Source: Rubripirellula sp. (GTDB taxonomy: Bacteria > Planctomycetota > Planctomycetia > Pirellulales > Pirellulaceae). Taken from it: a stretch of DNA of 64,000 bases. Within the stretch, counting starts at the first letter, position 1. Each line of letters begins with the position of its first letter. The translations under genes were made by a program, and so were the position numbers. Under the pieces are notes generated by a model. That model saw only the letters and a list, made by a program, of their open reading frames with translations, was not told where the DNA came from and did no database searches. This document shows, one piece after another, positions 1 to 64,000 of the stretch. Location of the stretch: the NCBI GenBank assembly GCA_965216875.1, contig OZ244207.1, positions 5,632,001 to 5,696,000 of the forward strand, written 5' to 3'.

Positions 1-1191
1 CGACGCAGAACAACGAACGACATCGCTGTGCCCGGTCCAAACCTGCCAGCACTTCAGTATCCTGGCGAGGCCCAGCCGATCCAGATTCCCCCGACCCCAC
101 CAGCGGTCCGCGAGCCGATCAATCCAAGCGACCCACTTGCCGCTAGGCTGCCAGCGCTAGCGGACGAAATCACAACGCCGATGGGAGAAGCGTTTGCGCA
201 GGGCTTTCCACAGGACATCGTCGCGGAGGCTGAGGCCACTGCACCTGAATCTCAAAGCCTGCTCGGTACTGCTGAAGTGACGGTTGACGTGCACACGAAC
301 ACAATCATTGTCGTCGCACCTCCAGATGTTCAGCGCGTCTACGCGACATTGATTGAGCGGCTCGATCAGCGCCGGCCACAAGTTTTGATCGAAGCTCAGA
401 TCGTGATCATTGACACGTCTGATGACTACACCCTTGGTGTCGAAGTCTCAGGTGGCGACCGTAGCGGCGTAAAGCGATTGTTCAGCTTTTCGAGCTACGG
501 CCTGAGTACGGTTGATCCGACGTCGGGGGCACTAAGCATCATTCCTGGTGTTGGATTCAACGGAACTTTGGTTGACCCTGACACTGCGGATGTGGTTGTC
601 AGAGCGCTAACGACTCATCGCCGAGCACGCGTGCTTTCAGCACCAAGAATTTTGGTAAACGACAACGCGGAAGGGCAATTGACGAGCGTCTTGGAAGTTC
701 CCTTCACAAGTGTCAATGCGTCACAAACGGTTGCAACCACGAGCTTTGCAGGTTTCGCGGAGGCGGGGACAACAATCACGGCGACGCCAACGATTAGTGA
801 AGACAACTATTTGCAGCTCGACTACACCGTGACGCTCAACTCGTTCACCGGTGTGGGATCTGACGGTGTGCCCCCTCCACGCCAAACCAATGAGGTTCGA
901 AGCCGGGTTACAGTTCCCGATGGCTATACCGTGATCGTTGGTGGCCTCACCTCAAAGAACGAATCGTACGAAATCGATTCGATCCCATTTCTTGAGCTGA
1001 TCCCTTTGATCAAGGATCTCAGCAGCCTACAACGCGACAATTGGCAGGAAACGTCATTGTTCGTTTTCCTCAAGCCGATCATCTTGCGTGAGGACAAGTT
1101 CAAAGACCTACGCTTCCTCTCAGATTCCAGCCTGCAAAAAGCCGAGCGCCCCGGCAATTTCCCTGCGAACGAACCACTTACGATCGAGTAA
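1..1191 (+). CDS. gspD: Type II secretion secretin (GspD/PulD-like), C-terminal part; 5' end outside window
   Basis: Frame open from base 1; secretin motifs 'LDQRRPQVLIEAQIV', 'VLSAPRILVNDN', 'VTVPDGYTVIVGGL', 'IPFLELIPLI', 'LFVFLKPIIL'. Confidence 0.85.
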   Translation, partial: RRRTTNDIAVPGPNLPALQYPGEAQPIQIPPTPPAVREPINPSDPLAARLPALADEITTPMGEAFAQGFPQDIVAEAEATAPESQSLLGTAEVTVDVHTNTIIVVAPPDVQRVYATLIERLDQRRPQVLIEAQIVIIDTSDDYTLGVEVSGGDRSGVKRLFSFSSYGLSTVDPTSGALSIIPGVGFNGTLVDPDTADVVVRALTTHRRARVLSAPRILVNDNAEGQLTSVLEVPFTSVNASQTVATTSFAGFAEAGTTITATPTISEDNYLQLDYTVTLNSFTGVGSDGVPPPRQTNEVRSRVTVPDGYTVIVGGLTSKNESYEIDSIPFLELIPLIKDLSSLQRDNWQETSLFVFLKPIILREDKFKDLRFLSDSSLQKAERPGNFPANEPLTIE

Positions 1192-1307
1192 GCGGTCAGC
1201 GCCGTGACCTCTGTTGTCAACCCTCAACACTTTGAGGGCGAGTTTGATTGCACTATAGGAAATCGCCCCTACACTGAGGGTAAGGGTTGCGTTTTCGCTC
1301 CCTTCTT

Positions 1308-1360
1308 GAGGCCGGCTAGGGTAGCTCCCGAACAGCGACCGTTCATCGCCCGCCGGCTCT
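1308..1360 (+). ncRNA. Candidate structured RNA, possibly c4/CI-like phage antisense RNA
   Basis: Closing stem GCCGGC(1311-16)/GCCGGC(1352-57) encloses hairpins GGG-TAGCT-CCC and GCGA-CCGTTCA-TCGC; lies just upstream of the element's first phage-like gene; family assignment from memory only. Confidence 0.4.
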
Positions 1361-1397
1361 CTTTCTAAGGAAGGAACACGTCGGGGAGGAACGACCG

Positions 1398-2297
1398 ATG
1401 CAAGAAGTCAGTAGTGCCCTTGAGGTAGTCAAGAATCTGTGCAGCCATGCTGGTGATATTACGGCAACAACCCGGCTAGTTGTAGCGAGATGGAATGCCG
1501 GCGATCGCGAGGCGGGACTTACGCAACAGCTCACCGAGGCAGTGCTGCATGACATTAACAATCTCCGGATTGCAGCGGAGCATTTAGATGTGCTCGATTC
1601 CTTGTTGATAAAGGATGGAACGTCTTCTCCCATTGCTGACAAGCTATTCGCCTTGTCCCAAGGCTCAGAAAGAAAGACTGCTCGGTATCGCAACACTCCT
1701 GTCGAAACTTCGCTGGGGTTGCTCGCGCGCCAGGTGCGGGACTTTCTGTTTCGAATTGGAAGCAACGTTGATAGCGTTATCGGGGAGTATTTTATCGAGA
1801 CCAGTTTCTTCGCCGATCCAACGTACTGGCTACGGATCCGGAATCAACTTGAGGTAGAGCTTCGGCGGGCGGGCTGCAAACTTCACGGTCCACTTGCCAA
1901 CGCGTTAGATCTTGCGCTGGTTATACCGTCTGAACTAGCAGCTGATTCGTTGAGTGAGCTCTTTGACTTCATTGAGTCGACTGGGTCAGCCTCTGAACAA
2001 GACGTCCCTACTAAGAAACCGATGACGCCTGCAGAAATAAAAGGCAAGGCATATGCGCTGATTGCCAATGGTGAACGCTACTCTTCCTGTCGAGAACTCG
2101 CGAATGCCGTGGGATGCGCTCGTAGGGCAAAAGCCATCCAAGAAGTATGGCGACAGTGTGGCGAGCGAATAACCAATCCACGTGCAGTGGACCTCCATTG
2201 CAATATTCAAGACCCCTCAGACCAGCTTAACCAACTAATCGACGAACAGGCTTGCGACGACGCCTCTACGGGCAAGCCACAACGCCGCCGAGTTTGA
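1398..2297 (+). CDS. Hypothetical protein with probable C-terminal HTH (element regulator)
   Basis: 299 aa ORF, GGAGGA RBS; C-terminal 'YSSCRELANAVGCARRAKAI' is HTH-like; followed by a palindrome. Confidence 0.6.
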   Translation: MQEVSSALEVVKNLCSHAGDITATTRLVVARWNAGDREAGLTQQLTEAVLHDINNLRIAAEHLDVLDSLLIKDGTSSPIADKLFALSQGSERKTARYRNTPVETSLGLLARQVRDFLFRIGSNVDSVIGEYFIETSFFADPTYWLRIRNQLEVELRRAGCKLHGPLANALDLALVIPSELAADSLSELFDFIESTGSASEQDVPTKKPMTPAEIKGKAYALIANGERYSSCRELANAVGCARRAKAIQEVWRQCGERITNPRAVDLHCNIQDPSDQLNQLIDEQACDDASTGKPQRRRV

Positions 2298-2302
2298 GCA
2301 TC

Positions 2303-2341
2303 CTTGCTTAGTGGCGCGCCCGGGCACGCCCACTAAGCAAG
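2303..2341. promoter_or_regulatory. 39-bp inverted repeat (operator or hairpin)
   Basis: CTTGCTTAGTGG ... CCACTAAGCAAG perfect 12-bp arms around quasi-palindromic CGCGCCCGGGCACGC. Confidence 0.55.
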
Positions 2342-2443
2342 AATCTTATCCCGTGTTTTTCGGACGGCAGAGCATTTCGCTGGGCCGTGCGTGCCCATCT
2401 CGCCGGATTGTGAAGGCAGGAGTTATTCACAAGAGGCGATTCA

Positions 2444-2653
2444 ATGCAAACTAAGGTCCCGGTCCAGCTGCTGACCGCCCGTGTCATCGCGGAGCGGATC
2501 GGCGTGCCGATACATCGCGTCCGGCGAATTCTGGAAACTCGGCAAGACATCAAGCCTGCGGCAATGGCGGGCAGGACGCGGTTGTACAACGCAGCAGCGT
2601 TGGCTCGTGTGCGATACGAACTTTCCGTTATCGACGCGAGGCGGAGCAGATGA
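2444..2653 (+). CDS. Small winged-HTH protein (excisionase/AlpA/MerR-like)
   Basis: 'LLTARVIAERIGVPIHRVRRIL...GRTRLYNAAALARV'; GAGG RBS; first gene of a coupled operon. Confidence 0.7.
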   Translation: MQTKVPVQLLTARVIAERIGVPIHRVRRILETRQDIKPAAMAGRTRLYNAAALARVRYELSVIDARRSR

Positions 2654-2829
2654 GCGACAAGTTGACGAAACCACAAGCAGATGCGCTCGCAGTTCTGCTC
2701 CTTACATTAATGGCACCGGAACTGCCGAAGTCGAAGGAAGTGGATGACCCGGCACTTTCCCCGACACATTCAATTGCCTTACCGACCAGGTGCAACGCCA
2801 ATTCCAACCAGCATGGAGGTAACGCATGA
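2650..2829 (+). CDS. 59-aa hypothetical protein missing from the ORF track
   Basis: My translation MSDKLTKPQADALAVLLLTLMAPELPKSKEVDDPALSPTHSIALPTRCNANSNQHGGNA*; ATGA start/stop overlaps with both neighbours. Confidence 0.65.
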   Translation: MSDKLTKPQADALAVLLLTLMAPELPKSKEVDDPALSPTHSIALPTRCNANSNQHGGNA

Positions 2830-3638
2830 GAGGGTTTGCAAAACTCGAAAGATCGATTCTTGAGTCGTGTGTCGCTGACTCTGACGAGCTGCTAGGCCTT
2901 TACACCCGACTGCTACTCACGGCCAATTGGAAACCGCGGACCTTTAAAGGGATTCGAATCGAGCCAGGCCAGATGGTGCTATCCGACCGGTCACTGCGTG
3001 ATCGGCTTTATGGTGGCGCGGATGAGGCACCTTGCATCAATACGGTCAAGAAACGACTGGCCATGCTCGCATCGCTAGGTGTGATTAGAGTTGAGACCAT
3101 CAAACGACATCGGATTGTGTCGATCGCGTCAAGTATTGGCGCGGAGGGTGCGTCAAGCTTTGGCGCATGGCCCCCAGTCACGCCAGATTCTGACGCGATC
3201 GATGGCGCACAACTTGGTGCGAACTTTGGCGCAGAAAGAAGAAGAGAAAGAAAAGAGAAGAATGGAGAAGATACTTCCGTCAATGTCGAGCTGTCAGGCC
3301 GGTTCAAAGATGTCTTTGACGGTTGGAACGCTAGAGCTCAGGTAGTAGGCGATCCGTCACGAATGCCCTTGGTTCGCTCATTGAGCAAAGACCGACAGAC
3401 AAAGCTAAAGACGCGCCTAAGCGAGCAGACGTTCCGGGAGAACTGGCGACGTGCGATCGCCATGCTTCCGATACCAGCCAAGCGGGGATTCGATTGGTCA
3501 CCCAAATTTGATTGGCTCATCCAGAACGAGACCAACATTTTGAAGTTGGTCGAGGGCAACTATCACTCAGCAGACCCTCACGCTCGTGCTGGCGTCGACT
3601 TCGATCCGGAATACGGTGACTACGGGAAGGGTTTTTGA
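2826..3638 (+). CDS. Phage replication initiator (lambda O-like)
   Basis: N-terminal wHTH 'LLLTANWKP..IEPGQMVLSDRSL'; C-terminal 'WSPKFDWLIQNETNILKLVEGNY'; internal iterons; upstream of DnaC-like ATPase. Confidence 0.75.
   Translation: MRGFAKLERSILESCVADSDELLGLYTRLLLTANWKPRTFKGIRIEPGQMVLSDRSLRDRLYGGADEAPCINTVKKRLAMLASLGVIRVETIKRHRIVSIASSIGAEGASSFGAWPPVTPDSDAIDGAQLGANFGAERRRERKEKNGEDTSVNVELSGRFKDVFDGWNARAQVVGDPSRMPLVRSLSKDRQTKLKTRLSEQTFRENWRRAIAMLPIPAKRGFDWSPKFDWLIQNETNILKLVEGNYHSADPHARAGVDFDPEYGDYGKGF
3126..3271. repeat. Putative replication origin: iterons plus purine-rich tract inside the initiator gene
   Basis: TGRYGC at 3137, 3161, 3191, 3203, 3215, 3227 (last four 12 bp apart); GCGTCAAG-N2-TTGGCGC twice 24 bp apart; almost pure purine run 3234-3271. 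Confidence 0.55.
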
Positions 3639-4249
3639 TGATCACAGCTGCCGAAACCTGCCTTGACTATCTAGACCGGAAAGTTGGGGAACGGTACCGC
3701 AACTGCACGATTGACGGATTCGAACTCGTTCATCCTTCGGTCGAGCATGCCAAAGCACTCTGCCGGAACTACGTCACTAGCTTTCGGAGTCACTTCGCTG
3801 ACGGACGGGGCCTTGTCTTTATTGGCCCGAAGGGAACGGGAAAGGATCACCTAATGATTGCGGTCATGCGAGCAATTATTCGAGGCTACGACATTCAACA
3901 GCCAGGCCGCGTTCGCTATGAGGACGGAATGAAGTTCTATCGTCGATGCAGAGATACATTCAAATGCGACGTGCCAGAAGAAACCATTATCGAGCCGCTT
4001 TATTTCCCACACTTGCTCGGCCTTTCTGATCCCATTCCTCCGAGTGGTGAACTGTCCGAGTACGAGCAGAAAGTTCTGTTCGCACTTGTCGACCAAAGAT
4101 ACCGTCATTGCAGGCCAACCGCCGCAACCATCAACGTCCGCGAACGCGATGAGCTTGACCGCCGCATGGGAAGCCAAATCGCTGACCGCCTTTGCGATAG
4201 AGCAATTGTCGTGAAGTGCTTTTGGAAGTCCCACAGGAACGTACAGTGA
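3635..4249 (+). CDS. DnaC/IstB-like AAA+ helicase loader
   Basis: Walker A GPKGTGKDH; 'LFALVDQRY...PTAATIN'; 'MGSQIADRL...WKSHR'. Confidence 0.85.
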   Translation: MMITAAETCLDYLDRKVGERYRNCTIDGFELVHPSVEHAKALCRNYVTSFRSHFADGRGLVFIGPKGTGKDHLMIAVMRAIIRGYDIQQPGRVRYEDGMKFYRRCRDTFKCDVPEETIIEPLYFPHLLGLSDPIPPSGELSEYEQKVLFALVDQRYRHCRPTAATINVRERDELDRRMGSQIADRLCDRAIVVKCFWKSHRNVQ

Positions 4250-4356
4250 CTCCACTGCGGGTCCTTTCTGAGGGCCAATGTAAACGGTGTGCCACCCCCC
4301 TCGACGCAAACAATGACACAGTGCGTGCGTGTCCGCCAAACTGACAGGAGCCTAAC

Positions 4357-4578
4357 GTGCGAAAGATCAACACGGATGGATTGAAGATCGTTGTCGTCCC
4401 CAGGGCGAGATGCCCTGAGTGTGGAGGGCATGCCTTAAAGACCGTTCGATCCGTCAGATCTCAAGACATGTCCGCGACACGTTACACAGCTTGCAAGTCC
4501 TGCGATGCGAGGTTCATCGTGATCGTCGATCCGTCAATTGGTCCAGAATTTGGACGAATCGAGATGGACATTTCGTAG
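4357..4578 (+). CDS. Ogr/Delta-like C4 zinc-finger protein
   Basis: CPECG ... 'TRYTACKSCDARF'; 73 aa; AGGAG RBS. Confidence 0.6.
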   Translation: MRKINTDGLKIVVVPRARCPECGGHALKTVRSVRSQDMSATRYTACKSCDARFIVIVDPSIGPEFGRIEMDIS

Positions 4579-4611
4579 TATTCACTAACTTGCTTCACGG
4601 AGTGAATAGAC

Positions 4612-4824
4612 ATGCCAACTTTAGACGTTATCGCCATCGGCCGACTGTCCGGCGAATTGCAGACACCTGTGCAACGGTTACGAGAGATCGTGACTGAGTT
4701 ACGTATCGAACCAACTGCGATCATCAACAATATCGAACACTTCGATCGCATCGATGCGGAACGAATCGCCATGCACATTCGAAGCACCCATCCCCGTTCG
4801 GGTCCTTCCGAGACATTGGCGTAG
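4612..4824 (+). CDS. Small winged-HTH protein, paralog-like to 2444-2653
   Basis: 'VIAIGRLSGELQTPVQRLREIV..EP..IINNIEHFD' aligns by eye with the 2444 protein; GGAG RBS. Confidence 0.6.
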   Translation: MPTLDVIAIGRLSGELQTPVQRLREIVTELRIEPTAIINNIEHFDRIDAERIAMHIRSTHPRSGPSETLA

Positions 4825-5026
4825 CTCTCAGAGATTTACGCCCTCGACCGATCCAGACACAATCCGTCCGGCATGCCTGTTCATTTCGGCAGCGCGTCCT
4901 CCTGGAGGGGCCTACCCCTGTCGCGGGTTCCACTCCGAACACAAAACTCGCACGCAGGATTTTCCTGAGGGCACCACCACCACCACATTCACCCAGCCCC
5001 AGGATTTGGAAAACAAGGAAACGACC

Positions 5027-5734
5027 GTGCTCTACTTCATTGAAGGCATCAAAGCGACAAGCAAGGACGTGCTGGAGCAGCATGGTCTTGATCACTTGGT
5101 TGGTAATCAAGCGGGCGGCCGCGAATCGGGCACTGGCCCTGGTGGGAAACCTGGCTGTTTAGTCGTCGATCAATCCCGATTCAAGCGGATCCAGTTTTCT
5201 CCTGACCAGCAAACTTGGGAGCCACGGTTCGGTTATCCCGGCACTTGGGTTGGCATGTGGAACGACAGCCCACCTGGCCCGGAAGAATTGGCGAGTGAAA
5301 AGCAACTTGATGGCCCGGTCGTTCGGTTGCTCGATGGGAACCTCTGGCAGATTCCGCTGTTGCGGGAATGGTCTTTGTTTGAGGGCGATGTGGTCTATGA
5401 GTGCTGTCTGCCGAGGGTCTTTATGCAATGTCAAGAAACGGGGAGATTGAAACCTGGGGATGTTGTGCGGCAGTATCGGCAACTGTGGGACGACTCGGTC
5501 ACCGTTACTGAAGCCATGTTGGGTGGTGGACGCAGCGACAATGATCCTGAGTTCGATAGCCGGTTTTTGGATCAGTTCTTGGGCTCGCTCTTGGCCGCCA
5601 ACTATCAGGTTTCGCTAACCGAAATCAGCTTGCTTCAGCTCATCGATGAGGGTCTTTCTGGCGAAGTGATTCGAGCATCCATTGGCTGGCAAAGCGTTCT
5701 TGATTTGTCCGCTGAACTTCAATGCCAAAACTAA
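5027..5734 (+). CDS. Phage hypothetical protein in tail-assembly-chaperone position
   Basis: GTG start after AAGGAA (track ORF begins at 4754); directly upstream of the tape-measure-like gene; function inferred from position only. Confidence 0.5.
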   Translation: MLYFIEGIKATSKDVLEQHGLDHLVGNQAGGRESGTGPGGKPGCLVVDQSRFKRIQFSPDQQTWEPRFGYPGTWVGMWNDSPPGPEELASEKQLDGPVVRLLDGNLWQIPLLREWSLFEGDVVYECCLPRVFMQCQETGRLKPGDVVRQYRQLWDDSVTVTEAMLGGGRSDNDPEFDSRFLDQFLGSLLAANYQVSLTEISLLQLIDEGLSGEVIRASIGWQSVLDLSAELQCQN

Positions 5735-5747
5735 GGATGGTACAGCC

Positions 5748-7832
5748 GTGGCAACAACCGTCGTTGAAATGACTGGCGAAGAAAGGCGATTGATTCAGTC
5801 GCTCCAGAAGGTCATCGCAAAGGAAGCTGAACACGCGAACCAACTAGAACGCACCGGGCGGGCTGGCGGAAAGGCTGGCGATGGCATTGACCGAGGGATG
5901 AAGAGGGCCGAGAAGGCGTCCGTACTGTCGCTGAAAGGAATCCAGCGAGCCGGAACCGATTCATTTAGGAAGCTCAGGACCTCCGCTGCTAGTGACCTCG
6001 CATCTGTCGCAGGCGGGTTCACATCGCTTGAAGCAGGGCTGGGTAAGTTTGTTGAGCTTCAAAACGCGGCAATCGCAAAGAACAGAGAGTTGTTCTCTGG
6101 TCTGCAATCGACAGAAGGAGGTGATCGACGGTTGGTCCAGATCGCTGAGAATGCTCAAGACTTCAGGCAATTGCGTGGGCGGGCAGATGAAATAGCTGGC
6201 AAGTTTGGGATCGAACGTACTGACGCGCGCGGCCTAGTGTTCAGTGCTCGCTCAGAGAACTTTGAAGACACGCTTGAGTTCATCGCCAAGAATGCCCAAG
6301 TCATAGATACAACGGCCCAGAGCACGGTTGCGGGCCAACTGCCGCAGCTGTTCAAAGGCAGTGGACTAACGGGGACCCAGTTCATCAATGCTACGTTGGC
6401 TGCTGCAAAGGACAGCCGAGCCGACTTCGAAGCGATTGCAAGAGTTGTCCCAATCGCTGCGCAAGGTGGTTCAGTCGCAGGTGCAAAACCTGAAGAGATC
6501 CTTGCGGCAACGTCCGTGCTGCCATCAAGGACTACTTCACCCGAAGTCGCGGCCAACCTAATCAAAGCCTTTGCCACGAAAGTTGGGTTGGATACTGGGA
6601 CTACTGCCGAGGATCGCAAAGCGTTCGAAAAAAAAGAAGCGGACCGCCTGAGCTCGGCACAACTCAGGTTGCGAAGCCTAACCGAACGACGGGACGACCT
6701 GCAGGAAGATCTTGCGGACGCTCCACGAAGCCGCAGGGCGGATCTTGAGAAGGCTTTGGCAAGGGCGAACCGAGCGATTGACGAGTTTGATCGGTCGCAG
6801 CTCGACAAGAGATCCTTTGCGGCAAGAGAGTCACTGTCTGGCGTTGGCCTGCTTGGTGCTGTAAGAAAACTCGATTCACTGCCGGAAGCGCTTCAGCGTG
6901 ACTTCCTCGGTGAAAGCCAGGAGCTTAACCAGGGATTCATTCTGCTAAAGAAGAATCTTAATACGATCGAACAGCGGGCTGCAACAATCAGCGAGCAGTT
7001 TGGTCTTACCGGAACCGGTCGATCGATCACTGCAAAGCGGCGAGCGATCACATTAAGGAATCCGGAGCTCGCCACCCTTCTTGAAGAACGCAAAAGCCGA
7101 ATTGCTCTCGAGATCGAACGTGACGACCGGGCGTTACTTGAAGGATCCAGCCAAGCAAAAGCTAACCGAGCCCTGGCGACCGCCGAACGCGACGGCTCAT
7201 CCGCTCTTCGTATTGCTGCAGCGGAGTCGTTTGGCGAGACAGCGACGGGATTAGGCTTTTCTCGTGAGAATGCGATCACGCTGGTAGCTGGCAACGACCT
7301 TGGACAACTCGAGCGGGACTTGGCGTTCTCGTCACGCTCTAGCCCTGGCCAGAAGCTTGGTCCGCTCGTCAACGCGGTAAAAGAACTTCGGCGAGCTCGT
7401 GGCGTTGACCCAACGGCACTTGTCCCCCGCGATGCGGCCGCCGGCTACCTGCGAAACGTCACGGGTCGTGAAATCTTCGCCAACAACATCACTGATACCG
7501 AGAGGCTTGGACTCACAAACCAAATTGTCGCGCAGGCAAAGAAAACAACCGGTTTTGGCCGAAGTGCGACCATCGGAGTTCTCGATGCATTGGGGCCGCT
7601 TGGCAACTTGGCACTTGGATCAAAACAACTGGCTGTCAATGAGGGCCTGGACGCCGCAAAGGAGATCCGAGCAGGCCTAGAGGCACAGGCGGCTGCCACT
7701 CGTGAACAGACCGAAGTGTTGAGGCAAATGCAGACGGATTCACAGGCGACCGCTTCAGCGACGCAAGCAACGGCAGCGAACACGCAACCAAGCCAATCAT
7801 CATTTGGTGACGCACAAAGGGCAGGAAGATGA
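5748..7832 (+). CDS. Tape-measure-like protein
   Basis: GTG start after AAGGA; Ala/Gly-rich and helical; core 'AAAKDSRADFEAIARVVPIAAQGGSVAGAKPEEILAATSVL...AANLIKA' resembles the TP901-family tape measure core. Confidence 0.65.
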   Translation: MATTVVEMTGEERRLIQSLQKVIAKEAEHANQLERTGRAGGKAGDGIDRGMKRAEKASVLSLKGIQRAGTDSFRKLRTSAASDLASVAGGFTSLEAGLGKFVELQNAAIAKNRELFSGLQSTEGGDRRLVQIAENAQDFRQLRGRADEIAGKFGIERTDARGLVFSARSENFEDTLEFIAKNAQVIDTTAQSTVAGQLPQLFKGSGLTGTQFINATLAAAKDSRADFEAIARVVPIAAQGGSVAGAKPEEILAATSVLPSRTTSPEVAANLIKAFATKVGLDTGTTAEDRKAFEKKEADRLSSAQLRLRSLTERRDDLQEDLADAPRSRRADLEKALARANRAIDEFDRSQLDKRSFAARESLSGVGLLGAVRKLDSLPEALQRDFLGESQELNQGFILLKKNLNTIEQRAATISEQFGLTGTGRSITAKRRAITLRNPELATLLEERKSRIALEIERDDRALLEGSSQAKANRALATAERDGSSALRIAAAESFGETATGLGFSRENAITLVAGNDLGQLERDLAFSSRSSPGQKLGPLVNAVKELRRARGVDPTALVPRDAAAGYLRNVTGREIFANNITDTERLGLTNQIVAQAKKTTGFGRSATIGVLDALGPLGNLALGSKQLAVNEGLDAAKEIRAGLEAQAAATREQTEVLRQMQTDSQATASATQATAANTQPSQSSFGDAQRAGR

Positions 7833-8062
7833 AAATCGAGAACTTCAACGATTTCGCTACAGCGTTTGAAATCATGGGTGACAACTTTGCCGAATCAGCC
7901 GAGGGGTTTGAGACGATGCAGGCAAAACTTGCTGGGCTACCAGATGAGTGGAAGCCGTTGCTTGAACAAGTACGCGTCATGAAGATCACTTCCAGACTGC
8001 TGCGGACACAAGCGAACACAGCAGCGGCGATTGCTCAAGAGATCGCAGACGGTGTTGGATAG
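7829..8062 (+). CDS. Small helical hypothetical protein
   Basis: 77 aa; ATGA overlap with the tape-measure-like gene; AGGAAG RBS. Confidence 0.6.
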   Translation: MKIENFNDFATAFEIMGDNFAESAEGFETMQAKLAGLPDEWKPLLEQVRVMKITSRLLRTQANTAAAIAQEIADGVG

Positions 8063-8071
8063 CGGAGCTAA

Positions 8072-8517
8072 CGGTGGTCAATTCGGCCACCCATGGAGTC
8101 CATTTGGTGTGCAGCATGCTGCACACCGTCGAAGTGCCAAGGTGGACGATCCGCATTCGACGGCTGGTCAAATTAGCCACCCGCAAGGGCGTGTGAGTTA
8201 CACGCCCATAAGACTTGAAAACACCAGCAAACTGAAAGTCCAGGGTAGATGATTTAGCTACCCGCGATCGATCTGTCCAGAATTCTGGACAGTTCGGGTT
8301 GGTCGAATTAGCCACCCTGACCTTACATAAGAATTTGTGGAGGGTCGGCACGTATGACCTTACTCAAGAATTTGAGGAAGGTTCGGAATAGAGCTTGCGC
8401 AAGTGTTTGCGTAAGGCTGTGGTACAAATTATTGCACCACAGCCCGACCCTAAACTGTGCGCAATTGCGCACAGTTTCGCCGCCCGCACAGGGCTTCGTG
8501 TCAAATTCTTGAAACAC
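8072..8517. repeat. Array of ~11 short inverted repeats with AATT-like cores
   Basis: Includes perfect palindromes CTGTCCAGAATTCTGGACAG (8273-8292) and AAACTGTGCGCAATTGCGCACAGTTT (8452-8477), and four GGTRG-N9-CYACC-type copies. Confidence 0.8.
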
Positions 8518-8844
8518 AGCGCCTTGCAACCGAACAGACCGAGCCGAACTTGACGACGAGCTCCCGTGTCGTGACAATGCGAGAGCTGTCGTGAAGGACT
8601 AATAACCGACACGACTTGACCGCTGGATTCAAAACCTCCGGCGGTGACAAAGCCAACTACTACCATTCTGACGATTTAGAAATGACAACGCCGCACGTTT
8701 TGTGGACCACCGGAAGCAATGAGCCTGCGCAGGCAGGGGAGCAACCGACCCGACCCGGGGTAGTAGCCGGGTTATTAGCAGGACGTGCGGCGTTGTCGTG
8801 CGCTGGCGGAATCGATCCGTTGGCGGAAAGGTTGAACCAGACCC

Positions 8845-9324
8845 ATGAAGTCTCGTTCGAACGAACAAAAGCGTTTGGCAGTTGAGCGATCGGCCAAGGT
8901 AGCTTACGAGGGTCTTTTGACGGCCCGCGAGTTGTACGCTGGCGGCGACGCAAAGGCAGGTTTCTATCTTGCTCGGTCGTTGTGGCTCGTTGCCGTGATG
9001 GACTCAGCGACACGATTCTCACCTAACACGAAATCACGCACGAGTCGGTGCGGGCTGATGGCGTTGTTTCATGGCAAACGAATCGACCAAGAGACCTTCG
9101 AGTATTGCTCAGCAATCGATGTGAAGGTCACGGGAGGTTGGGCAGTAGCTACAGACACGCCTAAAATCGTCGAAGCCGCAACCGCGTTGCTTGAAGCGAC
9201 CGAATCCAACAGTTGCCGCAAACGTCGATTGGCAGCGATTGAGAAGGCCAACGCTAAACCCGGCCGGATCCGTCAGCTGGCAACCGCTGCTTGTGGTTTG
9301 TTTGCCTTCGGAGGTGCGTCTTGA
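8845..9324 (+). CDS. Hypothetical protein
   Basis: 159 aa; ends in GGAGG-containing 'GGAS' coupled to the next gene. Confidence 0.55.
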   Translation: MKSRSNEQKRLAVERSAKVAYEGLLTARELYAGGDAKAGFYLARSLWLVAVMDSATRFSPNTKSRTSRCGLMALFHGKRIDQETFEYCSAIDVKVTGGWAVATDTPKIVEAATALLEATESNSCRKRRLAAIEKANAKPGRIRQLATAACGLFAFGGAS

Positions 9325-9509
9325 AAAGCGACCTAGACAATCCCCGAGTGCGATTCCTCCCAACACCTGAAGAGATCAGGCAGCGTGCGAGTGAAGTCCG
9401 CTCGAATTGGTCCGCAAGGATCCGCGAGGAAAGACGCGTCAAGGCTTACGACTCACCTTGGAGCGTTCCGGCCTTCGTCCTTGAAGAGAACGAGCTACGC
9501 AGCCTGTAG
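9321..9509 (+). CDS. Small hypothetical protein
   Basis: TTG start overlapping the upstream stop, GGAGG RBS; 'LPTPEEIRQRASEVRSNWS' motif. Confidence 0.55.
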   Translation: MKSDLDNPRVRFLPTPEEIRQRASEVRSNWSARIREERRVKAYDSPWSVPAFVLEENELRSL

Positions 9510-9524
9510 CGACTGACAAACAGC

Positions 9525-9552
9525 AGACCGGGAATGGATGCCCGGTCTTTTT
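9525..9552 (+). terminator. Intrinsic terminator-like hairpin upstream of the integrase
   Basis: AGACCGGG-N8-CCCGGTCT followed by TTTT. Confidence 0.55.
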
Positions 9553-9594
9553 GACCGAACGGAAACCACCTCATCACATGGAAGACAGATTCAC

Positions 9595-11307
9595 ATGGTC
9601 ACTACAGCAGTTGGCTACATTCGAATGTCAACGGACGACCAAGAGGCATCACCAGAACAACAGCGGGAAGCAGTAGCACAGTTCGCGACTGACAACGGCT
9701 ACAAAATCATTCGCTGGTATCAAGACCTTGGAATCAGTGGCGACAAGACAGAAAAGCGAATCGACTTTCAAAAGATGATTGCAGCTGGTTCGACTGGCGA
9801 GTTTGATGCGATCCTTTGCTGGGACCAAGACCGTTTCGGGCGTTTCGACATGCTTGAGGCTGGCCGCTGGATCCACCCACTAAGGCAAGCTGGTGTCCAC
9901 TTGGCTACGGTCACCGATGGACCGATCGACTGGACACAGATGGCCGGCAGGTTGGTTTACTCGGTCAAACAGGAAGGCAAACACCAGTTCTTGCGTGACC
10001 TTTCAAAAAACGTTTCCCGCGGGATGGACAAGCTTGCCGCCGAGGGCCGATGGGTCACAGGTGTTCCGCCGATCGGTTACGTGGTCGACGAAGACAGGCG
10101 TCTTCAATTAGGACCACATGAAGACGTGGCAATCGTGAAAGACATCTTCCGGAAGTACTTGGCCGGTGATTCCACCCGACAGATCTCGCAGTGGCTCTCG
10201 GACCGTGGCATCCTTAGCCCGAAAGGCAAGAAGTGGACGGCAACAGGAATATCAAACGTGTTGAAAAACGAGCGATACCTTGGCTACCTCGTCTACAACC
10301 AACGAACAAGCTCGAAGTACAAGGATGCTTCCAACCCGCAGGGCAGAATGAAGACGAAGCCACGCGAAGAATGGACGATCGTGCCCAACACTCACCCTGC
10401 CCTGGTGACTCAAGAAGACTTCGACGCAGTTCAAGAACTATTCCGAACCAACACACGGAAAACGGCACCAAACAGCGGCCGTAAGTACGCCCTTTCCGGT
10501 CTGCTTCGATGCGGTTGCTGTGGGTTCACGATGATGGGCGACAAGTCCAACGGTGTCCCGTCCTACACTTGCTATTCGTATCGGGAACGCCCCAACTCAT
10601 GCGAGCGGTACAACGTCCGAGAGGACCAAGGCCTCAAGGCCATTCTGCGGGAGCTACGAACACAGTGGTTTGACAAGTACTTCACAGAATCACACATCGA
10701 GCAAATCAAGTCAGCGATGCGGGACATGCTCAGCGGTGAGCGTGCAGACCTGGGCATCGTGAAAGGCCATCTGGCGAAGGTGGAGGGCCAGATTGAGCAG
10801 GCGAAGCGACGATTGGTCGAAGTACCCGCCGACATGGTTCGGCACGTTTCAGAGCGTCTCAGGGAGCTTGAGGATCAGCGTGATTCACTGCTGGTCCAGC
10901 TGCAGCAATCAAACACGCCCGTTGAAGAGCAAGTCTTGGCCGTAGAGGAGCGCATCAACAGCGCGATCGAGTGGCTCAATTCACTCGAGCAAATCGCTGA
11001 AACAAAGTACGACAGCGATAAGGTCAATCGGATGCTACGACAGTTCATCGACCGCGTTGAGCTCCACTTCAAACGCAAGCCAATCGGAAAGCTTAAGAAG
11101 TACCACCGTTGTGAACTTGTTGGCGGTGTTGTCTACTTCCGGTTGAATGGCCTGCAGTCCGTCTTTAGCAAATCCATGAAGTTGCAAACAGGGGACCGGA
11201 GATTTTGGACATGTACTTTTCGATTTGCGGTGGCGTGCAATTGCAATGCCGACGCGGGTCGCTTCGGTAGCCACACGGACAAGGATTCGCCGCTGCGATC
11301 AACATGA
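9595..11307 (+). CDS. Large serine recombinase (integrase)
   Basis: Catalytic 'GYIRMST', 'DQDRFGR', recombinase domain 'PPIGY', zinc ribbon '[11 protein letters not shown]...YTC...C', coiled coil. Confidence 0.95.
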
Positions 11308-12340
11308 AGTCCGATGGAAACGTTGTGCTGCGAAGCGCTCGTGAGATCGTGACCACGCCGTCTTCGAGTGGTTGACGCATCACTTCCAACGTCTTGCGAT
11401 TGAACTCGGGCAGTTCGTCCAGAAACAGAATCCCGTTGTGCGCCTTGGAGATCTCGCCTGGTGACGGCGGACTTCCGCCGCCCACCAAACCCGCGTCGCT
11501 GATTGTGTGATGAGGGCTGCGAAAGGGTCGTCGCGCAAGGAGCGGCTGGCCCGATGGAAGTTGGCCAAGCGCGCTATAGATCCGCGTGGTCTCGATCGAT
11601 TCCCCCGCACCCAACTGCGGCAACACCGTTGGCATCCGCTTGGCCAACATCGTTTTTCCACTGCCGGGTGGACCAATCATGAGAAGATTGTGGCGACCAG
11701 CTGCGGCCAACGCCATCGCGCGCTTGGCCGACTCTTGACCTTTGACGTCACCAAAGTCGACATCATAGATGCTGTATCTTTCGAACAACTTGTCGAGACG
11801 ACTGGGCGCGGGGGTGAGATCGACTTCGCCGGCAAAAAACGCGACCGCTTGCGCAAGACTATCGACCGCGATCACATCGATCCCCTCGACCACGGCCGCT
11901 TCACTTGCGTTTTCGCGCGGCACCACAAGGCCCGTGATCCCTTCGTCCTTTGCCGCTTCCATCGCGATGGAAAGAGCCCCTTTGACGGGACGCGTGTAAC
12001 CTTCCAGTGCCAACTCACCGACCACGGCGTATTGATCGAGCCGATCACTTTGCAGTTGACCACTGCCGGCAAGGATGCCAAGCGCGACTGGCAAATCGAA
12101 CGAAGGAGCCTGTTTGGGTAGGTCACCCGGGGCAAGATTGATGACGACGCGATCGTGCGGACGTATGAAACCGCTGTTGACGATCGCCCGTTCAACGCGA
12201 AAGGTGCTCTCCTTCACTGCCGCGTCGGGAAGCCCAACGAGGATGGTCTTTGGCATCGCGGCTACCGAGAGGTCGACTTCGACGTCGACCGGCATCGCTT
12301 CGATGCCAAGCAGCGTAAAGGTTTTCAACCGCGCAAGCAT
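11165..12340 (-). pseudogene. comM: ComM/YifB Mg-chelatase-like ATPase, 5' part interrupted by the element
   Basis: '[10 protein letters not shown]', '[10 protein letters not shown]', GPPGSGKT, 'FRSPHH', 'LFLDELPEF', 'NPCPCG'; breaks after 'ISGPL' where LDRID is expected. Confidence 0.9.
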
Positions 12341-12680
12341 GGCCCCTGCCCCACAAGAGATTGATTCCAATCGAAAAGTCACCCAATTCGATTCTGCCCG
12401 AATCCTGCCACCATTGGGTCTTCTCAAATCGTGACGTCATTCGAGTCGTCAATCAACCCTATTAGATAGGGATCGCCATCAAAGAGCGGGCATGGAATTG
12501 CGGTCGGCATCTGCCAGCAAGAGATTTCGGCGTTATCCAACGCCGAATCGCAAACGCAAAATGCACCCGAGCAGGTAAAGCTTGCTCGAGTGCATTTGTC
12601 TCGTTCAGAAGGATGTCTTGGCGACAAGCCTGTCTTTTGGTCAAGTCATCGCCAGGATGTTTGGTCGGTCCGCATGGGGA

Positions 12681-13916
12681 TTAGAGGTGAACGATCACAT
12701 CAAATCCGAGCATGAATTGACTATCGTCCGTTCCATCGTTGAAGGGTTGTGCCGCAGTGGAGCCATCAAACCAATCAGCACGCAACTCGGGTCGAAAAAC
12801 GAGATAGCTGGTCGGTGAGTAGTTGGCTCCAAACGAAAGCGAGTAGAAGCTGCCGCCAAAGGGAGGCGTGTTCGGATTACTCGGTCGATTCAAACCGACG
12901 CGAGTCCCTTCCTCGTCGCGGAACCATTCGAATCGCATCCCAAGGCTTGTGCAGCGATTGACGCGGTACGTCAGGTATTGGTCGATGCCGTACCAATCGG
13001 CTCGTCCGCCATCAGCCGCGCCCCGATTTTGGAGGCCCAACCAATGATGAAACACATAGTCGAGCTTACAGGTCAAAGGAAGTCCGACCAGCCAACTATA
13101 GCGAGTGCGGTTGTCGTAATCTTGAACTGCCGCGACGCCTGCCAAGTCGGTGTACTCTTCGCCCGTGGTGATGGCGAAGGAGGTCCATCGTCCGGTTGAT
13201 TGCGAGTCATAGCGCACCTTGCCGATAAACCCAACCGAATCACTTGTGCGGTCGAGCGCGTCCCAGCCGTTGTGGAGTCCGAGTTGAACGGTCCAAGATT
13301 CGTTTGGATCCCAATTCAATTGGCCGCCCCAGTGGGTGAAGGGGCCTGCGAATTGATAACTGTAGGACTTGCTGTAAAAGAAGTTGTCCGGTGACATGAT
13401 GCCTTCATAGCCAACCACCGAATAGAAATGGCCGAGCTGAAGTGACAAACGTTGATTGCCCAATGCAACGAACGCTTGTGGGAAGGCAGAACCGTAGTAC
13501 TGATCGTTCCAACGCGCCGAACCGTCTGGCCGGTTTTCCATACCAACCGATTGGGCGAGGAAATAGTCTTCGCCATAGAGGTAGTCGATGCGTCCGCCAA
13601 TCCCGTGACCACACTGAGGAAGCCTCTTTTCAGCAATCAGGTAGATCTGATTCAGCATCGCCTCGTTGCTACGATCGACGCCGTTGTAGGGACCGTGAAA
13701 TTTGCTGTTCGGACTCGATGTATTGCCCATGAACCCAGCATCGATCCAACCGTCGAGCTCGATTCCAGAACGCTTGAACAGCTTAAACACATCCCCTGGC
13801 TGCCATGAGTGCTGCGAGCATGCGTAATCGTCACATTCCGAAGCGATTGACTTTGCAGTGGGAATCACTGCGAATGCGGCAATCGCCAGCGCAGCAACTA
13901 GCTTAGTAGGTCTCAT
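12681..13916 (-). CDS. Outer-membrane beta-barrel porin (BBP2/OmpL-like)
   Basis: Signal peptide; 'LNQIYL', 'DYLYGEDY', 'GHFYSVVGYE', 'RPELRADW'; amphipathic C-terminal strand. Confidence 0.8.
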   Translation of the reverse strand: MRPTKLVAALAIAAFAVIPTAKSIASECDDYACSQHSWQPGDVFKLFKRSGIELDGWIDAGFMGNTSSPNSKFHGPYNGVDRSNEAMLNQIYLIAEKRLPQCGHGIGGRIDYLYGEDYFLAQSVGMENRPDGSARWNDQYYGSAFPQAFVALGNQRLSLQLGHFYSVVGYEGIMSPDNFFYSKSYSYQFAGPFTHWGGQLNWDPNESWTVQLGLHNGWDALDRTSDSVGFIGKVRYDSQSTGRWTSFAITTGEEYTDLAGVAAVQDYDNRTRYSWLVGLPLTCKLDYVFHHWLGLQNRGAADGGRADWYGIDQYLTYRVNRCTSLGMRFEWFRDEEGTRVGLNRPSNPNTPPFGGSFYSLSFGANYSPTSYLVFRPELRADWFDGSTAAQPFNDGTDDSQFMLGFDVIVHL

Positions 13917-14300
13917 TGCGATCCACCTTGGGCTAAGGGAGAGGGAGGGAAGGCGTTGCAATCACGGTGTAGTCGTCCGAATGCTCTTATCGGGCTTTCG
14001 CTGTTAGCGATCGACGTAATGACCGCGAGCCCGAGCAATACCTAAGTTCGCAACATCGGAAATGACTCCTACAACCAATATGCGTCCTGCTCCCGCAACC
14101 GAACCGAAAGACGAACCCCGCCGAGAATCGACACCTGCATCCACCCAACGCGTCTCGGCAATCGGATAGCGGGACGTGACACGACGTCGCGCTCGGCAGC
14201 TTTGCAAGGTCCATTTCAAGACACCGTGCACCAACGCACAGCTTTCATCGACGTGAAGCATTCGAGTGGGCATCACTCGAGAACGTCCGACGGTAAATGC

Positions 14301-14339
14301 AAAAAGCCGTCCATCTACCGCTGGGATAGATGGACGGCT
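14301..14339 (-). terminator. Strong intrinsic terminator in the porin upstream region
   Basis: 13-bp perfect stem AGCCGTCCATCTA/TAGATGGACGGCT plus U-tract on the minus strand. Confidence 0.7.
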
Positions 14340-14797
14340 AACACAACATCGATGTAGGCGGGAAACCTTTCATCGCAGAAGGCTACATCGGACGATTTGC
14401 CCACCACCTGAATTGGGAATCGGCTTTTCACTTGCATCTGCGGACAACCACATCGGTGATCGTAAAACCTTTTCTTGCATGAGAAAAACTCATGTTAATT
14501 CTATTAGCATCTGAAGTTGCAAATGTACGTCTGCCGGAGATGCAGCACCGTTCTAATGGCGGAACCTAGCGACGAAACCTGCGCCGTCGTTTTAGTACGC
14601 GAGACTCCGTCACCGAACCTTAACTTCTCTTTCGTCACCTCCGCGAATGCTGCCGCTGCACGGGATCTTGTGGAAACCACCCACGGAAACAGGCGAAATC
14701 TTCGGCTCGTTGCTTTGCAAGGCGGTTCGAGTTTCAATAGTGCCCAACGCTTCTGAACCGCAATTCCCCTTCGCTCAATCTCGCCACAGCCCGCAAC

Positions 14798-15646
14798 TTG
14801 CCGATGCCGACTCACGCCCTCGTACCGATTCGTTTCGTTTGTTGGAGCATGCTGATCGGTGGTTTGCTGATCAATTCCTTTGCGGTTGCCTCGGAACCGA
14901 CCATCACCAAGGGAACCAAAAGCCTCCCGCTTGCCGGCGAATCGTTTCGTATTGATGGGCACGATGCCTTTGTGATCCTTCCCGAGGGAGTCGACAAAAA
15001 CGTTCCCTGGGTCTGGTACGCACCGACCTTACCGGGCTTGCCGGCTCAGTCCGAAGTTTGGATGTTCGAACAGTTTCTTGGCAAAGGCATCGCGATTGCG
15101 GGCATTGATGCTGGCGAGTCCTTTGGAAGTCCTGACGGAACCAAGCTCTTTTCGTCGTTCTATGAACATCTGGTCGCACAGCGGAAATTTCGAAGGCAAC
15201 CCTGTCTGCTGGCGCGCAGCCGCGGCGGGCTGATGCTTTACAACTGGGCTGTGGAGCATCCAGAATCGGTTGCGGGCGTGGCCGGGATTTACCCTGTTTG
15301 TAACCTTGCCAGCTATCCTGGGATTGCCCGAGCCGCAGGTGCTTACAACCTTACCGCCGAGCAACTGCAAACCGACTTGGCCCAACACAACCCGATCGAC
15401 AAATTGAAACCGCTCGCCGAAGCCGCTGTGCCACTTTTTCACATTCACGGCGATAGCGACAAAGTCGTCCCACTCGAGGACAACTCCGCGAAACTCGCCC
15501 AGCGTTACCGAACGTTTGGCGGCCCCGTCGAAGTTGAAGTGGTCAAGGGCCAAGGTCACAACATGTGGAATGGATGGTTCCAATCTCAACGTTTGGCCGA
15601 TTTCGTGATCGCTCGCGCACTCGGTGAACGGGCACTCGGTCAATAG
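14798..15646 (+). CDS. Secreted alpha/beta hydrolase (esterase/S9-like)
   Basis: 'ARSRGG' nucleophile elbow, 'HGDSDKVVP', 'GQGHN'; start may be 14849. Confidence 0.8.
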   Translation: MPMPTHALVPIRFVCWSMLIGGLLINSFAVASEPTITKGTKSLPLAGESFRIDGHDAFVILPEGVDKNVPWVWYAPTLPGLPAQSEVWMFEQFLGKGIAIAGIDAGESFGSPDGTKLFSSFYEHLVAQRKFRRQPCLLARSRGGLMLYNWAVEHPESVAGVAGIYPVCNLASYPGIARAAGAYNLTAEQLQTDLAQHNPIDKLKPLAEAAVPLFHIHGDSDKVVPLEDNSAKLAQRYRTFGGPVEVEVVKGQGHNMWNGWFQSQRLADFVIARALGERALGQ

Positions 15647-15654
15647 GCAACGGC

Positions 15655-16005
15655 ATGCAGGAGATCAAACTTCTTATTGATTCGTTCGGGACGAGTGAAT
15701 TCAAAACGAACGTGGTGGATTACTTGAACCAGCACGTTGATCTGTTTGAGAACCTACCGCGTTTCAGCGGTTCTTATGCAAAAGGGATTCGAGTCACCCA
15801 TGCGTTCGTGGTCTCCAATAGCGAATCGCACTTCACGTGCGACGTGACCATCACCTACTCAGACTATCCCGTCATCGGATGCTGTGGCACCACACCAAGC
15901 GAAGGCCAAACAGTGCGCGCGACCGTTGAGTTTTCGCGACTCGATCCCTATCCGGTCAAAATCGACTTGGGTGACCCCTGGGACACCGAAAACGAAGGCT
16001 ACTGA
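15655..16005 (+). CDS. Hypothetical protein
   Basis: 116 aa ORF 8 bp downstream of the hydrolase; protein-like composition. Confidence 0.55.
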   Translation: MQEIKLLIDSFGTSEFKTNVVDYLNQHVDLFENLPRFSGSYAKGIRVTHAFVVSNSESHFTCDVTITYSDYPVIGCCGTTPSEGQTVRATVEFSRLDPYPVKIDLGDPWDTENEGY

Positions 16006-16096
16006 TAGGTCCCGGCCGTATCGTCACGAACCGTCTTGGATTAGGGTGTATCCTCCTGCCCCACTCTCCCGCCCCAATTCGTGATCGCTTGCTGCT

Positions 16097-17566
16097 ATGG
16101 CCACCACATCTTTGCGCCGAATCACTCTGTTTGGCTTGCTCGTTGTTTGTTTGTTTCGTGCCGACGTTGGTGCCAAAGAACCACCCAACGTTCTCTTTCT
16201 GATTTGTGACGACCTGAACTGTGACATCGGATGTTACGGCCATGACCAAGTCCAAACGCCACACATCGATTCGTTGGCCGATCGCGGTGTTCGATTCGCG
16301 AACGCCTATTGCCAGTATCCTCTTTGTGGTCCCAGTCGTGCGTCGTTTATGGCCGGTTGGTATCCCGATCAGACTCACATACACCAAAACGCGATCCACT
16401 TGCGAGAACGTGCGCCAACGGCGGTCACGCTCTCGCAACATTTTCGATCGCGCGACTACCTGGCGACGCGAATCGGAAAGATCTATCACTACAACGTGCC
16501 GCTGCACATTGGCACGGGCGGCCACGACGATCCCTATTCCTGGAACCGAACGATCAATCCTCGCGGACGTGATGTGATTGACCAGGATCAAGTGATCACG
16601 TTACGCCCGGGACAATACGGAGGCACGTTAAGCTGGCTCGCAGCGGACGGAACCGACGCTGAACAGACCGACGGGATCGCGGCGGCCGAGGCAGCCAAAC
16701 TGCTACATGAACACGCCGACAAGGGCGAGCGTTTCTTCATGGCAGTAGGACTCTATCGACCGCACACGCCGTACGTTGCGCCAAAAGCTTACTTCAACCA
16801 TTATCCGATCGATTCCGTCCGTGTTCCGGAAGTTCCGCCGGGGTACTTGGAAACGCTGCCCAAGCCAGCGGCCAAGTCTTTGATGCGTAAGAAGGAGCAG
16901 ATCAACCTTGACCCCGAGCTTGCCAAACAAGCAATCCAAGCTTACTACGCATCAATCACGTTTGCCGATGCACAGCTAGGCATCATCTTGTCGGCACTTC
17001 GCGAAACCGGACTCGAGGACAACACGATTGTCCTGTTCACGTCGGATCACGGATACCACATGGGCGAACATGGTCATTACCAAAAGACAACTCTGTTTGA
17101 GAACGCGACGCACGTGCCGCTCGTCATTGCCGGCCCTGGTGTCACGCGCGGCGGGACGTCAAACACGATGGCCGAAATGGTCGACTTCTACCCAACGCTT
17201 TCCGAGTTGGCAGGACTTCCCATTCCCCAACACGTTTCCGGCACGAGTCTCGTTCCGGCTCTGAAAGATCCAGCGAAAACCGTTCGCGACTCAGCTCTGT
17301 CGCAATACGATTCAGGTTACAGCATTCGGACCGCGAACTATCGTTACACCCAATGGGGACAAAGCGGATCGGCGGGCGCGGAACTCTACGACCATCGTGA
17401 CGATCCGGCTGAAATGAAAAACCGAATCAACGACCCGCAGTACGCTCAGGTGCGGGAACGACTTGCCAAGATGCTTGCCGAACGCATCGCCGGCGCAAGT
17501 CAGGACCCCTCCGGTACGAGGTCCGCGACTAAAACGATCCCGCGAAGAATCAAGTCCAACAAGTAA
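16097..17566 (+). CDS. Sulfatase (iduronate/choline sulfatase-like)
   Basis: 'NVLFLICDDL', CGPSR formylglycine motif, 'GKIYH', 'RPHTP', 'SDHG'. Confidence 0.92.
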   Translation: MATTSLRRITLFGLLVVCLFRADVGAKEPPNVLFLICDDLNCDIGCYGHDQVQTPHIDSLADRGVRFANAYCQYPLCGPSRASFMAGWYPDQTHIHQNAIHLRERAPTAVTLSQHFRSRDYLATRIGKIYHYNVPLHIGTGGHDDPYSWNRTINPRGRDVIDQDQVITLRPGQYGGTLSWLAADGTDAEQTDGIAAAEAAKLLHEHADKGERFFMAVGLYRPHTPYVAPKAYFNHYPIDSVRVPEVPPGYLETLPKPAAKSLMRKKEQINLDPELAKQAIQAYYASITFADAQLGIILSALRETGLEDNTIVLFTSDHGYHMGEHGHYQKTTLFENATHVPLVIAGPGVTRGGTSNTMAEMVDFYPTLSELAGLPIPQHVSGTSLVPALKDPAKTVRDSALSQYDSGYSIRTANYRYTQWGQSGSAGAELYDHRDDPAEMKNRINDPQYAQVRERLAKMLAERIAGASQDPSGTRSATKTIPRRIKSNK

Positions 17567-17591
17567 CCCTGGCCTGATGATTCAAACGCGG

Positions 17592-18233
17592 CTAATTGAA
17601 ATCCCAAAGCGGGACTCCGAGAAACTCGGCAAGTCGCTCAGCATCCTCTTTGAGCGATTCCCACTCGCCATGATCGATCACGTTACGGCGTTGGGCATTC
17701 TTGAGTACCACATTGAGTTCCAAGCTCGTGTAGCCTCCGGAATCACCGGAAGGCGCGATCCACTTTTCGATCACTTGGAGTGAGTGAATCTGCGCAAGGT
17801 CGACCGCGCTAGCATCACTCTCCGAACCGCGAAAAAAACGTCCGTGGTTTCGGTCGAAGCCGACAGGCTTAAGCAGCTTGCCTTTTAAGTAAATGCCCAA
17901 GCCGCCGAAGAAGAGAGCGCCAGCGATGAAGGCAGGGCCCGCGATTTTGACAATCGTCGGGTCGCCGTCGCCTATCTTTTCTGCTCTCCCCGAGAGCCAC
18001 ATGTAGGTAACGCCTGATCCGATCGACAAGGCGATCAGGGTGAACCCAAAAATCGCAACGATGATGAGTTTTGATGTAAAAGAGGGAACGAAGATCATCC
18101 GATCATCACCCACCCTTTCCGCTTTGCGCGTTCGATAGTTCGCACCCTCTTTGGGTTGCAATGGCGCCCAATCGGTACGTGTCGCAACCTCATCCGATTG
18201 CAACTCGGCAGGAACTCTCGACTCGATCTCCAT
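17592..18233 (-). CDS. Membrane protein with two TM helices
   Basis: Two hydrophobic segments; conserved-looking C-terminus 'ELNVVL...RRNVIDHG...LAEFLGVP'. Confidence 0.7.
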   Translation of the reverse strand: MEIESRVPAELQSDEVATRTDWAPLQPKEGANYRTRKAERVGDDRMIFVPSFTSKLIIVAIFGFTLIALSIGSGVTYMWLSGRAEKIGDGDPTIVKIAGPAFIAGALFFGGLGIYLKGKLLKPVGFDRNHGRFFRGSESDASAVDLAQIHSLQVIEKWIAPSGDSGGYTSLELNVVLKNAQRRNVIDHGEWESLKEDAERLAEFLGVPLWDFN

Positions 18234-18453
18234 TGCGACACCTCGCCAACAAGACAATGGCCCAAACCCTGTCAGTTTAGCTGAACACAAAGCGGTTTCG
18301 TGGCGTTAATTGAGACAAGCGACGCAACCAAGGATCGTACGTTAGTCCGTTGCAGTTCACCTCGGCACTGCCACCCCCACCACATCGCAAGCCACTAGAA
18401 TGGCTCGCAGCAGTCATTTTTGCCGACAGACCAAAGTTGAAAGAGTATCTTCA

Positions 18454-19302
18454 ATGGACCCCAACATCGTGCTCACACCGAGCGATGACCCCGAGATGGA
18501 TGCGGCGAGAAAGCTGGCTCGCAAGACGTTCAAGTTCTTTTGGCGAGAACTTTCCTGGGAATACCGTAGGATCATTCCAGGACTAAGCATTGCCGCTGTG
18601 AAAGCTGAATTCACTGATCCACCTGAAATGAAATCCAACGCCCCCGATGCGTTGGAAGTGGAACACATGTGGATCAACGAAGTCGAGTTCGATGGTCTAA
18701 GGGTATCAGGAACGCTGATCAATTCACCCAACAGTTTGCGATCCGTTTCCGAAGGCGACGCGGTTCAGATTGCGCCAAGTCGAGTTGGCGATTGGATGTA
18801 TGCGATTGGTGACGATGTCTACGGAGGCTACTCGGTCGATCTAATGAGGCAGCGCATGGGTGGCAGCGAAAGAAAGCAACACGATGCCGCTTGGGGACTC
18901 AACTTCGGTGACGTAGGGATCGTTCATGTTGTTCCGCCCGATTACATCGGCGAGAAACAAGCTGGCGGTTTTCTGTCGAAGTTTCGCAAACCCAAACAAC
19001 AGCCCCAGGACATCGAGAAGGCAGCCGCGACTGAGCACCCGATGTCGGTCAACATGCGTCAATCACTGGAAGAGACGCTTCGGGAGAACCCAGCATACAT
19101 TTCCGAACCTGACGACAAGGGTTTCACGTTCCTCCACCAGCTCTCACTTGCCGGGTCCTACGACGGCGTTGATGTACTGGTTCAACACGGTGCCGACGTG
19201 AACCAGCCCGCAAAGAACGGACTAAAGCCGCTACGACTAGCACGTTCACTTGGTTGGAAAAAAGTAATGAACCGACTGCAACAAGCCGGCGCGACTGAAT
19301 AG
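18454..19302 (+). CDS. DUF2314/YegJ-like protein with C-terminal ankyrin repeats
   Basis: 'ARKTFKFFWRELSWEYRRIIP', 'EHMWI', 'DWMY'; ankyrin 'GFTFLHQ...HGADVN...GLKPL'. Confidence 0.8.
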   Translation: MDPNIVLTPSDDPEMDAARKLARKTFKFFWRELSWEYRRIIPGLSIAAVKAEFTDPPEMKSNAPDALEVEHMWINEVEFDGLRVSGTLINSPNSLRSVSEGDAVQIAPSRVGDWMYAIGDDVYGGYSVDLMRQRMGGSERKQHDAAWGLNFGDVGIVHVVPPDYIGEKQAGGFLSKFRKPKQQPQDIEKAAATEHPMSVNMRQSLEETLRENPAYISEPDDKGFTFLHQLSLAGSYDGVDVLVQHGADVNQPAKNGLKPLRLARSLGWKKVMNRLQQAGATE

Positions 19303-19312
19303 CCAGCGTTTG

Positions 19313-20689
19313 CTAGTCGGCCACCTCAACCTGTGGACCGGCTCCGTTTTCATCGGCCGTTCCCACATCCCCCGAGGGATACCCGGAGCTAGATGCTGAC
19401 TCCGCCGATACGCGAGTGTTCGTCTCTGCGTCGATTCGTAGTTCACTTTGTCGCTCTGGAACAACTACTGGTATCTTGACGACATTACTGATTGGGATCG
19501 GATTACTCTTTTCGCCATACAGTGTCGTCGCATAGACGAATAAAGTTGAGTTCTTGGGTATCGGTGCTTTTCCGATCATGTAGAACTCGCCCTCGACTTT
19601 GCCGCTGGTGAACGCACATGGTCGAAAACCCGTTTGGTGGGAAACGAGCATCTTGCGACCCGATCGATCGATGATCAACTTCGCGGCGATCCGAAGCCCT
19701 CCCGGCGGAAGAGAGGGATGCCGCACATACCTTATCGGTAGTTTCACAGCCGCAATGCCAGAACTGGCATCGATCTCCAAAGGCTCGGTCATGTCGGACT
19801 CCAAGTAAATCGGCAGGCCTTTGGCGAACAGTTCCGATGCAACGAGTTTGCGGCGGCTCGATGTGCGTTGCGTTCGCGCAGGCAGCTTTGCTGCGATGTC
19901 AGCGATACGTTCCTGGATCTCGTCGTCGATGTCGAGTGACTTTAGAAGTTCGATTTGTTGCCATATCGACTCATCCAACAGCGAATGAGCTGATGCCTTG
20001 CGGCGGTCCATTGCTGCGTCAACACTTTGCATCAACCACTCTTGCCGAGTCGGGTCGGTGGCCAACACTTCTTCTAGCTCCGAAGCCCCAAGTTGCTGAT
20101 CGCGACCGGCAATTTTCCGCCGAATGCGATACTCAAGTGCCATCTCATTTGCTTGCTCACGATTGCGCGCGGTCCATGCCTTAAGAATGGAATCTGAGAC
20201 AGAAACGACCTCCGCATTTTTGGATTCCGATGCATTGCGCAACACCGATACCTGCGACATGGTTTGTTTTTGTCGAGGCTTGTGAGACCTGAATTCGCGG
20301 CGGATCCAACCACCGACCTTTTCGGAGTTGAAGTCGCCGGGTTTTTGTTCTGCAGTACTCGGCGTGTACATCACCAAGGTGTCATTGGATCGGTCACAGA
20401 ACAAGAATCGACCGTTGCCAAGGGCGAGCAAAGATGGCCGTGAATCGCCCTTGACTGAATAAGTCGTGTCTCGCTGGACGGATCGATCCTCCGTCTGCCA
20501 TTCAAACTGAAGTTCATGTTCAGTGATGATGCAGCGCATCGGCGAGAGACGCTCGATGCGCTGCCCATTACGAAACTCAGAGACCAGGACCCATGTCCCC
20601 TGCAACTCATTCCCGCTGGTGGTTTTCGGCGCAAACATTGATGCGATAACCAAGGCTAGCAGGCTTGTCATGCGAATCATGTTCATCAC
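19313..20689 (-). CDS. Exported hypothetical protein, N-terminal TIGR03067-like domain
   Basis: Signal peptide followed by 'ELQGTWVLVS'. Confidence 0.55.
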   Translation of the reverse strand: MMNMIRMTSLLALVIASMFAPKTTSGNELQGTWVLVSEFRNGQRIERLSPMRCIITEHELQFEWQTEDRSVQRDTTYSVKGDSRPSLLALGNGRFLFCDRSNDTLVMYTPSTAEQKPGDFNSEKVGGWIRREFRSHKPRQKQTMSQVSVLRNASESKNAEVVSVSDSILKAWTARNREQANEMALEYRIRRKIAGRDQQLGASELEEVLATDPTRQEWLMQSVDAAMDRRKASAHSLLDESIWQQIELLKSLDIDDEIQERIADIAAKLPARTQRTSSRRKLVASELFAKGLPIYLESDMTEPLEIDASSGIAAVKLPIRYVRHPSLPPGGLRIAAKLIIDRSGRKMLVSHQTGFRPCAFTSGKVEGEFYMIGKAPIPKNSTLFVYATTLYGEKSNPIPISNVVKIPVVVPERQSELRIDAETNTRVSAESASSSGYPSGDVGTADENGAGPQVEVAD

Positions 20690-20732
20690 GAACCTCAGAA
20701 CAAAGGGAAAGAGTTAGAGAACCGACCTCAAT

Positions 20733-21629
20733 TCACATGATTTTCGACTTCAGATCCCGATCGCCCTGAACCTTGCTTAGGTCGATTTCCAATCCAATCG
20801 CCTCTTTGATCTGCTCGGCCGTCGCAGCCTCCAGAATGACGGTATTCTCTTTGTAGGCGTCAAAATCTTGTTTACCGACTTTGCCAATGACAACGTCCGC
20901 GACAAGCGTGTCATCTTCATTCGCTGGCTCGCGAACTGCGATGACCACCTTTCCGGGTCGTTTCATGATCTTGCATTCAAGCTCACAATCGGTCACGCAT
21001 TGGTAGACCTCGCAAGTTGCAATTTCGCACACTCGGTCGTTTTCCTCGCAGTCGCAAAAATCACATTCCAGTTCCTTGCACTCGGCGTCTTTGCAGGGGT
21101 ATTCCAATGTGACTTCTTTGAAGTCGTATCTCTCGGTTGCCACGATACAGAATTCCGGCACGGGTACACACGGAGCTTCGTAGATGTCGATCGCTTTGTA
21201 AAAGCGTTTCAGGTCACAGTTGGTCTTTAGTTTCCCTTTTGTTCCTGTGATCTCTTGTGGTTCACCCTCGTAGGAGCAATCACAAACACGAACTGTCCGA
21301 GGAATACAGTGGTGAGGATCTTGATGGCCACCGCAGTGTGAATCATCTTTGTCGGCGACGCTTTCTCGAGCGACAACAGAGCGACTCGACGTTTCGGCGT
21401 AGCTTGCAATTCTCATATCCGCTTCGTGAGCGGAAATCGTTGGGTAGCCGTTGATTTTCACAACCGAAGCATCTTCGCAAACGACGTAGCAACCTGAGGT
21501 GTACACCGCAGGTGGGTTGCAGTAATACGCTTTTCCGTTGTTCCAGTAGAAATACCGATTGCCTGCATCGGCGACACTCGCTGTCGCCAATAAGAATGTG
21601 GCGATGCCCAAAACGAAACGCGGAATCAT
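20733..21629 (-). CDS. Secreted cysteine-rich protein
   Basis: GAGAAGGA RBS, signal peptide 'MIPRFVLG...ADA', many Cys in an acidic context. Confidence 0.7.
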   Translation of the reverse strand: MIPRFVLGIATFLLATASVADAGNRYFYWNNGKAYYCNPPAVYTSGCYVVCEDASVVKINGYPTISAHEADMRIASYAETSSRSVVARESVADKDDSHCGGHQDPHHCIPRTVRVCDCSYEGEPQEITGTKGKLKTNCDLKRFYKAIDIYEAPCVPVPEFCIVATERYDFKEVTLEYPCKDAECKELECDFCDCEENDRVCEIATCEVYQCVTDCELECKIMKRPGKVVIAVREPANEDDTLVADVVIGKVGKQDFDAYKENTVILEAATAEQIKEAIGLEIDLSKVQGDRDLKSKIM

Positions 21630-21869
21630 GTTTTGATCCTTCTCAAATAGTCGCTTGTCGAAACGAAACCCAAACAAATTGCCCAGCCACTTCCACAGCG
21701 ATCGCGGGCAGCTTGAAATCATCGATTCACGCGACCAAAGACGACAGTGTCCGGGAGTTACACTTGGTCAAATCGTATGTTTGGTGGTTTCGACCGAAAC
21801 GGAAACGCAGCGGAATTCGTCGGGGTTGAACGGGGTGAAAGATTCCGGTCCCGCTCGTGAGCAAAGTGC

Positions 21870-22898
21870 CTAGTCAGCAGCTGTTGCGTCGGGCGAGCTT
21901 GCTGAACAGGCTTCGATGGGACATCGCAATTCGCCGTCAACAGGCCGTCCTCGTTGCGACGACGCCTTGAACCAATCGGGATGGATGCACGTCCAAAAGT
22001 CGCGTGCCAACTGCTGCTGTACATAAGCTGCCGGAAGCCAACCGCTCCCACAATCACCCCAGTCGCTTCCCCAGGAAAGGCGAACTCTGAGCGCATGTTG
22101 CTTAGGGCCAAAATGGTGACGACGATAACCGACGACCATCGCGGCCTGCCCGCCACGAACAACATCGCTTTCCGGACGGTAGGGAATCTCCGCTGAAATG
22201 CTCAACGAACTAGGAACAGAAAAGCCGAACACCAGAGGGAACCCCGCTGCCACAAATGACTCGATACGCTTGCAGGTCATTGCCCCGTCGCTGTTGCGTT
22301 GATCAAGTCGAAAATAGCGAAGACTCTTTGCCGATTTTGCCGTTCCATAGACAAATCGCGTTGGCTCACTGTGAAACCGGTCAACCTGATAGGGCCAATG
22401 TTGCTCAGGAACAATTCCAAACTGGACAACAGCCTTGAGCGTGGTTCGTAGGTCCGCCCCATCATCACAACATTGCCCACCCCAAGGTGTGGCGCTATGA
22501 GGAGCCGGAAGGGTACGCAGGTTGCGGGCGACTCGATAAAGAAACTGCTTGGAAGGATCACAGGTTCGGCCGTAAATCCGACGCTCGAAATACTCAATCA
22601 GACCAAGAACAGCAAACGCAGTAGAACTGTTGAGTGCACCCTGGTCTTCGATCCCCGAAAAGTAATTTCCTTCGTCATCGCTGCACAAATCGACCTCGTC
22701 GGGCAGTTCCCGTGACGCAGGCGCGAGTCGTCTGAGCAGTGGCAAGATGCACTCGTGTTGGAACGTATAGTCGCGTGCATCAGGAAGGTCGGGAATCCAA
22801 CCCATTCCTTGTGGGATAAACCTGGACACAGCCGGTGTTTGTTGGCGCGTGGAGAGATCGTAACGTAGGTTGCTGAACCAGCCATTAGAAATGGCCAC
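21870..22898 (-). CDS. Papain-family (C1) peptidase homolog, catalytic triad substituted
   Basis: 'GWIPDLPDARD', 'DQGALNSSTA', 'GGQAAMVVGY', 'RLSWGSDWG'. Confidence 0.8.
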   Translation of the reverse strand: MAISNGWFSNLRYDLSTRQQTPAVSRFIPQGMGWIPDLPDARDYTFQHECILPLLRRLAPASRELPDEVDLCSDDEGNYFSGIEDQGALNSSTAFAVLGLIEYFERRIYGRTCDPSKQFLYRVARNLRTLPAPHSATPWGGQCCDDGADLRTTLKAVVQFGIVPEQHWPYQVDRFHSEPTRFVYGTAKSAKSLRYFRLDQRNSDGAMTCKRIESFVAAGFPLVFGFSVPSSLSISAEIPYRPESDVVRGGQAAMVVGYRRHHFGPKQHALRVRLSWGSDWGDCGSGWLPAAYVQQQLARDFWTCIHPDWFKASSQRGRPVDGELRCPIEACSASSPDATAAD

Positions 22899-22967
22899 GC
22901 CTCAATTGCTACGGAACGACCCCGGAATGGGCTTGCAGCAAGGGTTTTCGCCGACGGCCGAACAAGC

Positions 22968-23813
22968 TTACACCTCTTGGTCAGCTGTCGTACCTTCGGC
23001 TTGACGCTCGCGATCCGAATCGCTCGCCAATTCCGGACCATTCCCAATCCATTCCCATGTAATCCCTTCACCAGTCCCGTCACCGTGAAAACGGATCAGT
23101 TGCTGAATTTGCTTTTTGTTTAGCCCCTTGATCGTGTCACTTAATCTGCGTTTCGCGTCCTGATCGACCTGAGGTGGAAGAGGATCATCAACCCGCGGCG
23201 GCCAGCCTTCCTCTTCAAACGCGTTCAAGATCGCCTCCTGATTGGCCGCTCGCCACTTAAAGTGTTTGACGACATCGTCGCCAACGCGCAATGTACGATC
23301 ACAGGAATTCCAACATGGCTGAGATGATGACAGTCGCTCTGTTAGCTTTCCCGAGGGCGACGCCCCATTGCCAGAGTATGAACCAAGTCCAGCCGAATGG
23401 CCGTTAATCGCTGGCTTGCAGGCGACGGAAGCTACGGAAACATCTCTCGTGACGTTCGCGTCGCCGTCAATGTCATGTCCATCCAACGGTTCAATCGGAC
23501 GCTGCGCAAAAATTGCGGGAGCCCGAGAGCGCCCGTGATCGGTGAGAACGAAACAGGACCGCTTGGTGAAGGTCATGTCGCCGGTGGGTGAAAAAGACCG
23601 ACCGTCTTCACCACGAACCGTTACTTCGCGTGCATGCTCAACGTAACCTCGCCGCACCAGCCAACGCAGGTCATTGTGAACACAACCACACGATAAGAGT
23701 TCACTGACCGAAACCGCAAATTCCCAGCGGTCCGAGCCTACGTCGTCCGCATACTCCAGGGCCTCCAGAAGTGTCCCAAGAGCTGCAATTAACTTTGAAG
23801 GGATTCTGTCCAT
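22968..23813 (-). CDS. Hypothetical protein with probable winged-helix DNA-binding domains
   Basis: C-terminal 'NQEAILNAFEEEGWPPRVDDPL...RRLSDTIKGLN...GDGTGEGITW'. Confidence 0.6.
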   Translation of the reverse strand: MDRIPSKLIAALGTLLEALEYADDVGSDRWEFAVSVSELLSCGCVHNDLRWLVRRGYVEHAREVTVRGEDGRSFSPTGDMTFTKRSCFVLTDHGRSRAPAIFAQRPIEPLDGHDIDGDANVTRDVSVASVACKPAINGHSAGLGSYSGNGASPSGKLTERLSSSQPCWNSCDRTLRVGDDVVKHFKWRAANQEAILNAFEEEGWPPRVDDPLPPQVDQDAKRRLSDTIKGLNKKQIQQLIRFHGDGTGEGITWEWIGNGPELASDSDRERQAEGTTADQEV

Positions 23814-24081
23814 CGCCCCAGTGCCGGACTTCCATCGCCCGCGAAACGCTCAAGAAAAAAGTAATGAGCTGAATTGCCTTTTCGTCAGTTGTCCCGAATG
23901 AAACAGCCGATGTCGCCAATTTCTACCGAAGCTACAAGACCGACGCAAACTGTTTTTTCTGTGCGCTGAACAAGCGTTTCGGTTGTTTTGTGTGAACATC
24001 TGTGTCTTCGATAGCTACACTACGCATTCCCCCTTCTTTGCCTTCCCTCTTATCCCACCACCACACAGGGCTGACTGAATC

Positions 24082-25539
24082 ATGCGATCCCTTTTTGCGT
24101 GCCTCTGCTTGATTGGCATTTCGATCCCCACCTCTGAAAGTGTCGATGCTCAAGGCGCCGACGCGCAAAGCGATTCGGCGAAGCCGAACTTTGTCATCAT
24201 CTTTGCCGATGACCAGGGCTACGGAGATCTAGGCTGTTTTGGATCGACCAAAATCAAAACACCGAACATCGACCGCATGGCCAAAGAGGGGCGGCGTTTT
24301 ACCAACTTCATGGTCGCCTCGCCCGTCTGCACACCCTCGCGCGCCGCATTGCTAACCGGATGCTACCCCAAACGCGTCGGCATGCACCAACACGTTCTCT
24401 TCCCCGCATCAACAAAGGGACTCAATCCCAGCGAACACACAATCGCTGACCATTTGAAATCACAGGGATATGCGACCGCGTGCTTTGGCAAGTGGCACCT
24501 CGGACACCATCCTGAAACGTTGCCTCGAGCCAACGGATTCGACACCTATTTTGGAATCCCGTACAGCAACGACATGAACCATCCTGACAACAAGGGCAAG
24601 CCACGAGTTAAGTCGGACGACTTGTGGCGAGATCAGGAAAGCGCGATCAAGCTTTGGAACACGCCTCTGATCAAAGACGAAGAAATCGTCGAACTGCCAG
24701 TCGACCAGCGCACCGTCACTCGGCGCTACACCGACCATGCCGTTGACTTCATCAAGACGCACAAAGACGAACCCTTCTTTGTTTATCTTCCTCATTCGAT
24801 GCCACACATTCCGTTGTACGTCCCCGAAGATGCGTACGATCCGAATCCACAAAATGCCTACACCTGTGTGATCGAGCATATTGATGACGAAGTGGGGCGA
24901 GTGATGGACACGATTCGTGACCTGAATCTATCGCAACGAACCTACGTCATTTACACCTCTGACAATGGTCCTTGGTTGCAATTCAAGAACCACGGTGGTT
25001 CGGCCGGACCGCTGCGTGCGGGCAAAGGCACCACATTCGAAGGCGGACAACGTGTTCCCTGTGTGATGTGGGGCCCGGGCCGGATTCCAGCGGGCACCGA
25101 GTGCAACGAACTGGTCGGTACCATCGACATGTTGCCAACGATTGCGTCGATTACCGGACGACCACTTCCAAGTGGCCGCAAGATCGACGGAGTCGATGTC
25201 AGTGACTTGGTCCTTGGCAAATCAGATTCGTCACCGCGTACGGAGTTCGTTCACTACACCTCGCGTGGTGACCTGGAAGGCATTCGCAAAGGCGATTGGA
25301 AGCTACTGGTCAAGCAACCTCCGAAACCACGACGCCCGCGACAAAACGGAAATGCAAACCAAAAGCCCAAGCCTCCTGAAGTCCTTCTGTTTAACCTCAA
25401 AAAGGATGTTGGCGAACAAGAGAACCGTGCCGATCAACACCCCGAAGTCGTCGCCGAACTATCGGCGCGAATGAAGGAATTAGATGCCGAGATCGAAACG
25501 AACGCTCGTGCCCCCTGGACGACCGACATGAGAAACTAG
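24082..25539 (+). CDS. Arylsulfatase
   Basis: Signal peptide, 'DDQGYGDL', CTPSR, 'GKWHLG', 'SDNGPW'. Confidence 0.93.
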   Translation: MRSLFACLCLIGISIPTSESVDAQGADAQSDSAKPNFVIIFADDQGYGDLGCFGSTKIKTPNIDRMAKEGRRFTNFMVASPVCTPSRAALLTGCYPKRVGMHQHVLFPASTKGLNPSEHTIADHLKSQGYATACFGKWHLGHHPETLPRANGFDTYFGIPYSNDMNHPDNKGKPRVKSDDLWRDQESAIKLWNTPLIKDEEIVELPVDQRTVTRRYTDHAVDFIKTHKDEPFFVYLPHSMPHIPLYVPEDAYDPNPQNAYTCVIEHIDDEVGRVMDTIRDLNLSQRTYVIYTSDNGPWLQFKNHGGSAGPLRAGKGTTFEGGQRVPCVMWGPGRIPAGTECNELVGTIDMLPTIASITGRPLPSGRKIDGVDVSDLVLGKSDSSPRTEFVHYTSRGDLEGIRKGDWKLLVKQPPKPRRPRQNGNANQKPKPPEVLLFNLKKDVGEQENRADQHPEVVAELSARMKELDAEIETNARAPWTTDMRN

Positions 25540-25577
25540 GCCGACGATGCACGATTTGCCGCTGCGTGAGGGAGCAA

Positions 25578-27413
25578 CTAGAAGTTGTTCCTGAACGCGG
25601 CGAAATCAAACAGTTCGATCATGCCGTTGCCGTTGGCATCAAAGTCGTCTCGAAAGTTGACATCTCCGGTTTGCGAGCCAAAGCACGAACGGAACTGGGC
25701 GAAGTCAAACAGATCAAGCGCCCCCGACCCATTGGCATCGCCAAAGAGTCGGTAGAGACCCTCTTCAGTCGATTCACCGTACACGGCGTCACCCGACATG
25801 GTTTCGCCCGTGTATGTGTTTGCGACCTGGTTGGCCGAAACCTGTAGGCGGTAACTGCCATCGGCAAGCGAGTTGCCAGAGGTCCGCGTCACCACAGACG
25901 GCCCCGATTCGAAGGTCAACATCACTGAGGTCCGTCCGCGAATCACGGCATCGGTTGCGGCCACGGTCACTTCTTCCTCCGTATCAAGATTGGTCAACGT
26001 GAAAGCCTCGGCGGGTGCGTTGACTTCGCGATCGAACATCACCGTGATCATGCCAACCATCGATCGACCGGGGGTGTCGTCATTGATCACGACCTGATTC
26101 ACGCTTGCCGCACCGGGAAGTTCAAACGGGTTGCTGAAGCGTTCATCGGTCAAGAAGTCGAAATCAGTAAGCGTTCCCAGAAACGCAACCAATGCATCCT
26201 TTTGCGTTTGCGTCATGTTCAAGCGAATGGGCGGCCCGCCTGGTTGACCGTTGGTGGTCAGAGGCGGAGCGAGGTTGGGGTGAGCTTGAATTCCCGTGCT
26301 ATAGAAATCGACCACCTCTTCAAGCGTTGCAAATCGACCGTCGTGCATGAAGGGCGGTCGAATCGCAATGTTGCGTAGACTTGGCACCTTGAACGCGCCT
26401 CGAAAATTGTTGGTGCCGAAGGTATTGAACGCACCAAGGTCATCGAGTGGCGGTCCATCAAGACCGATGTTCTGTGGCGCGTTGACGGCAACCTGAGCTT
26501 CGGTCCCATGACACCCAGCGCATCCGAATCCTCGCGGTGGCGGCGCATTGAATAGGTCCTTTCCTTGGTTTTCCAACTGGCTGAAGTTGGGAAACGGCCG
26601 GCCCGGGTTTTCGACTTGAGCGCGACCTTCGTCGTAAGCGCTGTTGAAGCTGACCATACTGCGCTCGAATTGCGCGATCGCTCGTGCGATACGGTCCGTC
26701 GTTACGGTCGCATCACCAAAGGCAGCGGTGAAGAGATCGCCATAGTACTCCTGTTCTTCGACGCGCTGGACGAGTTGAGTCAGTGTGAGTCCCATTTCGA
26801 CCGCGTCTTGGATCGGCTGTAACGCTTGGTCTTCCAACGTCGCGGCGCGCTCATCCCAAAAGAAGCGACCACGTTGATAGAAGCGATTGTTCGCCAAACC
26901 GGTGGAGTGGCGTCCGGTCAGTCCGCCATCGAATCCGACACTTAGCACGTTGGGGTCAGAGAAACCGTGAAGCTGTTGGTGACAAGATGCGCACGATACA
27001 GTTCGATTCAAACTCAAGTTTTTGTCATAGAACAGAACACGACCGAGCGCGGCACCTTCATCGGTGGTGGGGTTATTGGCGGGCGTGTTGTCGGTATCGA
27101 CGACGGCCCGCGGCGGTCCGGGGGGGTCGACTAAAAAATGGTTGGGGAACACGACCGTTTCGTAATCAAACGGCTCGTCGGGCAGGTTGGGCCACTGGCC
27201 ATTTAACGGCTGAAAACTCAATAAACCCGCAGCCAATGCTGCAAAAGCCAAAGTCGCTGGCGCCCTCAGCGGCGTGCCTGAGTGTGTCATCATGCCACCC
27301 ATCAAGATGTGGTGTCTGGATCGTTTGGATAAGTTGACGAGGATGCCGTGTGTCGTCAGCGGCATGGGTAGATAAACGGACTGGCCAAAGATACGTCCAC
27401 CACTGAGGGACAA
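25578..27413 (-). CDS. Di-haem cytochrome c peroxidase (MauG/CCP family) with C-terminal dockerin-like module
   Basis: CASCH and CAGCH haem motifs, 'FFWDERA', 'FKVPSLRN', 'PFMHDG'; C-terminal duplicated 'DANG...DFA.FR'; true start probably ~27290. Confidence 0.88.
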   Translation of the reverse strand: MSLSGGRIFGQSVYLPMPLTTHGILVNLSKRSRHHILMGGMMTHSGTPLRAPATLAFAALAAGLLSFQPLNGQWPNLPDEPFDYETVVFPNHFLVDPPGPPRAVVDTDNTPANNPTTDEGAALGRVLFYDKNLSLNRTVSCASCHQQLHGFSDPNVLSVGFDGGLTGRHSTGLANNRFYQRGRFFWDERAATLEDQALQPIQDAVEMGLTLTQLVQRVEEQEYYGDLFTAAFGDATVTTDRIARAIAQFERSMVSFNSAYDEGRAQVENPGRPFPNFSQLENQGKDLFNAPPPRGFGCAGCHGTEAQVAVNAPQNIGLDGPPLDDLGAFNTFGTNNFRGAFKVPSLRNIAIRPPFMHDGRFATLEEVVDFYSTGIQAHPNLAPPLTTNGQPGGPPIRLNMTQTQKDALVAFLGTLTDFDFLTDERFSNPFELPGAASVNQVVINDDTPGRSMVGMITVMFDREVNAPAEAFTLTNLDTEEEVTVAATDAVIRGRTSVMLTFESGPSVVTRTSGNSLADGSYRLQVSANQVANTYTGETMSGDAVYGESTEEGLYRLFGDANGSGALDLFDFAQFRSCFGSQTGDVNFRDDFDANGNGMIELFDFAAFRNNF

Positions 27414-27641
27414 AAAGTTTGCCGGTCAGGAATTAACAACTGTTCACCGCGCCAATGTCTGACGTGTTACCAACGAGGAATCGTGATACGTTGGTGAGTG
27501 AATCAAGCCGAGAAAAGGCGTGGTCCGCGAATCTCGTTGGTGATGCGCGTGTCTTTTCTGGGTGCTGGGGTGCAACTCGCAAACGATCCCGGACACCCCA
27601 TCCCATTGATTCACTGCCCCGCATGATTCACTGACATCACG

Positions 27642-30600
27642 ATGCCGTCTGAAGACCCGTTCGACAAAACTCGCGACGAGACGGTGCAGGCCCGTCGAAC
27701 GGAACGCGACAAGAGCGCAACCATTCCGGCATCCATACCGAAACAGATTGGCCGCTACCGGATTGACCGCCGACTGGGCAAAGGGGGGTTCGGCACAGTC
27801 TATCTTGCACATGACGAGCAACTTGACCGCAGCGTCGCCGTCAAAGTGGCTCACCGCGATTTAATCGCGGATCCAAGTGATGCAGGCGCCTACCTTGAAG
27901 AGGCTCGTATCGTTGCGAGCCTCGACCACCCTCACATCGTGCCGCTGCACGACGTCGGCAGCACCAACGAGGTGCCTTTCTATTCCGTTAGCAAGTATGT
28001 GTCGGGCTCGGATTTGGCCGTCAAGCTGCGTCGCAGCCAGTATGCCCCGCACGAGGCGGCCGCACTCGTTGCGACCATTGCGGAAGCGTTGCACTTTGCT
28101 CATAAGCATGGGCTCGTGCACCGCGACGTTAAGCCCGCAAACATTTTGATCGACGAAGTGGGCAAACCGTACTTGGTCGACTTCGGACTTGCCCTGCGGG
28201 AGCAAGACGCAAGCGAAGAAGCGTTTTACGTCGGCACACCGACCTACACGAGTCCCGAGCAAGCGCGCGGTGAGGGACATCGAGTCGATGGCCGCAGCGA
28301 CATCTTCAGCTTGGGTGTTGTCTTCTATGAATTGCTCACTGGCCGCCGTCCCTTCAAATCTTCCTCTCAGAAAGAGCTTCTGAAACAGGTCATTAGTCTC
28401 GAGGCGCGCCCGCCGCGTCAATTCAACGAACACGTCCCGCGTGAACTGGAACGGATTTGCCAGAAAGCGATGGCGAAACTCGCCAGCGAACGTTACGTGT
28501 CGGCACACGACATGGCCGCCGACCTTCGACACTTTCTTTCCGAGCACGACACGACGGAAAAGAAGACACCAACGGCAAAGAAGACCAAGACGCTGCCGAT
28601 CGAATCGACCGAAGCGATCACCGCCTCATCGGCTCCGCCAGCAACCATCGAAACACCTCAGGCCACGCCCTCGAGCACGTCGTTCCAATCATCTGATCGA
28701 CGAAAGATCCGTATCGTCCCCAAAGGGATCCGCGCGTTTGACTCGCACGATGCAGATTTCTTTCTGCAGCTACTTCCTGGTGCGCGCGACCGCGACGGTA
28801 TTCCCGATTCGATTCGTTTCTGGAAGGTGTTGATCGAAGAACGTGACGCCGAACAAACATTTCAAGTCGGATTGATTTACGGTCCCTCAGGATGTGGTAA
28901 GTCGTCGCTCGTGCGAGCGGGATTGTTGCCGCGTTTGTCGGCCAACATCATTCCGGTGATGGTGGAAGCAGCACCCAAACAAACGGAAACGCGACTGCTA
29001 AGAGCCATCCAAAAACAGTGCCCTACCCTGCCCCGCGACAGCAACCTTGTCGAAACGATCAAGATGATTCGAACCGGATACGGTCCGGGGTCCGAGCACA
29101 AGGTTTTGTTGATCATCGATCAATTCGAGCAGTGGTTACACTCGGAAGAAACCGACGCGTTGGCCGAGTTGATTCAAGCGCTTCGTCAGTGTGATGGGGA
29201 ACGGGTTCAATGCATCGTGATGGTTCGAGACGACTTTTGGATGGCCATGACGCACATGATGCGTTCGCTGGAAATCCGAATCGTCGAAGGCCGCAACTCG
29301 GCAGCGGTCGACCTCTTCCCCGCTCGTCACGCGATCAAAGTCCTCGACGCGTTTGGGCGCGCATTTGGTTCGCTTCCCGATGAATCCGAAGAACTTAGTG
29401 ACAGCCAAAGAGAGTTCTTGAAGGAAGCGGTCAACGATCTCGCGACCGACGACAAAGTCATCTGCGTTCGACTTAGCCTGTTCGCCGAGATCATGCGAGG
29501 CAAAGCCTGGACCATCGAAAATCTTCTCGCAATGGGCGGCGCAAAAGGCGTTGGACTGGCCTACCTGAACGAAACGTTTAGCGTGTCGACCGCGCCTCCA
29601 GAACACCGATTCCATCAAAAAGCAGCCAGGAACGTCCTGCGTGCCTTGCTGCCTGAATCGGGTACGAACATTCGCGGACACATGCGTTCGTTTGCGGAAC
29701 TCAAGGCTGCGTCGGGGTACGACAACCGCCCCAAAGACTTCGATGAACTGATCACCATCCTGGACACCGAAGTTCGCCTGATCACACCAACCGATCCAGA
29801 GAGCGCCGATTCCGATGATCCGTCGTCTGTCCGTGAAACACATCATCAACGCTATTACCAGCTCACGCATGATTACCTGGTCCATTCCCTGCGTGATTGG
29901 CTGACTCAGAAGCAACGTGAGACCCGTCGCGGGCGTGCCGAATTGTTGCTTGACGAAGCGACCTCAATCTGGAACGCCAAACACGAGGGCCGACTCCTGC
30001 CTTCACTGTCCGAAACAATGCGCATTCGGACGTTGACCAACAAACAAGACTGGACCCAATCACAGCACGAGATGATGCAGCAGGCGACCCGACGCTATAT
30101 GCGCCAGGGTTGCGGCGTCCTGCTAATCATCACCACGGCACTGTTGGTCATGTGGCAGATCAACAATCGCTCGCGAAACCAGCAACTTGCCAACGCCGCG
30201 TCAATGCAGGTCGATTCCATCGCCAGCGCTGACACTAACAGTGTGCTGGACTTGATTGCGGAACTCGAATCAATGCGTCAATACGCGGAAAAGCCGCTCG
30301 ATCTGGCACTACAAAAGGTCGAAGACGGAAGCCGCGAGAAATTGCAACTGATGTTGGCAATGCCACCTTCATCCGAACGCAATCGATACTTGGTGTCGCA
30401 ATTGCCAACGGCGACGCGTTCGCATTTTGACCTGATCATGCACGCGTTTCCCAAAGAAGATGTCGACTTTGAGCCGATGTGGGAAGTTGCGACCAATTTG
30501 GAAAAGCCGACCGCGGAACGCTTCCAAGCCTGTGTTGCCGTCGCGATTCGAACACCAAACGATGCTCGCCACGCCGACGTTGCTCCGTTTGTTGCGAGAG

Positions 30601-32930
30601 CTCTCACACATGACATCGCATTGACCGAGATGTTCGCTTGGTTGCCACTGTTGCGACCGGCGGCCGACCAAATTGGCAATCCACTGATCGAGATCCTTGC
30701 TGACACGGCCGATTCCCCTAGTCGCGGCGAACGCGCCGCGTTGTCGATAGCGAGCTTGTTTGCCGATGACGCCGACAGACTTGTCGAAGCGATTCTGATT
30801 TCGCCTCACCCCAATTGCTTCTTCCCCCTGGTGGATTCGCTTGCGACACATGGCGACGCCACAACGCATCTGCAGACAGCCCTCGAAACGAGCATTTCCG
30901 ATCCGAATCAGTTCTCGCAATGCGCACTTGCGGTTGCCGCATCTGTTGCCATCGATCCCGAATCGGAAGCTTGGAAGCACTTACAACACAGCAAGGATCC
31001 GTCGTTGCGTAGCTTGATCGTTTCCAACCTGCGACGCTTGCAACTTTCGCAACCGGTACTGCGGCGTCTTGCGGTGGAAACCGACGATTCAATCAAGCGG
31101 GCGTTAATTCAAACACTGGGTGCAACGGACCGACAATCGCTCTCGCCAAGTCAAACATCCAAAATCCGGGACGAGCTGTTGAAGCAATTCGCCGATGCCG
31201 ATCCCGGCATTCACAACGCTGCCTATCACGCGATCACCCAGTGGAAAATCGAAGTCGAACCAGACGCAGAGCTCGTTCCACTGGCCGCATCGCGCCAAAG
31301 GCAAGTCGACCAATACGATGCCGAACTTCAAGATTTGAAAGCCAAGCTCGAAGAGGCATCCAACGACGCCGAAGCGTCGCAATCGCAGTGGGAAACCGAA
31401 TTGTTGACCGCCGCAAGCAACAGAAGCGCCAAACCCATCGTCCGGTTCACCTTCGATTCCGAGCAGGCGCCTTTTTCAGACACGATCACCGAGGCCCCCG
31501 GGCGTCCTGTGTTTTCGAAAGACATTCCGTTGGTCGAGGGAGTCCTCGGTAAAGCGCCATCTTTGGATGGCGAAGGCGGAATCGAAACGGACATTGATTT
31601 TTCGCCCGAAATTGACCAGCCCTTTTCGTATGGATGCTGGTACCGCGCAGACCGAACGGGATTATGGCGAGCGCTGATGGCCAAAATGAACTCGAGCCAA
31701 AGTCGCGGCTTTGACCTTTGGCTTGATAACGATCACCCCTCGGCCCATATCGCTCATCGAGGTGACTATCTCATCAAGGTGGTGGCTGAAAACTCACTAC
31801 CGCCGCATCGCTGGCATCATCTTTTCGCAACCTACGATGGCAGCGGAAGACGAGATGGATTGAATCTTTACGTCAACGGCAAGCTTATCCCGACGCGTGC
31901 GCCGGAACGTCTAGGTGGCAAATCGATCAAGAACGATGTCAAGTTCCACATCGGGCGCCGCTTCAATGGCGCAGTCGACGCCGAACGCGCTGGGTATGAC
32001 GAAGGCTATCCGTTCGTTGGCCGCATCGACGAAGCGAGAATCTATGATCTTGAGTTGTCAGCTGGCCAAGTGCAGGAGATTTACGAACAAACGCTCGGTG
32101 AAATCGCTGGGATCGCAGCGAAAGATCGATCCGGTCAGCAAAAGGAAATCTTGAGACTCGCACACACGCGAGAATTCATCGAGCCTTCGCGTACCGCAAT
32201 TGTGGAAGCAAATGCAAAACGGCAATCGGCGCGATGGGACGGTTTGCCTCGCTGGTACTCAATCAAAGAGGGGCCAGCCATGGTGATCATCGCCAAAGCG
32301 TGCTTGCCCGAACAGGACGATTTTCCGTATCCGTTTGCGATGAGTCGTTGTGAAATCACGGGACGACAATTCCGTGCGTTCCGGCCCAGCTTTGGGTATG
32401 ACAACAACGCCTCGCCAAGCCCCGATTGCCCACTTCAACAGGTGTCTTGGAATGACGCTGCCGAGTATTGCAATTGGCTGACCGACCAGGAAGGCATGCC
32501 GCACGAAAAGTGCTTTCGCAAAAACGACGACGGTCATTTCGAGTTAGTTGACGACTTCGAAACCAAACTTGGCTATCGGCTTCCGACGCTCGAGGAATGG
32601 ATCTACGCCTGCCGCGCCGGAACCAAGACCGATTATGCGTGCGGCGACCTATTGAGCATCGGTGATGTCGTCAACGAATTCGCATCGAACATTTCGAACT
32701 CGCGCCACACCTACGTCGCAGGATCGTTGTTGCCCAATGACTACGGCATCTTCGATATGCATGGCAACGTTTGGGAATGGACCCTTGAAGGTTCTGTTTC
32801 CGGTCGAAAGCTGGTCGGAGGTGCATTCAACAGCCCTGCTCACAACGTTGATTGGATCGCAAGAACTCAAGCGAGCCAGGATTACCACTGTCCCTATTAC
32901 GGGTTTCGCATCGCCCGGCGCGTGAAGTAA
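27642..32930 (+). CDS. Multidomain Ser/Thr kinase: kinase, STAND-type NTPase, TM, helical repeats, LamG-like, FGE-sulfatase domain
   Basis: GKGGFG, HRDVKPAN, DFG; GPSGCGKSS and 'IIDQFE'; TM 'GVLLIITTALLVMW'; 'WHHLFATYDG...LYVNG'; 'RLPTLEEW', 'DMHGNVWEW'. Confidence 0.9.
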   Translation: MPSEDPFDKTRDETVQARRTERDKSATIPASIPKQIGRYRIDRRLGKGGFGTVYLAHDEQLDRSVAVKVAHRDLIADPSDAGAYLEEARIVASLDHPHIVPLHDVGSTNEVPFYSVSKYVSGSDLAVKLRRSQYAPHEAAALVATIAEALHFAHKHGLVHRDVKPANILIDEVGKPYLVDFGLALREQDASEEAFYVGTPTYTSPEQARGEGHRVDGRSDIFSLGVVFYELLTGRRPFKSSSQKELLKQVISLEARPPRQFNEHVPRELERICQKAMAKLASERYVSAHDMAADLRHFLSEHDTTEKKTPTAKKTKTLPIESTEAITASSAPPATIETPQATPSSTSFQSSDRRKIRIVPKGIRAFDSHDADFFLQLLPGARDRDGIPDSIRFWKVLIEERDAEQTFQVGLIYGPSGCGKSSLVRAGLLPRLSANIIPVMVEAAPKQTETRLLRAIQKQCPTLPRDSNLVETIKMIRTGYGPGSEHKVLLIIDQFEQWLHSEETDALAELIQALRQCDGERVQCIVMVRDDFWMAMTHMMRSLEIRIVEGRNSAAVDLFPARHAIKVLDAFGRAFGSLPDESEELSDSQREFLKEAVNDLATDDKVICVRLSLFAEIMRGKAWTIENLLAMGGAKGVGLAYLNETFSVSTAPPEHRFHQKAARNVLRALLPESGTNIRGHMRSFAELKAASGYDNRPKDFDELITILDTEVRLITPTDPESADSDDPSSVRETHHQRYYQLTHDYLVHSLRDWLTQKQRETRRGRAELLLDEATSIWNAKHEGRLLPSLSETMRIRTLTNKQDWTQSQHEMMQQATRRYMRQGCGVLLIITTALLVMWQINNRSRNQQLANAASMQVDSIASADTNSVLDLIAELESMRQYAEKPLDLALQKVEDGSREKLQLMLAMPPSSERNRYLVSQLPTATRSHFDLIMHAFPKEDVDFEPMWEVATNLEKPTAERFQACVAVAIRTPNDARHADVAPFVARALTHDIALTEMFAWLPLLRPAADQIGNPLIEILADTADSPSRGERAALSIASLFADDADRLVEAILISPHPNCFFPLVDSLATHGDATTHLQTALETSISDPNQFSQCALAVAASVAIDPESEAWKHLQHSKDPSLRSLIVSNLRRLQLSQPVLRRLAVETDDSIKRALIQTLGATDRQSLSPSQTSKIRDELLKQFADADPGIHNAAYHAITQWKIEVEPDAELVPLAASRQRQVDQYDAELQDLKAKLEEASNDAEASQSQWETELLTAASNRSAKPIVRFTFDSEQAPFSDTITEAPGRPVFSKDIPLVEGVLGKAPSLDGEGGIETDIDFSPEIDQPFSYGCWYRADRTGLWRALMAKMNSSQSRGFDLWLDNDHPSAHIAHRGDYLIKVVAENSLPPHRWHHLFATYDGSGRRDGLNLYVNGKLIPTRAPERLGGKSIKNDVKFHIGRRFNGAVDAERAGYDEGYPFVGRIDEARIYDLELSAGQVQEIYEQTLGEIAGIAAKDRSGQQKEILRLAHTREFIEPSRTAIVEANAKRQSARWDGLPRWYSIKEGPAMVIIAKACLPEQDDFPYPFAMSRCEITGRQFRAFRPSFGYDNNASPSPDCPLQQVSWNDAAEYCNWLTDQEGMPHEKCFRKNDDGHFELVDDFETKLGYRLPTLEEWIYACRAGTKTDYACGDLLSIGDVVNEFASNISNSRHTYVAGSLLPNDYGIFDMHGNVWEWTLEGSVSGRKLVGGAFNSPAHNVDWIARTQASQDYHCPYYGFRIARRVK

Positions 32931-33029
32931 GTGACTTCGCCAACCTTAGCAGCAGCTTTTCCTACTCGCCTTGGCCTAGCCTGGCGCGTAGGATGAACGC
33001 AAACAAAAGGTGGCTCAAGCAATGGCACT

Positions 33030-33989
33030 TTGGCTGTGGCAGATCGAAACAACGAAATCGCTGCGTTCACCAGCGACCAACTTCCCGACAACACCACTTA
33101 CGGTGCAACCGATGTTGGAAAAGTCCGCGCATCGAACCAGGATCAGTTCCTGATCGCGCAGCTGAACAAGTCGATGCTGGTGTCTTCGACCAGCTTGCCA
33201 TTAGAAACTCAATCACGCCTGTTCGGACGCATTCAAGGCCAAATCCTGTTGGTCGCTGACGGAATGGGCGGTCACGCTGCTGGTGAAAAGGCGAGTAGTC
33301 TTGCCGTCGACCATTTCATCAAAGAACTGCTCAACAGTGTTCACTGGTTTTTTCTCGACGAAGAAGACAACGAAGAAGAGTTTGTCGAGAACTTGAAGAA
33401 GCTTCTTCAAGATGCGCATGCTCGGATTCTTTTCGAGTCCGCGCAACACCACAGCCAACGGGGCATGGGCACGACCCTGACGATGGCGCATTTGATTTGG
33501 CCAAAGCTTTATGTCGTGCATGCCGGCGACAGTCGCTGCTATTTGGTTCGCGATGGCGAAGCCCAGCAGCTAACCACCGACCACACGTTGGCTCGCCAAC
33601 TTGTCGAAGCCGGAGGTTTGAAACCAGAGGAAGAAGCCGATAGCCGATGGAGCAATGTGCTTTGGAACGTGCTCGGCGGGCACGCCAGCGGCGAACTGAT
33701 CGCCGAAGTCCATCGTGCCGAACTCGAACCTGGTGACGCGGTCGTGCTTTGTAGCGACGGATTGCATCGCTATGTCGACAGCGAGCAACTAGGATCGGTC
33801 GTGAGCGAAAACGAGACGGCGGAACAGGCCTGTCGCCGTCTAATTGACCTTGCCAACGAAGCCGGCGGGGAGGACAACATCACTGTGATTGTCGCAAAGC
33901 CTAACAAAGACCGAACGGGTCAATCGACTTGGATCGAGGAAACCGAACGAGAAATGCTTGCCGCGGAAATCGAAACCATTGATGAGTGA
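33030..33989 (+). CDS. PP2C-family Ser/Thr phosphatase
   Basis: 'TDVGKVRASNQD', 'VADGMGG', 'HAGDSR', 'CSDGL', 'GGEDNIT'. Confidence 0.92.
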   Translation: MAVADRNNEIAAFTSDQLPDNTTYGATDVGKVRASNQDQFLIAQLNKSMLVSSTSLPLETQSRLFGRIQGQILLVADGMGGHAAGEKASSLAVDHFIKELLNSVHWFFLDEEDNEEEFVENLKKLLQDAHARILFESAQHHSQRGMGTTLTMAHLIWPKLYVVHAGDSRCYLVRDGEAQQLTTDHTLARQLVEAGGLKPEEEADSRWSNVLWNVLGGHASGELIAEVHRAELEPGDAVVLCSDGLHRYVDSEQLGSVVSENETAEQACRRLIDLANEAGGEDNITVIVAKPNKDRTGQSTWIEETEREMLAAEIETIDE

Positions 33990-34214
33990 CTTTCGGCCAC
34001 TGTGGCGTGTCTAACGCACGAGCAACGACCCGATCACCGTTTCGTCGCTGCCCCCCATTCGATCTTCCCTGAACCTACCTCCCCGTAACACTGTCCCCCA
34101 CTCGTGTTCCAAAACACTCAAACGGTCTGGCACTTCGGCTGGACCAGGGCCGGTCTGCCGATTCACCGTCCCGATCTGCACACAGAACAATGCGTTCTTT
34201 CGAAACTCTAAGGA

Positions 34215-35279
34215 TTGGCTGTGACAAAGCGAGCCATGTCCGAATCCATTGCCGAACTTGACCCCGCCGAATCGACGACGACGGGCGAGAGTGAATCTGC
34301 CCACATAGAGTCCGCTCGGCCGTATGCGCCGCCAGCTCCTCCGGCTGAAAGCAGCCACTCCAAGCACCAAAAGGGGCTTGTCGTTGGAGCCGTTTGCGGC
34401 GTGATCGCGGCCGCGCTTTACACAATGGCCAACATTGCTCTCCGCCAATGCGTGGGCGTCGATCCCTTCCTGGTTTCCGCCGTCAAAGCAGCGCCGACCG
34501 TGATACTTCTGGCGCCTCTATTGGCGTGGATGTCCGCAACCAACAAGACAATTGCAACCAGTTATCGGATGCTTCCGCGTTTTGTTTTCGCGAGTCTGCT
34601 CGGCCAAGTGGTTGGTAATGGCGCATTTCAAATTGCACTTGGCATCATCGGCTTAGCGGCATCGGTTCCAATCACCCTTGGTGTGTTGATCGTTGGCGGT
34701 GCGATCCTGGGACGGTTCATGCTGAAGGAACCGGTGACGGTGCGAACGATGGTTGCGATGTTCACGCTGATCGGCGCGGTCATCGTCCTTTGCTTGCCGG
34801 GGGCAACCGTAGCGCCGGTTGAATCCAACCTTCCAGTATGGGTTGGTGCACTCGCCGCAGCCGCTTCGGGCGCCGCCTACGCGTTCTTTGGCGTCTCGAT
34901 GCGTCAGACGTTGACCAGCGGTATGTCGGCAACGGTCACGATGTTCGTTAGCGGAACTGTCGGAACGATCGTCCTTTGGGGCATCACGACGCTGCGCGAT
35001 GTTTCCCTTGACCACTCGCTGGCTCAATGGGGCGTGATGGTCGCTGCGGGCGTTTTCAACTTCACCGCCTTCGCAGCTCTGTCACGATCGCTCAAATCCT
35101 TGCCAGTGGTCGCCGTGAACTTGATCAATGCGTCGCAAGTCGCGATGGCTGCGGTGGCCGGTGTCATCCTGTTCGCCGAACCGGTAACCGCACCTTTGGT
35201 GTTTGGGATTCTGCTGACGTTTGCTGGTTTGGGAATCCTTGCCAATCGGCGCAACCACCAAAAACCTGCCGAGGCCTAG
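34215..35279 (+). CDS. DMT/EamA family transporter
   Basis: ~10 TM helices; duplicated 'L.EP' motif. Confidence 0.8.
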   Translation: MAVTKRAMSESIAELDPAESTTTGESESAHIESARPYAPPAPPAESSHSKHQKGLVVGAVCGVIAAALYTMANIALRQCVGVDPFLVSAVKAAPTVILLAPLLAWMSATNKTIATSYRMLPRFVFASLLGQVVGNGAFQIALGIIGLAASVPITLGVLIVGGAILGRFMLKEPVTVRTMVAMFTLIGAVIVLCLPGATVAPVESNLPVWVGALAAAASGAAYAFFGVSMRQTLTSGMSATVTMFVSGTVGTIVLWGITTLRDVSLDHSLAQWGVMVAAGVFNFTAFAALSRSLKSLPVVAVNLINASQVAMAAVAGVILFAEPVTAPLVFGILLTFAGLGILANRRNHQKPAEA

Positions 35280-35288
35280 GTAAAAAAG

Positions 35289-35380
35289 TAACGCGTGGCG
35301 AAACCGCGACCGACGCTTGTTTGCGTTCGTGCTGCGCCCTGAGGCCAAGCACTTGGGTCGCCGACTTTCGCCACGCGTTA
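35289..35380. repeat. Intergenic inverted repeat between convergent genes (REP-like)
   Basis: TAACGCGTGGCGAAA / TTTCGCCACGCGTTA perfect 15-bp arms plus GCGACC/GGTCGC. Confidence 0.65.
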
Positions 35381-35420
35381 GGTCCTGTGGATCCTTGGTG
35401 GTTTGATCTTTGCAGTGCTA

Positions 35421-38282
35421 CTAGAAGAGCTGGTTGATTGCCTCGTCGGTTGCGTCCGCGTTTCCGTCGACATCAACGTTCTCGATCCCGACATCACCGG
35501 CGCCGCCGTGCAGTTGCATCACGGCGACTTGGTCGAAGCGACTGCGAGCGTTGTAGCTTGCGACGCCAATTTGTCCGTCGTCGATTGCGGCATCGAATGT
35601 GTGCGTGAGCTTTTCGTGGCCTTCGACAAGGAAGGTAAGGGTGTCGCCTTCGATCCATACCTGCAATTCATACGCAGGCCCTTCCTTGATCTCTTCATCC
35701 AACGTGACGATGTCCGAAAACTCACCGTCGATCGCTTGACCAATCGCCCAACGATCAGCACCAGCCCATGCGCCGGCATACTTGAAGTCGTCTTCAGATT
35801 GATAGTCAAAGACGATAAAGCCGTTCTTGTACAAGCCCGGCAAGGCGTCGGCTCGGACCGTCGTGTAGACTCGAGTCGCGGTCCGTTCGGGCAACAATTC
35901 GTTGTCCATCACGGCAACAGCAACGCCATCGTCGCCTGGCAACAAGTGCATTTGTCCCGCCACGAGTTCGGAGTCGCCCGCGACTGTTTCAAAGGCCCCA
36001 TCGTCTTGATGGTTGAAGTTCAGCGAATAGGCGTGGCCGCTGTCCACGACAGTCTTTTCTGTCAGAACGTTGACGACACCGCCACTGGTGCTGTTCTGCT
36101 GCAACAGTGCGTCCAACTCGCTTCGTGCGACGTCGACCGATTGGAAGGCGATCGACATTTCATGTGATCGCTGAGCCAGCGATTGCTTGGCTCGCTCGAA
36201 TCGATCCGACGCGTGTTGCTCGTCAACCTGAGTTTGGTGCAAACTTTCCCCTGCGGCACGTAGATTCTCTTTTGCATCAGCGACGTCTTCACCGGTTTGG
36301 CGGAGATTCTCTTCACCTGATCGCACGTCTTCACGTGCTGCCTCTGCAACTTGAGCGGCATCGTTGAATCGCTGCCGCGCTTCGTCAACTTTTTCCTGGG
36401 ACTGTTGAAGCTTCTCTTGAGCCTCGGCGATGTCCTCTTGAACTTTGTCGCCTTGCTCGATGGTCTTTTCCAGCTTCTCGATCGCCTTTTCGAGGTTCTT
36501 TTCGGCATGCTCGATCAGCTTCTCGGCGTTCTTGATCGCTGACTCGGCTTTGTCAGCGTTCTTTTCGGCCGTCTTGTAGTGGTCGATTGCGTCTCGAAGA
36601 TCACGTCGTGCCTGACGCCGTTGATCTCTTGGAGCATCCTCGGCAGCGTCTTCAGCACGTTCGACAGCGGCTTCGGCTTCTTCCAACTTGTTCAACGCGT
36701 TGTCATAGTCAGCCTGAGCTTGGTCCAGCTCGCTGTTCGCTTTGTCGAGTCCGCTACGAGCTGCATCAACGTTCTGGCGCAGCTTGTCCTTTTGGCGGTT
36801 GGTTTCATCAATATCCGCGGTCACTCCTCGGACAGAGCTTTCCACTTTGCGATGCTCTTTGAGAACGTCGGCCAGTTCCTTCTCTGTTTCCTGAACGTTC
36901 TCATCCGCCTCGGCGACCGCCTTCTTAGCGTCGGTCAATTGTTGTTTCGCGAGTTCGCTTGCCTTTTCAGCATCACTCAGCGATTTGTCAGCCTCTGATT
37001 GTTGGGTCATCGCATCGCGAACTGCTTGGCGAGCGTTGAGTTTGGCATCGTTGGCCGCGGTCAGTTCCTCGCCAGCGGCATTGAATTCGATCGTTGCTTG
37101 TTCGGATCGAACGATGGCTTCTTGAAGATTCTGCTCGGCGGCCGCCACGGCCGCGCCGTCTTGCCCGTCGATGCCGACTCCCGAACCGCCGTTGTCACTG
37201 GCAGTGTTTTGGAAGATGTGGAAGTTCGTGAAGTGTGTGAATGCGTATTCGTTTGCAAGTCCGACAGCACCTTGATCGAGCGGGCGATCAAAGTCGTGGG
37301 ACACTCGGAACACGCCATCTGCAGCAAGCGAGACATGAGATCCATCGACGGCAACGCGAAGGTCGTACACTTGCTGTGCTTCGACGGGCTGGTCGAGCGA
37401 GGCAAGGTCGTTAAAGTCACCATCGAAATGGCCGATCACCCATTGGTCTGCGATCGAGCGTAGACCGGCATAGATGAAGTCATCTTCGGAACGGTAGTCG
37501 ATGACCACAAAACCGTTCGCCCAAGTGTTCTCCTCGACCGTTTTTGCTTTAACACCGATTTCGTATTGCAACCCAGGTGCAACGTCCGTTTGGATCACGG
37601 TCAATCCGTTGTCGCCGCGTTCTTGTCGACTGTCACCACCAACGCCTTCCTCGTCGGCTTGCCAATCACCGTGCACCGGTCGAACGGCATCGGTCCAATC
37701 TTGATCGGGGATTTCATCCGTAACGTTGACGTCAATCAGAAAGCGGTCTTCGACGACGAATTCATTTTCGAAGTAGCGGATTGCCACCACGGCGACACGA
37801 TTGTCGATCACGTCGAGCTGCCAACCCGAATCAAATCCGGGATGAGTGATGATCTGTCCGCCGGCGTTGGCGCCTTCGAGAGGATCCGCAAAACGTCCGT
37901 CGGTGTAGTCATACGATCCGATTGCCGAAGCCCCATGTTCACGCCGAACGTAGGATTCAAAAGCAACGACGCCATGGTCGACGTTGAAATCATCGCGAGT
38001 GCCATACCGCACTCCCGTCACCTGCAACGTCTCGCCACGGGTCATATCGATCGTGACCGAAGCCTGTTCGCTGCTGAAATACTCGCGATCACCGACGGTC
38101 ACCCACAGACCCGTGATGTCAGCAAGGGGTTGGGTCGTGTCGACGGCAGGTTCGCTCTGGTCGGTCCCGATGTCAGCTGCGAGTAGCTGCCTTGACTCGA
38201 GAGACTGGAAGCGAAGTGAGCGCTGAAGCTGGCTCTTTGTGTTCGATTTACGACGACGCGTTCGCTTGGGGAACTTTCGCAT
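35421..38282 (-). CDS. Planctomycete extracellular protein: two beta-sandwich repeats flanking a long coiled coil
   Basis: 'FQSLESRQLLAAD' N-terminal motif; repeats 'NGFVVIDYRSEDDFIYAG' and 'NGFIVFDYQSEDDFKYAG'; long A/E/K/Q heptad region. Confidence 0.8.
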   Translation of the reverse strand: MRKFPKRTRRRKSNTKSQLQRSLRFQSLESRQLLAADIGTDQSEPAVDTTQPLADITGLWVTVGDREYFSSEQASVTIDMTRGETLQVTGVRYGTRDDFNVDHGVVAFESYVRREHGASAIGSYDYTDGRFADPLEGANAGGQIITHPGFDSGWQLDVIDNRVAVVAIRYFENEFVVEDRFLIDVNVTDEIPDQDWTDAVRPVHGDWQADEEGVGGDSRQERGDNGLTVIQTDVAPGLQYEIGVKAKTVEENTWANGFVVIDYRSEDDFIYAGLRSIADQWVIGHFDGDFNDLASLDQPVEAQQVYDLRVAVDGSHVSLAADGVFRVSHDFDRPLDQGAVGLANEYAFTHFTNFHIFQNTASDNGGSGVGIDGQDGAAVAAAEQNLQEAIVRSEQATIEFNAAGEELTAANDAKLNARQAVRDAMTQQSEADKSLSDAEKASELAKQQLTDAKKAVAEADENVQETEKELADVLKEHRKVESSVRGVTADIDETNRQKDKLRQNVDAARSGLDKANSELDQAQADYDNALNKLEEAEAAVERAEDAAEDAPRDQRRQARRDLRDAIDHYKTAEKNADKAESAIKNAEKLIEHAEKNLEKAIEKLEKTIEQGDKVQEDIAEAQEKLQQSQEKVDEARQRFNDAAQVAEAAREDVRSGEENLRQTGEDVADAKENLRAAGESLHQTQVDEQHASDRFERAKQSLAQRSHEMSIAFQSVDVARSELDALLQQNSTSGGVVNVLTEKTVVDSGHAYSLNFNHQDDGAFETVAGDSELVAGQMHLLPGDDGVAVAVMDNELLPERTATRVYTTVRADALPGLYKNGFIVFDYQSEDDFKYAGAWAGADRWAIGQAIDGEFSDIVTLDEEIKEGPAYELQVWIEGDTLTFLVEGHEKLTHTFDAAIDDGQIGVASYNARSRFDQVAVMQLHGGAGDVGIENVDVDGNADATDEAINQLF

Positions 38283-38597
38283 CAGTTCGTCACGCTTTCG
38301 TGCTGTGCCCCATCATGACGATTCTCGCATCAGCCTCGCGATTCGCTGCGAGAGACCGATGTGGGGTTCGATCGTGATGGTTGAATAAGTTGAATAGGTT
38401 TTTGAAAAGGGTTGGTGGCCTCGAGAAGAAGCCTCCACGGGAAACCTAGGTCAACTTTTGCCAAGTGCAGAATGAAATCCGGCTTTTTTGGCGATCAATC
38501 GAGAAAACCACGCCATCCGCACCCTGTTTCGTCTCCACTCACGAAAGTGGTGGCGTGATCCGAAACGTCTCTCCCCGACCAAGAAAGTCGATAACAC

Positions 38598-39302
38598 TCA
38601 GTCGATGGCGACTGGCTCGATGCAGGCAGGGTCTTCGTTTCGAGCGTTGTTGACGTGACGCGAGACAGGTGTCAATCGAAATGTGTCGTCGGCAGCGGGT
38701 CGAATCAACTCTTTCAGCGCAGCGACGTCTCGAAAACCAGGATCAAGCCAACGATCAATGTCTTGTTCACCGATCGTGACAGGCATCCGGTCGTGGATTT
38801 GCCCCGTCACCGGGTTGGCTGACGTCGTGATGACCGTGCAAGTGGTCACCGGCTCGGAAGCGGCTTTGCGATTGATTTCCCACAGCCCTGCCATCGCAAA
38901 CGGCGCGTCGTCAGGACGATGTATCAAATAAGGCTGTTTGCCGTCGACAACCTTTTGCCATTCGTAATAACCATCGGCCAAAACGAGGCACCGTCGCGAC
39001 GCAAAGGACCGCTTGAACGACGGCTTGCTGTCAACCGTTTCACCGCGAGCATTGATCATTCGACTGCCGATCGCCAGGTCATCGGACCACGAAGGGACAA
39101 GCCCCCAACGGAGTGCAGCTGGCTCTCGACTCGCCCCAACCTCGGGCTGCAGAACACAGACAACCGACTGAGTCGGTGCAATGTTGTAGCGTGGCACCGG
39201 ATCGGCCCCGATCTTGAGTGCGAGTTCACTCAAATCAAATTGGGGCAGAAACTGTTGGCACCACGCCGCAGCGTTGGTTCGCAAAGTGAATCGTCCGCAC
39301 AA
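38598..39302 (-). CDS. SOS response-associated peptidase (SRAP, YedK/HMCES family)
   Basis: N-terminal MCGRF, 'RYNIAPTQ', 'INARGET', 'GYYEW', 'HDRMP'. Confidence 0.93.
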   Translation of the reverse strand: MCGRFTLRTNAAAWCQQFLPQFDLSELALKIGADPVPRYNIAPTQSVVCVLQPEVGASREPAALRWGLVPSWSDDLAIGSRMINARGETVDSKPSFKRSFASRRCLVLADGYYEWQKVVDGKQPYLIHRPDDAPFAMAGLWEINRKAASEPVTTCTVITTSANPVTGQIHDRMPVTIGEQDIDRWLDPGFRDVAALKELIRPAADDTFRLTPVSRHVNNARNEDPACIEPVAID

Positions 39303-39880
39303 AGTCGTGAAATCCTGACTGGATCAAAGGCTGGGCCGCAAATCCGACCCTGTGGTGATGTTGCATTTGGCAACGATTGTAGCGGGCAGAGTGCCGCAGA
39401 ATGAAACACCTTTGATCGAAGCGGCACTGCCGCTGTGAACCAGACCGGTTGTTCCGAGCACAAGAATCCCCACGAAAACTTGAAAAAATGGCGATCGACG
39501 TCGCCTCCAACGTCGACCGCCACGGATCACAACATCGCCCGTGGGGAACGGGGATCCTGGGTCCGGAAAGTCTCTGATGCAAACCGAGTGCCAGAAGTCG
39601 GATTGTCTCCCCGAACCTTTTTGCCGATGCATCGTCATGTAGTGAGAGCCACATATCGGCTCACTTCGCTTCACCCCAACGCGGGAATGTTTCCATGTTC
39701 AGCTGCCAAGGTTTGTGGTGATCCCAAGGGGATCCCATCTCGATTGAAACTGCCTGCGATCTTTCCCTGTCGTGACGCGAATCGCTCTTTCGTGAGTCAA
39801 CACAGGGATCGTGTTCCCCGCGCTTGCCGCTCCTACTGACGCCGCGCGCTTTCGGAACCGACTGAAAAACGACGCAGGCG

Positions 39881-41185
39881 TTGAGCATCCCACAAACCTG
39901 CGGCTCTGTTATGAATCCTGCGAAGACGAAGGTCTCGCGAGAGGTCGGTGCGCGCCGATGCGTTAGCCAACTCGTGAAGGACCACACCAACTATTTCAAT
40001 TACCCAGCAAGCAACGATCGTTACCACCGACTTGTCCAAGCCGTTCATGAAAAGACGGCTTTGCTAAGCTATCGACGTCTGCGCGGAGGCGAGCAGATTC
40101 TCTCGCACGAATCGGTTCTGCGCGCATTGCACCAACTTTCTGGTTACCGGCGAGAGTGGGTCCGTTCGCCCGAGACCTTCGTTCCGAGCGGAACGTCGAG
40201 CCTGCACCTTCAATGGGCTGAGTTCCTTGGTCACATCATCGAGGCTTACCCGACGCCCCGTTTCTTCGCCTTCAATTGGCTGAATTCGGAATACTGCGAT
40301 CGTTTGAGGAAGCTGCACTTTCACATTGCGGGTGGAGGCAGTTTGCGGCATTACGTCCTGCCGGGCGGAACACTGATCGATCGGACCACGGCCAACTACC
40401 TTTCCCGAGCGCCCCACGACGCGTCCGTCGAACAGGCGTTGCGTTGGGCGCACGTCATGGCGGCCTACCATCAACTTAACCGCGATCCCGACGCGCAAAT
40501 CGCGCGGCTCATGATGAAACTCGCTCCCTTCAGCAGCCAAGTGGATCATGAGGTTTTTTGGCGGGGGACATCCCGTTTCATCGCCCGCCATGAACTGGGA
40601 TCGCAAGAAGTCGTCAACCTGGTGCTTATGGCAACAGACGTACGCTTCAAACCGGGCAACGAAACCTTTCCCAATACCGCCCTTGATCACCCGCTTGATT
40701 CAAGGCTGTGCATCGAAGGCCGAACACTTCCGGACGTTCAAAACCTCGTTCGAAACTGGAAAGAGATCTATCTCGATATCCATCGCGACAAATTAGTTCG
40801 CCGCCACCGTCGCTTTGAACCTTGGGGCAAGTTGGATATCAAGGATGGGCATTTTGGGTCGCATGAGGAGTCTGATTTTTGGGAAATCGTGCAACTGTTG
40901 ACCGCGCATGATTTGCAACTTGAGGGTCAAAACTTGAAACACTGCGTTGGTTCCTACGTTCGTAGTTGTCGCTCAGGAAACTCTTCGATCTGGTCGATGC
41001 GACGCTGGTGCAGCGGACAGATGCGTCGCTACCTGACCATCGAAGTAGACCCCAAGGAACGTGAAATCGTCGAGGCTTTAGGACAATGCAATCGTCTGCC
41101 GCGCACGCAAGAGATGGCGATGGTCCGATCCTGGGCTCAAGAGGCTCAACTCAAGGTCGCTTCTTGGGTAGGACCGGGTGATTAG
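39881..41185 (+). CDS. PcfJ-like domain protein
   Basis: C-terminal 'LQLEGQNLKHCVGSY...SSIWSMR...LTIEV...GQCNRLP'; start may be 39911. Confidence 0.75.
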   Translation: MSIPQTCGSVMNPAKTKVSREVGARRCVSQLVKDHTNYFNYPASNDRYHRLVQAVHEKTALLSYRRLRGGEQILSHESVLRALHQLSGYRREWVRSPETFVPSGTSSLHLQWAEFLGHIIEAYPTPRFFAFNWLNSEYCDRLRKLHFHIAGGGSLRHYVLPGGTLIDRTTANYLSRAPHDASVEQALRWAHVMAAYHQLNRDPDAQIARLMMKLAPFSSQVDHEVFWRGTSRFIARHELGSQEVVNLVLMATDVRFKPGNETFPNTALDHPLDSRLCIEGRTLPDVQNLVRNWKEIYLDIHRDKLVRRHRRFEPWGKLDIKDGHFGSHEESDFWEIVQLLTAHDLQLEGQNLKHCVGSYVRSCRSGNSSIWSMRRWCSGQMRRYLTIEVDPKEREIVEALGQCNRLPRTQEMAMVRSWAQEAQLKVASWVGPGD

Positions 41186-41268
41186 CGTTTGTTGCCTGGA
41201 TGGTGTTCGAGTTGGGAGGTTCCAGCTACGCTGGTGGGTTTGCTACAACCTCTCGATGGCGCGACCCC

Positions 41269-42807
41269 ATGCTCCGAAAGATAATCATCGCGATCCTGGC
41301 GATCGTTTCGATTGCCAGTGTCGATGCAAACACTCGCGCGCAAGCCTTGACGCCCAACGCGCACTCATCCGTGGTTCGCGTCTTATCCATTCGCCGTTCG
41401 CATAACTTAGCGACGCCATGGGAACGCAACGCCCCTGTTGGCGTCGCGGGGGCAGGCGCGCTGATATCGCCGACTCAAGTCTTAACAAACTATCGGTTCG
41501 TTGCCGCCTCGACAAAAATTGCGATCCAGCTTGGTGACGATGCTTCTCAACTGACCGGACAGGTAACGGGCAGCGCACCGGGACTCGACCTAGCCATCGT
41601 CACTTTGGACAAGCCGATCAACTCGATCAAGCCAATTGAAATTGCGGAGGACCTACCCACCGCAGCGCTCCCTGTCGAAATCCACGGCTATTCGGGAAAC
41701 AGTAAGCAAGCGGTCGTTAGCCGAGGAACGATCGCGAGGTTGGAGTATGTGGCCTACAAGTACCGCGCAGCAGGTCTGCGACTTCAAATCCAAGCATCAA
41801 CGACGGCAAACAACACGAGTGGGCCCGTGATCGCAGACGGTAAGCTTGTCGCCCTCGGCTTGAACGACTTGACGACTCAAAGCAAAGTCGCTCTTGCGAT
41901 TCCCGCAGTGGAGATCAAGACGCTGCTAGCCGATCTCGAGGACGGAGAATATCACGGCAAGCCACGGATGTGGAACCATTTTCAAACCCTCGAATCCCCT
42001 GCAATGCGAATGTGGCTGAAAATGCCAGAGGATGCGACCGGCATCAAGTATGGTTCCAGTCAAATCCCAAGTGCGAACTCGCCGTTGAAGCCAAACGATG
42101 TTCTCACACACGTTGGCCGGTACCCGATCAACAATATGGGGATTGCCAAGATTAGCGATACGTTGCAGCTGTCGTACGACTACGTCGTCGAGAAAGAAGC
42201 GGTTGCCCCAAAGGGCCAGGGGACGGTTGATGTCAAAGTCCTTCGTGACGGCAAACCACTCGATTTGAAAGTTCCGGTTACCAGCGATCCTCACTTCTTG
42301 ATTGCCTATGGACTTGATAATCCACCGACCTACTTCGTTCACGGGCCACTTGTCTTTGGCGTCGCGGTCACCGAATACCTCGACTCGCTTGATGCCTTCA
42401 TGCGTCAAGGGGGAAAGACCACTGTCGCGATTCTGCAATTGACTCGCTTGATGGAATCCCGAGAAAACCCGTACATCGTGCGTCGTCGTGAGCGGGTTAG
42501 CGAGCCTGGCCAACAGTTGGTTGTCATCACTCAACTGCTAAAACATGAAACAACCAAAGGGATGGCAATCGCGCTCCCGAGCGTGGTGCGGTCCATCAAT
42601 GGAAATCAAGTCCAGAATATCCGTCACGCTGCGGAGTTGATTGGTTCGATCGAAGACGACCAGCTCGTCATTGAGCTCGATGATGTCGTCAACACGACGC
42701 TCGTGTTTGACCACGACGTATTGAAAGACGCGCAAGCAGACATTCTGAAATCGAACGGGATCAACGCCCCGGTGTCCGAGAATCTCGCTGACCTGTTTTC
42801 GAAATAG
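41269..42807 (+). CDS. Secreted Deg/HtrA-like protease homolog with PDZ domains, catalytic residues altered
   Basis: Signal peptide; 'LTNYRFV', 'DLAIV', 'ANNTSGPV'; PDZ 'LKPNDVLTHV...VLRDGK'. Confidence 0.75.
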   Translation: MLRKIIIAILAIVSIASVDANTRAQALTPNAHSSVVRVLSIRRSHNLATPWERNAPVGVAGAGALISPTQVLTNYRFVAASTKIAIQLGDDASQLTGQVTGSAPGLDLAIVTLDKPINSIKPIEIAEDLPTAALPVEIHGYSGNSKQAVVSRGTIARLEYVAYKYRAAGLRLQIQASTTANNTSGPVIADGKLVALGLNDLTTQSKVALAIPAVEIKTLLADLEDGEYHGKPRMWNHFQTLESPAMRMWLKMPEDATGIKYGSSQIPSANSPLKPNDVLTHVGRYPINNMGIAKISDTLQLSYDYVVEKEAVAPKGQGTVDVKVLRDGKPLDLKVPVTSDPHFLIAYGLDNPPTYFVHGPLVFGVAVTEYLDSLDAFMRQGGKTTVAILQLTRLMESRENPYIVRRRERVSEPGQQLVVITQLLKHETTKGMAIALPSVVRSINGNQVQNIRHAAELIGSIEDDQLVIELDDVVNTTLVFDHDVLKDAQADILKSNGINAPVSENLADLFSK

Positions 42808-42858
42808 ATCAGCGTTTGAGCTCGAAACGAATCCCTCAACCATCGACTTTGCAGTTCG

Positions 42859-44463
42859 TTGAATATCCCGCTTCTACTACGTGTGCTCGGCATTGTCTGT
42901 CTGCTGATCGGCGGATCGATGAGTTTCAGTTTGCCGTTTGCGTTTCCCGCATTATCGGCGCGCACCTACCTGCCAGCCGCCGATTCGTTTGAAGCCGCCG
43001 GAGCTCGCGGTCTGCTGCTAAGCATGGCGATCAGCATGCTGGTCGGCGCCGCGCTTCTTGCGATGGGTCGGCGACATCGTGGTGGCCCGCTTTATCAAAA
43101 AGAAGCGATGGCGATCGTTGGGCTCAGCTGGGTGCTGGCAACCGTCTTGGGTGCACTTCCCTACTATCTCAGCGACACCTGTTTGCGTCCCGACCAACCG
43201 GTGACGTTCGTGGAAGCGATGTTCGAGTCCCAGTCAGGCTTTAGTACAACCGGGGCCACGATCTTGACGGACCTCGAAGACGACCATTCCGTCCCGCATT
43301 GCATTCTGTTCTGGCGTTCTTGGACCCATTTCCTTGGTGGTCTTGGAATCGTCGTTCTTTTCGTCGCCATTCTCGGACAAGGTTCCGCGGGCAAGGCGAT
43401 GATGCGCGCCGAAATGCCAGGTCCCACAAAAGACGGCAGCATGCCGCGCATGCAACACACTGCACTTGTTTTCGCCGCGATCTACGTCGGTTTGAACGTG
43501 ATCCTGGCGATCATCTACATGCTCGAAGGCATGTCGCCCTTTGACGCGTTATGCCACGCTTTCGGAACGATGGCCACGGGCGGCTTCAGTACCTACAACG
43601 CAAGTTTGGGTCGATTCGACAGCCCCGTGATCGAATACACAACCATCGTGTTCATGATCCTTGCGGGCACCAACTTCACACTTCTCTATTTGACGCTACT
43701 GGGCGGCCCCAAGAGGCTGTTTCGTGATGTCGAGTTCCGCACCTACATGTTCATCTTGGTTGGCGTGACTGTCGGCGTCATCATTCTTGGAATGCGCGCA
43801 GGCGACGATGGTTTCGATAACTTCTGGAGCAGCCTGAGGAACGGTTTTTTTCAAGTCGTGTCGGTAACCACGACGACCGGTTATGGAACAGCCGACTTTG
43901 ACAACTGGAATAATTTTGGCCGCGGGATTCTTTTGCTGCTGATGTTTGTCGGGGGCTGCGCGGGCAGCACCGGCGGCGGCATGAAGGTGATTCGCCACAT
44001 CCTCTTTTACAAGATTCTGCGATCCGAAGTCGAACGGGCCCATCGCCCGCGTGTGGTGCGCATGATTCGTATCGGGGGTGCCACCGTCGATGACCCCAAT
44101 CTTGCCCACGCGATCGTTGTCTATTTTGCGATGATCCTTTCCATTTTCGTCTTCGCTTGGCTCGCGTTGATCACGTTCGAGCCGAATCAGACTTGGAGCG
44201 GCGAAGAGGCCTCGACGATTCAACGCGTTGAATCCCCCGCGCAAGAGCGAGCTGCCGATGATGAATTGCTCGACGCCGCCAGCGCCGTGGCCGCGACCCT
44301 AAACAACATCGGCCCCGGTCTTGGTGTCGTCGGTGCGACCGAAAATTATTCGCGGTTCAGCCAGGGGGCCAAACTCCTATTTGTCTGGCTGATGATGCTT
44401 GGCCGCGTCGAAGTGTTCAGCGTGCTGGTCCTCATTTTCCCAGCATTTTGGCGACGGGTTTGA
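42859..44463 (+). CDS. trkH: TrkH potassium uptake permease
   Basis: 'FESQSGFSTTGA', 'ATGGFS', 'TTTGY', 'GGCAGSTGGG', 'NNIGPG', 'MMLGRVE'. Confidence 0.93.
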   Translation: MNIPLLLRVLGIVCLLIGGSMSFSLPFAFPALSARTYLPAADSFEAAGARGLLLSMAISMLVGAALLAMGRRHRGGPLYQKEAMAIVGLSWVLATVLGALPYYLSDTCLRPDQPVTFVEAMFESQSGFSTTGATILTDLEDDHSVPHCILFWRSWTHFLGGLGIVVLFVAILGQGSAGKAMMRAEMPGPTKDGSMPRMQHTALVFAAIYVGLNVILAIIYMLEGMSPFDALCHAFGTMATGGFSTYNASLGRFDSPVIEYTTIVFMILAGTNFTLLYLTLLGGPKRLFRDVEFRTYMFILVGVTVGVIILGMRAGDDGFDNFWSSLRNGFFQVVSVTTTTGYGTADFDNWNNFGRGILLLLMFVGGCAGSTGGGMKVIRHILFYKILRSEVERAHRPRVVRMIRIGGATVDDPNLAHAIVVYFAMILSIFVFAWLALITFEPNQTWSGEEASTIQRVESPAQERAADDELLDAASAVAATLNNIGPGLGVVGATENYSRFSQGAKLLFVWLMMLGRVEVFSVLVLIFPAFWRRV

Positions 44464-44597
44464 CGTTTTCTTGAGCCTAGTCATTGGTGAATCGACCGGT
44501 GCCCGTTTGGTGCCGGATCGCTGGAGCTCCCGAGAAGGCCTCCCGTTCGATTGCCGACTGCTAGAATGACTCTGGTCCCTCGCTCCTCGGAAATGTC

Positions 44598-46091
44598 ATG
44601 TTTGGCCGCACGCTCATATGCCTCATCGCCGCTGTGATCGCTTTTGGCAACGCAGCCAATACCCCCGTATTGGCGGACGATGGTCTCGCGCGACGTGCCG
44701 TCATCATCCAGTTCAACGAAGACATCAACCCGCTCAGCGGAGAACTTCTCAAACGCAAGTTCGAAGAAGCCGTCGACTCTGGCTATGACGTCATCATTCT
44801 TGACATTCACAGTCCCGGTGGTTGGACACTCGTGACACTCGAGTTGATGGACATGGTGATGGATGCCAAAGAGGTCGAGACCGTTGCGTTTATTGAAAAG
44901 GAAGCCATCTCGGGTGCGGCGTTGCTTTCGCTTGCCTGTGACCGAATCGTGATGTTGCCCGGCGCACGCATGGGTGATGCTGGCGAAATCGTGATGGGTG
45001 ACGATGGCGCGTTTCGATACACCGACGCGAAGAGCCGTAGTGCGCTGGCTCAGCGCGTTCGCGATACCGCAAACGCAACCGGTCGCCCTCTCGCTCTCGC
45101 CGAAAAGATGGTCGACAAAGACATGGTCGTCTTTGAGGCGACTCACAAATCCGACGGCACGACGCGGTACTTTTCGGACAAAGAATGGGAGTCCTTTGAA
45201 CAGGCCGACCAATGGGAGCGTGGCAAACCGGTTCGAGAAGCGGGCAAGGAAATGTTCTTCATCACCAACGGAGAACGAGCTGTCGAACTCGGCATGGCCG
45301 ACGAGATCATTGATAGTCGCAGCGACCTCGCTGAAACACTGGGCGTTGATTCGCCGATTCCCGTTCGCGAACGCACGATGATCGACACATTGATCTTCGT
45401 GCTCAACAGTTGGCCCATCACGTTCCTGCTGATCATGATTGGGTTAGTCGCCCTCGTCTTTGAACTCAGCGCGCCTGGCTTGAGCGTTGGCGGTCTGATC
45501 TCAACCTTCTGCTTCAGTCTTTTCTTCTGGAGTCGCTTCTTGGGCGGCACGGCCGGCTGGCTCGAAGTCACGTTGTTCGTGGTTGGACTCGCGTTTATTG
45601 CAGCGGAGATTTTTGTGATCCCCGGCTTTGGCGTCGCGGGAGTCGGCGGGATCGCCCTCATGATCACCTCGTTGGTCATGGCGTCGCAGCGTGTTCTCGT
45701 TCCCGAGAACACGGCCGAGCTCACCAACTTGGGCTACGACATTCTCACCGTTGTCGGAGCGTTCGTAGGGTTTCTAATTGCGGTGACGCTTTTGGCCAAC
45801 TACATCGGCGAGATTCCGGGTTTGAGTCGGTTGACGTTGAAGCCGCCGGTCGGGTTCGAAGATGAAACGGCATTAAGTGCCGAGGCACTCGCGGAAATGC
45901 CCGGCTGGCAACGTGTTGAAATCGGTGATGTCGGCGTCGCCGTTTCACCACTTCGGCCGAGCGGAAAAATGCAGGTCGAGCAATACATGGTCGATGTGGT
46001 GACCGAAGGCGACTTTGTCGAAAACGGCTCCCAAGTACAAGTTGTCAACAAGCAAGGCGCGAAAGTCACGGTACGAGCGGTCACGGTTTGA
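44598..46091 (+). CDS. nfeD: NfeD-family membrane serine protease (ClpP class)
   Basis: 'IHSPGG', 'AISGAA', TM region 'EIFVIPGFGVAG', C-terminal OB fold 'LRPSGK'. Confidence 0.85.
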   Translation: MFGRTLICLIAAVIAFGNAANTPVLADDGLARRAVIIQFNEDINPLSGELLKRKFEEAVDSGYDVIILDIHSPGGWTLVTLELMDMVMDAKEVETVAFIEKEAISGAALLSLACDRIVMLPGARMGDAGEIVMGDDGAFRYTDAKSRSALAQRVRDTANATGRPLALAEKMVDKDMVVFEATHKSDGTTRYFSDKEWESFEQADQWERGKPVREAGKEMFFITNGERAVELGMADEIIDSRSDLAETLGVDSPIPVRERTMIDTLIFVLNSWPITFLLIMIGLVALVFELSAPGLSVGGLISTFCFSLFFWSRFLGGTAGWLEVTLFVVGLAFIAAEIFVIPGFGVAGVGGIALMITSLVMASQRVLVPENTAELTNLGYDILTVVGAFVGFLIAVTLLANYIGEIPGLSRLTLKPPVGFEDETALSAEALAEMPGWQRVEIGDVGVAVSPLRPSGKMQVEQYMVDVVTEGDFVENGSQVQVVNKQGAKVTVRAVTV

Positions 46092-46146
46092 CCTCTGCAA
46101 GCGGCCGAGTCAAACCTTGCCCAAGACTGCGGATCAGTTTGTTTTC

Positions 46147-47064
46147 ATGGACGCCAACGCAACGAGAACAGGCGCTTCGATGTCGAGCACGGCAAGAGTG
46201 ATCGACGGCGAGGATGATCCGCCACCTCGATTGCTCAATCTACTCTGTTCCGATCAACAACTTCAGCCGACGGTAAGCTTCGTGCTTGGCATCCTTGGGG
46301 TGTCCACGTTTGCCATCGCAACCTCTGCCGCCGCCGGCGTCTACATTGCGGCGATCAGCCAACAATCGCTGAGTGTGGCCAATGCGATGGTCGCGATTGT
46401 GCCGCTGACCGGAACCTACGTCACCGTTTTGCTGTCGATGCATTTGATTGGCGGTTGTGGTCTGCCGGTCACCGTGCGTTTGGCGCTCATCTATGGAACG
46501 CTTTATTTGAGCCTTGCTGTGCTGCTGGGCAACTTCGAACAACCGGCACGGTCTCTCTACGTGCTTTACGGTGCTTCGTTTTGCGCCGGAAGTTTCTTGC
46601 TGCGTTCCTATGGCAACTTTAGCGTCCATGGATGGAAACAGAACGATCACATCGACGGTAGAATCACGACGCGTGGTTTGTTGGACATCACTGCTGCGAT
46701 CGCGCTGACACTGTGGATGTTTCCGCCGCTTGAAGAGACCCCCTTAAGCGCTTACTTGTGCTACCTACCGGCCGCAGTCTTAAGCGGGGTGATGGGGCTT
46801 CATGTCTGGGTACGCTTGACGTCGCTTTCAACCGACTCGACCGATCATGCGAGTGGATCCGTGCTGTGGATTGCAGGCAACCTGTCACTGGTTTGTCTCT
46901 TCTGGGTTGCCCTTGCGATCGTGGTCGACGATTCCATGATGCGAGCCTTCGGCTTTTTCTCATCAGCGATCGTCGTCTTCGCTGCGCACTGGTGGACAGA
47001 GATTCCGATTCGATGGCTGAAAGCGTGTGGTTGGTCTTTGACGCGAATCCAACAGCTTCCCTAG
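46147..47064 (+). CDS. Multi-pass membrane protein
   Basis: ~8 hydrophobic segments. Confidence 0.6.
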   Translation: MDANATRTGASMSSTARVIDGEDDPPPRLLNLLCSDQQLQPTVSFVLGILGVSTFAIATSAAAGVYIAAISQQSLSVANAMVAIVPLTGTYVTVLLSMHLIGGCGLPVTVRLALIYGTLYLSLAVLLGNFEQPARSLYVLYGASFCAGSFLLRSYGNFSVHGWKQNDHIDGRITTRGLLDITAAIALTLWMFPPLEETPLSAYLCYLPAAVLSGVMGLHVWVRLTSLSTDSTDHASGSVLWIAGNLSLVCLFWVALAIVVDDSMMRAFGFFSSAIVVFAAHWWTEIPIRWLKACGWSLTRIQQLP

Positions 47065-47127
47065 ACCAATGACGCGTTCGCGGATCATCGCAAGCAAGCT
47101 GCCACTGCCAGCCCTCAACGACAAGCG

Positions 47128-47559
47128 TTATGTGCGACCTGCTTGCATGTTGAGTTCGTCAACCTGTTCGTTCAGCGTCAGTGTGTCGTAGATGTAACCA
47201 ATCCCGAACAGCCCACCGGTCAATAGATAGATGATGCCGGTGACGATCTTGCCCATGTACAAGCGGTGGATCCCGAAAATCCCCAGAAAGAAATGCAAAC
47301 ACCATGCAACCGTGTGATCAATCGGCCCGCGAGTCGACCGCTGGTTGGCTTGTTCGGCCATCTCGGGAATGAAGAACAAGTCGATGATCCATCCGATCAA
47401 AAACAAACCGCCGGTGAAGAACCACAGAACTCCTGTCCAAGGCTTTCCAAAGTAAAAGCGATGAGCTCCGAAGATGCCTAGCAACCAAAGCAGGTAGCCG
47501 ACGATCGCAGGATGTGTCGGTGCAGCAACGTACGTGGGGGCGTATGCATGTTGATTCAT
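47128..47559 (-). CDS. TM2 domain protein (two repeats)
   Basis: 'GIFGAHRFYFGK' and 'GIFGIHRLYMGK'. Confidence 0.85.
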   Translation of the reverse strand: MNQHAYAPTYVAAPTHPAIVGYLLWLLGIFGAHRFYFGKPWTGVLWFFTGGLFLIGWIIDLFFIPEMAEQANQRSTRGPIDHTVAWCLHFFLGIFGIHRLYMGKIVTGIIYLLTGGLFGIGYIYDTLTLNEQVDELNMQAGRT

Positions 47560-47739
47560 GGCGGAGGCAGCGGAGGCGTGCATGGAACCAAAGGTCTCGC
47601 TTTGAGCTGAGTTGTAACCGTTTTCTAGAAGCGTGTTCGCCAAGTCTGACCCATTCTTGGCAAACATCTGCTTGCCAATGGTCGATAAAGCCGATAGTGT
47701 ACAAATCACCACCATCCGCAAGCCTTCCTATCGGCCGGC

Positions 47740-50700
47740 ATGAAGTACGTCGAACTCCACTGCAAAAGCAACTTCTCGTTCCTCGAAGGCGCATCGCATC
47801 CTGATGAGCTGGTCGAGCGAGCTGCGGAGATTGGGTACCAGGGCCTCGCGTTGACCGACCGAGAATCGGTCGCAGGCGTCGTCCGTGGCTACACGCCTGC
47901 GAAAGAGCTGTGCTTGAAATACATCGTTGGCACGGAAATTCATCCCATCGACACGCCACCGATGGTGCTGTGGCCAATCAACCGGTCGGGATATGGACAA
48001 ATGTGCCGGCTGATTTCGCGCGGGCGCATGCGAGGGGAAAAAGGAACCTGCCAGCTTCACTGGAAGGATGTCGTCGAGTTCAGTGAGGGCCTGATCGCGG
48101 GTGCTCTGGTCGACGAGTGTCCCGGTCAGCTTTCACCGGATCAACTTTCATCCGATCTACTTTCACCGGCACGGTGGCTGAGGCAACCGTTTCGAGATCT
48201 GTTTGGCGACCGCGGCTACCTCATGTGCGAACTTCACCGTGGAGTCGACGATGCGTTAAAAGTCGCAAAGCTTCGTGAGCTGTCGCTCAAGACCGACGTA
48301 CCTTTGGTCGCCGCCGGCGGCGTTCACTACCACACCGCCGACCGCATGTTGATGCATGACTGCGTCACGGCGATTCGCAACGGCGCGACCATCAACGACG
48401 TCCACGGCGAGCGGTTCGTCAACAGCCAACGACACTTGCGATCGCTTGCTGAAATTGAAGACATCTATCGCGACGTTCCCGATGCCATCGCACGCACTGT
48501 CGAAATCGCCGACCGTGTCACGTTTCAATTGGATCAATTGCGTTACGAGTATCCCGAAGAGATTGCACCGCCGGGGATGACGTTGATCGAGCATCTGCGT
48601 CGATTGACTTGGGAAGGAGCCAAGCAGCGCTGGCCCGAGGGTGTTCCCGAACGCGTCTTGGAAATGCTTCGCCACGAGATCGCGATCATCGAAGATCTGC
48701 AATACGAAGCTTACTTTTTGACCGTTTGGGACTTGGTTCGTTTCGCGCGTGAACGAAACATCTTGTGCCAAGGTCGCGGATCGGCTGCCAACTCGGTCGT
48801 CTGTTACTGCCTCGGCGTCACCAACGTTGACCCGAGCCAAACCGATTTACTGTTTGAACGTTTCATCAGCCGCGAACGCGACGAAGCTCCTGACATTGAT
48901 GTCGACTTTGAGCATCAACGTCGCGAAGAAGTCCTTCAATACTTGTACGACAAATACGGGCGTGATCGTGCCGGCATGACGGCGACGGTAACAACCTATC
49001 GCAGCAAAAGCGCGATCCGCGAAGTCGGCAAATCGTTAGGGGTTTCGGCTGACGTGATCGACACCATGAGCAAGCTTGCCGGCAACGATGCAAGTTTTGA
49101 AGAGCGCTGCCGCGAAAGTGGACTCGATACCGAATCAACCGTCGGCCAGCGGTTCGTCTATCTGGTGAAAACGCTTGTCGGGTTCCCACGTCACCTGTCG
49201 CAACACGTTGGCGGGATGGTGATGACGGCAGGAAGCTTGTGTGAATTGTGCCCGATCGAGAACGCGGCAATGGAAGACCGCACAGTGATCCAATGGAACA
49301 AAGATGACCTGGACGAACTGGGCATCTTAAAAGTCGATGTGCTGGCGCTCGGGATGCTATCGGCGCTCCACCGCTGTTTCGACTTGGTCGCCAAACATCA
49401 CGACCGATCGCTTTCTTTGTCAACGATCCCGCAAGACGACGCGACGACCTATGACATGATCTGTCGTGCCGACACGATTGGCGTATTCCAAATCGAGAGC
49501 CGTGCGCAAATGAGCATGCTGCCGCGACTACGGCCGCGCTGCTATTACGACTTGGTCGTCGAAGTGGCGATCGTTCGGCCTGGTCCGATCCAAGGCAACA
49601 TGGTGCATCCCTACTTGAAGGCGCGACGAGACCCCGATTCCGTCGTTTACCCCAGTGATGCGATTCGCGGCGTGCTCGAAAAAACACTTGGTGTGCCGAT
49701 CTTTCAAGAACAGGCGATGAAGCTGGCCGTCGTCGCGGCTGGGTTCACTCCCGGCGAAGCCGATCAGTTGCGTCGTGCGATGGCGGCCTGGCGACGCCCT
49801 GGAATCATCGACCGTTTTCGAGTCAAACTTCTCGAAGGCATGAAAGCCAACGGACTTACCGGCGAGTTCGCGGAACATGTTTTTCATCAAATCCGCGGCT
49901 TTGGCGAGTATGGTTTTCCTGAGTCGCACGCTGCAAGTTTTGCACTGTTGGTCTATGCGTCGTGCTATCTCAAGTGTCACTACCCTGCTGCGTTCTGCGC
50001 GGCAGTCTTGAACAGCCAACCGATGGGCTTTTATGCGCCCGCTCAATTGGTCGACGATGCAAAGAAGCATGGTGTTCCTGTCCATCCTGTTGACGTCAAT
50101 CACAGTGATTGGGATTCGACATTGGAACCGCGCAAACGCAAGAACCGCCCGGCTCTGCGACTTGGCTTGCAGACCATTCGCGGCCTTCCCCAAGACGAGG
50201 CGCTGCGAATCGTCCAAGCGCGTGCCAATGGTGGAACGTTTCGCGACATGGGCGATCTCGTTCGCCGAACGCGACTTGGAAAACCTGTCCTGGCAAGATT
50301 GGCCGATGCGGATGCGCTTCAATCGCTCTCGGGCGATCGGCGTACCGCGGTCTGGCAGTCTCTTTCGCTCGAGGACTCACCTGGCAAACAGCCCTTGTTC
50401 GAGGACACCGACGACGATGAACAAGTTCCCGAACAGTTGATTCCGATGTCATCGCTTGAAGAGGTCTATGCCGATTACAACACGACCGGCTTGAGCCTCA
50501 AGTCGCATCCGATCGCGTTTGTTCGACATGAGTTGAACAAGCAGCGCTGTGTGACTGCGGCTCAATTGCCCAACCTGCGTGACGGGCGCCATGTTCGTGT
50601 CGCTGGGCTCGTGCTACTACGTCAACGACCTGGTACAGCCAAAGGGATTACCTTTGTCACGCTCGAAGATGAAACAGGAACGGTCAACCTGGTTCTCTTT

Positions 50701-50868
50701 GCAGCCGTCTGGAAACGCTTCTTTCGCGTGGCGCGGACCAGCAACACTTGGCTGGTCGATGGCAAACTCGAAAACCGCGAGGGAGTGATCCATGTGATCG
50801 TCGGACGAATCACCGACCTGGGCGACGAAATCGATGGCTTAGCCGTCAAGTCTCGCGACTTTCGCTAG
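47740..50868 (+). CDS. dnaE2: Error-prone DNA polymerase III alpha, DnaE2
   Basis: PHP 'SNFSFLEGASHP', 'GRGSAANS', 'PDIDVDFEH', 'PRHLSQHVGG', 'GFPESHAASF', terminal SRDFR. Confidence 0.96.
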   Translation: MKYVELHCKSNFSFLEGASHPDELVERAAEIGYQGLALTDRESVAGVVRGYTPAKELCLKYIVGTEIHPIDTPPMVLWPINRSGYGQMCRLISRGRMRGEKGTCQLHWKDVVEFSEGLIAGALVDECPGQLSPDQLSSDLLSPARWLRQPFRDLFGDRGYLMCELHRGVDDALKVAKLRELSLKTDVPLVAAGGVHYHTADRMLMHDCVTAIRNGATINDVHGERFVNSQRHLRSLAEIEDIYRDVPDAIARTVEIADRVTFQLDQLRYEYPEEIAPPGMTLIEHLRRLTWEGAKQRWPEGVPERVLEMLRHEIAIIEDLQYEAYFLTVWDLVRFARERNILCQGRGSAANSVVCYCLGVTNVDPSQTDLLFERFISRERDEAPDIDVDFEHQRREEVLQYLYDKYGRDRAGMTATVTTYRSKSAIREVGKSLGVSADVIDTMSKLAGNDASFEERCRESGLDTESTVGQRFVYLVKTLVGFPRHLSQHVGGMVMTAGSLCELCPIENAAMEDRTVIQWNKDDLDELGILKVDVLALGMLSALHRCFDLVAKHHDRSLSLSTIPQDDATTYDMICRADTIGVFQIESRAQMSMLPRLRPRCYYDLVVEVAIVRPGPIQGNMVHPYLKARRDPDSVVYPSDAIRGVLEKTLGVPIFQEQAMKLAVVAAGFTPGEADQLRRAMAAWRRPGIIDRFRVKLLEGMKANGLTGEFAEHVFHQIRGFGEYGFPESHAASFALLVYASCYLKCHYPAAFCAAVLNSQPMGFYAPAQLVDDAKKHGVPVHPVDVNHSDWDSTLEPRKRKNRPALRLGLQTIRGLPQDEALRIVQARANGGTFRDMGDLVRRTRLGKPVLARLADADALQSLSGDRRTAVWQSLSLEDSPGKQPLFEDTDDDEQVPEQLIPMSSLEEVYADYNTTGLSLKSHPIAFVRHELNKQRCVTAAQLPNLRDGRHVRVAGLVLLRQRPGTAKGITFVTLEDETGTVNLVLFAAVWKRFFRVARTSNTWLVDGKLENREGVIHVIVGRITDLGDEIDGLAVKSRDFR

Positions 50869-50907
50869 CGACCCCATGCAGCTACTAGAACCCTCCGCTG
50901 CAAAGCT

Positions 50908-51115
50908 AGTGCTGCGGATTGCAATTGCGCTTCCACCAGCAGAAATCCGTGCCCAAGTTCACACAACGGAGCCGCGATCGCGTAAGCGGCCGGGCCTTAC
51001 TCGCCTTTACACTAGATGCGCGTCGGCAAGGGCCTGACGGCCAGCGGCTCACGGGCACCGCCCAAACTGCGCAAGAAGTTGCTCTCGTGGAACCAAGGTT
51101 GCAATCCGCAGCACT
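50908..51115. mobile_element. MITE/REPIN-like nested palindrome
   Basis: Perfect 17-bp terminal inverted repeats AGTGCTGCGGATTGCAA; inner pairs TTCCAC/GTGGAA, GTGCCC/GGGCAC, GAGCCGC/GCGGCTC. Confidence 0.6.
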
Positions 51116-51137
51116 CGAAGCCGCGGTGCAACGCGAT

Positions 51138-51884
51138 CTACAGGACTGCCGGTGCGTAGATCAACTCGCTTGGTGGCATCGCATCGGTCACATGCCATTG
51201 GCCATCGCCCGAAGAGCGTTCGATCTGGTATTCCATAATCACCTGGACCTTCGCATTACTTTCACCTGTGGGATCTTCGAAGACGAGATCGACCATCTGG
51301 AAGGTGTAGTGGGTGTAAACGCGAGGCCTGCGCTGCAGTTTCCACTCGGCGCCAGGACCACGATCACGGATTGAGTTGTTGACCGAACTGGTCACGAACT
51401 CGACCAACGAATCCTCCGCCGCTGGATTCATTTGGTAGTGAGCCTTCAAAGGCATGGTGGGCGCGAATCGGTTGACGTGATTCTTTCGCATTTCCATCGC
51501 CAATTCGTACTCACCAAGCGCGATCAGCTCGATGTAGTCGCGAGCAAACTTCTCGGCTTGGGAGCCCAAGGTTTGTTGCTTCAACGTTGGGACGGTAACT
51601 CCCAACGCACCAAACCCAAAGGCGAGCACGATCCCAACCTTGGCTGCGGTCTTCCCAACCGGCACCGCTTCACCGTGACGTCGCAGGGCAAAGAGACCGA
51701 CCAAAATGGCCACGCCCGGAATCATCACCATCGGAAACGCCAAGTAGGCGACCGGACTGAGAAGCCCGAGGATCAGGCACAGAAAGCCCGAAATCCGCAG
51801 CGGCGCGACCTCCTCCTCACCTAGGCTGTATCCCCCCTCGGCTCCCATCGAGGGAATGTATGCTTCGTTCGTTTCAGTCGACAT
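51138..51884 (-). CDS. Membrane protein (DUF4190-like N-terminus)
   Basis: Three N-terminal TM segments with 'G...A..G' pattern, then a soluble domain. Confidence 0.6.
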   Translation of the reverse strand: MSTETNEAYIPSMGAEGGYSLGEEEVAPLRISGFLCLILGLLSPVAYLAFPMVMIPGVAILVGLFALRRHGEAVPVGKTAAKVGIVLAFGFGALGVTVPTLKQQTLGSQAEKFARDYIELIALGEYELAMEMRKNHVNRFAPTMPLKAHYQMNPAAEDSLVEFVTSSVNNSIRDRGPGAEWKLQRRPRVYTHYTFQMVDLVFEDPTGESNAKVQVIMEYQIERSSGDGQWHVTDAMPPSELIYAPAVL

Positions 51885-52040
51885 ATTGCGGGGAAAAAGA
51901 CGTATCGGCGGGTAGAAAATGGAGAGACAACTGGGGTCTACGCACCCAACGGGCACTTGGTTTGCGCAAAAAGGCGCCAGGGTCCATTTTTGATGATTGG
52001 ATGCGTGATTGTATGCACAAGGCACGCCCCGACCGTTTTC

Positions 52041-52154
52041 GGTGCGTGCAAGCACACCCTACGAGCTCGTGCTCAGCATTGCGGTACTCGTACTCTTATC
52101 GATCCGGCGTTTCACACACCCTGCATTTTGGTGCGTGCAAGCACACACCCTACG
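52041..52154. repeat. Two GTAG-type REP-like copies
   Basis: GGTGCGTGCAAGCACACCCTACG at 52041-52063 and a near-identical copy at 52130-52154. Confidence 0.65.
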
Positions 52155-52165
52155 AAACTTCGATT

Positions 52166-53362
52166 TTAGGCGGCTCGTCGCAGGGGGGCCGGGGATTGGG
52201 CCAGCTCGGGCCGATCACAAAGCCAGGCGGCGGTTCGCTGTGAGGCACCGGGGCGGGCGTATTTCCAACGCAGCTGGTCAAGCTGATCGAGCGTCTGACG
52301 GTAGTAGTATTCGTCGCCAAGAAACGCATCGACGGTCTCGGTCAAGAAGTCGACCGCTGGCTCGGTTCGTCCCACCGAAACGAACTCGGGAAAGACTTTT
52401 CGCCCCGCCATCAAATTGGGAAGGGTGATGCTATCGAGCTTCACCACCATCCGACCGACCGTGTGCAGGAAACGACCGATGCGGTAGACGACAGCCGCAG
52501 GTGTTCGCCGCGCCGTCAGCTCCAAACTAACACTTCCACTCACCATCATCGCACAGTGTGCCGCCTCGATCACTTCACTGGTTCGCCCAACGAAAAACTC
52601 GATGGGCAACTCTGCGTCGCTGTCGTTCATTTGATCACGGCACCAAAGACATTGAGCATCTTTGTAGGACGCGACCACAAACCTTGCGTTGGGGTGTCGA
52701 ACATGCAAGCGGCGAATCGATTCAATCATCAACGGCCAATTGCGGTGCACTTCGTGAGTGCGTGATCCAGGCAAGACGGCAACGATCGGTGCATCGTCGC
52801 TCTCTTCGGTCACAAGTCGATCCATGACGCGATGATCGAGTTCGGTCTCCGAAACCGCATCGAAAAAGGGATGGCCGACGTAAGTGTTCGCAACGTTGTG
52901 TTGCGTGTAGTACTTCTCTTCGATTGGCAAGACATCCAGCACGTGATCGACGTACCGCCGGACTTTTCGAATCCGCCAACCTGCCCACGCCCAAAGCTGA
53001 GGGGGGCAATAGTAATAGACCGGAATCCCATACTTCTTGGCGCGTTTGGCGATGTGCCAGTTGAATCCTGGAAAGTCAACGAGCATCACGGCATCCACTT
53101 GACCGTCGCGAAACGCCTCTTCGGCTTGGTCCGCAAAGCGAAAGAAGTCGCGTAGCTTCGGAAGGACTTCGAGTAGACCGACCACAGCATGATTGGTCAG
53201 ATCCAAGTCGAGTCGACAACCAGCCGCCTTCATTTCAGGACCACCGAAACCGCGTACCTGTAGCGACGGATTGAGCGATCGGATTTCGCGAATCAATCGC
53301 GAAGCATGCTGATCGCCGCTCGGTTCGCCAACGGAAAAGAAAACGGTTTTGGGAGTGGTCAT
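52166..53362 (-). CDS. lpxB: Lipid-A-disaccharide synthase
   Basis: 'GEPSGDQH', 'DFPGFN', 'PQLWAW', 'VGHPF', 'LPGSR', 'LPNL'. Confidence 0.93.
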   Translation of the reverse strand: MTTPKTVFFSVGEPSGDQHASRLIREIRSLNPSLQVRGFGGPEMKAAGCRLDLDLTNHAVVGLLEVLPKLRDFFRFADQAEEAFRDGQVDAVMLVDFPGFNWHIAKRAKKYGIPVYYYCPPQLWAWAGWRIRKVRRYVDHVLDVLPIEEKYYTQHNVANTYVGHPFFDAVSETELDHRVMDRLVTEESDDAPIVAVLPGSRTHEVHRNWPLMIESIRRLHVRHPNARFVVASYKDAQCLWCRDQMNDSDAELPIEFFVGRTSEVIEAAHCAMMVSGSVSLELTARRTPAAVVYRIGRFLHTVGRMVVKLDSITLPNLMAGRKVFPEFVSVGRTEPAVDFLTETVDAFLGDEYYYRQTLDQLDQLRWKYARPGASQRTAAWLCDRPELAQSPAPLRRAA

Positions 53363-53462
53363 CAAAAGGTCGCGTGGGCCAAGGGATGGCACGAAAGGGG
53401 AATGTGTTAAATAGGAAAGATGGAAAACGGGGTCAACGCTGGTTTGCCGTTGATAGCAATGG

Positions 53463-53585
53463 CAGGCTTCAGGCTTCAGGCTTCAGGCTTCAGGCTTCAG
53501 GCTTCAGGCTTCAGGCTTCAGGCTTCAGGCTTCAGGCTTCAGACGATGGACTCTCCTGAAGCCTGAAGCCTCACTCCTGAAGCCT
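53463..53585. repeat. Heptamer tandem repeat (CAGGCTT)x11 plus inverted copies
   Basis: 11 perfect units 53463-53539; reverse-complement units at 53555-53571 and 53576-53585. Confidence 0.95.
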
Positions 53586-53588
53586 CAC

Positions 53589-53636
53589 AAAAAAAAACGA
53601 CCCGATAAGGATTATTCATCCCCATCGGGTCGTTTT
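53589..53636 (-). terminator. Intrinsic terminator of the Cys-rich gene
   Basis: AAAACGACCCGAT/ATCGGGTCGTTTT stem; 9-nt U-tract on the minus strand. Confidence 0.8.
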
Positions 53637-53679
53637 GGGTCACGCCTGAGAAGCGTCAGTGCGTTCGTTTGCTAAAGGT

Positions 53680-54576
53680 TTAGCGAACGAAGACAGCACT
53701 GGCTTGAATGACGCGACGCTTGGTGTTCAAGCTAGCACTTGGGTCAACGACGGGTGCTGGTGGAACGGGAGCAGCTTCCATTGCTGGAGCAGCTGCTGCA
53801 GGTGCAGGAGCCGAGCATCCGCAAGAAGGCTCGCATCCGCATGCTGGTTCTTCGCAACCGCAAGCTGGCTCGCAGCAGCTGTCACATCCGCTGTCGCAGC
53901 AGCTCTTTTTGCAGCCACCGAAGAGCTTCGACAGCAGACCGCCGCAGCTCTTCTTAGGTGCACAGCAGCTGTCGCACGATGCTTCGCAACCGCAAGCTGG
54001 CTCTTCGCATCCGCAAGCTGGTTCGCAGCAAGCCGATTCGCAACCGCAAGCTGGCTCGCAAGCCGACTCACAACCACAAGCTGGCTCTTCGCAACCGCAA
54101 GCTGGCTCGCAGCAGCTGTCGCAACCGCTATCGCAGCAGGCGCTCTTCTTGCACGAGAACAGCTTCGACAGCAGACCGCCGCAGCTCTTCTTAGGTGCAC
54201 AGCAGCTGTCGCACGATGCTTCGCAACCGCAAGCTGGCTCGCATGCCGACTCGCAGCCACAGGCTGGTTCGCAAGCCGATTCGCAACCGCAAGCTGGCTC
54301 GCAAGCCGACTCACAACCGCAGGCTGGCTCGCAAGCCGATTCGCAACCACAAGCTGGTTCGCAAGCCGATTCGCATCCGCAAGCTGGCTCGCAAGCCGAC
54401 TCACATCCGCAGGCTGGTTCGCAGCACGAAGGTGCATCACATCCCGAGTCGCAGCAGCTGCTTGCGCTGCCGCATCCCTTGATACCGAGCATTCGATCCA
54501 AGAGATCAAAACCAAAGGTTTGGCTGCAGATGCTACAGCTCAGAACCATGGCCAAAGTCATAATTGTCCGCTTCAT
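53680..54576 (-). CDS. Secreted cysteine-rich repeat protein (CEPACGCESA repeats)
   Basis: AAGGGAG RBS, signal peptide, 10-aa repeats, duplicated 'CDSCCAPKKSCGGLLSKLF' block, Pro/Ala tail. Confidence 0.85.
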   Translation of the reverse strand: MKRTIMTLAMVLSCSICSQTFGFDLLDRMLGIKGCGSASSCCDSGCDAPSCCEPACGCESACEPACGCESACEPACGCESACEPACGCESACEPACGCESACEPACGCESACEPACGCEASCDSCCAPKKSCGGLLSKLFSCKKSACCDSGCDSCCEPACGCEEPACGCESACEPACGCESACCEPACGCEEPACGCEASCDSCCAPKKSCGGLLSKLFGGCKKSCCDSGCDSCCEPACGCEEPACGCEPSCGCSAPAPAAAAPAMEAAPVPPAPVVDPSASLNTKRRVIQASAVFVR

Positions 54577-55250
54577 TGGAGCCACGTCTCCCTTTTCGCA
54601 ATTTCGCGGTGTGTAATCGCGGTGTTCCGTTTCCTTGCCCAGCGGCGTCCCCATTGGTTTGGGGAAGTCATCCAGGTGCGGTCGTCGGACGAAGTCGCCG
54701 ACGATCACACCTCGACATCCGCAACGAACTCCTACGAACCGGGTGCGGACACCCGGCCCGCCGACTTCGTTCAGTTCGTCGCCCCCTTCATTGGCTGCTC
54801 ATCACAGGCCGGGGAACGCGACGCGAGGATTGGTTTGGAACACCAACGAGACTCGGACATCCAATGTCAGAGCCTCTGGGTCCATCATTCGGTGAAACCA
54901 CGCTGCAACGAGCAACTGGGTCCATTTCCGAGCGATTCTGTATCCGTATCGACCCGCAAAGCCTGTGCGATCAATGTTCCGGCTAATTTTCGGCCTCTTG
55001 GAAAGGTTTGACGGCTGGGGAATATTCGCCGGTTTTGCGGGCCAATCGTGATTGACCGGTTGTGAGCGTGGCACATCCCCATCGATCCGTATAAACTGCA
55101 CAACCTGGTCGGAGGCGGGCGAATCTGCCCCCCCAGAAAACGATGCCGCCGTACCTATTATCCCTGGGGATCGCGGTTTCCATCGGCAACTGGTCCTGCG
55201 CGTTCGATACCGCGTCCACCCCCATCGCAACCACCGCTGGTAGACCCCAC

Positions 55251-55290
55251 CCCCCAACGTCGGCCCCCCAACATCGGCCCCCAACATCGG
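55251..55290. repeat. Three 13-14 bp direct repeats
   Basis: CCCCCAACRTCGG x3 just upstream of the cupin gene. Confidence 0.7.
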
Positions 55291-55309
55291 TTCGAGCAAT
55301 CACGAGGCT

Positions 55310-55753
55310 ATGTCACAAACGGAACCAGCCAGCTGCCGCGATGCCCAATGCTCTGAAAGCAATGGCGACGTTCCGCAACAAGACACAAGCAATCCTCAAG
55401 CGGTTGCCAGCAACGCGGCGGTGATCGATTTGACCAGCCTTCCGGCGGTGGCTTGTCCCTGCGGGACGGCCCGTCGAGCCCTGGCTGACCGAGACGAATT
55501 CCCCGGCACGGTCCACCTGACTCGCATCGAGAAAGACGCTCGCACGCACTACCATAAGGACCATACCGAGGTCTACGTTGTGCTCAGCTGCGAGCCGGAC
55601 GCTACGATCGAGCTCGATGGCCAAGCTCAACCGGTTCAGCCAAAGACCGCAATCTTGATTCCTCCAGGTGTTCGACACCGAGCCTGTGGCGAGATGGAGG
55701 TGTTGATTCTGTGTACTCCGAACTTCGACCCAGCAGACGAACATTTTGACTGA
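55310..55753 (+). CDS. Cupin domain protein
   Basis: 'HYHKDHTEVY', 'IPPGVRH'. Confidence 0.85.
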   Translation: MSQTEPASCRDAQCSESNGDVPQQDTSNPQAVASNAAVIDLTSLPAVACPCGTARRALADRDEFPGTVHLTRIEKDARTHYHKDHTEVYVVLSCEPDATIELDGQAQPVQPKTAILIPPGVRHRACGEMEVLILCTPNFDPADEHFD

Positions 55754-55853
55754 GGCAAGTTGCCTCAGTGACGTACCGCCCAAGAGGTGGTTTCTTAAGA
55801 CTCAGCTTTCACGACGAACCTCATTGCCTCCATTTTCTTGTACGAGATTTCCG

Positions 55854-58103
55854 ATGCCTGTTCAAACTTCTCGTCTGATCCGTCGCTTCTGTGCCGGCGC
55901 CATCGCCATGATGGTGGCCTCCACGACGCTGGCGACGTACGCGGGTGATTGGCCCTATTGGCGCGGCCCCAACTTCAACGGTACGGCCGAAGCGACCGGC
56001 TTGCCCGATAACTGGGATCCCAAGGGCGGCGAAGGAAGCAACCTGCTCTGGAAACGCGATGACATCGGTGGTCCCTGCACACCGATCGTGATGGACGGCC
56101 GCCTGTACACCATCCAACGCTCCGATCCAGGTACACCTCGCGAGGGCGAACGTGTGGTTTGTTTGGATGCCAAGACCGGCGATACCCTTTGGGAGAATCG
56201 CTACAACGTTTGGCTCTCTGATGTTCCAGCCGAACGCGTCGGTTGGAGCAGTGTCGTTGGTGACCCCGAGACGGGCAACGTCTACGTCTTGGGCGCATGC
56301 GACATCTTCCAATGCATCGATGGCAAAACCGGACAGACTCTTTGGAAGATTCCACTTCATGAACAATTCGGGATGCTCAGCACCTATGGTGGGCGGACCA
56401 ACTTCCCGATCGTTCACGAAGATCTGGTGATCATCAGTGGCATCATCATCAACTGGGGCGATCGCGCGAAACCCAACCATCGCTTGATTGCGATGGACAA
56501 GCGAACCGGCAAAGTCATTTGGTTCAACGGCACCACAGACTTGCCCTTCGACACGACCTACTCGGCGCCGAGCTTGGTTACGATCGACGGCCAACGTCAA
56601 TTGATCATGGGTGCTGGCGACGGAAAGGTTTGGGGCTTTCAGCCACGAACCGGCAAGCCGCTTTGGAGCTACTCGCTTTCGCGACGTGGCATCTTCGCGA
56701 CGCCACTTGTGGTTGGCAATCAAGTCTTCGCAAGTCACAGCGAAGAAAACGTCGGCGACTTTAATAACGTTATGGGCGCCGTCGCTGGCTTAAAGATCTC
56801 GGGCACCGGCGAAGACACCCAGATGGAAGAACTTTGGAAGCAGATGGAAGTGGTTGTTGGCTACAGCGAACCCGTCCTTGTGGATGATCGCCTGTACGTC
56901 GTCGATGACCGCTGCAAGATGTGGATCTTCGATGCCAAGACGGGCGAACCGATCATCGAACGCAAAGCCTTTGCTGGCAGTCGTCAGCGATCCGCATTGC
57001 TGTACGCCGACGGCAAGATCTACGTCACCACCGAGAACGGGCGTTGGGCGATCGTCAAACCGACGCAAGACGGATTCGAAGTTTTGAGCAAAGGTCGCAT
57101 CTCGCGAACCGGTTTTGGTGGCTCGCCAATCGTCGCCGACGGACGTCTTTACTTCCCAAGCACGACCGCGCTCTATTGCGTTGGCAACGAATCGGCGACA
57201 CAAACGTCCGTCGATATCACCAAAGCGATGGGCGAAGAAACGCCGGTTGGTGACAACCCCGCGATCGCTCAAGTTCAAATCACACCAGGCGAACAATTGC
57301 TCAAACCGGGCGAATCCGTTGAGCTATCGATCAACGTGTTCAACGCCCTTGGCCAAAAGCTTGAAACACCCTCCGACGTGACCTTTGCGGTTTCGGGACC
57401 GGGTGCAATCGAAGGAAACACGTTCACCGCTTCGGCGGACGCCGCACACACCGCCGCCACCATCACTGCGAGCGTTGGCGAGGTCAGCGGTTCGACACGC
57501 GTGCGAATCGTTCCACCGCTGCCTTGGAAATTCACCTTTGACGATCTCGACGACGCGCCACTGTCTTGGGTGGGTGCCCGTTATCGACACGTGATCCGCC
57601 CAAAAGATGGGTCCAATGTTCTGACCAAAGTGAACACGATCCCCAAGGGTGCTCGTAGTCGCGCATGGATGGGACACAGCGATCTTTCGGAATACACGAT
57701 TGCCGCCGACGTTAGCGGCTCACGAATGAGCGACCAACTTCCCGACATCGGGTTGACCTCACACGGTTATGTCCTCGACTTGATGGGCGAATCGCAACAG
57801 CTTCAAATCCGGACTTGGTCGGCGCAACTTCGCATGGCATCGACCGTCGAGTTCCCGTGGCAAGAAGACACTTGGTACCGAATGAAGTTCCGGGTCGACC
57901 TCGAAAGCGATCCCCCGGCGTCGGTCGCCATCTTGCGAGGCAAAGTATGGCCTCGAGACGAACCAGAACCAAAGGAATGGACCATCACCGCGCGAGACGA
58001 ATCGCCGAACCTCAATGCGAGCCCAGGGCTTTACGGCAACGCCAAAGTTGCTGAACTGTACTTGGACAACATCGAAGTGACCGCCAACACCGAGCTTGAG
58101 TAG
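55854..58103 (+). CDS. Secreted PQQ-like beta-propeller protein with Ig-like and lectin-like C-terminal domains
   Basis: 'DWPYWRGP', repeated 'LDAKTG..LW' blades. Confidence 0.85.
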   Translation: MPVQTSRLIRRFCAGAIAMMVASTTLATYAGDWPYWRGPNFNGTAEATGLPDNWDPKGGEGSNLLWKRDDIGGPCTPIVMDGRLYTIQRSDPGTPREGERVVCLDAKTGDTLWENRYNVWLSDVPAERVGWSSVVGDPETGNVYVLGACDIFQCIDGKTGQTLWKIPLHEQFGMLSTYGGRTNFPIVHEDLVIISGIIINWGDRAKPNHRLIAMDKRTGKVIWFNGTTDLPFDTTYSAPSLVTIDGQRQLIMGAGDGKVWGFQPRTGKPLWSYSLSRRGIFATPLVVGNQVFASHSEENVGDFNNVMGAVAGLKISGTGEDTQMEELWKQMEVVVGYSEPVLVDDRLYVVDDRCKMWIFDAKTGEPIIERKAFAGSRQRSALLYADGKIYVTTENGRWAIVKPTQDGFEVLSKGRISRTGFGGSPIVADGRLYFPSTTALYCVGNESATQTSVDITKAMGEETPVGDNPAIAQVQITPGEQLLKPGESVELSINVFNALGQKLETPSDVTFAVSGPGAIEGNTFTASADAAHTAATITASVGEVSGSTRVRIVPPLPWKFTFDDLDDAPLSWVGARYRHVIRPKDGSNVLTKVNTIPKGARSRAWMGHSDLSEYTIAADVSGSRMSDQLPDIGLTSHGYVLDLMGESQQLQIRTWSAQLRMASTVEFPWQEDTWYRMKFRVDLESDPPASVAILRGKVWPRDEPEPKEWTITARDESPNLNASPGLYGNAKVAELYLDNIEVTANTELE

Positions 58104-58229
58104 GTCACAGCTGAATGGATTGGCATTGCGGCAACATACGACCGCCCTGCCCTGCCCCATGCGAGCCAGTCTCTGGCTCTGCATTCACCGAACAACTACA
58201 CCTCCTTTACTAGTACCTTCACAACAGCC

Positions 58230-60404
58230 ATGCGCAAGAACGAACTTTCCGCCTGGAGCCTGATGTTCGCTGCCACCGTCATGGGCAGCATCACGTCGAT
58301 CGCCCTCAGTGGTTGTAAGCCTCCGACCGAAACGAACGTTGACATTTCGACCGACGCTCTTGCCGAATCGAGCAACCAAACTGCGGTCAGCAGCAACGTC
58401 TCGACATCGGTTCCCACACCAGGCAGCAACCTCACAACGGCTGTACGCACACCGATCGAGACTCCGCTCGGCGGCGAACTCGCGCCAAGCTCGAAACCTT
58501 CCGAGCAAACATTGGTCGCAGAGTATGCGGATGTCGAAGAAGTCCAGACCTCTGGTGGCGACTGGCCTCAATGGGGCGGCACACGTGAAAAGAACAACGT
58601 GCCTGGCGCTAAGAACCTGCCACTCGAATGGAACATCGGCCGCTTTGATCGCAAGACTGGCGCGTGGGACAGCTCCAAAGCACTCAACATCCGCTGGTTC
58701 GCACCACTTGGCAGCCAAACCTACGGCAACCCCGTTGTCGCCGGCAAGCAGGTTTACGTGGGCACCAACAACGGTGCCGGACACCTCAAACGTTACCCAT
58801 CGAAAGTCGACCTCGGTTGCCTCTTGGCGTTTAGCGAAACCGACGGAACTTTCCTTTGGCAACACAGCAGCGAAAAGCTGATCACCGGCCGTGTTCACGA
58901 TTGGCCCCTGCAAGGCATCTGCTGTGCACCGCTTGTCGAAGGCGAACGGCTCTGGTTTGTCACCAGCCGCGGCGAGGTCCGCTGCTTGGACACCAAGGGC
59001 TTTCACGATGGCGAAGATGATGGCCCCGTGACCAACGAACCCGCAAAAGTTGCGGCGATCATGAACGCTGGCCCAACCGCCGAAGTTCACGCCAACGCTC
59101 TTTCCGCACTCTCCGAAGGTGTGCTGATCGATGAAGTCAAAGAGATCCTTGCTAAAGCGGGCGAGCCTGTCGAAGGTGACGTCAAAATTGAAACCGTCAC
59201 CGAAGGAAGTGCCTGGAAAGCAACGGGCAACTTCAACGGTGTCGACCGAACACTTTCAGTCAAACAACTTGGCCCTCGCTTGACCTTCTTCAAGGCACTG
59301 GGCGTTGACGACAAACGGGATGCGGATGTGATCTGGGTCTTTGACATGATGAAGACCCTTGGCATTAGCCAACACAACATGTGCTCGTGCAGCGTCACCA
59401 GCCTCGGTGACTTGTTGTTCGTCAACACGAGCAACGGATTGGATGAGTCGCACATCAACCTACCGGCCCCAAGTGCACCGACTTTCATTTGCATGGACAA
59501 GAACTCGGGCGAAGTCCTTTGGACGGACGCCTCACCCGGCGAAAACATCTTGCACGGACAATGGTCGAGCCCATCGATCTCGATCTTCGATGGCGTGCCT
59601 CAAGTTCTTTTCGCGGGCGGCGACGGGATCCTTTACAGCTTCAAAGCGGATCGCGGAAAAGATGGCAAACCCGAACTGCTTTGGAAATTTGACTGTAACC
59701 CCAAACAATCGAAGTGGATCCTTGGTGGCGAAGGCACACGCAACAACTTGATCGCAACACCCGTTGCCTACGACGGATTGGTCTACATCGCTGTTGGCCA
59801 AGACCCCGAGCACGGCGAAGGTGAAGGACACCTGTGGTGCATCGACCCAACCAAGCGCGGCGACATCTCACCACAACTGGCGATGAAGATTGAAGGCGAT
59901 GTTCGCAAACCCATCGATCACAAGCGGATCCAAGCGGTCGAACCAGAAAAGGGAGAAATTGAAGTCGACAACCCGAACTCCGGCGTTGTTTGGCACTATT
60001 CCATGGCCGACAGCAATGAAGATGGAACCATCGACTTCGAAGAAGAGATGCACCGCAGCTGTGGCACGGTCGCGATCAAAGACAACGTCCTTTACATCGC
60101 AGACTTTTCCGGATTGGTTCACTGCCTTGATGCCAAGGGAACCAAGGACGGCAAGCCCATCGTTCACTTCACCTATGACATGCTGGCTCAAAGCTGGGGA
60201 AGCCCCCTGATCGCCGACGGCCACGTTTTCATCGGTGACGAAGATGGCGATGTCTGCGTCTTTGAATTCGGTGCCGAGAACAACGAACCGATCGACGAGA
60301 TCAACATGGGCACGAGCGTCTACAGCACGCCCGTGGCAGCCAATGAAACGATCTTCATCAGCACCAAGGACAAACTGTTCGCGATTTCACTGACCGAAGA
60401 GTGA
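58230..60404 (+). CDS. PQQ-like beta-propeller lipoprotein
   Basis: Lipobox LSGC; 'DWPQWGG', 'WSSP', 'WGSPL', 'YSTP' blades. Confidence 0.85.
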   Translation: MRKNELSAWSLMFAATVMGSITSIALSGCKPPTETNVDISTDALAESSNQTAVSSNVSTSVPTPGSNLTTAVRTPIETPLGGELAPSSKPSEQTLVAEYADVEEVQTSGGDWPQWGGTREKNNVPGAKNLPLEWNIGRFDRKTGAWDSSKALNIRWFAPLGSQTYGNPVVAGKQVYVGTNNGAGHLKRYPSKVDLGCLLAFSETDGTFLWQHSSEKLITGRVHDWPLQGICCAPLVEGERLWFVTSRGEVRCLDTKGFHDGEDDGPVTNEPAKVAAIMNAGPTAEVHANALSALSEGVLIDEVKEILAKAGEPVEGDVKIETVTEGSAWKATGNFNGVDRTLSVKQLGPRLTFFKALGVDDKRDADVIWVFDMMKTLGISQHNMCSCSVTSLGDLLFVNTSNGLDESHINLPAPSAPTFICMDKNSGEVLWTDASPGENILHGQWSSPSISIFDGVPQVLFAGGDGILYSFKADRGKDGKPELLWKFDCNPKQSKWILGGEGTRNNLIATPVAYDGLVYIAVGQDPEHGEGEGHLWCIDPTKRGDISPQLAMKIEGDVRKPIDHKRIQAVEPEKGEIEVDNPNSGVVWHYSMADSNEDGTIDFEEEMHRSCGTVAIKDNVLYIADFSGLVHCLDAKGTKDGKPIVHFTYDMLAQSWGSPLIADGHVFIGDEDGDVCVFEFGAENNEPIDEINMGTSVYSTPVAANETIFISTKDKLFAISLTEE

Positions 60405-60430
60405 TTTGAGACCCACTCGAATGCAACGCC

Positions 60431-60525
60431 GTTCGTGTACCGCCAACAGGCGAAGACCCCGTTCGTAGTACCGCCCCTAAGGCGGAAGGGCGTGAAGATT
60501 CCGGCTAAAGCTCGGTACTACAAAC
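60431..60525. repeat. GTAG-type REP doublet (REPIN-like) with a degenerate third copy
   Basis: GTTCGTAGTACCG(60461)...CGGTACTACAAAC(60525) inverted; GTTCGTGTACCGCC at 60431. Confidence 0.65.
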
Positions 60526-60634
60526 CACGGCGGGCCTCCAGGCCCGTCTGTATATGTCGTACAGGCTTGTCAGCGGCGGGATTGGAAAGATACTGTGGTG
60601 CCTTCCCAATCCCTTCCCCATACAGCGAAATGTG

Positions 60635-61018
60635 ATGCCAAAGACAGTTCTCGACTGCGGCAACTGTGGTCCTGACTTCAATAGCATTCGACAAATGATC
60701 TCGTCGAACTTCGATGCATCGGTGATTCAGTCGCACGGTGCCGAAGACACTTTGGACATTTTGCGCAACCGCCAAGTCGACTTGGTGACGGTCAACCGCA
60801 AACTCGATCGTGACTATTCCGATGGCTTGGAAGTCATCAAAGCAATCAAGTCAGATCCCGATGTGGCCGCTGTTCCTGTGATGTTGGTGACCAACTATGA
60901 AGAGCACCAGCAGGCCGCGATGGACGTCGGTTCGGTGCGTGGGTTCGGCAAGCTTTCGATGAACGAGCCGGCAACACTCGAAGCGATCGCAACGGTCTTG
61001 GGCCAATCGGATGAGTGA
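60635..61018 (+). CDS. Stand-alone CheY-like (pseudo)receiver
   Basis: 'DGLEVIKAIK..P...VPVMLVT', 'GFGK'; expected phospho-Asp appears to be Asn. Confidence 0.75.
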   Translation: MPKTVLDCGNCGPDFNSIRQMISSNFDASVIQSHGAEDTLDILRNRQVDLVTVNRKLDRDYSDGLEVIKAIKSDPDVAAVPVMLVTNYEEHQQAAMDVGSVRGFGKLSMNEPATLEAIATVLGQSDE

Positions 61019-61544
61019 TTCCGGTCCCGGCCTCGTCCTCTTGGCCGTGTTGGTTGGCCTGGCGGCCGGTTGTTTGCTGGCAACCCAACCGAGCATCAAC
61101 GGCCAGCTCAGTAAGCATGTTGCGCACCCGCTGCAAGCCACGCTGATTTCCTTCGGTTCGGGAACCGTGATCATTTTCTTGATCACCATCCTGTCGAGCA
61201 ATTTCCCGATCCGATTCACCTCTCCACCGAGTCAACTTCCCCTCTGGGTCTGGTTCGGCGGTGCCATTGGCGTTGTGATGGTCACCACGTCGCTGCTGCT
61301 GGTCCCCCGCGTTGGGTCGCTCACTTGGTTTGCCGCGGTGATGACCGGCCAGACTGTGACAGCGCTCCTTTTGGACCATTACGGACTCCTCGGAACACCT
61401 CGCGCAGCGGTTTCCCCACTACGGGTTCTGGGAACCTGCCTCCTCATCGCGGGGGTTCTGGTGATCGTGCAGGCAAAAAGACAAGAACATTTCGAACAGG
61501 CCACCAGAACGGGGACGACGGCCAGTGCGGCCGACTCGGACTAG
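61011..61544 (+). CDS. YdcZ/DUF606 DMT-family transporter
   Basis: 'QPSINGQL', 'GGAIG', 'GQ...LLLDHYG'. Confidence 0.85.
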   Translation: MSDSGPGLVLLAVLVGLAAGCLLATQPSINGQLSKHVAHPLQATLISFGSGTVIIFLITILSSNFPIRFTSPPSQLPLWVWFGGAIGVVMVTTSLLLVPRVGSLTWFAAVMTGQTVTALLLDHYGLLGTPRAAVSPLRVLGTCLLIAGVLVIVQAKRQEHFEQATRTGTTASAADSD

Positions 61545-61839
61545 CCTCCTTTGCTAGCGAGTGCCTCTCACAAACGCCCTAATGAGCGTCAGCGGCGAGA
61601 AAATGACCTTACCCAGCGTGGGATGAATCAAGTATCGATAGTAGCAAATCGGTCGATTTCATGGCGTGCGTCAGGCGCGAACGGCATGTGTTGGCAAGAT
61701 ACGAACAACTACGCTTGAGACGTTTTTTACCGGAAACTATGGTAGGGCGTCCTGGCGAGCGGTCCATCGAGGTATTCCACCCCAATCCCCAGCCCAATTG
61801 GCCTCCTCAATCAACCAATGAGGAAGAACTGAATCGCTG

Positions 61840-62319
61840 ATGAAATACTGTCAAATCGATCGAATCACATCGGTCCAACCCGGCCAAAAGCTGACTGCAA
61901 CCCGGACGCTCCACGAAGATGAGGAGTACCTCAAGGATCACTTTCCTAATTTTCCTGTCATGCCTGGCGTGATGATGCTTGAAGCGCTTCATCAAGCTGC
62001 CGTTTGGCTGGTCCGCATTACAGATAACTTCCAGAGCCCGCTGGTTTTGCTGCGGGAAGTTCGGAGTGTCAAATTTGGCGACTTTTTGGCTCCAGGAGAA
62101 ACCCTCGATTTGGTCGTCGAACAAATCAAAGTCAACGGCGACAAAACGACGATCAAAGCGACTGCGATGAAAGGCGACCGAGCCACCGTCTCGGCGAGAC
62201 TCATTCTCGAGAAGTGTGGAACCGGTGATCCCGAGCGACTCGGATCCGACGAAGAGATTCGCGGTCGGTGCGAAGACCAGTTCCGCGAACTGTTCGGTGA
62301 CATCGCCGTCACCAACTAA
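61840..62319 (+). CDS. FabZ-like 3-hydroxyacyl-ACP dehydratase
   Basis: 'DHFPNFPVMPGVMMLEA'. Confidence 0.85.
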   Translation: MKYCQIDRITSVQPGQKLTATRTLHEDEEYLKDHFPNFPVMPGVMMLEALHQAAVWLVRITDNFQSPLVLLREVRSVKFGDFLAPGETLDLVVEQIKVNGDKTTIKATAMKGDRATVSARLILEKCGTGDPERLGSDEEIRGRCEDQFRELFGDIAVTN

Positions 62320-62379
62320 CCATCCAATTTATCGAACAATCCACAACTCAACACAAACAAGAACAACTGAGGATTTCCA

Positions 62380-62769
62380 ATGGCACTTGCCAAAGATGAG
62401 ATTTTTGAAAAGGTCCGCGAAGCATTGGTCGACGCATTGGGAGTCGATGATGATGAAGTGAGCGAGGACGCAACGCTTGTTGGCGACCTGGGCGCCGAAT
62501 CAATCGACTTCCTGGACATCGTCTTCAAATTGGAAAAGGCATTCGACATCACCATTCCTCGTGAAGAGTTGTCGCCTGAAGACATTTTGACCAACAGCCA
62601 ATACGTCCAAGACGGCGTGGTCACTGACGAAGGCATGGCAGAACTGAAGCGACGTATGCCTTGGGCTGACCTGACCGAATTCGAAAAGAACCCACGCGTT
62701 CAAGACTTCGGCAACCTGTTGACCGTTGGCGACTTGTGCAGCTACGTCGGCAGCAAGGTTGGCGAATAG
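62380..62769 (+). CDS. Extended acyl carrier protein (129 aa)
   Basis: 'DLGAESIDFLDI' phosphopantetheine site; long insertion before 'TVGDL'. Confidence 0.88.
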   Translation: MALAKDEIFEKVREALVDALGVDDDEVSEDATLVGDLGAESIDFLDIVFKLEKAFDITIPREELSPEDILTNSQYVQDGVVTDEGMAELKRRMPWADLTEFEKNPRVQDFGNLLTVGDLCSYVGSKVGE

Positions 62770-62845
62770 GCTTACCTTTGTTCATGATTCCAAACGCGCC
62801 GTAACATCGTTCGCGTTGCCCCCATTTGATAGGTAGAGCTGGCAC

Positions 62846-63352
62846 GTGCGTTGGCTATGGGTTGATCGATTCACCGAGTTTGTCAGTGGCTTTCATGCCC
62901 ATGGCACCAAGAACATTGCGCTCGATGAAGAGGTCGTTGACCACTACATCCCCGGCTATCCTGTTCTGCCGCCAACGTTGATTATCGAGGGTATGGCACA
63001 ACTGGGCGGGATTCTTGTCGCCGAGCATTTCGGTTTCGAAAAGAACGTCGTGCTGGCCAAAGTTGGAAAGGCCAAATATCACGCCCCAGCTCGCTGTGGG
63101 GATCAGCTCAAATACGAAGTCAAGCTGGACGCCGTGCAAGATCACGGCGCCACCGTCACGGGGACAAGTCACTGTGACGGGAAACTGCAGGCCGAGATTG
63201 ACCTGATGTTTGCCTTCCTTGAAGAGGGCCGTTTCACCGACGGTCCCCTTTTCCGGCATGGCGATCTACGATCCATGCTCAGGATGATGAACTTTTTCCA
63301 CGTCGCGGTCGATCAGGACGGCAACCCCGTTCCGATCTATCAAAACATTTGA
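62846..63352 (+). CDS. Second FabZ-like hotdog protein
   Basis: 'VDRF', 'PGYPVLPPTLIIEGMAQ', 'GDQLKY'. Confidence 0.8.
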   Translation: MRWLWVDRFTEFVSGFHAHGTKNIALDEEVVDHYIPGYPVLPPTLIIEGMAQLGGILVAEHFGFEKNVVLAKVGKAKYHAPARCGDQLKYEVKLDAVQDHGATVTGTSHCDGKLQAEIDLMFAFLEEGRFTDGPLFRHGDLRSMLRMMNFFHVAVDQDGNPVPIYQNI

Positions 63353-63452
63353 TTCACAGCCCTCAATTCCTTGCCAACCACTTGGACCACGCGAACGAGA
63401 GCGATTCGGTCGACCCAAGAGGCAAGTCCACCCGCCAGCCAAGGCTATTCTG

Positions 63453-64000
63453 ATGCGTCGTCGTGTTGTCGTTACTGGGATCGGCATGATCAACCCAATG
63501 GGTCATGATCCGCAGACGGTGTGGGCAGGACTGAAAGAAGGCAAGAGCGGCGTTGCCAAAACAACGCTCTTCGACGCCAGTGGTTTTCCCACCAAGATCA
63601 GTGCCGAAGTCAAAAACTGGGACATCACCGACGCGGGTGAACCGGCCGACAGGTGGAAGTCACGTGGCCGGCACACCAAGTTTGCGGCCGGTGCTGCCAA
63701 ACAAGCCATCGAAAACAGCGGCGTCCTCGATTCCGTCTCCGACCCAACTCGCTTCGGTATCTACCTCGGCAGCGGCGAAGGCAACCAGGACTTCATGACC
63801 TTTAGCCGGATGATGGCGGAAGCTCTCAAGGGTGGTGAATACGAATCGTCCAAGTTCATCGCGGCCGGGCTGCAATACCTCGACCCTGCTGCTGAACTCG
63901 AGCAAGAACCGAACATGCCAGCGGCGCACCTGGCCACCATGTTCAACGCCCAGGGCCCCAACCTGAACTGCTTGACCGCGTGTGCCGCAAGTAGCCAAGC
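63453..64000 (+). CDS. fabF: FabF-like beta-ketoacyl-ACP synthase, runs off the window
   Basis: My translation MRRRVVVTGIG...GPNLNCLTACAASSQ with active-site Cys; not in the ORF track because no stop in window. Confidence 0.88.
   Translation, partial: MRRRVVVTGIGMINPMGHDPQTVWAGLKEGKSGVAKTTLFDASGFPTKISAEVKNWDITDAGEPADRWKSRGRHTKFAAGAAKQAIENSGVLDSVSDPTRFGIYLGSGEGNQDFMTFSRMMAEALKGGEYESSKFIAAGLQYLDPAAELEQEPNMPAAHLATMFNAQGPNLNCLTACAASSQ

Follow-up and report, generated by a model that had tools for sequence, protein, structure and literature searches.

PICIs are elements of about 10-15 kb with a primase-replicase module and usually a tyrosine integrase, P4-like satellites carry Psu, Sid, an alpha primase and delta, and the PLEs, which live in Vibrio and have ICP1 as their helper, possess a serine integrase, as does the element described here. 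That a satellite may supply the ruler of the tail is already known from these Vibrio PLEs, where it was demonstrated only recently. In PMC12987554 (Mathur, Boyd et al.), PLE1, PLE4 and PLE11 of Vibrio cholerae are described with a tape measure (tmp) and a chaperone (tac) and without a tube gene, a combination that is also found in our element and that bears out the precedent named in an earlier, sequence-only reading of this DNA. Virions of PLE11 contain the PLE ruler, deletion of tmp lowers transduction by ~99.9%, and the choice of the satellite ruler over that of the helper is left there as an open question; the word "frameshift" is absent from that paper. The EPIPs of Mycolicibacterium, described in the preprint PMC12822802, likewise combine a serine integrase, HTH and a tape measure with the lack of a tail tube or holin, and their tails differ in length from those of the helper. 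They possess, however, a small terminase, head-to-tail proteins, a scaffold and a major capsid protein, none of which is present here, whereas the chaperone is an addition of our element; own capsid or head genes, a trait of cf-PICIs and EPIPs, were not found in it by profile search.

The window, i.e. the whole stretch of 64,000 nt of Rubripirellula sp. DNA analysed here (contig OZ244207.1, 5,632,001-5,696,000), contains the right end of an element inserted in comM which, on balance, is probably a phage satellite: it would excise, replicate itself, be packaged by a helper at cos-like sites and build helper tails on its own predicted ruler. The 5' part of the interrupted host gene (comM, also called YifB) occupies 11165..12427 on the minus strand. 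The 3' half lies at genome 5599929-5599519, 32 kb to the left of window base 1, so that the att-bounded unit measures 43.3 kb (33 kb of cargo and a 10-kb module) and is not the compact element that had been proposed. Insertion in comM itself, claimed in the same reading, is confirmed by the split gene and by paired att arms: the right junction (11169..11197, minus strand) comprises a 23-nt arm (11169-11191) and a central dinucleotide (11196-11197), 20 of the 23 arm positions recur as an inverted repeat in the partner arm at genome 5599934-5599956, and no att-like arm with fewer than seven mismatches was found inside the 43 kb. In silico removal of the element yields a comM open frame of ~518 codons. 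The junction is bridged or covered in four contig sets from one sample, and in these contigs, which drop rare variants, neither a joint nor a loose end is seen at att (three further sequencing runs, consisting of short, near-identical, low-depth pieces, were left out). The DNA between the window and the 3' half of comM had been singled out for inspection; the half was located there, together with the 33-kb cargo that had been missed.

All ORFs of the module that had been named earlier were recovered in place on the plus strand, to which the following coordinates refer, and their translational coupling is evident from ATGA/TGA overlaps at 2650, 2826, 3635-3638, 7829 and 9321. The leftmost, a 299-aa ORF (1398..2297), has no family, no Pfam or PHROG match of note and no homolog in the loci retrieved, and to call it a regulator would be a guess. 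It is followed by a 69-aa MerR/AlpA-like HTH protein (2444..2653; weak HTH matches), a possible excisionase or regulator with homologs in the comM elements of genomes G761 (E 1e-14) and G765 (E 6e-11), and by a coupled 59-aa ORF (2650..2829) without family and without a homolog in the retrieved loci. Profile matches support the previously proposed O-like initiator, now O/DnaD-like (2826..3638; phrog_2514, E 1.4e-12; phrog_345, E 1.9e-6), and DnaC-like helicase loader (3635..4249; phrog_50, E 1.3e-26; PF01695), as they do, weakly, the HTH genes. Short repeated motifs at ~3126-3233 inside the initiator gene, followed by a purine-rich tract at ~3234-3272 (both read by eye), may represent iterons and an origin. 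A 73-aa zinc-ribbon protein (4357..4578) has homologs in the tube-less elements L090, L206 and L115; the label "Ogr-like" given to it earlier is a weak one (PF04606, E 0.025, below cut-off), and a function as Ogr/delta-like late activator is only faintly suggested. The next ORF is a 70-aa HTH-like one (4612..4824) with a weak match to the HTH protein of G765 (E 0.003). Behind the tape measure follow a coupled 77-aa ORF (7829..8062), without family by PHROG and homolog search, a 159-aa ORF (8845..9324) with a homolog in the same slot of the G737 comM element (E 3.7e-6), and a 62-aa ORF (9321..9509), whose small family recurs in tube-less elements (L029, L035, L050, L086/L098, L092, L119, L172, L201 and L206).

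Cos-like sites had also been reported, and two are present: a GGGTCCT heptamer with a GC-rich dyad at 4259..4298 (plus strand), and the same motif at 4800, overlapping the 3' end of the 70-aa ORF. The strict motif is rare, with 15 matches in the 8.26-Mb genome including these two, and the sites may serve in packaging: the motif in relaxed form recurs among other tube-less elements, and genes in the small-terminase position are preceded by it in L035, L096 and phage G471. Among the phage regions examined with the structural module on the scanned strand, it was present in 3 of 17, and it was not found in the resident prophage. This scarcity was counted against the satellite reading, as was the lack of homologs of the initiator and the loader in any retrieved element.

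The module ends in a large serine integrase (9538..11307, likely start 9595), as had been claimed, with Resolvase, Recombinase and Zn ribbon domains and a match to phrog_95 (E 6e-108). Its last ~37 codons lie past the att site, in DNA antisense to comM, and its C-terminus matches intact comM loci. Seven of its nine closest relatives adjoin comM; the two closest of all belong to compact comM elements that share backbone genes with ours and carry their own tape measures, unrelated to that at 5748.

Capsid, portal, terminase, tube and lysis families are absent from the 15 ORFs of the module (Pfam, PHROG), as previously stated, and profile searches likewise turned up none of these families among the 29 ORFs of the cargo, mostly left of the window (the PHROG scan took in all 44). 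Neither Pfam nor PHROG revealed Psu, Sid, alpha primase or small terminase in the element, or a hub-like match among the module ORFs, and across the whole genome portal and terminase matches occur only at 2.69 Mb. Because no head, packaging-motor or tail-tube genes are detectable, the element likely rides in helper particles, and possession of its own integration and replication genes without head, motor, tube or lysis genes fits, as judged from gene content, a phage satellite in the general sense. It shares with PICIs and P4-like satellites an integrase, small HTH regulators, own replication, cos-like sites, a zinc-finger activator candidate and cargo; it differs from PICIs in its 43.3 kb, its O/DnaC module and its serine integrase, from P4-like satellites in the lack of detectable Psu, Sid and alpha primase and in its marginal Ogr_Delta match, and from both in carrying tail genes rather than head genes. 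By comparison with a complete prophage, terminase, portal, capsid, tube and lysis genes are missing.

These same genes, and the tail tip, could have been lost from a complete comM prophage of which the locus is the deletion remnant. Its gene order is phage-like (replication, cos-like site, zinc ribbon, chaperone, ruler), of the chaperone relatives whose context is known, the nearest all come from complete head-and-tail prophages (the nine closest proteins, P0006-P0014, are without context), G860 holds an orphan chaperone beside a split ruler, and in G1035 a 130-aa piece of an integrase with 77% identity adjoins a full prophage tail module. However, at least three precise deletions would have had to spare exactly the chaperone and the ruler, and none of the seven comM-adjacent integrase relatives has a tube, portal or terminase match in the DNA examined (6 kb only for G982). 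The HTH, zinc-ribbon, 159-aa and 62-aa genes are moreover common to compact elements, and the pair of chaperone and ruler recurs in independent att-bounded elements; we consider such a remnant very unlikely. The G1035 fragment and the prophage context of the nearest chaperones were also counted against the satellite reading. Prophage A of Stieleria was rejected as a comM prophage: the comM-like gene beside it is a distant paralog (43%), and it ends at tRNA-Leu and has a tyrosine integrase.

The gene at 5748..7832 encodes, in an open frame of 694 aa, a predicted full-length tape measure that retains the N- and C-terminal signatures of its family. Its match to PF10145 (E 1.9e-7, 31.6 bits) falls just below the cut-off of 33.2; nonetheless, relatives match PHROG tape-measure models, and the homologs in phages are followed by distal-tail-position and hub genes, which together uphold the tape-measure similarity suggested earlier. 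The nearest ruler shows ~46% local identity. Searching 401 genomes of the phylum with a four-row ruler alignment retrieved the own genome and one weak match, the chaperone profile being far more sensitive for phylum-wide searching.

The gene in front of it (5027..5734) is that of a lambda G/GT-type tail assembly chaperone, as shown by the position and the conserved -1 frameshift of its family; the fold points the same way, though with low scores. In lambda and TP901-1 the gpG-gpGT gene lies between those of tube and ruler and has a -1 slippery heptamer and a T frame (PMC4493119, PMC3296357), G binding the ruler and T recruiting the tube (PMC4493119). Members of the 5027 family (2063 representatives; no Pfam or PHROG model) that occur in phage loci are organised likewise, behind a 312-aa gene with a tube fold, but the family has an extra N-terminal domain of ~80 residues. 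The AlphaFold model of the 5027 product has a pLDDT of 96; a fold search of 48,161 chains placed chaperones at ranks 1-3 (5IR0, the PLE1 chaperone, 3FGX and 3KLU) and 10 (2OB9), with low Z values of 5.0 (rmsd 3.6, 92 aligned), 3.6, 3.3 and 2.8, while Foldseek against the PDB returned nothing at E 0.001 and the ESM Atlas nothing usable.

The sequence-only reading was right about the chaperone but missed the loss of its frameshift and T part. Among phage-context copies, 41 of 42 have the slippery heptamer, and 41 of 42 (26 of 27 outside the training set) a T extension of at least 13 bits, the remaining one retaining the slippery site. The extension, with a predicted role in tube recruitment, is absent from seven of ten tube-less elements (retained in three) and missing in two of four orphan or remnant loci. 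The 5027 copy, ~100 nt shorter than its phage relatives, is of the G form only: it has no heptamer and no -1-frame T extension (score 0.4), and its stop codon lies 14 nt before the ruler gene. Loss of T could be plain decay after the tube is gone, and this, too, was counted against the satellite reading. It might instead mark a decoy or defence, in which G-only chaperone and ruler soak up helper GT and the tail-tip complex and upset the G:GT ratio, leaving the phage tail-less, instead of entering satellite particles. T has been lost repeatedly while G and ruler stay, functional tails need a fixed G:GT ratio (PMC4493119, PMC3296357), and interference with tail assembly is a described defence (Rta); yet the ruler is of full length with its C-terminal family signature, the replication module and cos-like sites point towards packaging, and the PLE ruler is built into particles (PMC12987554), which makes a decoy distinctly unlikely as the sole explanation. 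Such a use is compatible with the satellite reading and not exclusive of it.

Related elements, in Planctomycetota records, comprise four att-bounded ones of 12.5-18.7 kb with chaperone and ruler; others, namely circular contigs of 7.7 and 9.6 kb and a tRNA-Lys element of 10.3 kb, have a ruler and no 5027-family chaperone. Homologs are thus not confined to complete prophages, and two of the comM elements have rulers as well. Selection on the T-less chaperone and its tape measure is purifying in the G762 pair (dN/dS 0.24 and 0.12). The satellite class envisaged earlier stands in so far as ruler-carrying tube-less elements recur, but it is not homogeneous: integrases are of tyrosine or serine type, beside the ruler, genes of head protease or capsid-like type occur in the G737 comM element and the G762 pair, and the chaperones appear polyphyletic, which is only indicated because deep support in the FastTree tree is weak.

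The size of 43 kb, far above the 7.7-18.7 kb of relatives, was likewise counted against the satellite reading. The cargo, with type II secretion, RHS and glycosyltransferase genes among its 29 ORFs, stretches from its last gene, a GspD secretin (782 aa; 3' end at 1..1191, plus strand; Pfam Secretin/Secretin_N), leftwards past the window to attR at genome ~5599929. A PHROG match of GspD to M13 protein IV was set aside: it reflects kinship among secretins, and GspD sits in a type II secretion operon. The element, two to five times the size of its relatives, may have become an immobile island of the comM satellite lineage, domesticated by cargo gain and T loss and kept for type II secretion and RHS. 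The shortened chaperone gene would agree with this, as would the congener G002, in which a pseudopilin-to-secretin operon syntenic with the cargo lies elsewhere without phage genes, and the failure to find in this genome a helper with the appropriate type of tail. Against it speak the well-matched att arms, the restorable comM, the open and coupled frames of integrase, initiator, loader and ruler, and a GC content equally low in cargo (0.546) and module (0.545) versus 0.563; we regard this alternative as unlikely.

The missing helper also counted against the satellite reading. The resident prophage (38 kb, 2.677-2.715 Mb) was rejected for this role on account of its different tail module, whose 164-aa tube-position gene, 170-aa chaperone-position gene and TP901-type ruler are unlike the partners of the 5027 family; heads could still come from it. 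The helper is likely a long-tube siphophage of a lineage present as full prophages in G1080, G915, G934 and G1078. If the element is a satellite, infection by such a phage would trigger its excision by the serine integrase and the HTH factor, restoring comM; it would replicate from its O/DnaC-like module and be packaged by the helper at its cos-like sites. The G-only chaperone would hold the satellite ruler soluble and, in the absence of a satellite T domain, helper GT would have to link this ruler to the helper tube, giving a chimeric tail. With its 694 aa, the ruler would set a tail length other than that of a helper whose ruler has 736-1053 aa. At 43 kb the DNA would take up the whole of a head of normal size, making capsid remodelling unnecessary, and would carry the type II secretion/RHS cargo with it. 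The element differs from the PLEs in its host phylum, in its probable temperate siphophage helper instead of the lytic, contractile-tailed ICP1, in O/DnaC-type replication, comM site and 33-kb cargo, in the lack of a detected baseplate-hub gene, and in a chaperone that stems from a G/GT frameshift gene but has lost T.

More tentatively, the planctomycete elements may form a broad guild of tail-hijacking satellites that evolved repeatedly by capturing a ruler and cutting the chaperone to G or dropping it, thereby forcing helper GT to couple, with a full-size helper head here moving a type II secretion/RHS island and switching comM off and on. They provide many independent natural cases in a second phylum, point to secretion-system cargo carried between planctomycetes by satellites, and give a function to an unnamed chaperone family of ~2000 members; with T kept in phages and often lost in tube-less elements, a G-versus-GT selection model becomes testable. 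Neither this lineage nor repeated T loss was found in the literature searched; the element lists in the supplements of PMC12987554 (Supplementary Table 10) lie outside it and may affect how many satellites with rulers count as already listed.

Finally, a non-coding block at 8072..8480 contains a 21-nt direct repeat in three copies and a 28-nt repeat in two, together with a long hairpin and a perfect palindrome of 26 nt (8452-8477), and both repeat patterns are confined to this block within the genome.

The same-strand gene run at 1398-11307 (hereafter the module) is present as the sequence-only reading described it, and profile matches back its O-like initiator (O/DnaD-like), DnaC-like loader and large serine integrase (9538-11307); the label of Ogr-like finger proved weak in profile searches. 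Insertion into comM also stands, the gene being split and flanked by paired arms, but the element is not compact: the 5' part of comM lies at 12427-11198 and the 3' part at genome positions 5599929-5599519, which is 32 kb beyond the window's left edge, and because the comM halves and junction arms set its ends, the element measures 43.3 kb, including 33 kb of cargo to the left of the module. At the two junctions, the inner arms are 23-nt inverted copies of each other (20/23 matching), equidistant from one central dinucleotide, a spacing expected for a serine-integrase attP, and no internal att-like arm with fewer than 7 mismatches occurs within the element. Removing the element would yield a comM open frame of about 518 codons. 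A whole comM (open frame >500 aa) was the best match in 16 of 20 relatives searched, three gave no match, and the congener G001 has fragments only; several of these (L017:8890-15430, G001:C8) end at the same junction point, as scars of earlier insertions. Past the att site the integrase frame continues in antisense DNA of comM (11198-11307), so that excision would alter the integrase C-terminus. A repeat and palindrome block at 8072-8480 is unique in the genome, and its 26-nt palindrome includes a stretch similar to the core of the att arm (9/10 letters); it may be bound by the integrase or a regulator.

The 29 cargo ORFs gave no PHROG match to capsid, portal, terminase or tail families, so that the lack of capsid and terminase genes noted in the module extends to the DNA left of the window. 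The cargo encodes ankyrin and DUF4145 proteins, GspG/F/E, a PMT-type glycosyltransferase, an RHS protein, pseudopilins, TPR and secretin. Its pseudopilin-to-secretin operon is syntenic in the congener G002, 640 kb from that genome's intact comM and with no phage genes around it. An immobilised cargo island seems an unlikely description of the element. The RHS protein (2255 aa; L014:3124-10483), followed by a 202-aa gene and lying beside type II secretion genes, possibly forms a toxin-immunity pair with it.

The tape-measure-like gene at 5748-7832 (694 aa; the ruler) carries a PF10145 domain (E 1.9e-7, just under the cut-off) and keeps both the N- and C-terminal signatures of its family. The preceding gene (5027-5734) was rightly placed at the chaperone position: among four IMG/VR loci with ruler homologs, three (L025-L027) share the order head genes, ~310-aa gene, homolog of 5027-5734, ruler, 137-aa gene and large hub-position gene, the upstream gene (312 aa) having a tail-tube fold, and the fourth has a different chaperone. 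The chaperone family comprises 2063 representatives and has no Pfam or PHROG model. The predicted structure of 5027-5734 is confident (pLDDT 96); Foldseek returned no match with it, and among 48,161 chains compared with the fold, 5IR0, 3FGX and 3KLU rank 1-3 and 2OB9 ranks 10, with Z of 5.0, 3.6, 3.3 and 2.8, each low, the enrichment in chaperones being what counts. 5IR0 is the PLE1 chaperone (PMC12987554), and the others are known chaperones (PMC9603447). Phage copies have a slippery heptamer close to the end of the chaperone gene, and it gives access to a conserved -1 frame stopping just before the ruler, the lambda G/GT arrangement, in which G is the chaperone without frameshift, T the -1-frame extension and GT the frameshift product. 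In lambda, G attaches to the ruler, and T brings in the tube (PMC4493119).

By context, 60 chaperone copies were classed as 43 phage, 10 tube-less compact (without a tail-tube gene), four orphan or remnant and three unclear, some phage labels coming from 1.5-kb flanks; the phage fragment L089 and the duplicate L047 were dropped from the T test. A T profile of at least 13 bits in the -1 frame was found in 41/42 phage copies (26/27 among those held out of training), the single miss (L088) still having the heptamer, and the in-register heptamer likewise in 41/42. T is absent from seven of the 10 tube-less copies, the window copy included, and retained in three, counts in which related copies are not independent (one genome contributes two paralogs to the seven). 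In the G762 pair, dN/dS is 0.24 for the T-less chaperone and 0.12 for the ruler.

We lean slightly towards reading the element as a satellite. Upon helper infection it would excise from comM and replicate, and a head of normal size would take up its DNA from a cos-like site. The tail would be chimeric, built on the element's ruler; G would also come from the element, whereas the helper would supply GT, tube and tip. Decoy interference with helper tails strikes us as rather improbable.

Several findings count against the satellite reading. The nearest chaperones with context belong to complete prophages (G1080, G915, G1076, G934, G1078 and L156), G860 is a true remnant, and in G1035 the remains of a broken integrase, 77% identical, lie next to a prophage. 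Satellite chaperones are dispersed on a weakly supported tree, which fits repeated capture but also repeated decay.

Chaperone profile matches, in 25/401 same-order and 22/401 same-family genomes (own genome counted), are mostly prophages. Tube-less ruler elements recur, so homologs are not solely complete prophages, and we regard a prophage remnant as quite improbable. Four tube-less elements with chaperone and ruler (18.7, 16.4, 12.5 and 12.8 kb) lie between tRNA direct repeats, the latter two with a head-protease match; the G699 copy sits in a tRNA-Ala tandem array, neither att nor integrase was found for the G802 copy, and three tube-less chaperone loci end at contig ends. Stieleria magnilauensis, which with a Planctomycetota record supplies the named gene relatives that place the host among planctomycetes, holds a 10.3-kb tRNA-Lys element and two further loci with ruler and without this chaperone family, as well as a prophage that is nearly complete and includes tube, chaperone and ruler. 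Two of 15 metagenome loci are circular contigs, one of 7.7 kb and one of 9.6 kb. Both encode integrase, excisionase-like HTH and ruler, the larger also initiator and helicase, and neither has head genes. The rulers of L050 and the full phage L046 share 54% identity (72% at the ruler 5' end), making the two a candidate satellite-helper pair.

Some further loci may be mentioned. L050 (circular, 9.5 kb), from the same assembly series as L046, also contains an extended array of repeats (8080-9560). In Stieleria magnilauensis (8.20 Mb), L035:12174-18699 contains small and large terminase and a tape measure, the small terminase being preceded by a cos-like motif, with no head or tube gene seen. A 16.3-kb element in tandem at tRNA-Asp (L115:1700-15000, G762:C2), with zinc ribbon, 164-aa chaperone-position gene and 574-aa TP901-type tape measure, shares the satellite layout but has a tail of a second type.

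The integrase is matched (E 1e-60) in 31/401 same-family genomes (own counted), and comM adjoins seven of the nine closest non-self loci. The closest relative (G1080, 68%), whose comM element is interrupted by a contig start, has a primase-type gene, cos-like motif, 639-aa tape measure, homolog of the small ORF 9321 and integrase; second comes G737 (57%), whose element is complete, bounded by comM and about 16 kb long, and has genes for a primase, a zinc ribbon, a protease and an 835-aa tape measure besides a capsid-like gene. Neither tape measure matches the window-ruler profile, and the ruler slot was thus filled independently. Homologs of HTH 2444, zinc ribbon 4357 and ORFs 8845 and 9321 occur in comM elements; none was found there for the initiator and loader. 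Integrase relatives are inserted in comM in either orientation. The comM elements of G761 (L204:7348-11736) and G765 (L205:11771-16431), ~9-10 kb, encode primase-helicase and a DNA polymerase (phrog_17, with Pol I-like matches) and no structural gene.

The element would thereby work like Vibrio PLEs, whose own tape measure (TMP) and chaperone (TAC) give chimeric tails (PMC12987554), and like EPIPs (PMC12822802). By the features tested, the element is outside PLE, PICI, P4-like, cf-PICI and EPIP. No literature on planctomycete satellites or T-less satellite chaperones was found, subscription papers and supplements being outside the scope.

The genome contains 15 copies of the strict cos-like motif, two of them inside the module; the motif may resemble lambda cosQ. 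Its relaxed form is present in several tube-less elements; that the motif was seen in only 3/17 phage regions examined counts against the satellite reading. Portal and lambda-type terminase matches in the own genome are confined to one lambda-like prophage of about 38 kb and other tail type (G000:C1:2677000-2715500; L054-L056), whose frames look open and which encodes tyrosine integrase, terminase, portal, S49 protease, capsid and TP901-type tape measure; it is a possible head donor. In the phage L045, head and tail modules are split in opposite orientations, and no chaperone of the 5027-5734 type adjoins the ruler. A second serine-integrase element of the own genome (L015:11672-16739; about 601.7-606.7 kb), with resolvase, small gene and large terminase and no head genes seen, lies with an array of 14 tRNAs on one side and three more tRNAs on the other, and related integrases in other genomes likewise adjoin tRNA arrays.

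Follow-up and report, generated by a model that had tools for sequence, protein, structure and literature searches.

What would a mobile element do with a noncoding strip of about 450 bases that holds some 13 palindromes of differing sequence? Such a strip lies between positions 8060 and 8530 of the 64,000-nucleotide stretch of Rubripirellula sp. DNA analyzed here (contig OZ244207.1; "the window"). A preliminary description of this locus had listed about 11 palindromes with a shared AATT core, had read them as operator or parS-like sites, and had proposed that a phage satellite collected them from helper phages as a decoy or docking array.

A dense cluster of dissimilar palindromes

The cluster of palindromes is real. 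When Watson-Crick dyads were scored against 300 dinucleotide shuffles, seven with a score of ≥5.5 were detected between positions 8060 and 8530; the shuffles averaged 0.75 and did not exceed 4, so that the density is above that of shuffled sequence. At a score of ≥6.5, six dyads are found against 0.17 in the shuffles; at ≥4.5, nine are found against 2.6, and nine were reached in 1 of the 300 shuffles. The region is the top 470-nucleotide tile of the window by dyad density and the sole 500-nucleotide segment of the genome with three strong AT-centered dyads. The genome segments that are denser in dyads of all kinds are clusters of repeated host palindromes.

The palindromes listed in the preliminary description are all present at the coordinates given there (Table 1). 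Their number rises to about 13 with two strong dyads that had been missed (units 2 and 4); the small 11-bp dyad had been missed as well. The AATT core is not common to all units: the core is CATG at 8106 and GTGT at 8394. The units come in two geometries, odd-centered 19-mers and even-centered 20- to 30-mers, and three sets are related in sequence, namely, units 1, 3, 5, and 7, units 8 and 9, and units 6 and 12. Between units 8 and 9, one pair has changed in a compensatory manner and the other differences are compatible with wobble pairing. No convincing copy of any unit was found elsewhere in the 8.26-Mb genome with 3 to 5 mismatches allowed. The region had also been described as lacking a convincing ORF. 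ORFs of 73 to 121 codons do cross it; for the four that were scanned, neither Pfam nor PHROG gave a convincing match.

Table 1. Features of the satellite and units of the palindrome array, in window positions. Percentiles refer to the fit to the ParB-gene palindrome profiles; peptides are the translations in the class frame.
Feature	Position	Strand	Remarks
Replication module	2826..4249	+	O/DnaD-like initiator, DnaC-like loader
Ogr/Delta-like zinc ribbon	4357..4578	+	Ogr_Delta E 0.025, weak
Probable tail assembly chaperone, 235 aa	5027..5734	+	Foldseek E 7e-4 to tail assembly chaperone
Tape measure protein	5748..7832	+	PF10145 E 2e-7, just under curated cutoff
Unit 1	8073..8091	.	Odd-centered 19-bp dyad, ParB-gene odd class, GGQFGHP; 99.94th percentile among host odd dyads; 14/19 identical to nearest of 4 planctomycete gene sites
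Small perfect 11-bp dyad	8093..8103	.	Dyad scan
Unit 2	8106..8127	.	Perfect 22-bp dyad; even-class fit weak, 97th percentile
Unit 3	8163..8181	.	Odd-class dyad, AGQISHP; 99.97th percentile; 13/19
Unit 4	8187..8207	.	21-bp dyad; absent from profile hits
Unit 5	8243..8263	.	Divergent relative of units 1, 3, and 7; below profile threshold
Unit 6	8269..8296	.	Near-perfect 28-bp dyad; 93rd percentile; outer arms common to unit 12
Unit 7	8298..8316	.	Odd-class dyad, VGRISHP; 99.56th percentile; 12/19
Unit 8	8319..8346	.	Even-class dyad, DLT*EFVEG; 99.7th (99.74) percentile of 7,043 host dyads
Unit 9	8356..8383	.	Even-class dyad, DLTQEFEEG; top (100) percentile
Unit 10	8394..8415	.	Even-class dyad, ELAQVFA*G; 99.97th percentile; 19/26 to L147
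Unit 11	8415..8444	.	Even-class dyad, AVVQIIAPQ; 99.86th percentile; 20/26 to L141
Unit 12	8452..8477	.	Perfect 26-bp dyad; even-class fit weak, 97th percentile
Unit 13	8498..8515	.	Weak dyad, borderline even class; 99.0th percentile when centered correctly
Large serine recombinase	9538..11307	+
comM 5' part	11165..12427	-	Broken at about 11190

The array is carried by a tape-measure satellite in comM

The element that hosts the array is a tape-measure-type phage satellite inserted in comM. The satellite context that had been suggested holds for window positions 1300 to 11200 (genes were scanned in 1398 to 11307). This part encodes an integrase (the serine recombinase), a replication module of its own with an O/DnaD-like initiator and a DnaC-like loader, a tail module consisting of a tape measure protein and a probable tail chaperone, and small HTH-like proteins. 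Of the ORFs scanned between 1398 and 11307, none matched a capsid, portal, or terminase family, and a genome-wide search for two terminase families was negative. The array lies directly downstream of a plus-strand gene. The 235-aa putative chaperone belongs to a family with 2,037 representatives, and in planctomycete prophages its gene sits ahead of that for the tape measure protein; a PDB-wide fold search with this protein returned Z scores of 4.9 or less and none of ≥5.

The earlier size estimate of about 10 kb has to be abandoned. Measured from the break, the 3' part of comM is found 43 kb farther left, and the insertion, with 26-bp inverted ends, is 43 kb long, of which ∼32 kb is cargo on the left side of the window (G000:C1:5599930-5633200, ending at window position 1191). 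The cargo part, read as ORFs only, presumably contains a type II secretion/pilin-like gene cluster and a 2,255-aa repeat protein, both labeled from motifs. The length of the insertion is about that of one phage genome. No ParB or ParA family was found among 18 scanned ORFs, and a profile of phage ParB-like proteins matched neither the 43-kb insertion nor the host genome.

The satellite contains further dyads outside the array. Five imperfect dyad repeats at approximately 3125 to 3240, inside the initiator gene, probably mark the origin; they share no 15-mer with the array at ≤2 mismatches. A 15-bp odd-centered dyad at 4539 to 4553, inside the Ogr-like gene, resembles unit 6. Elsewhere in the genome, a second small element (G000:C1:601672-606739) combines a resolvase-like gene with a serine recombinase and adjoins a tRNA-like sequence; its recombinase shares 68% DNA identity over 312 bases with that in the window.

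Phage ParB-like genes contain a palindrome of their own

Phage ParB-like genes often hold a linker that is coded by a palindrome. A degenerate pattern derived from units 8 and 9 had 14 matches in IMG/VR, half of which (7/14, from three independent sequences) lie in frame inside ParB-like genes, just before an HTH-like stretch, with the positions left free by the pattern fully or largely symmetric. The linkers in the three independent sequences read DLPQLIAEG, TLPQLIGEG, and DLPQKVAEG, and the Pfam assignments of the three genes are ParB_N with HTH_ParB and Dam for one, a DNA methylase domain for another, and DUF5131 for the remaining one. The other seven matches comprise two single intergenic dyads and five chance-like occurrences.

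The ParB-like family (1,656 hits; 454 viral loci) includes many proteins fused to methyltransferases and has matches in 57 of 401 genomes of the host's class and in 1 of 44 of the host's family. In a set of 110 loci collected by protein homology, from which nine repeated sites and one locus without a dyad were dropped, the best dyad of the linker region scored ≥5 in 97 of 100 loci, mostly at the linker position, and 68 of these 97 dyads are even-centered in one codon phase. The sequence of the arms varies freely and their symmetry is kept. A second subfamily has an odd-centered dyad just after the HTH, before an R-x-G-x-D-G motif; this class occurs in planctomycete genes and in the phages Ecliptus (ESGQVDHFS), Rivra, and MT835746. 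An Atlas search with the odd-class HTH returned only scores under 0.9.

Since a long dyad stays at a fixed place beside the HTH despite rapid change, the intragenic palindrome is most likely the ParB-like protein's own parS-like loading or operator site, specific to each phage. Of 11 ParB-like gene neighborhoods, including one that did not cover the intragenic site itself, a single one showed a second near-copy of the palindrome; three phage records showed none.

Across the phage ParB-like genes (L130-L239, L248-L250, and L253), a long, hypervariable, often perfect palindrome almost always sits beside the HTH in a fixed codon phase; we found no paper that describes it. Two unrelated phages (L116 and L125, both at 2001-2024) each have a single intergenic even-class dyad with the same 10-bp arms. 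What looked like a second array near L125 consists of one intergenic dyad together with weak dyads in ORFs.

Seven array units fit the ParB-gene palindromes

The units at 8073, 8163, 8298, 8320, 8357, 8394, and 8415 fit the profiles of the intragenic palindromes in two geometries. Thus, 7 of the ∼13 units have the dyad geometry and half-site profile of the ParB-gene dyads; the other six, which are unassigned, do not or are borderline. Against the even-class profile, built from 65 ParB-gene sites, units 8 to 11 fall inside the score range of the training sites and outrank 99.7% of 7,043 host dyads and 98.8% of the 412 AT-core ones; units 2, 6, 12, and 13 are weak. Units 1, 3, and 7 fit the odd class, which has only 7 or 8 training sites and was picked after its likeness to unit 1 had been seen. 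The geometry of unit 1 is that of ESGQVDHFS in gp58 of the Gordonia phage Ecliptus. The best match of the array to phage ParB-gene sites is unit 9, identical at 22 of 26 positions to the site of L151; its translation, DLTQEFEEG, is comparable with DLPQLIAEG in L117.

Scored in this way, the array is the densest profile cluster in the 8.26-Mb genome, with seven top-0.5% hits per 500 nucleotides compared with ≤3 elsewhere (1,286 hits in all). The count stays at seven when families that were initially found by means of the array pattern are left out. Permuting the outer columns of the profiles yields seven hits in 2 of 1,000 trials, at unrecalibrated thresholds, and permuting the arm pairs of the units does so in 0 of 2,000. 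The class frames of units 5, 8, and 10 contain stop codons, which fits with noncoding copies.

At least seven array units are therefore best described as probable copies or mimics of the phage ParB-gene palindrome, a relationship that takes the form of resemblance. The suggestion of operator or parS-like sites gains support for these 7 of the ∼13 units, which resemble palindromes within phage ParB-like/HTH genes, the place where the preliminary description had proposed to look. Particular helper phages may be the source of these sites; an exact donor was not found.

Searches for donors, helpers, and related arrays

The best identities of array units to candidate donor sites were 22/26 and 14/19. 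An exact scan of IMG/VR with unit 12 gave 0 matches, and two tighter patterns gave 1 and 5 matches, near chance and outside ParB genes. BLAST of the array or of single units against phages and plasmids returned only matches with E > 2 or none, and BLAST against 400 genomes of the family returned only short chance matches. A pattern common to units 6 and 12 had one hit in 340 other genomes, against one control hit. The RhuM and ORF6N families, considered as further possible sources, had no match in 5 genomes. A recurring match to 8100-8127 (up to 26 of 28 bases) proved to be the run of codons for GHLVFSTLHT in a large family of ATPase-like genes, which we take to be GspE/PilB, and is attributed to chance. 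The gene family with GHLVFSTLH is conserved and multicopy and is present in many relatives.

A search of 275 loci (2.0 Mb) revealed no further copy of the array. The relatives of the tail chaperone and tape measure genes belong mostly to full prophages, the named records being planctomycetes, and no array was found in those of their loci that were read; the same holds for the recombinase relatives L085 to L087. Two planctomycete elements (L037 8987-12414 and L039 9368-18422) combine a related tape measure gene with replication or integration genes. Neither has an array, and no head genes were seen in the 21 kb read; these elements are candidates for an unstudied satellite family. The modular gain and loss of sites that the preliminary description had proposed to compare had no counterpart, as no related element with an array was found.

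No ParB-like gene was found in 44 partial regions of prophages and related elements, most of them reached through shared tail genes, and tblastn of the element's tail genes against 11 planctomycete ParB-like gene neighborhoods gave no match. No helper phage was identified among the prophages with shared tail genes or in the ParB-like gene neighborhoods.

A proposed docking strip and its alternatives

From the sequence evidence, we consider it rather probable that the array is a noncoding double-stranded DNA strip that docks the ParB-like proteins of several helper phages. The partner protein would come from the infecting helper phage, since no such gene was found in the satellite or the host. 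Each type of site is present once, an arrangement better suited to breadth than to capacity: for any helper that infects, some unit would be near enough to its own site. As to the outcome, we tentatively favor recruitment, in which the helper's ParB-like clamp would load on the replicating satellite DNA. Titration of the ParB-like protein off the single site of the helper, that is, the same binding with another outcome, seems unlikely. Many ParB-like proteins are fused to methyltransferases, and for that reason a recruited helper clamp might give the satellite DNA the helper's modification or "self" mark. A bolder version, for which we would claim somewhat less than for recruitment, is that ParB-like methyltransferases read the hypervariable palindrome of their own gene as a phage-specific "self" address and that satellites keep a catalogue of helper addresses to load or disarm these enzymes.

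The alternative that survives best, although we judge it improbable, is a neutral relic: units derived from phage ParB-like genes, through palindrome recombination or as decayed in-frame repeats, with no function now. It would account for the single occurrence of the array and for the mismatches and stop codons in its units, and a decayed gene would also leave 8 of 11 units in one plus-strand reading frame. However, the array packs end to end two geometries that belong to different gene subfamilies, the gene context stops at the dyad ends (as judged by eye), several long dyads are still perfect, and the neighboring genes of the element retain long open frames.

A further candidate, which we regard as quite improbable, is that the units are operators or origin sites bound by small HTH proteins or the initiator of the element itself, or by regulators of the host. 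This would leave unexplained why seven units fit the palindromes of phage ParB-like genes, the initiator repeats are unlike the array units, and the host genome has no convincing unit copies elsewhere, even though the element does encode small HTH-like proteins and a zinc-ribbon protein, a unit 6-like dyad lies inside the zinc-ribbon gene, and a promoter-like site (8550-8578) follows the array. Such sites could account for units 2, 4, 6, 12, and 13.

A multihairpin noncoding RNA, or a single-stranded DNA structure, had been named as the alternative in the preliminary description. The plus strand, just 3' of a plus-strand gene, folds with a z score of -9.7, and the differences between units 8 and 9 are compensatory or wobble compatible. 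Yet the minus strand also folds (z, -8.5), and an unbiased count of G-T versus A-C mismatches, 7 to 4, reveals no wobble bias; it removed an apparent plus-strand G-U bias that had come from a hand count. Rfam 15 at E ≤ 1 returned only two hits, with E values of 0.4 and far below the gathering scores; several dyads are loopless; and the sequence class is that of intragenic DNA dyads. No RNA sequencing run with this region was listed. Neither strand bias nor Rfam thus supports this explanation, and we hold it, too, to be quite improbable. The last candidate, a host REP/BIME-type palindrome cluster or chance, is largely refuted and has very little probability left: the host does have repeated-palindrome clusters of similar density, some of which have a few arm letters in common with units 1, 3, and 7, but these consist of repeated identical units whereas the array units are single copy in the genome, and the density and class fit of the array exceed all controls.

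Comparison with known systems

Satellites mimic the cos or pac sites of their helpers, and plasmid incompatibility loci titrate proteins via operators or iterons. The proposed docking strip resembles both in that a parasite has on board a DNA site of the helper and thereby uses or sequesters the helper's protein. The cases of cis-site mimicry and titration known to us involve one or two sites for one protein, whereas the array would be a catalogue of variant sites for one protein class. The mimicry of a helper cis site by a satellite is thus already known, and a collection of differing sites for the ParB-like proteins of helpers would be new; no description of such an array was found in open-access text. 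Other known arrangements fit less well. A guide array of the CRISPR/TIGR type is not indicated, the array having no constant repeat and the scanned ORFs no such effector. The array units differ from the initiator-gene repeats, as an iteron origin of the element would not lead one to expect, and host REP/BIME membership finds no convincing unit copy outside the array at 3 to 5 mismatches.

ParB-family proteins load on parS sites. The array dyads, at 16 to 26 bp, are the type of site that serves a ParB-like dimer for loading and spreading, as exemplified, in the accessible part of its description, by ParT-parS of plasmid SCP2, a ParB-family system with parS sites (PMC12260392). Unlike a ParABS centromere, the array has no parA or parB found in cis, and its sites are of many sequences, with differing arms and geometry, rather than of one consensus. 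For these reasons, partition of the element itself by the array is unlikely. Orphan phage fusions of the ParB-CTPase fold with methyltransferases have been reported, in the text accessible for that study, to be enriched among prophages, their role being undefined so far (PMC12704722). They are the protein class whose genes hold the palindromes that match the array. The terms "palindrom" and "inverted repeat" are absent from the main text of that report, and its accessible portion gives no DNA target or satellite mimic (PMC12704722).

Tape-measure satellites have been described for E. coli, with SUSP1/F5 as the examples in the accessible portion of the report (bioRxiv 10.64898/2026.10.15.759431). 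As far as that portion goes, they are like the present element in combining a recombinase with a tail module, in lacking capsid and packaging genes, and in having noncoding elements that counter a helper system (bioRxiv 10.64898/2026.10.15.759431). According to the same portion, the noncoding element of SUSP1/F5 is a decoy guide RNA with GGYNN repeats, directed at VIPR, whereas the present array consists of DNA dyads, and the second structural gene there encodes a baseplate protein rather than a tail chaperone.

That a parasite has kept seven look-alikes suggests that the ParB-gene palindrome is a working site worth stealing. If the docking reading is correct, satellites would have a new way to widen their helper range with noncoding DNA, and the array might preserve a record of earlier helper phages. 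If the "self"-address reading is also correct, the array would be a repeat-less DNA memory of helper phages.

Additional observations

Eight of 11 units are in class phase in one plus-strand frame, open from 8031 to 8252 (hand-calculated P of ∼0.03, post hoc), and one minus-strand frame (7986-8666) has a single stop in 166 codons; neither frame is significant after correction. On the 3' side of the array, inverted repeats span 8630 to 8702 and 8684 to 8797 (20 nucleotides at 80% and 15 nucleotides at 100%). The promoter-like site precedes these repeats, which are possibly part of a structured leader. No relatives were found of the ORF at 8845 to 9324. Three sequencing runs with other organism labels contain short pieces identical to the window. 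Finally, a 611-base contig (run X6, record 22) matches the array exactly over 335 bases (8097-8431) and has 276 other letters before 8097; this contig is either a chimera or a variant left junction.
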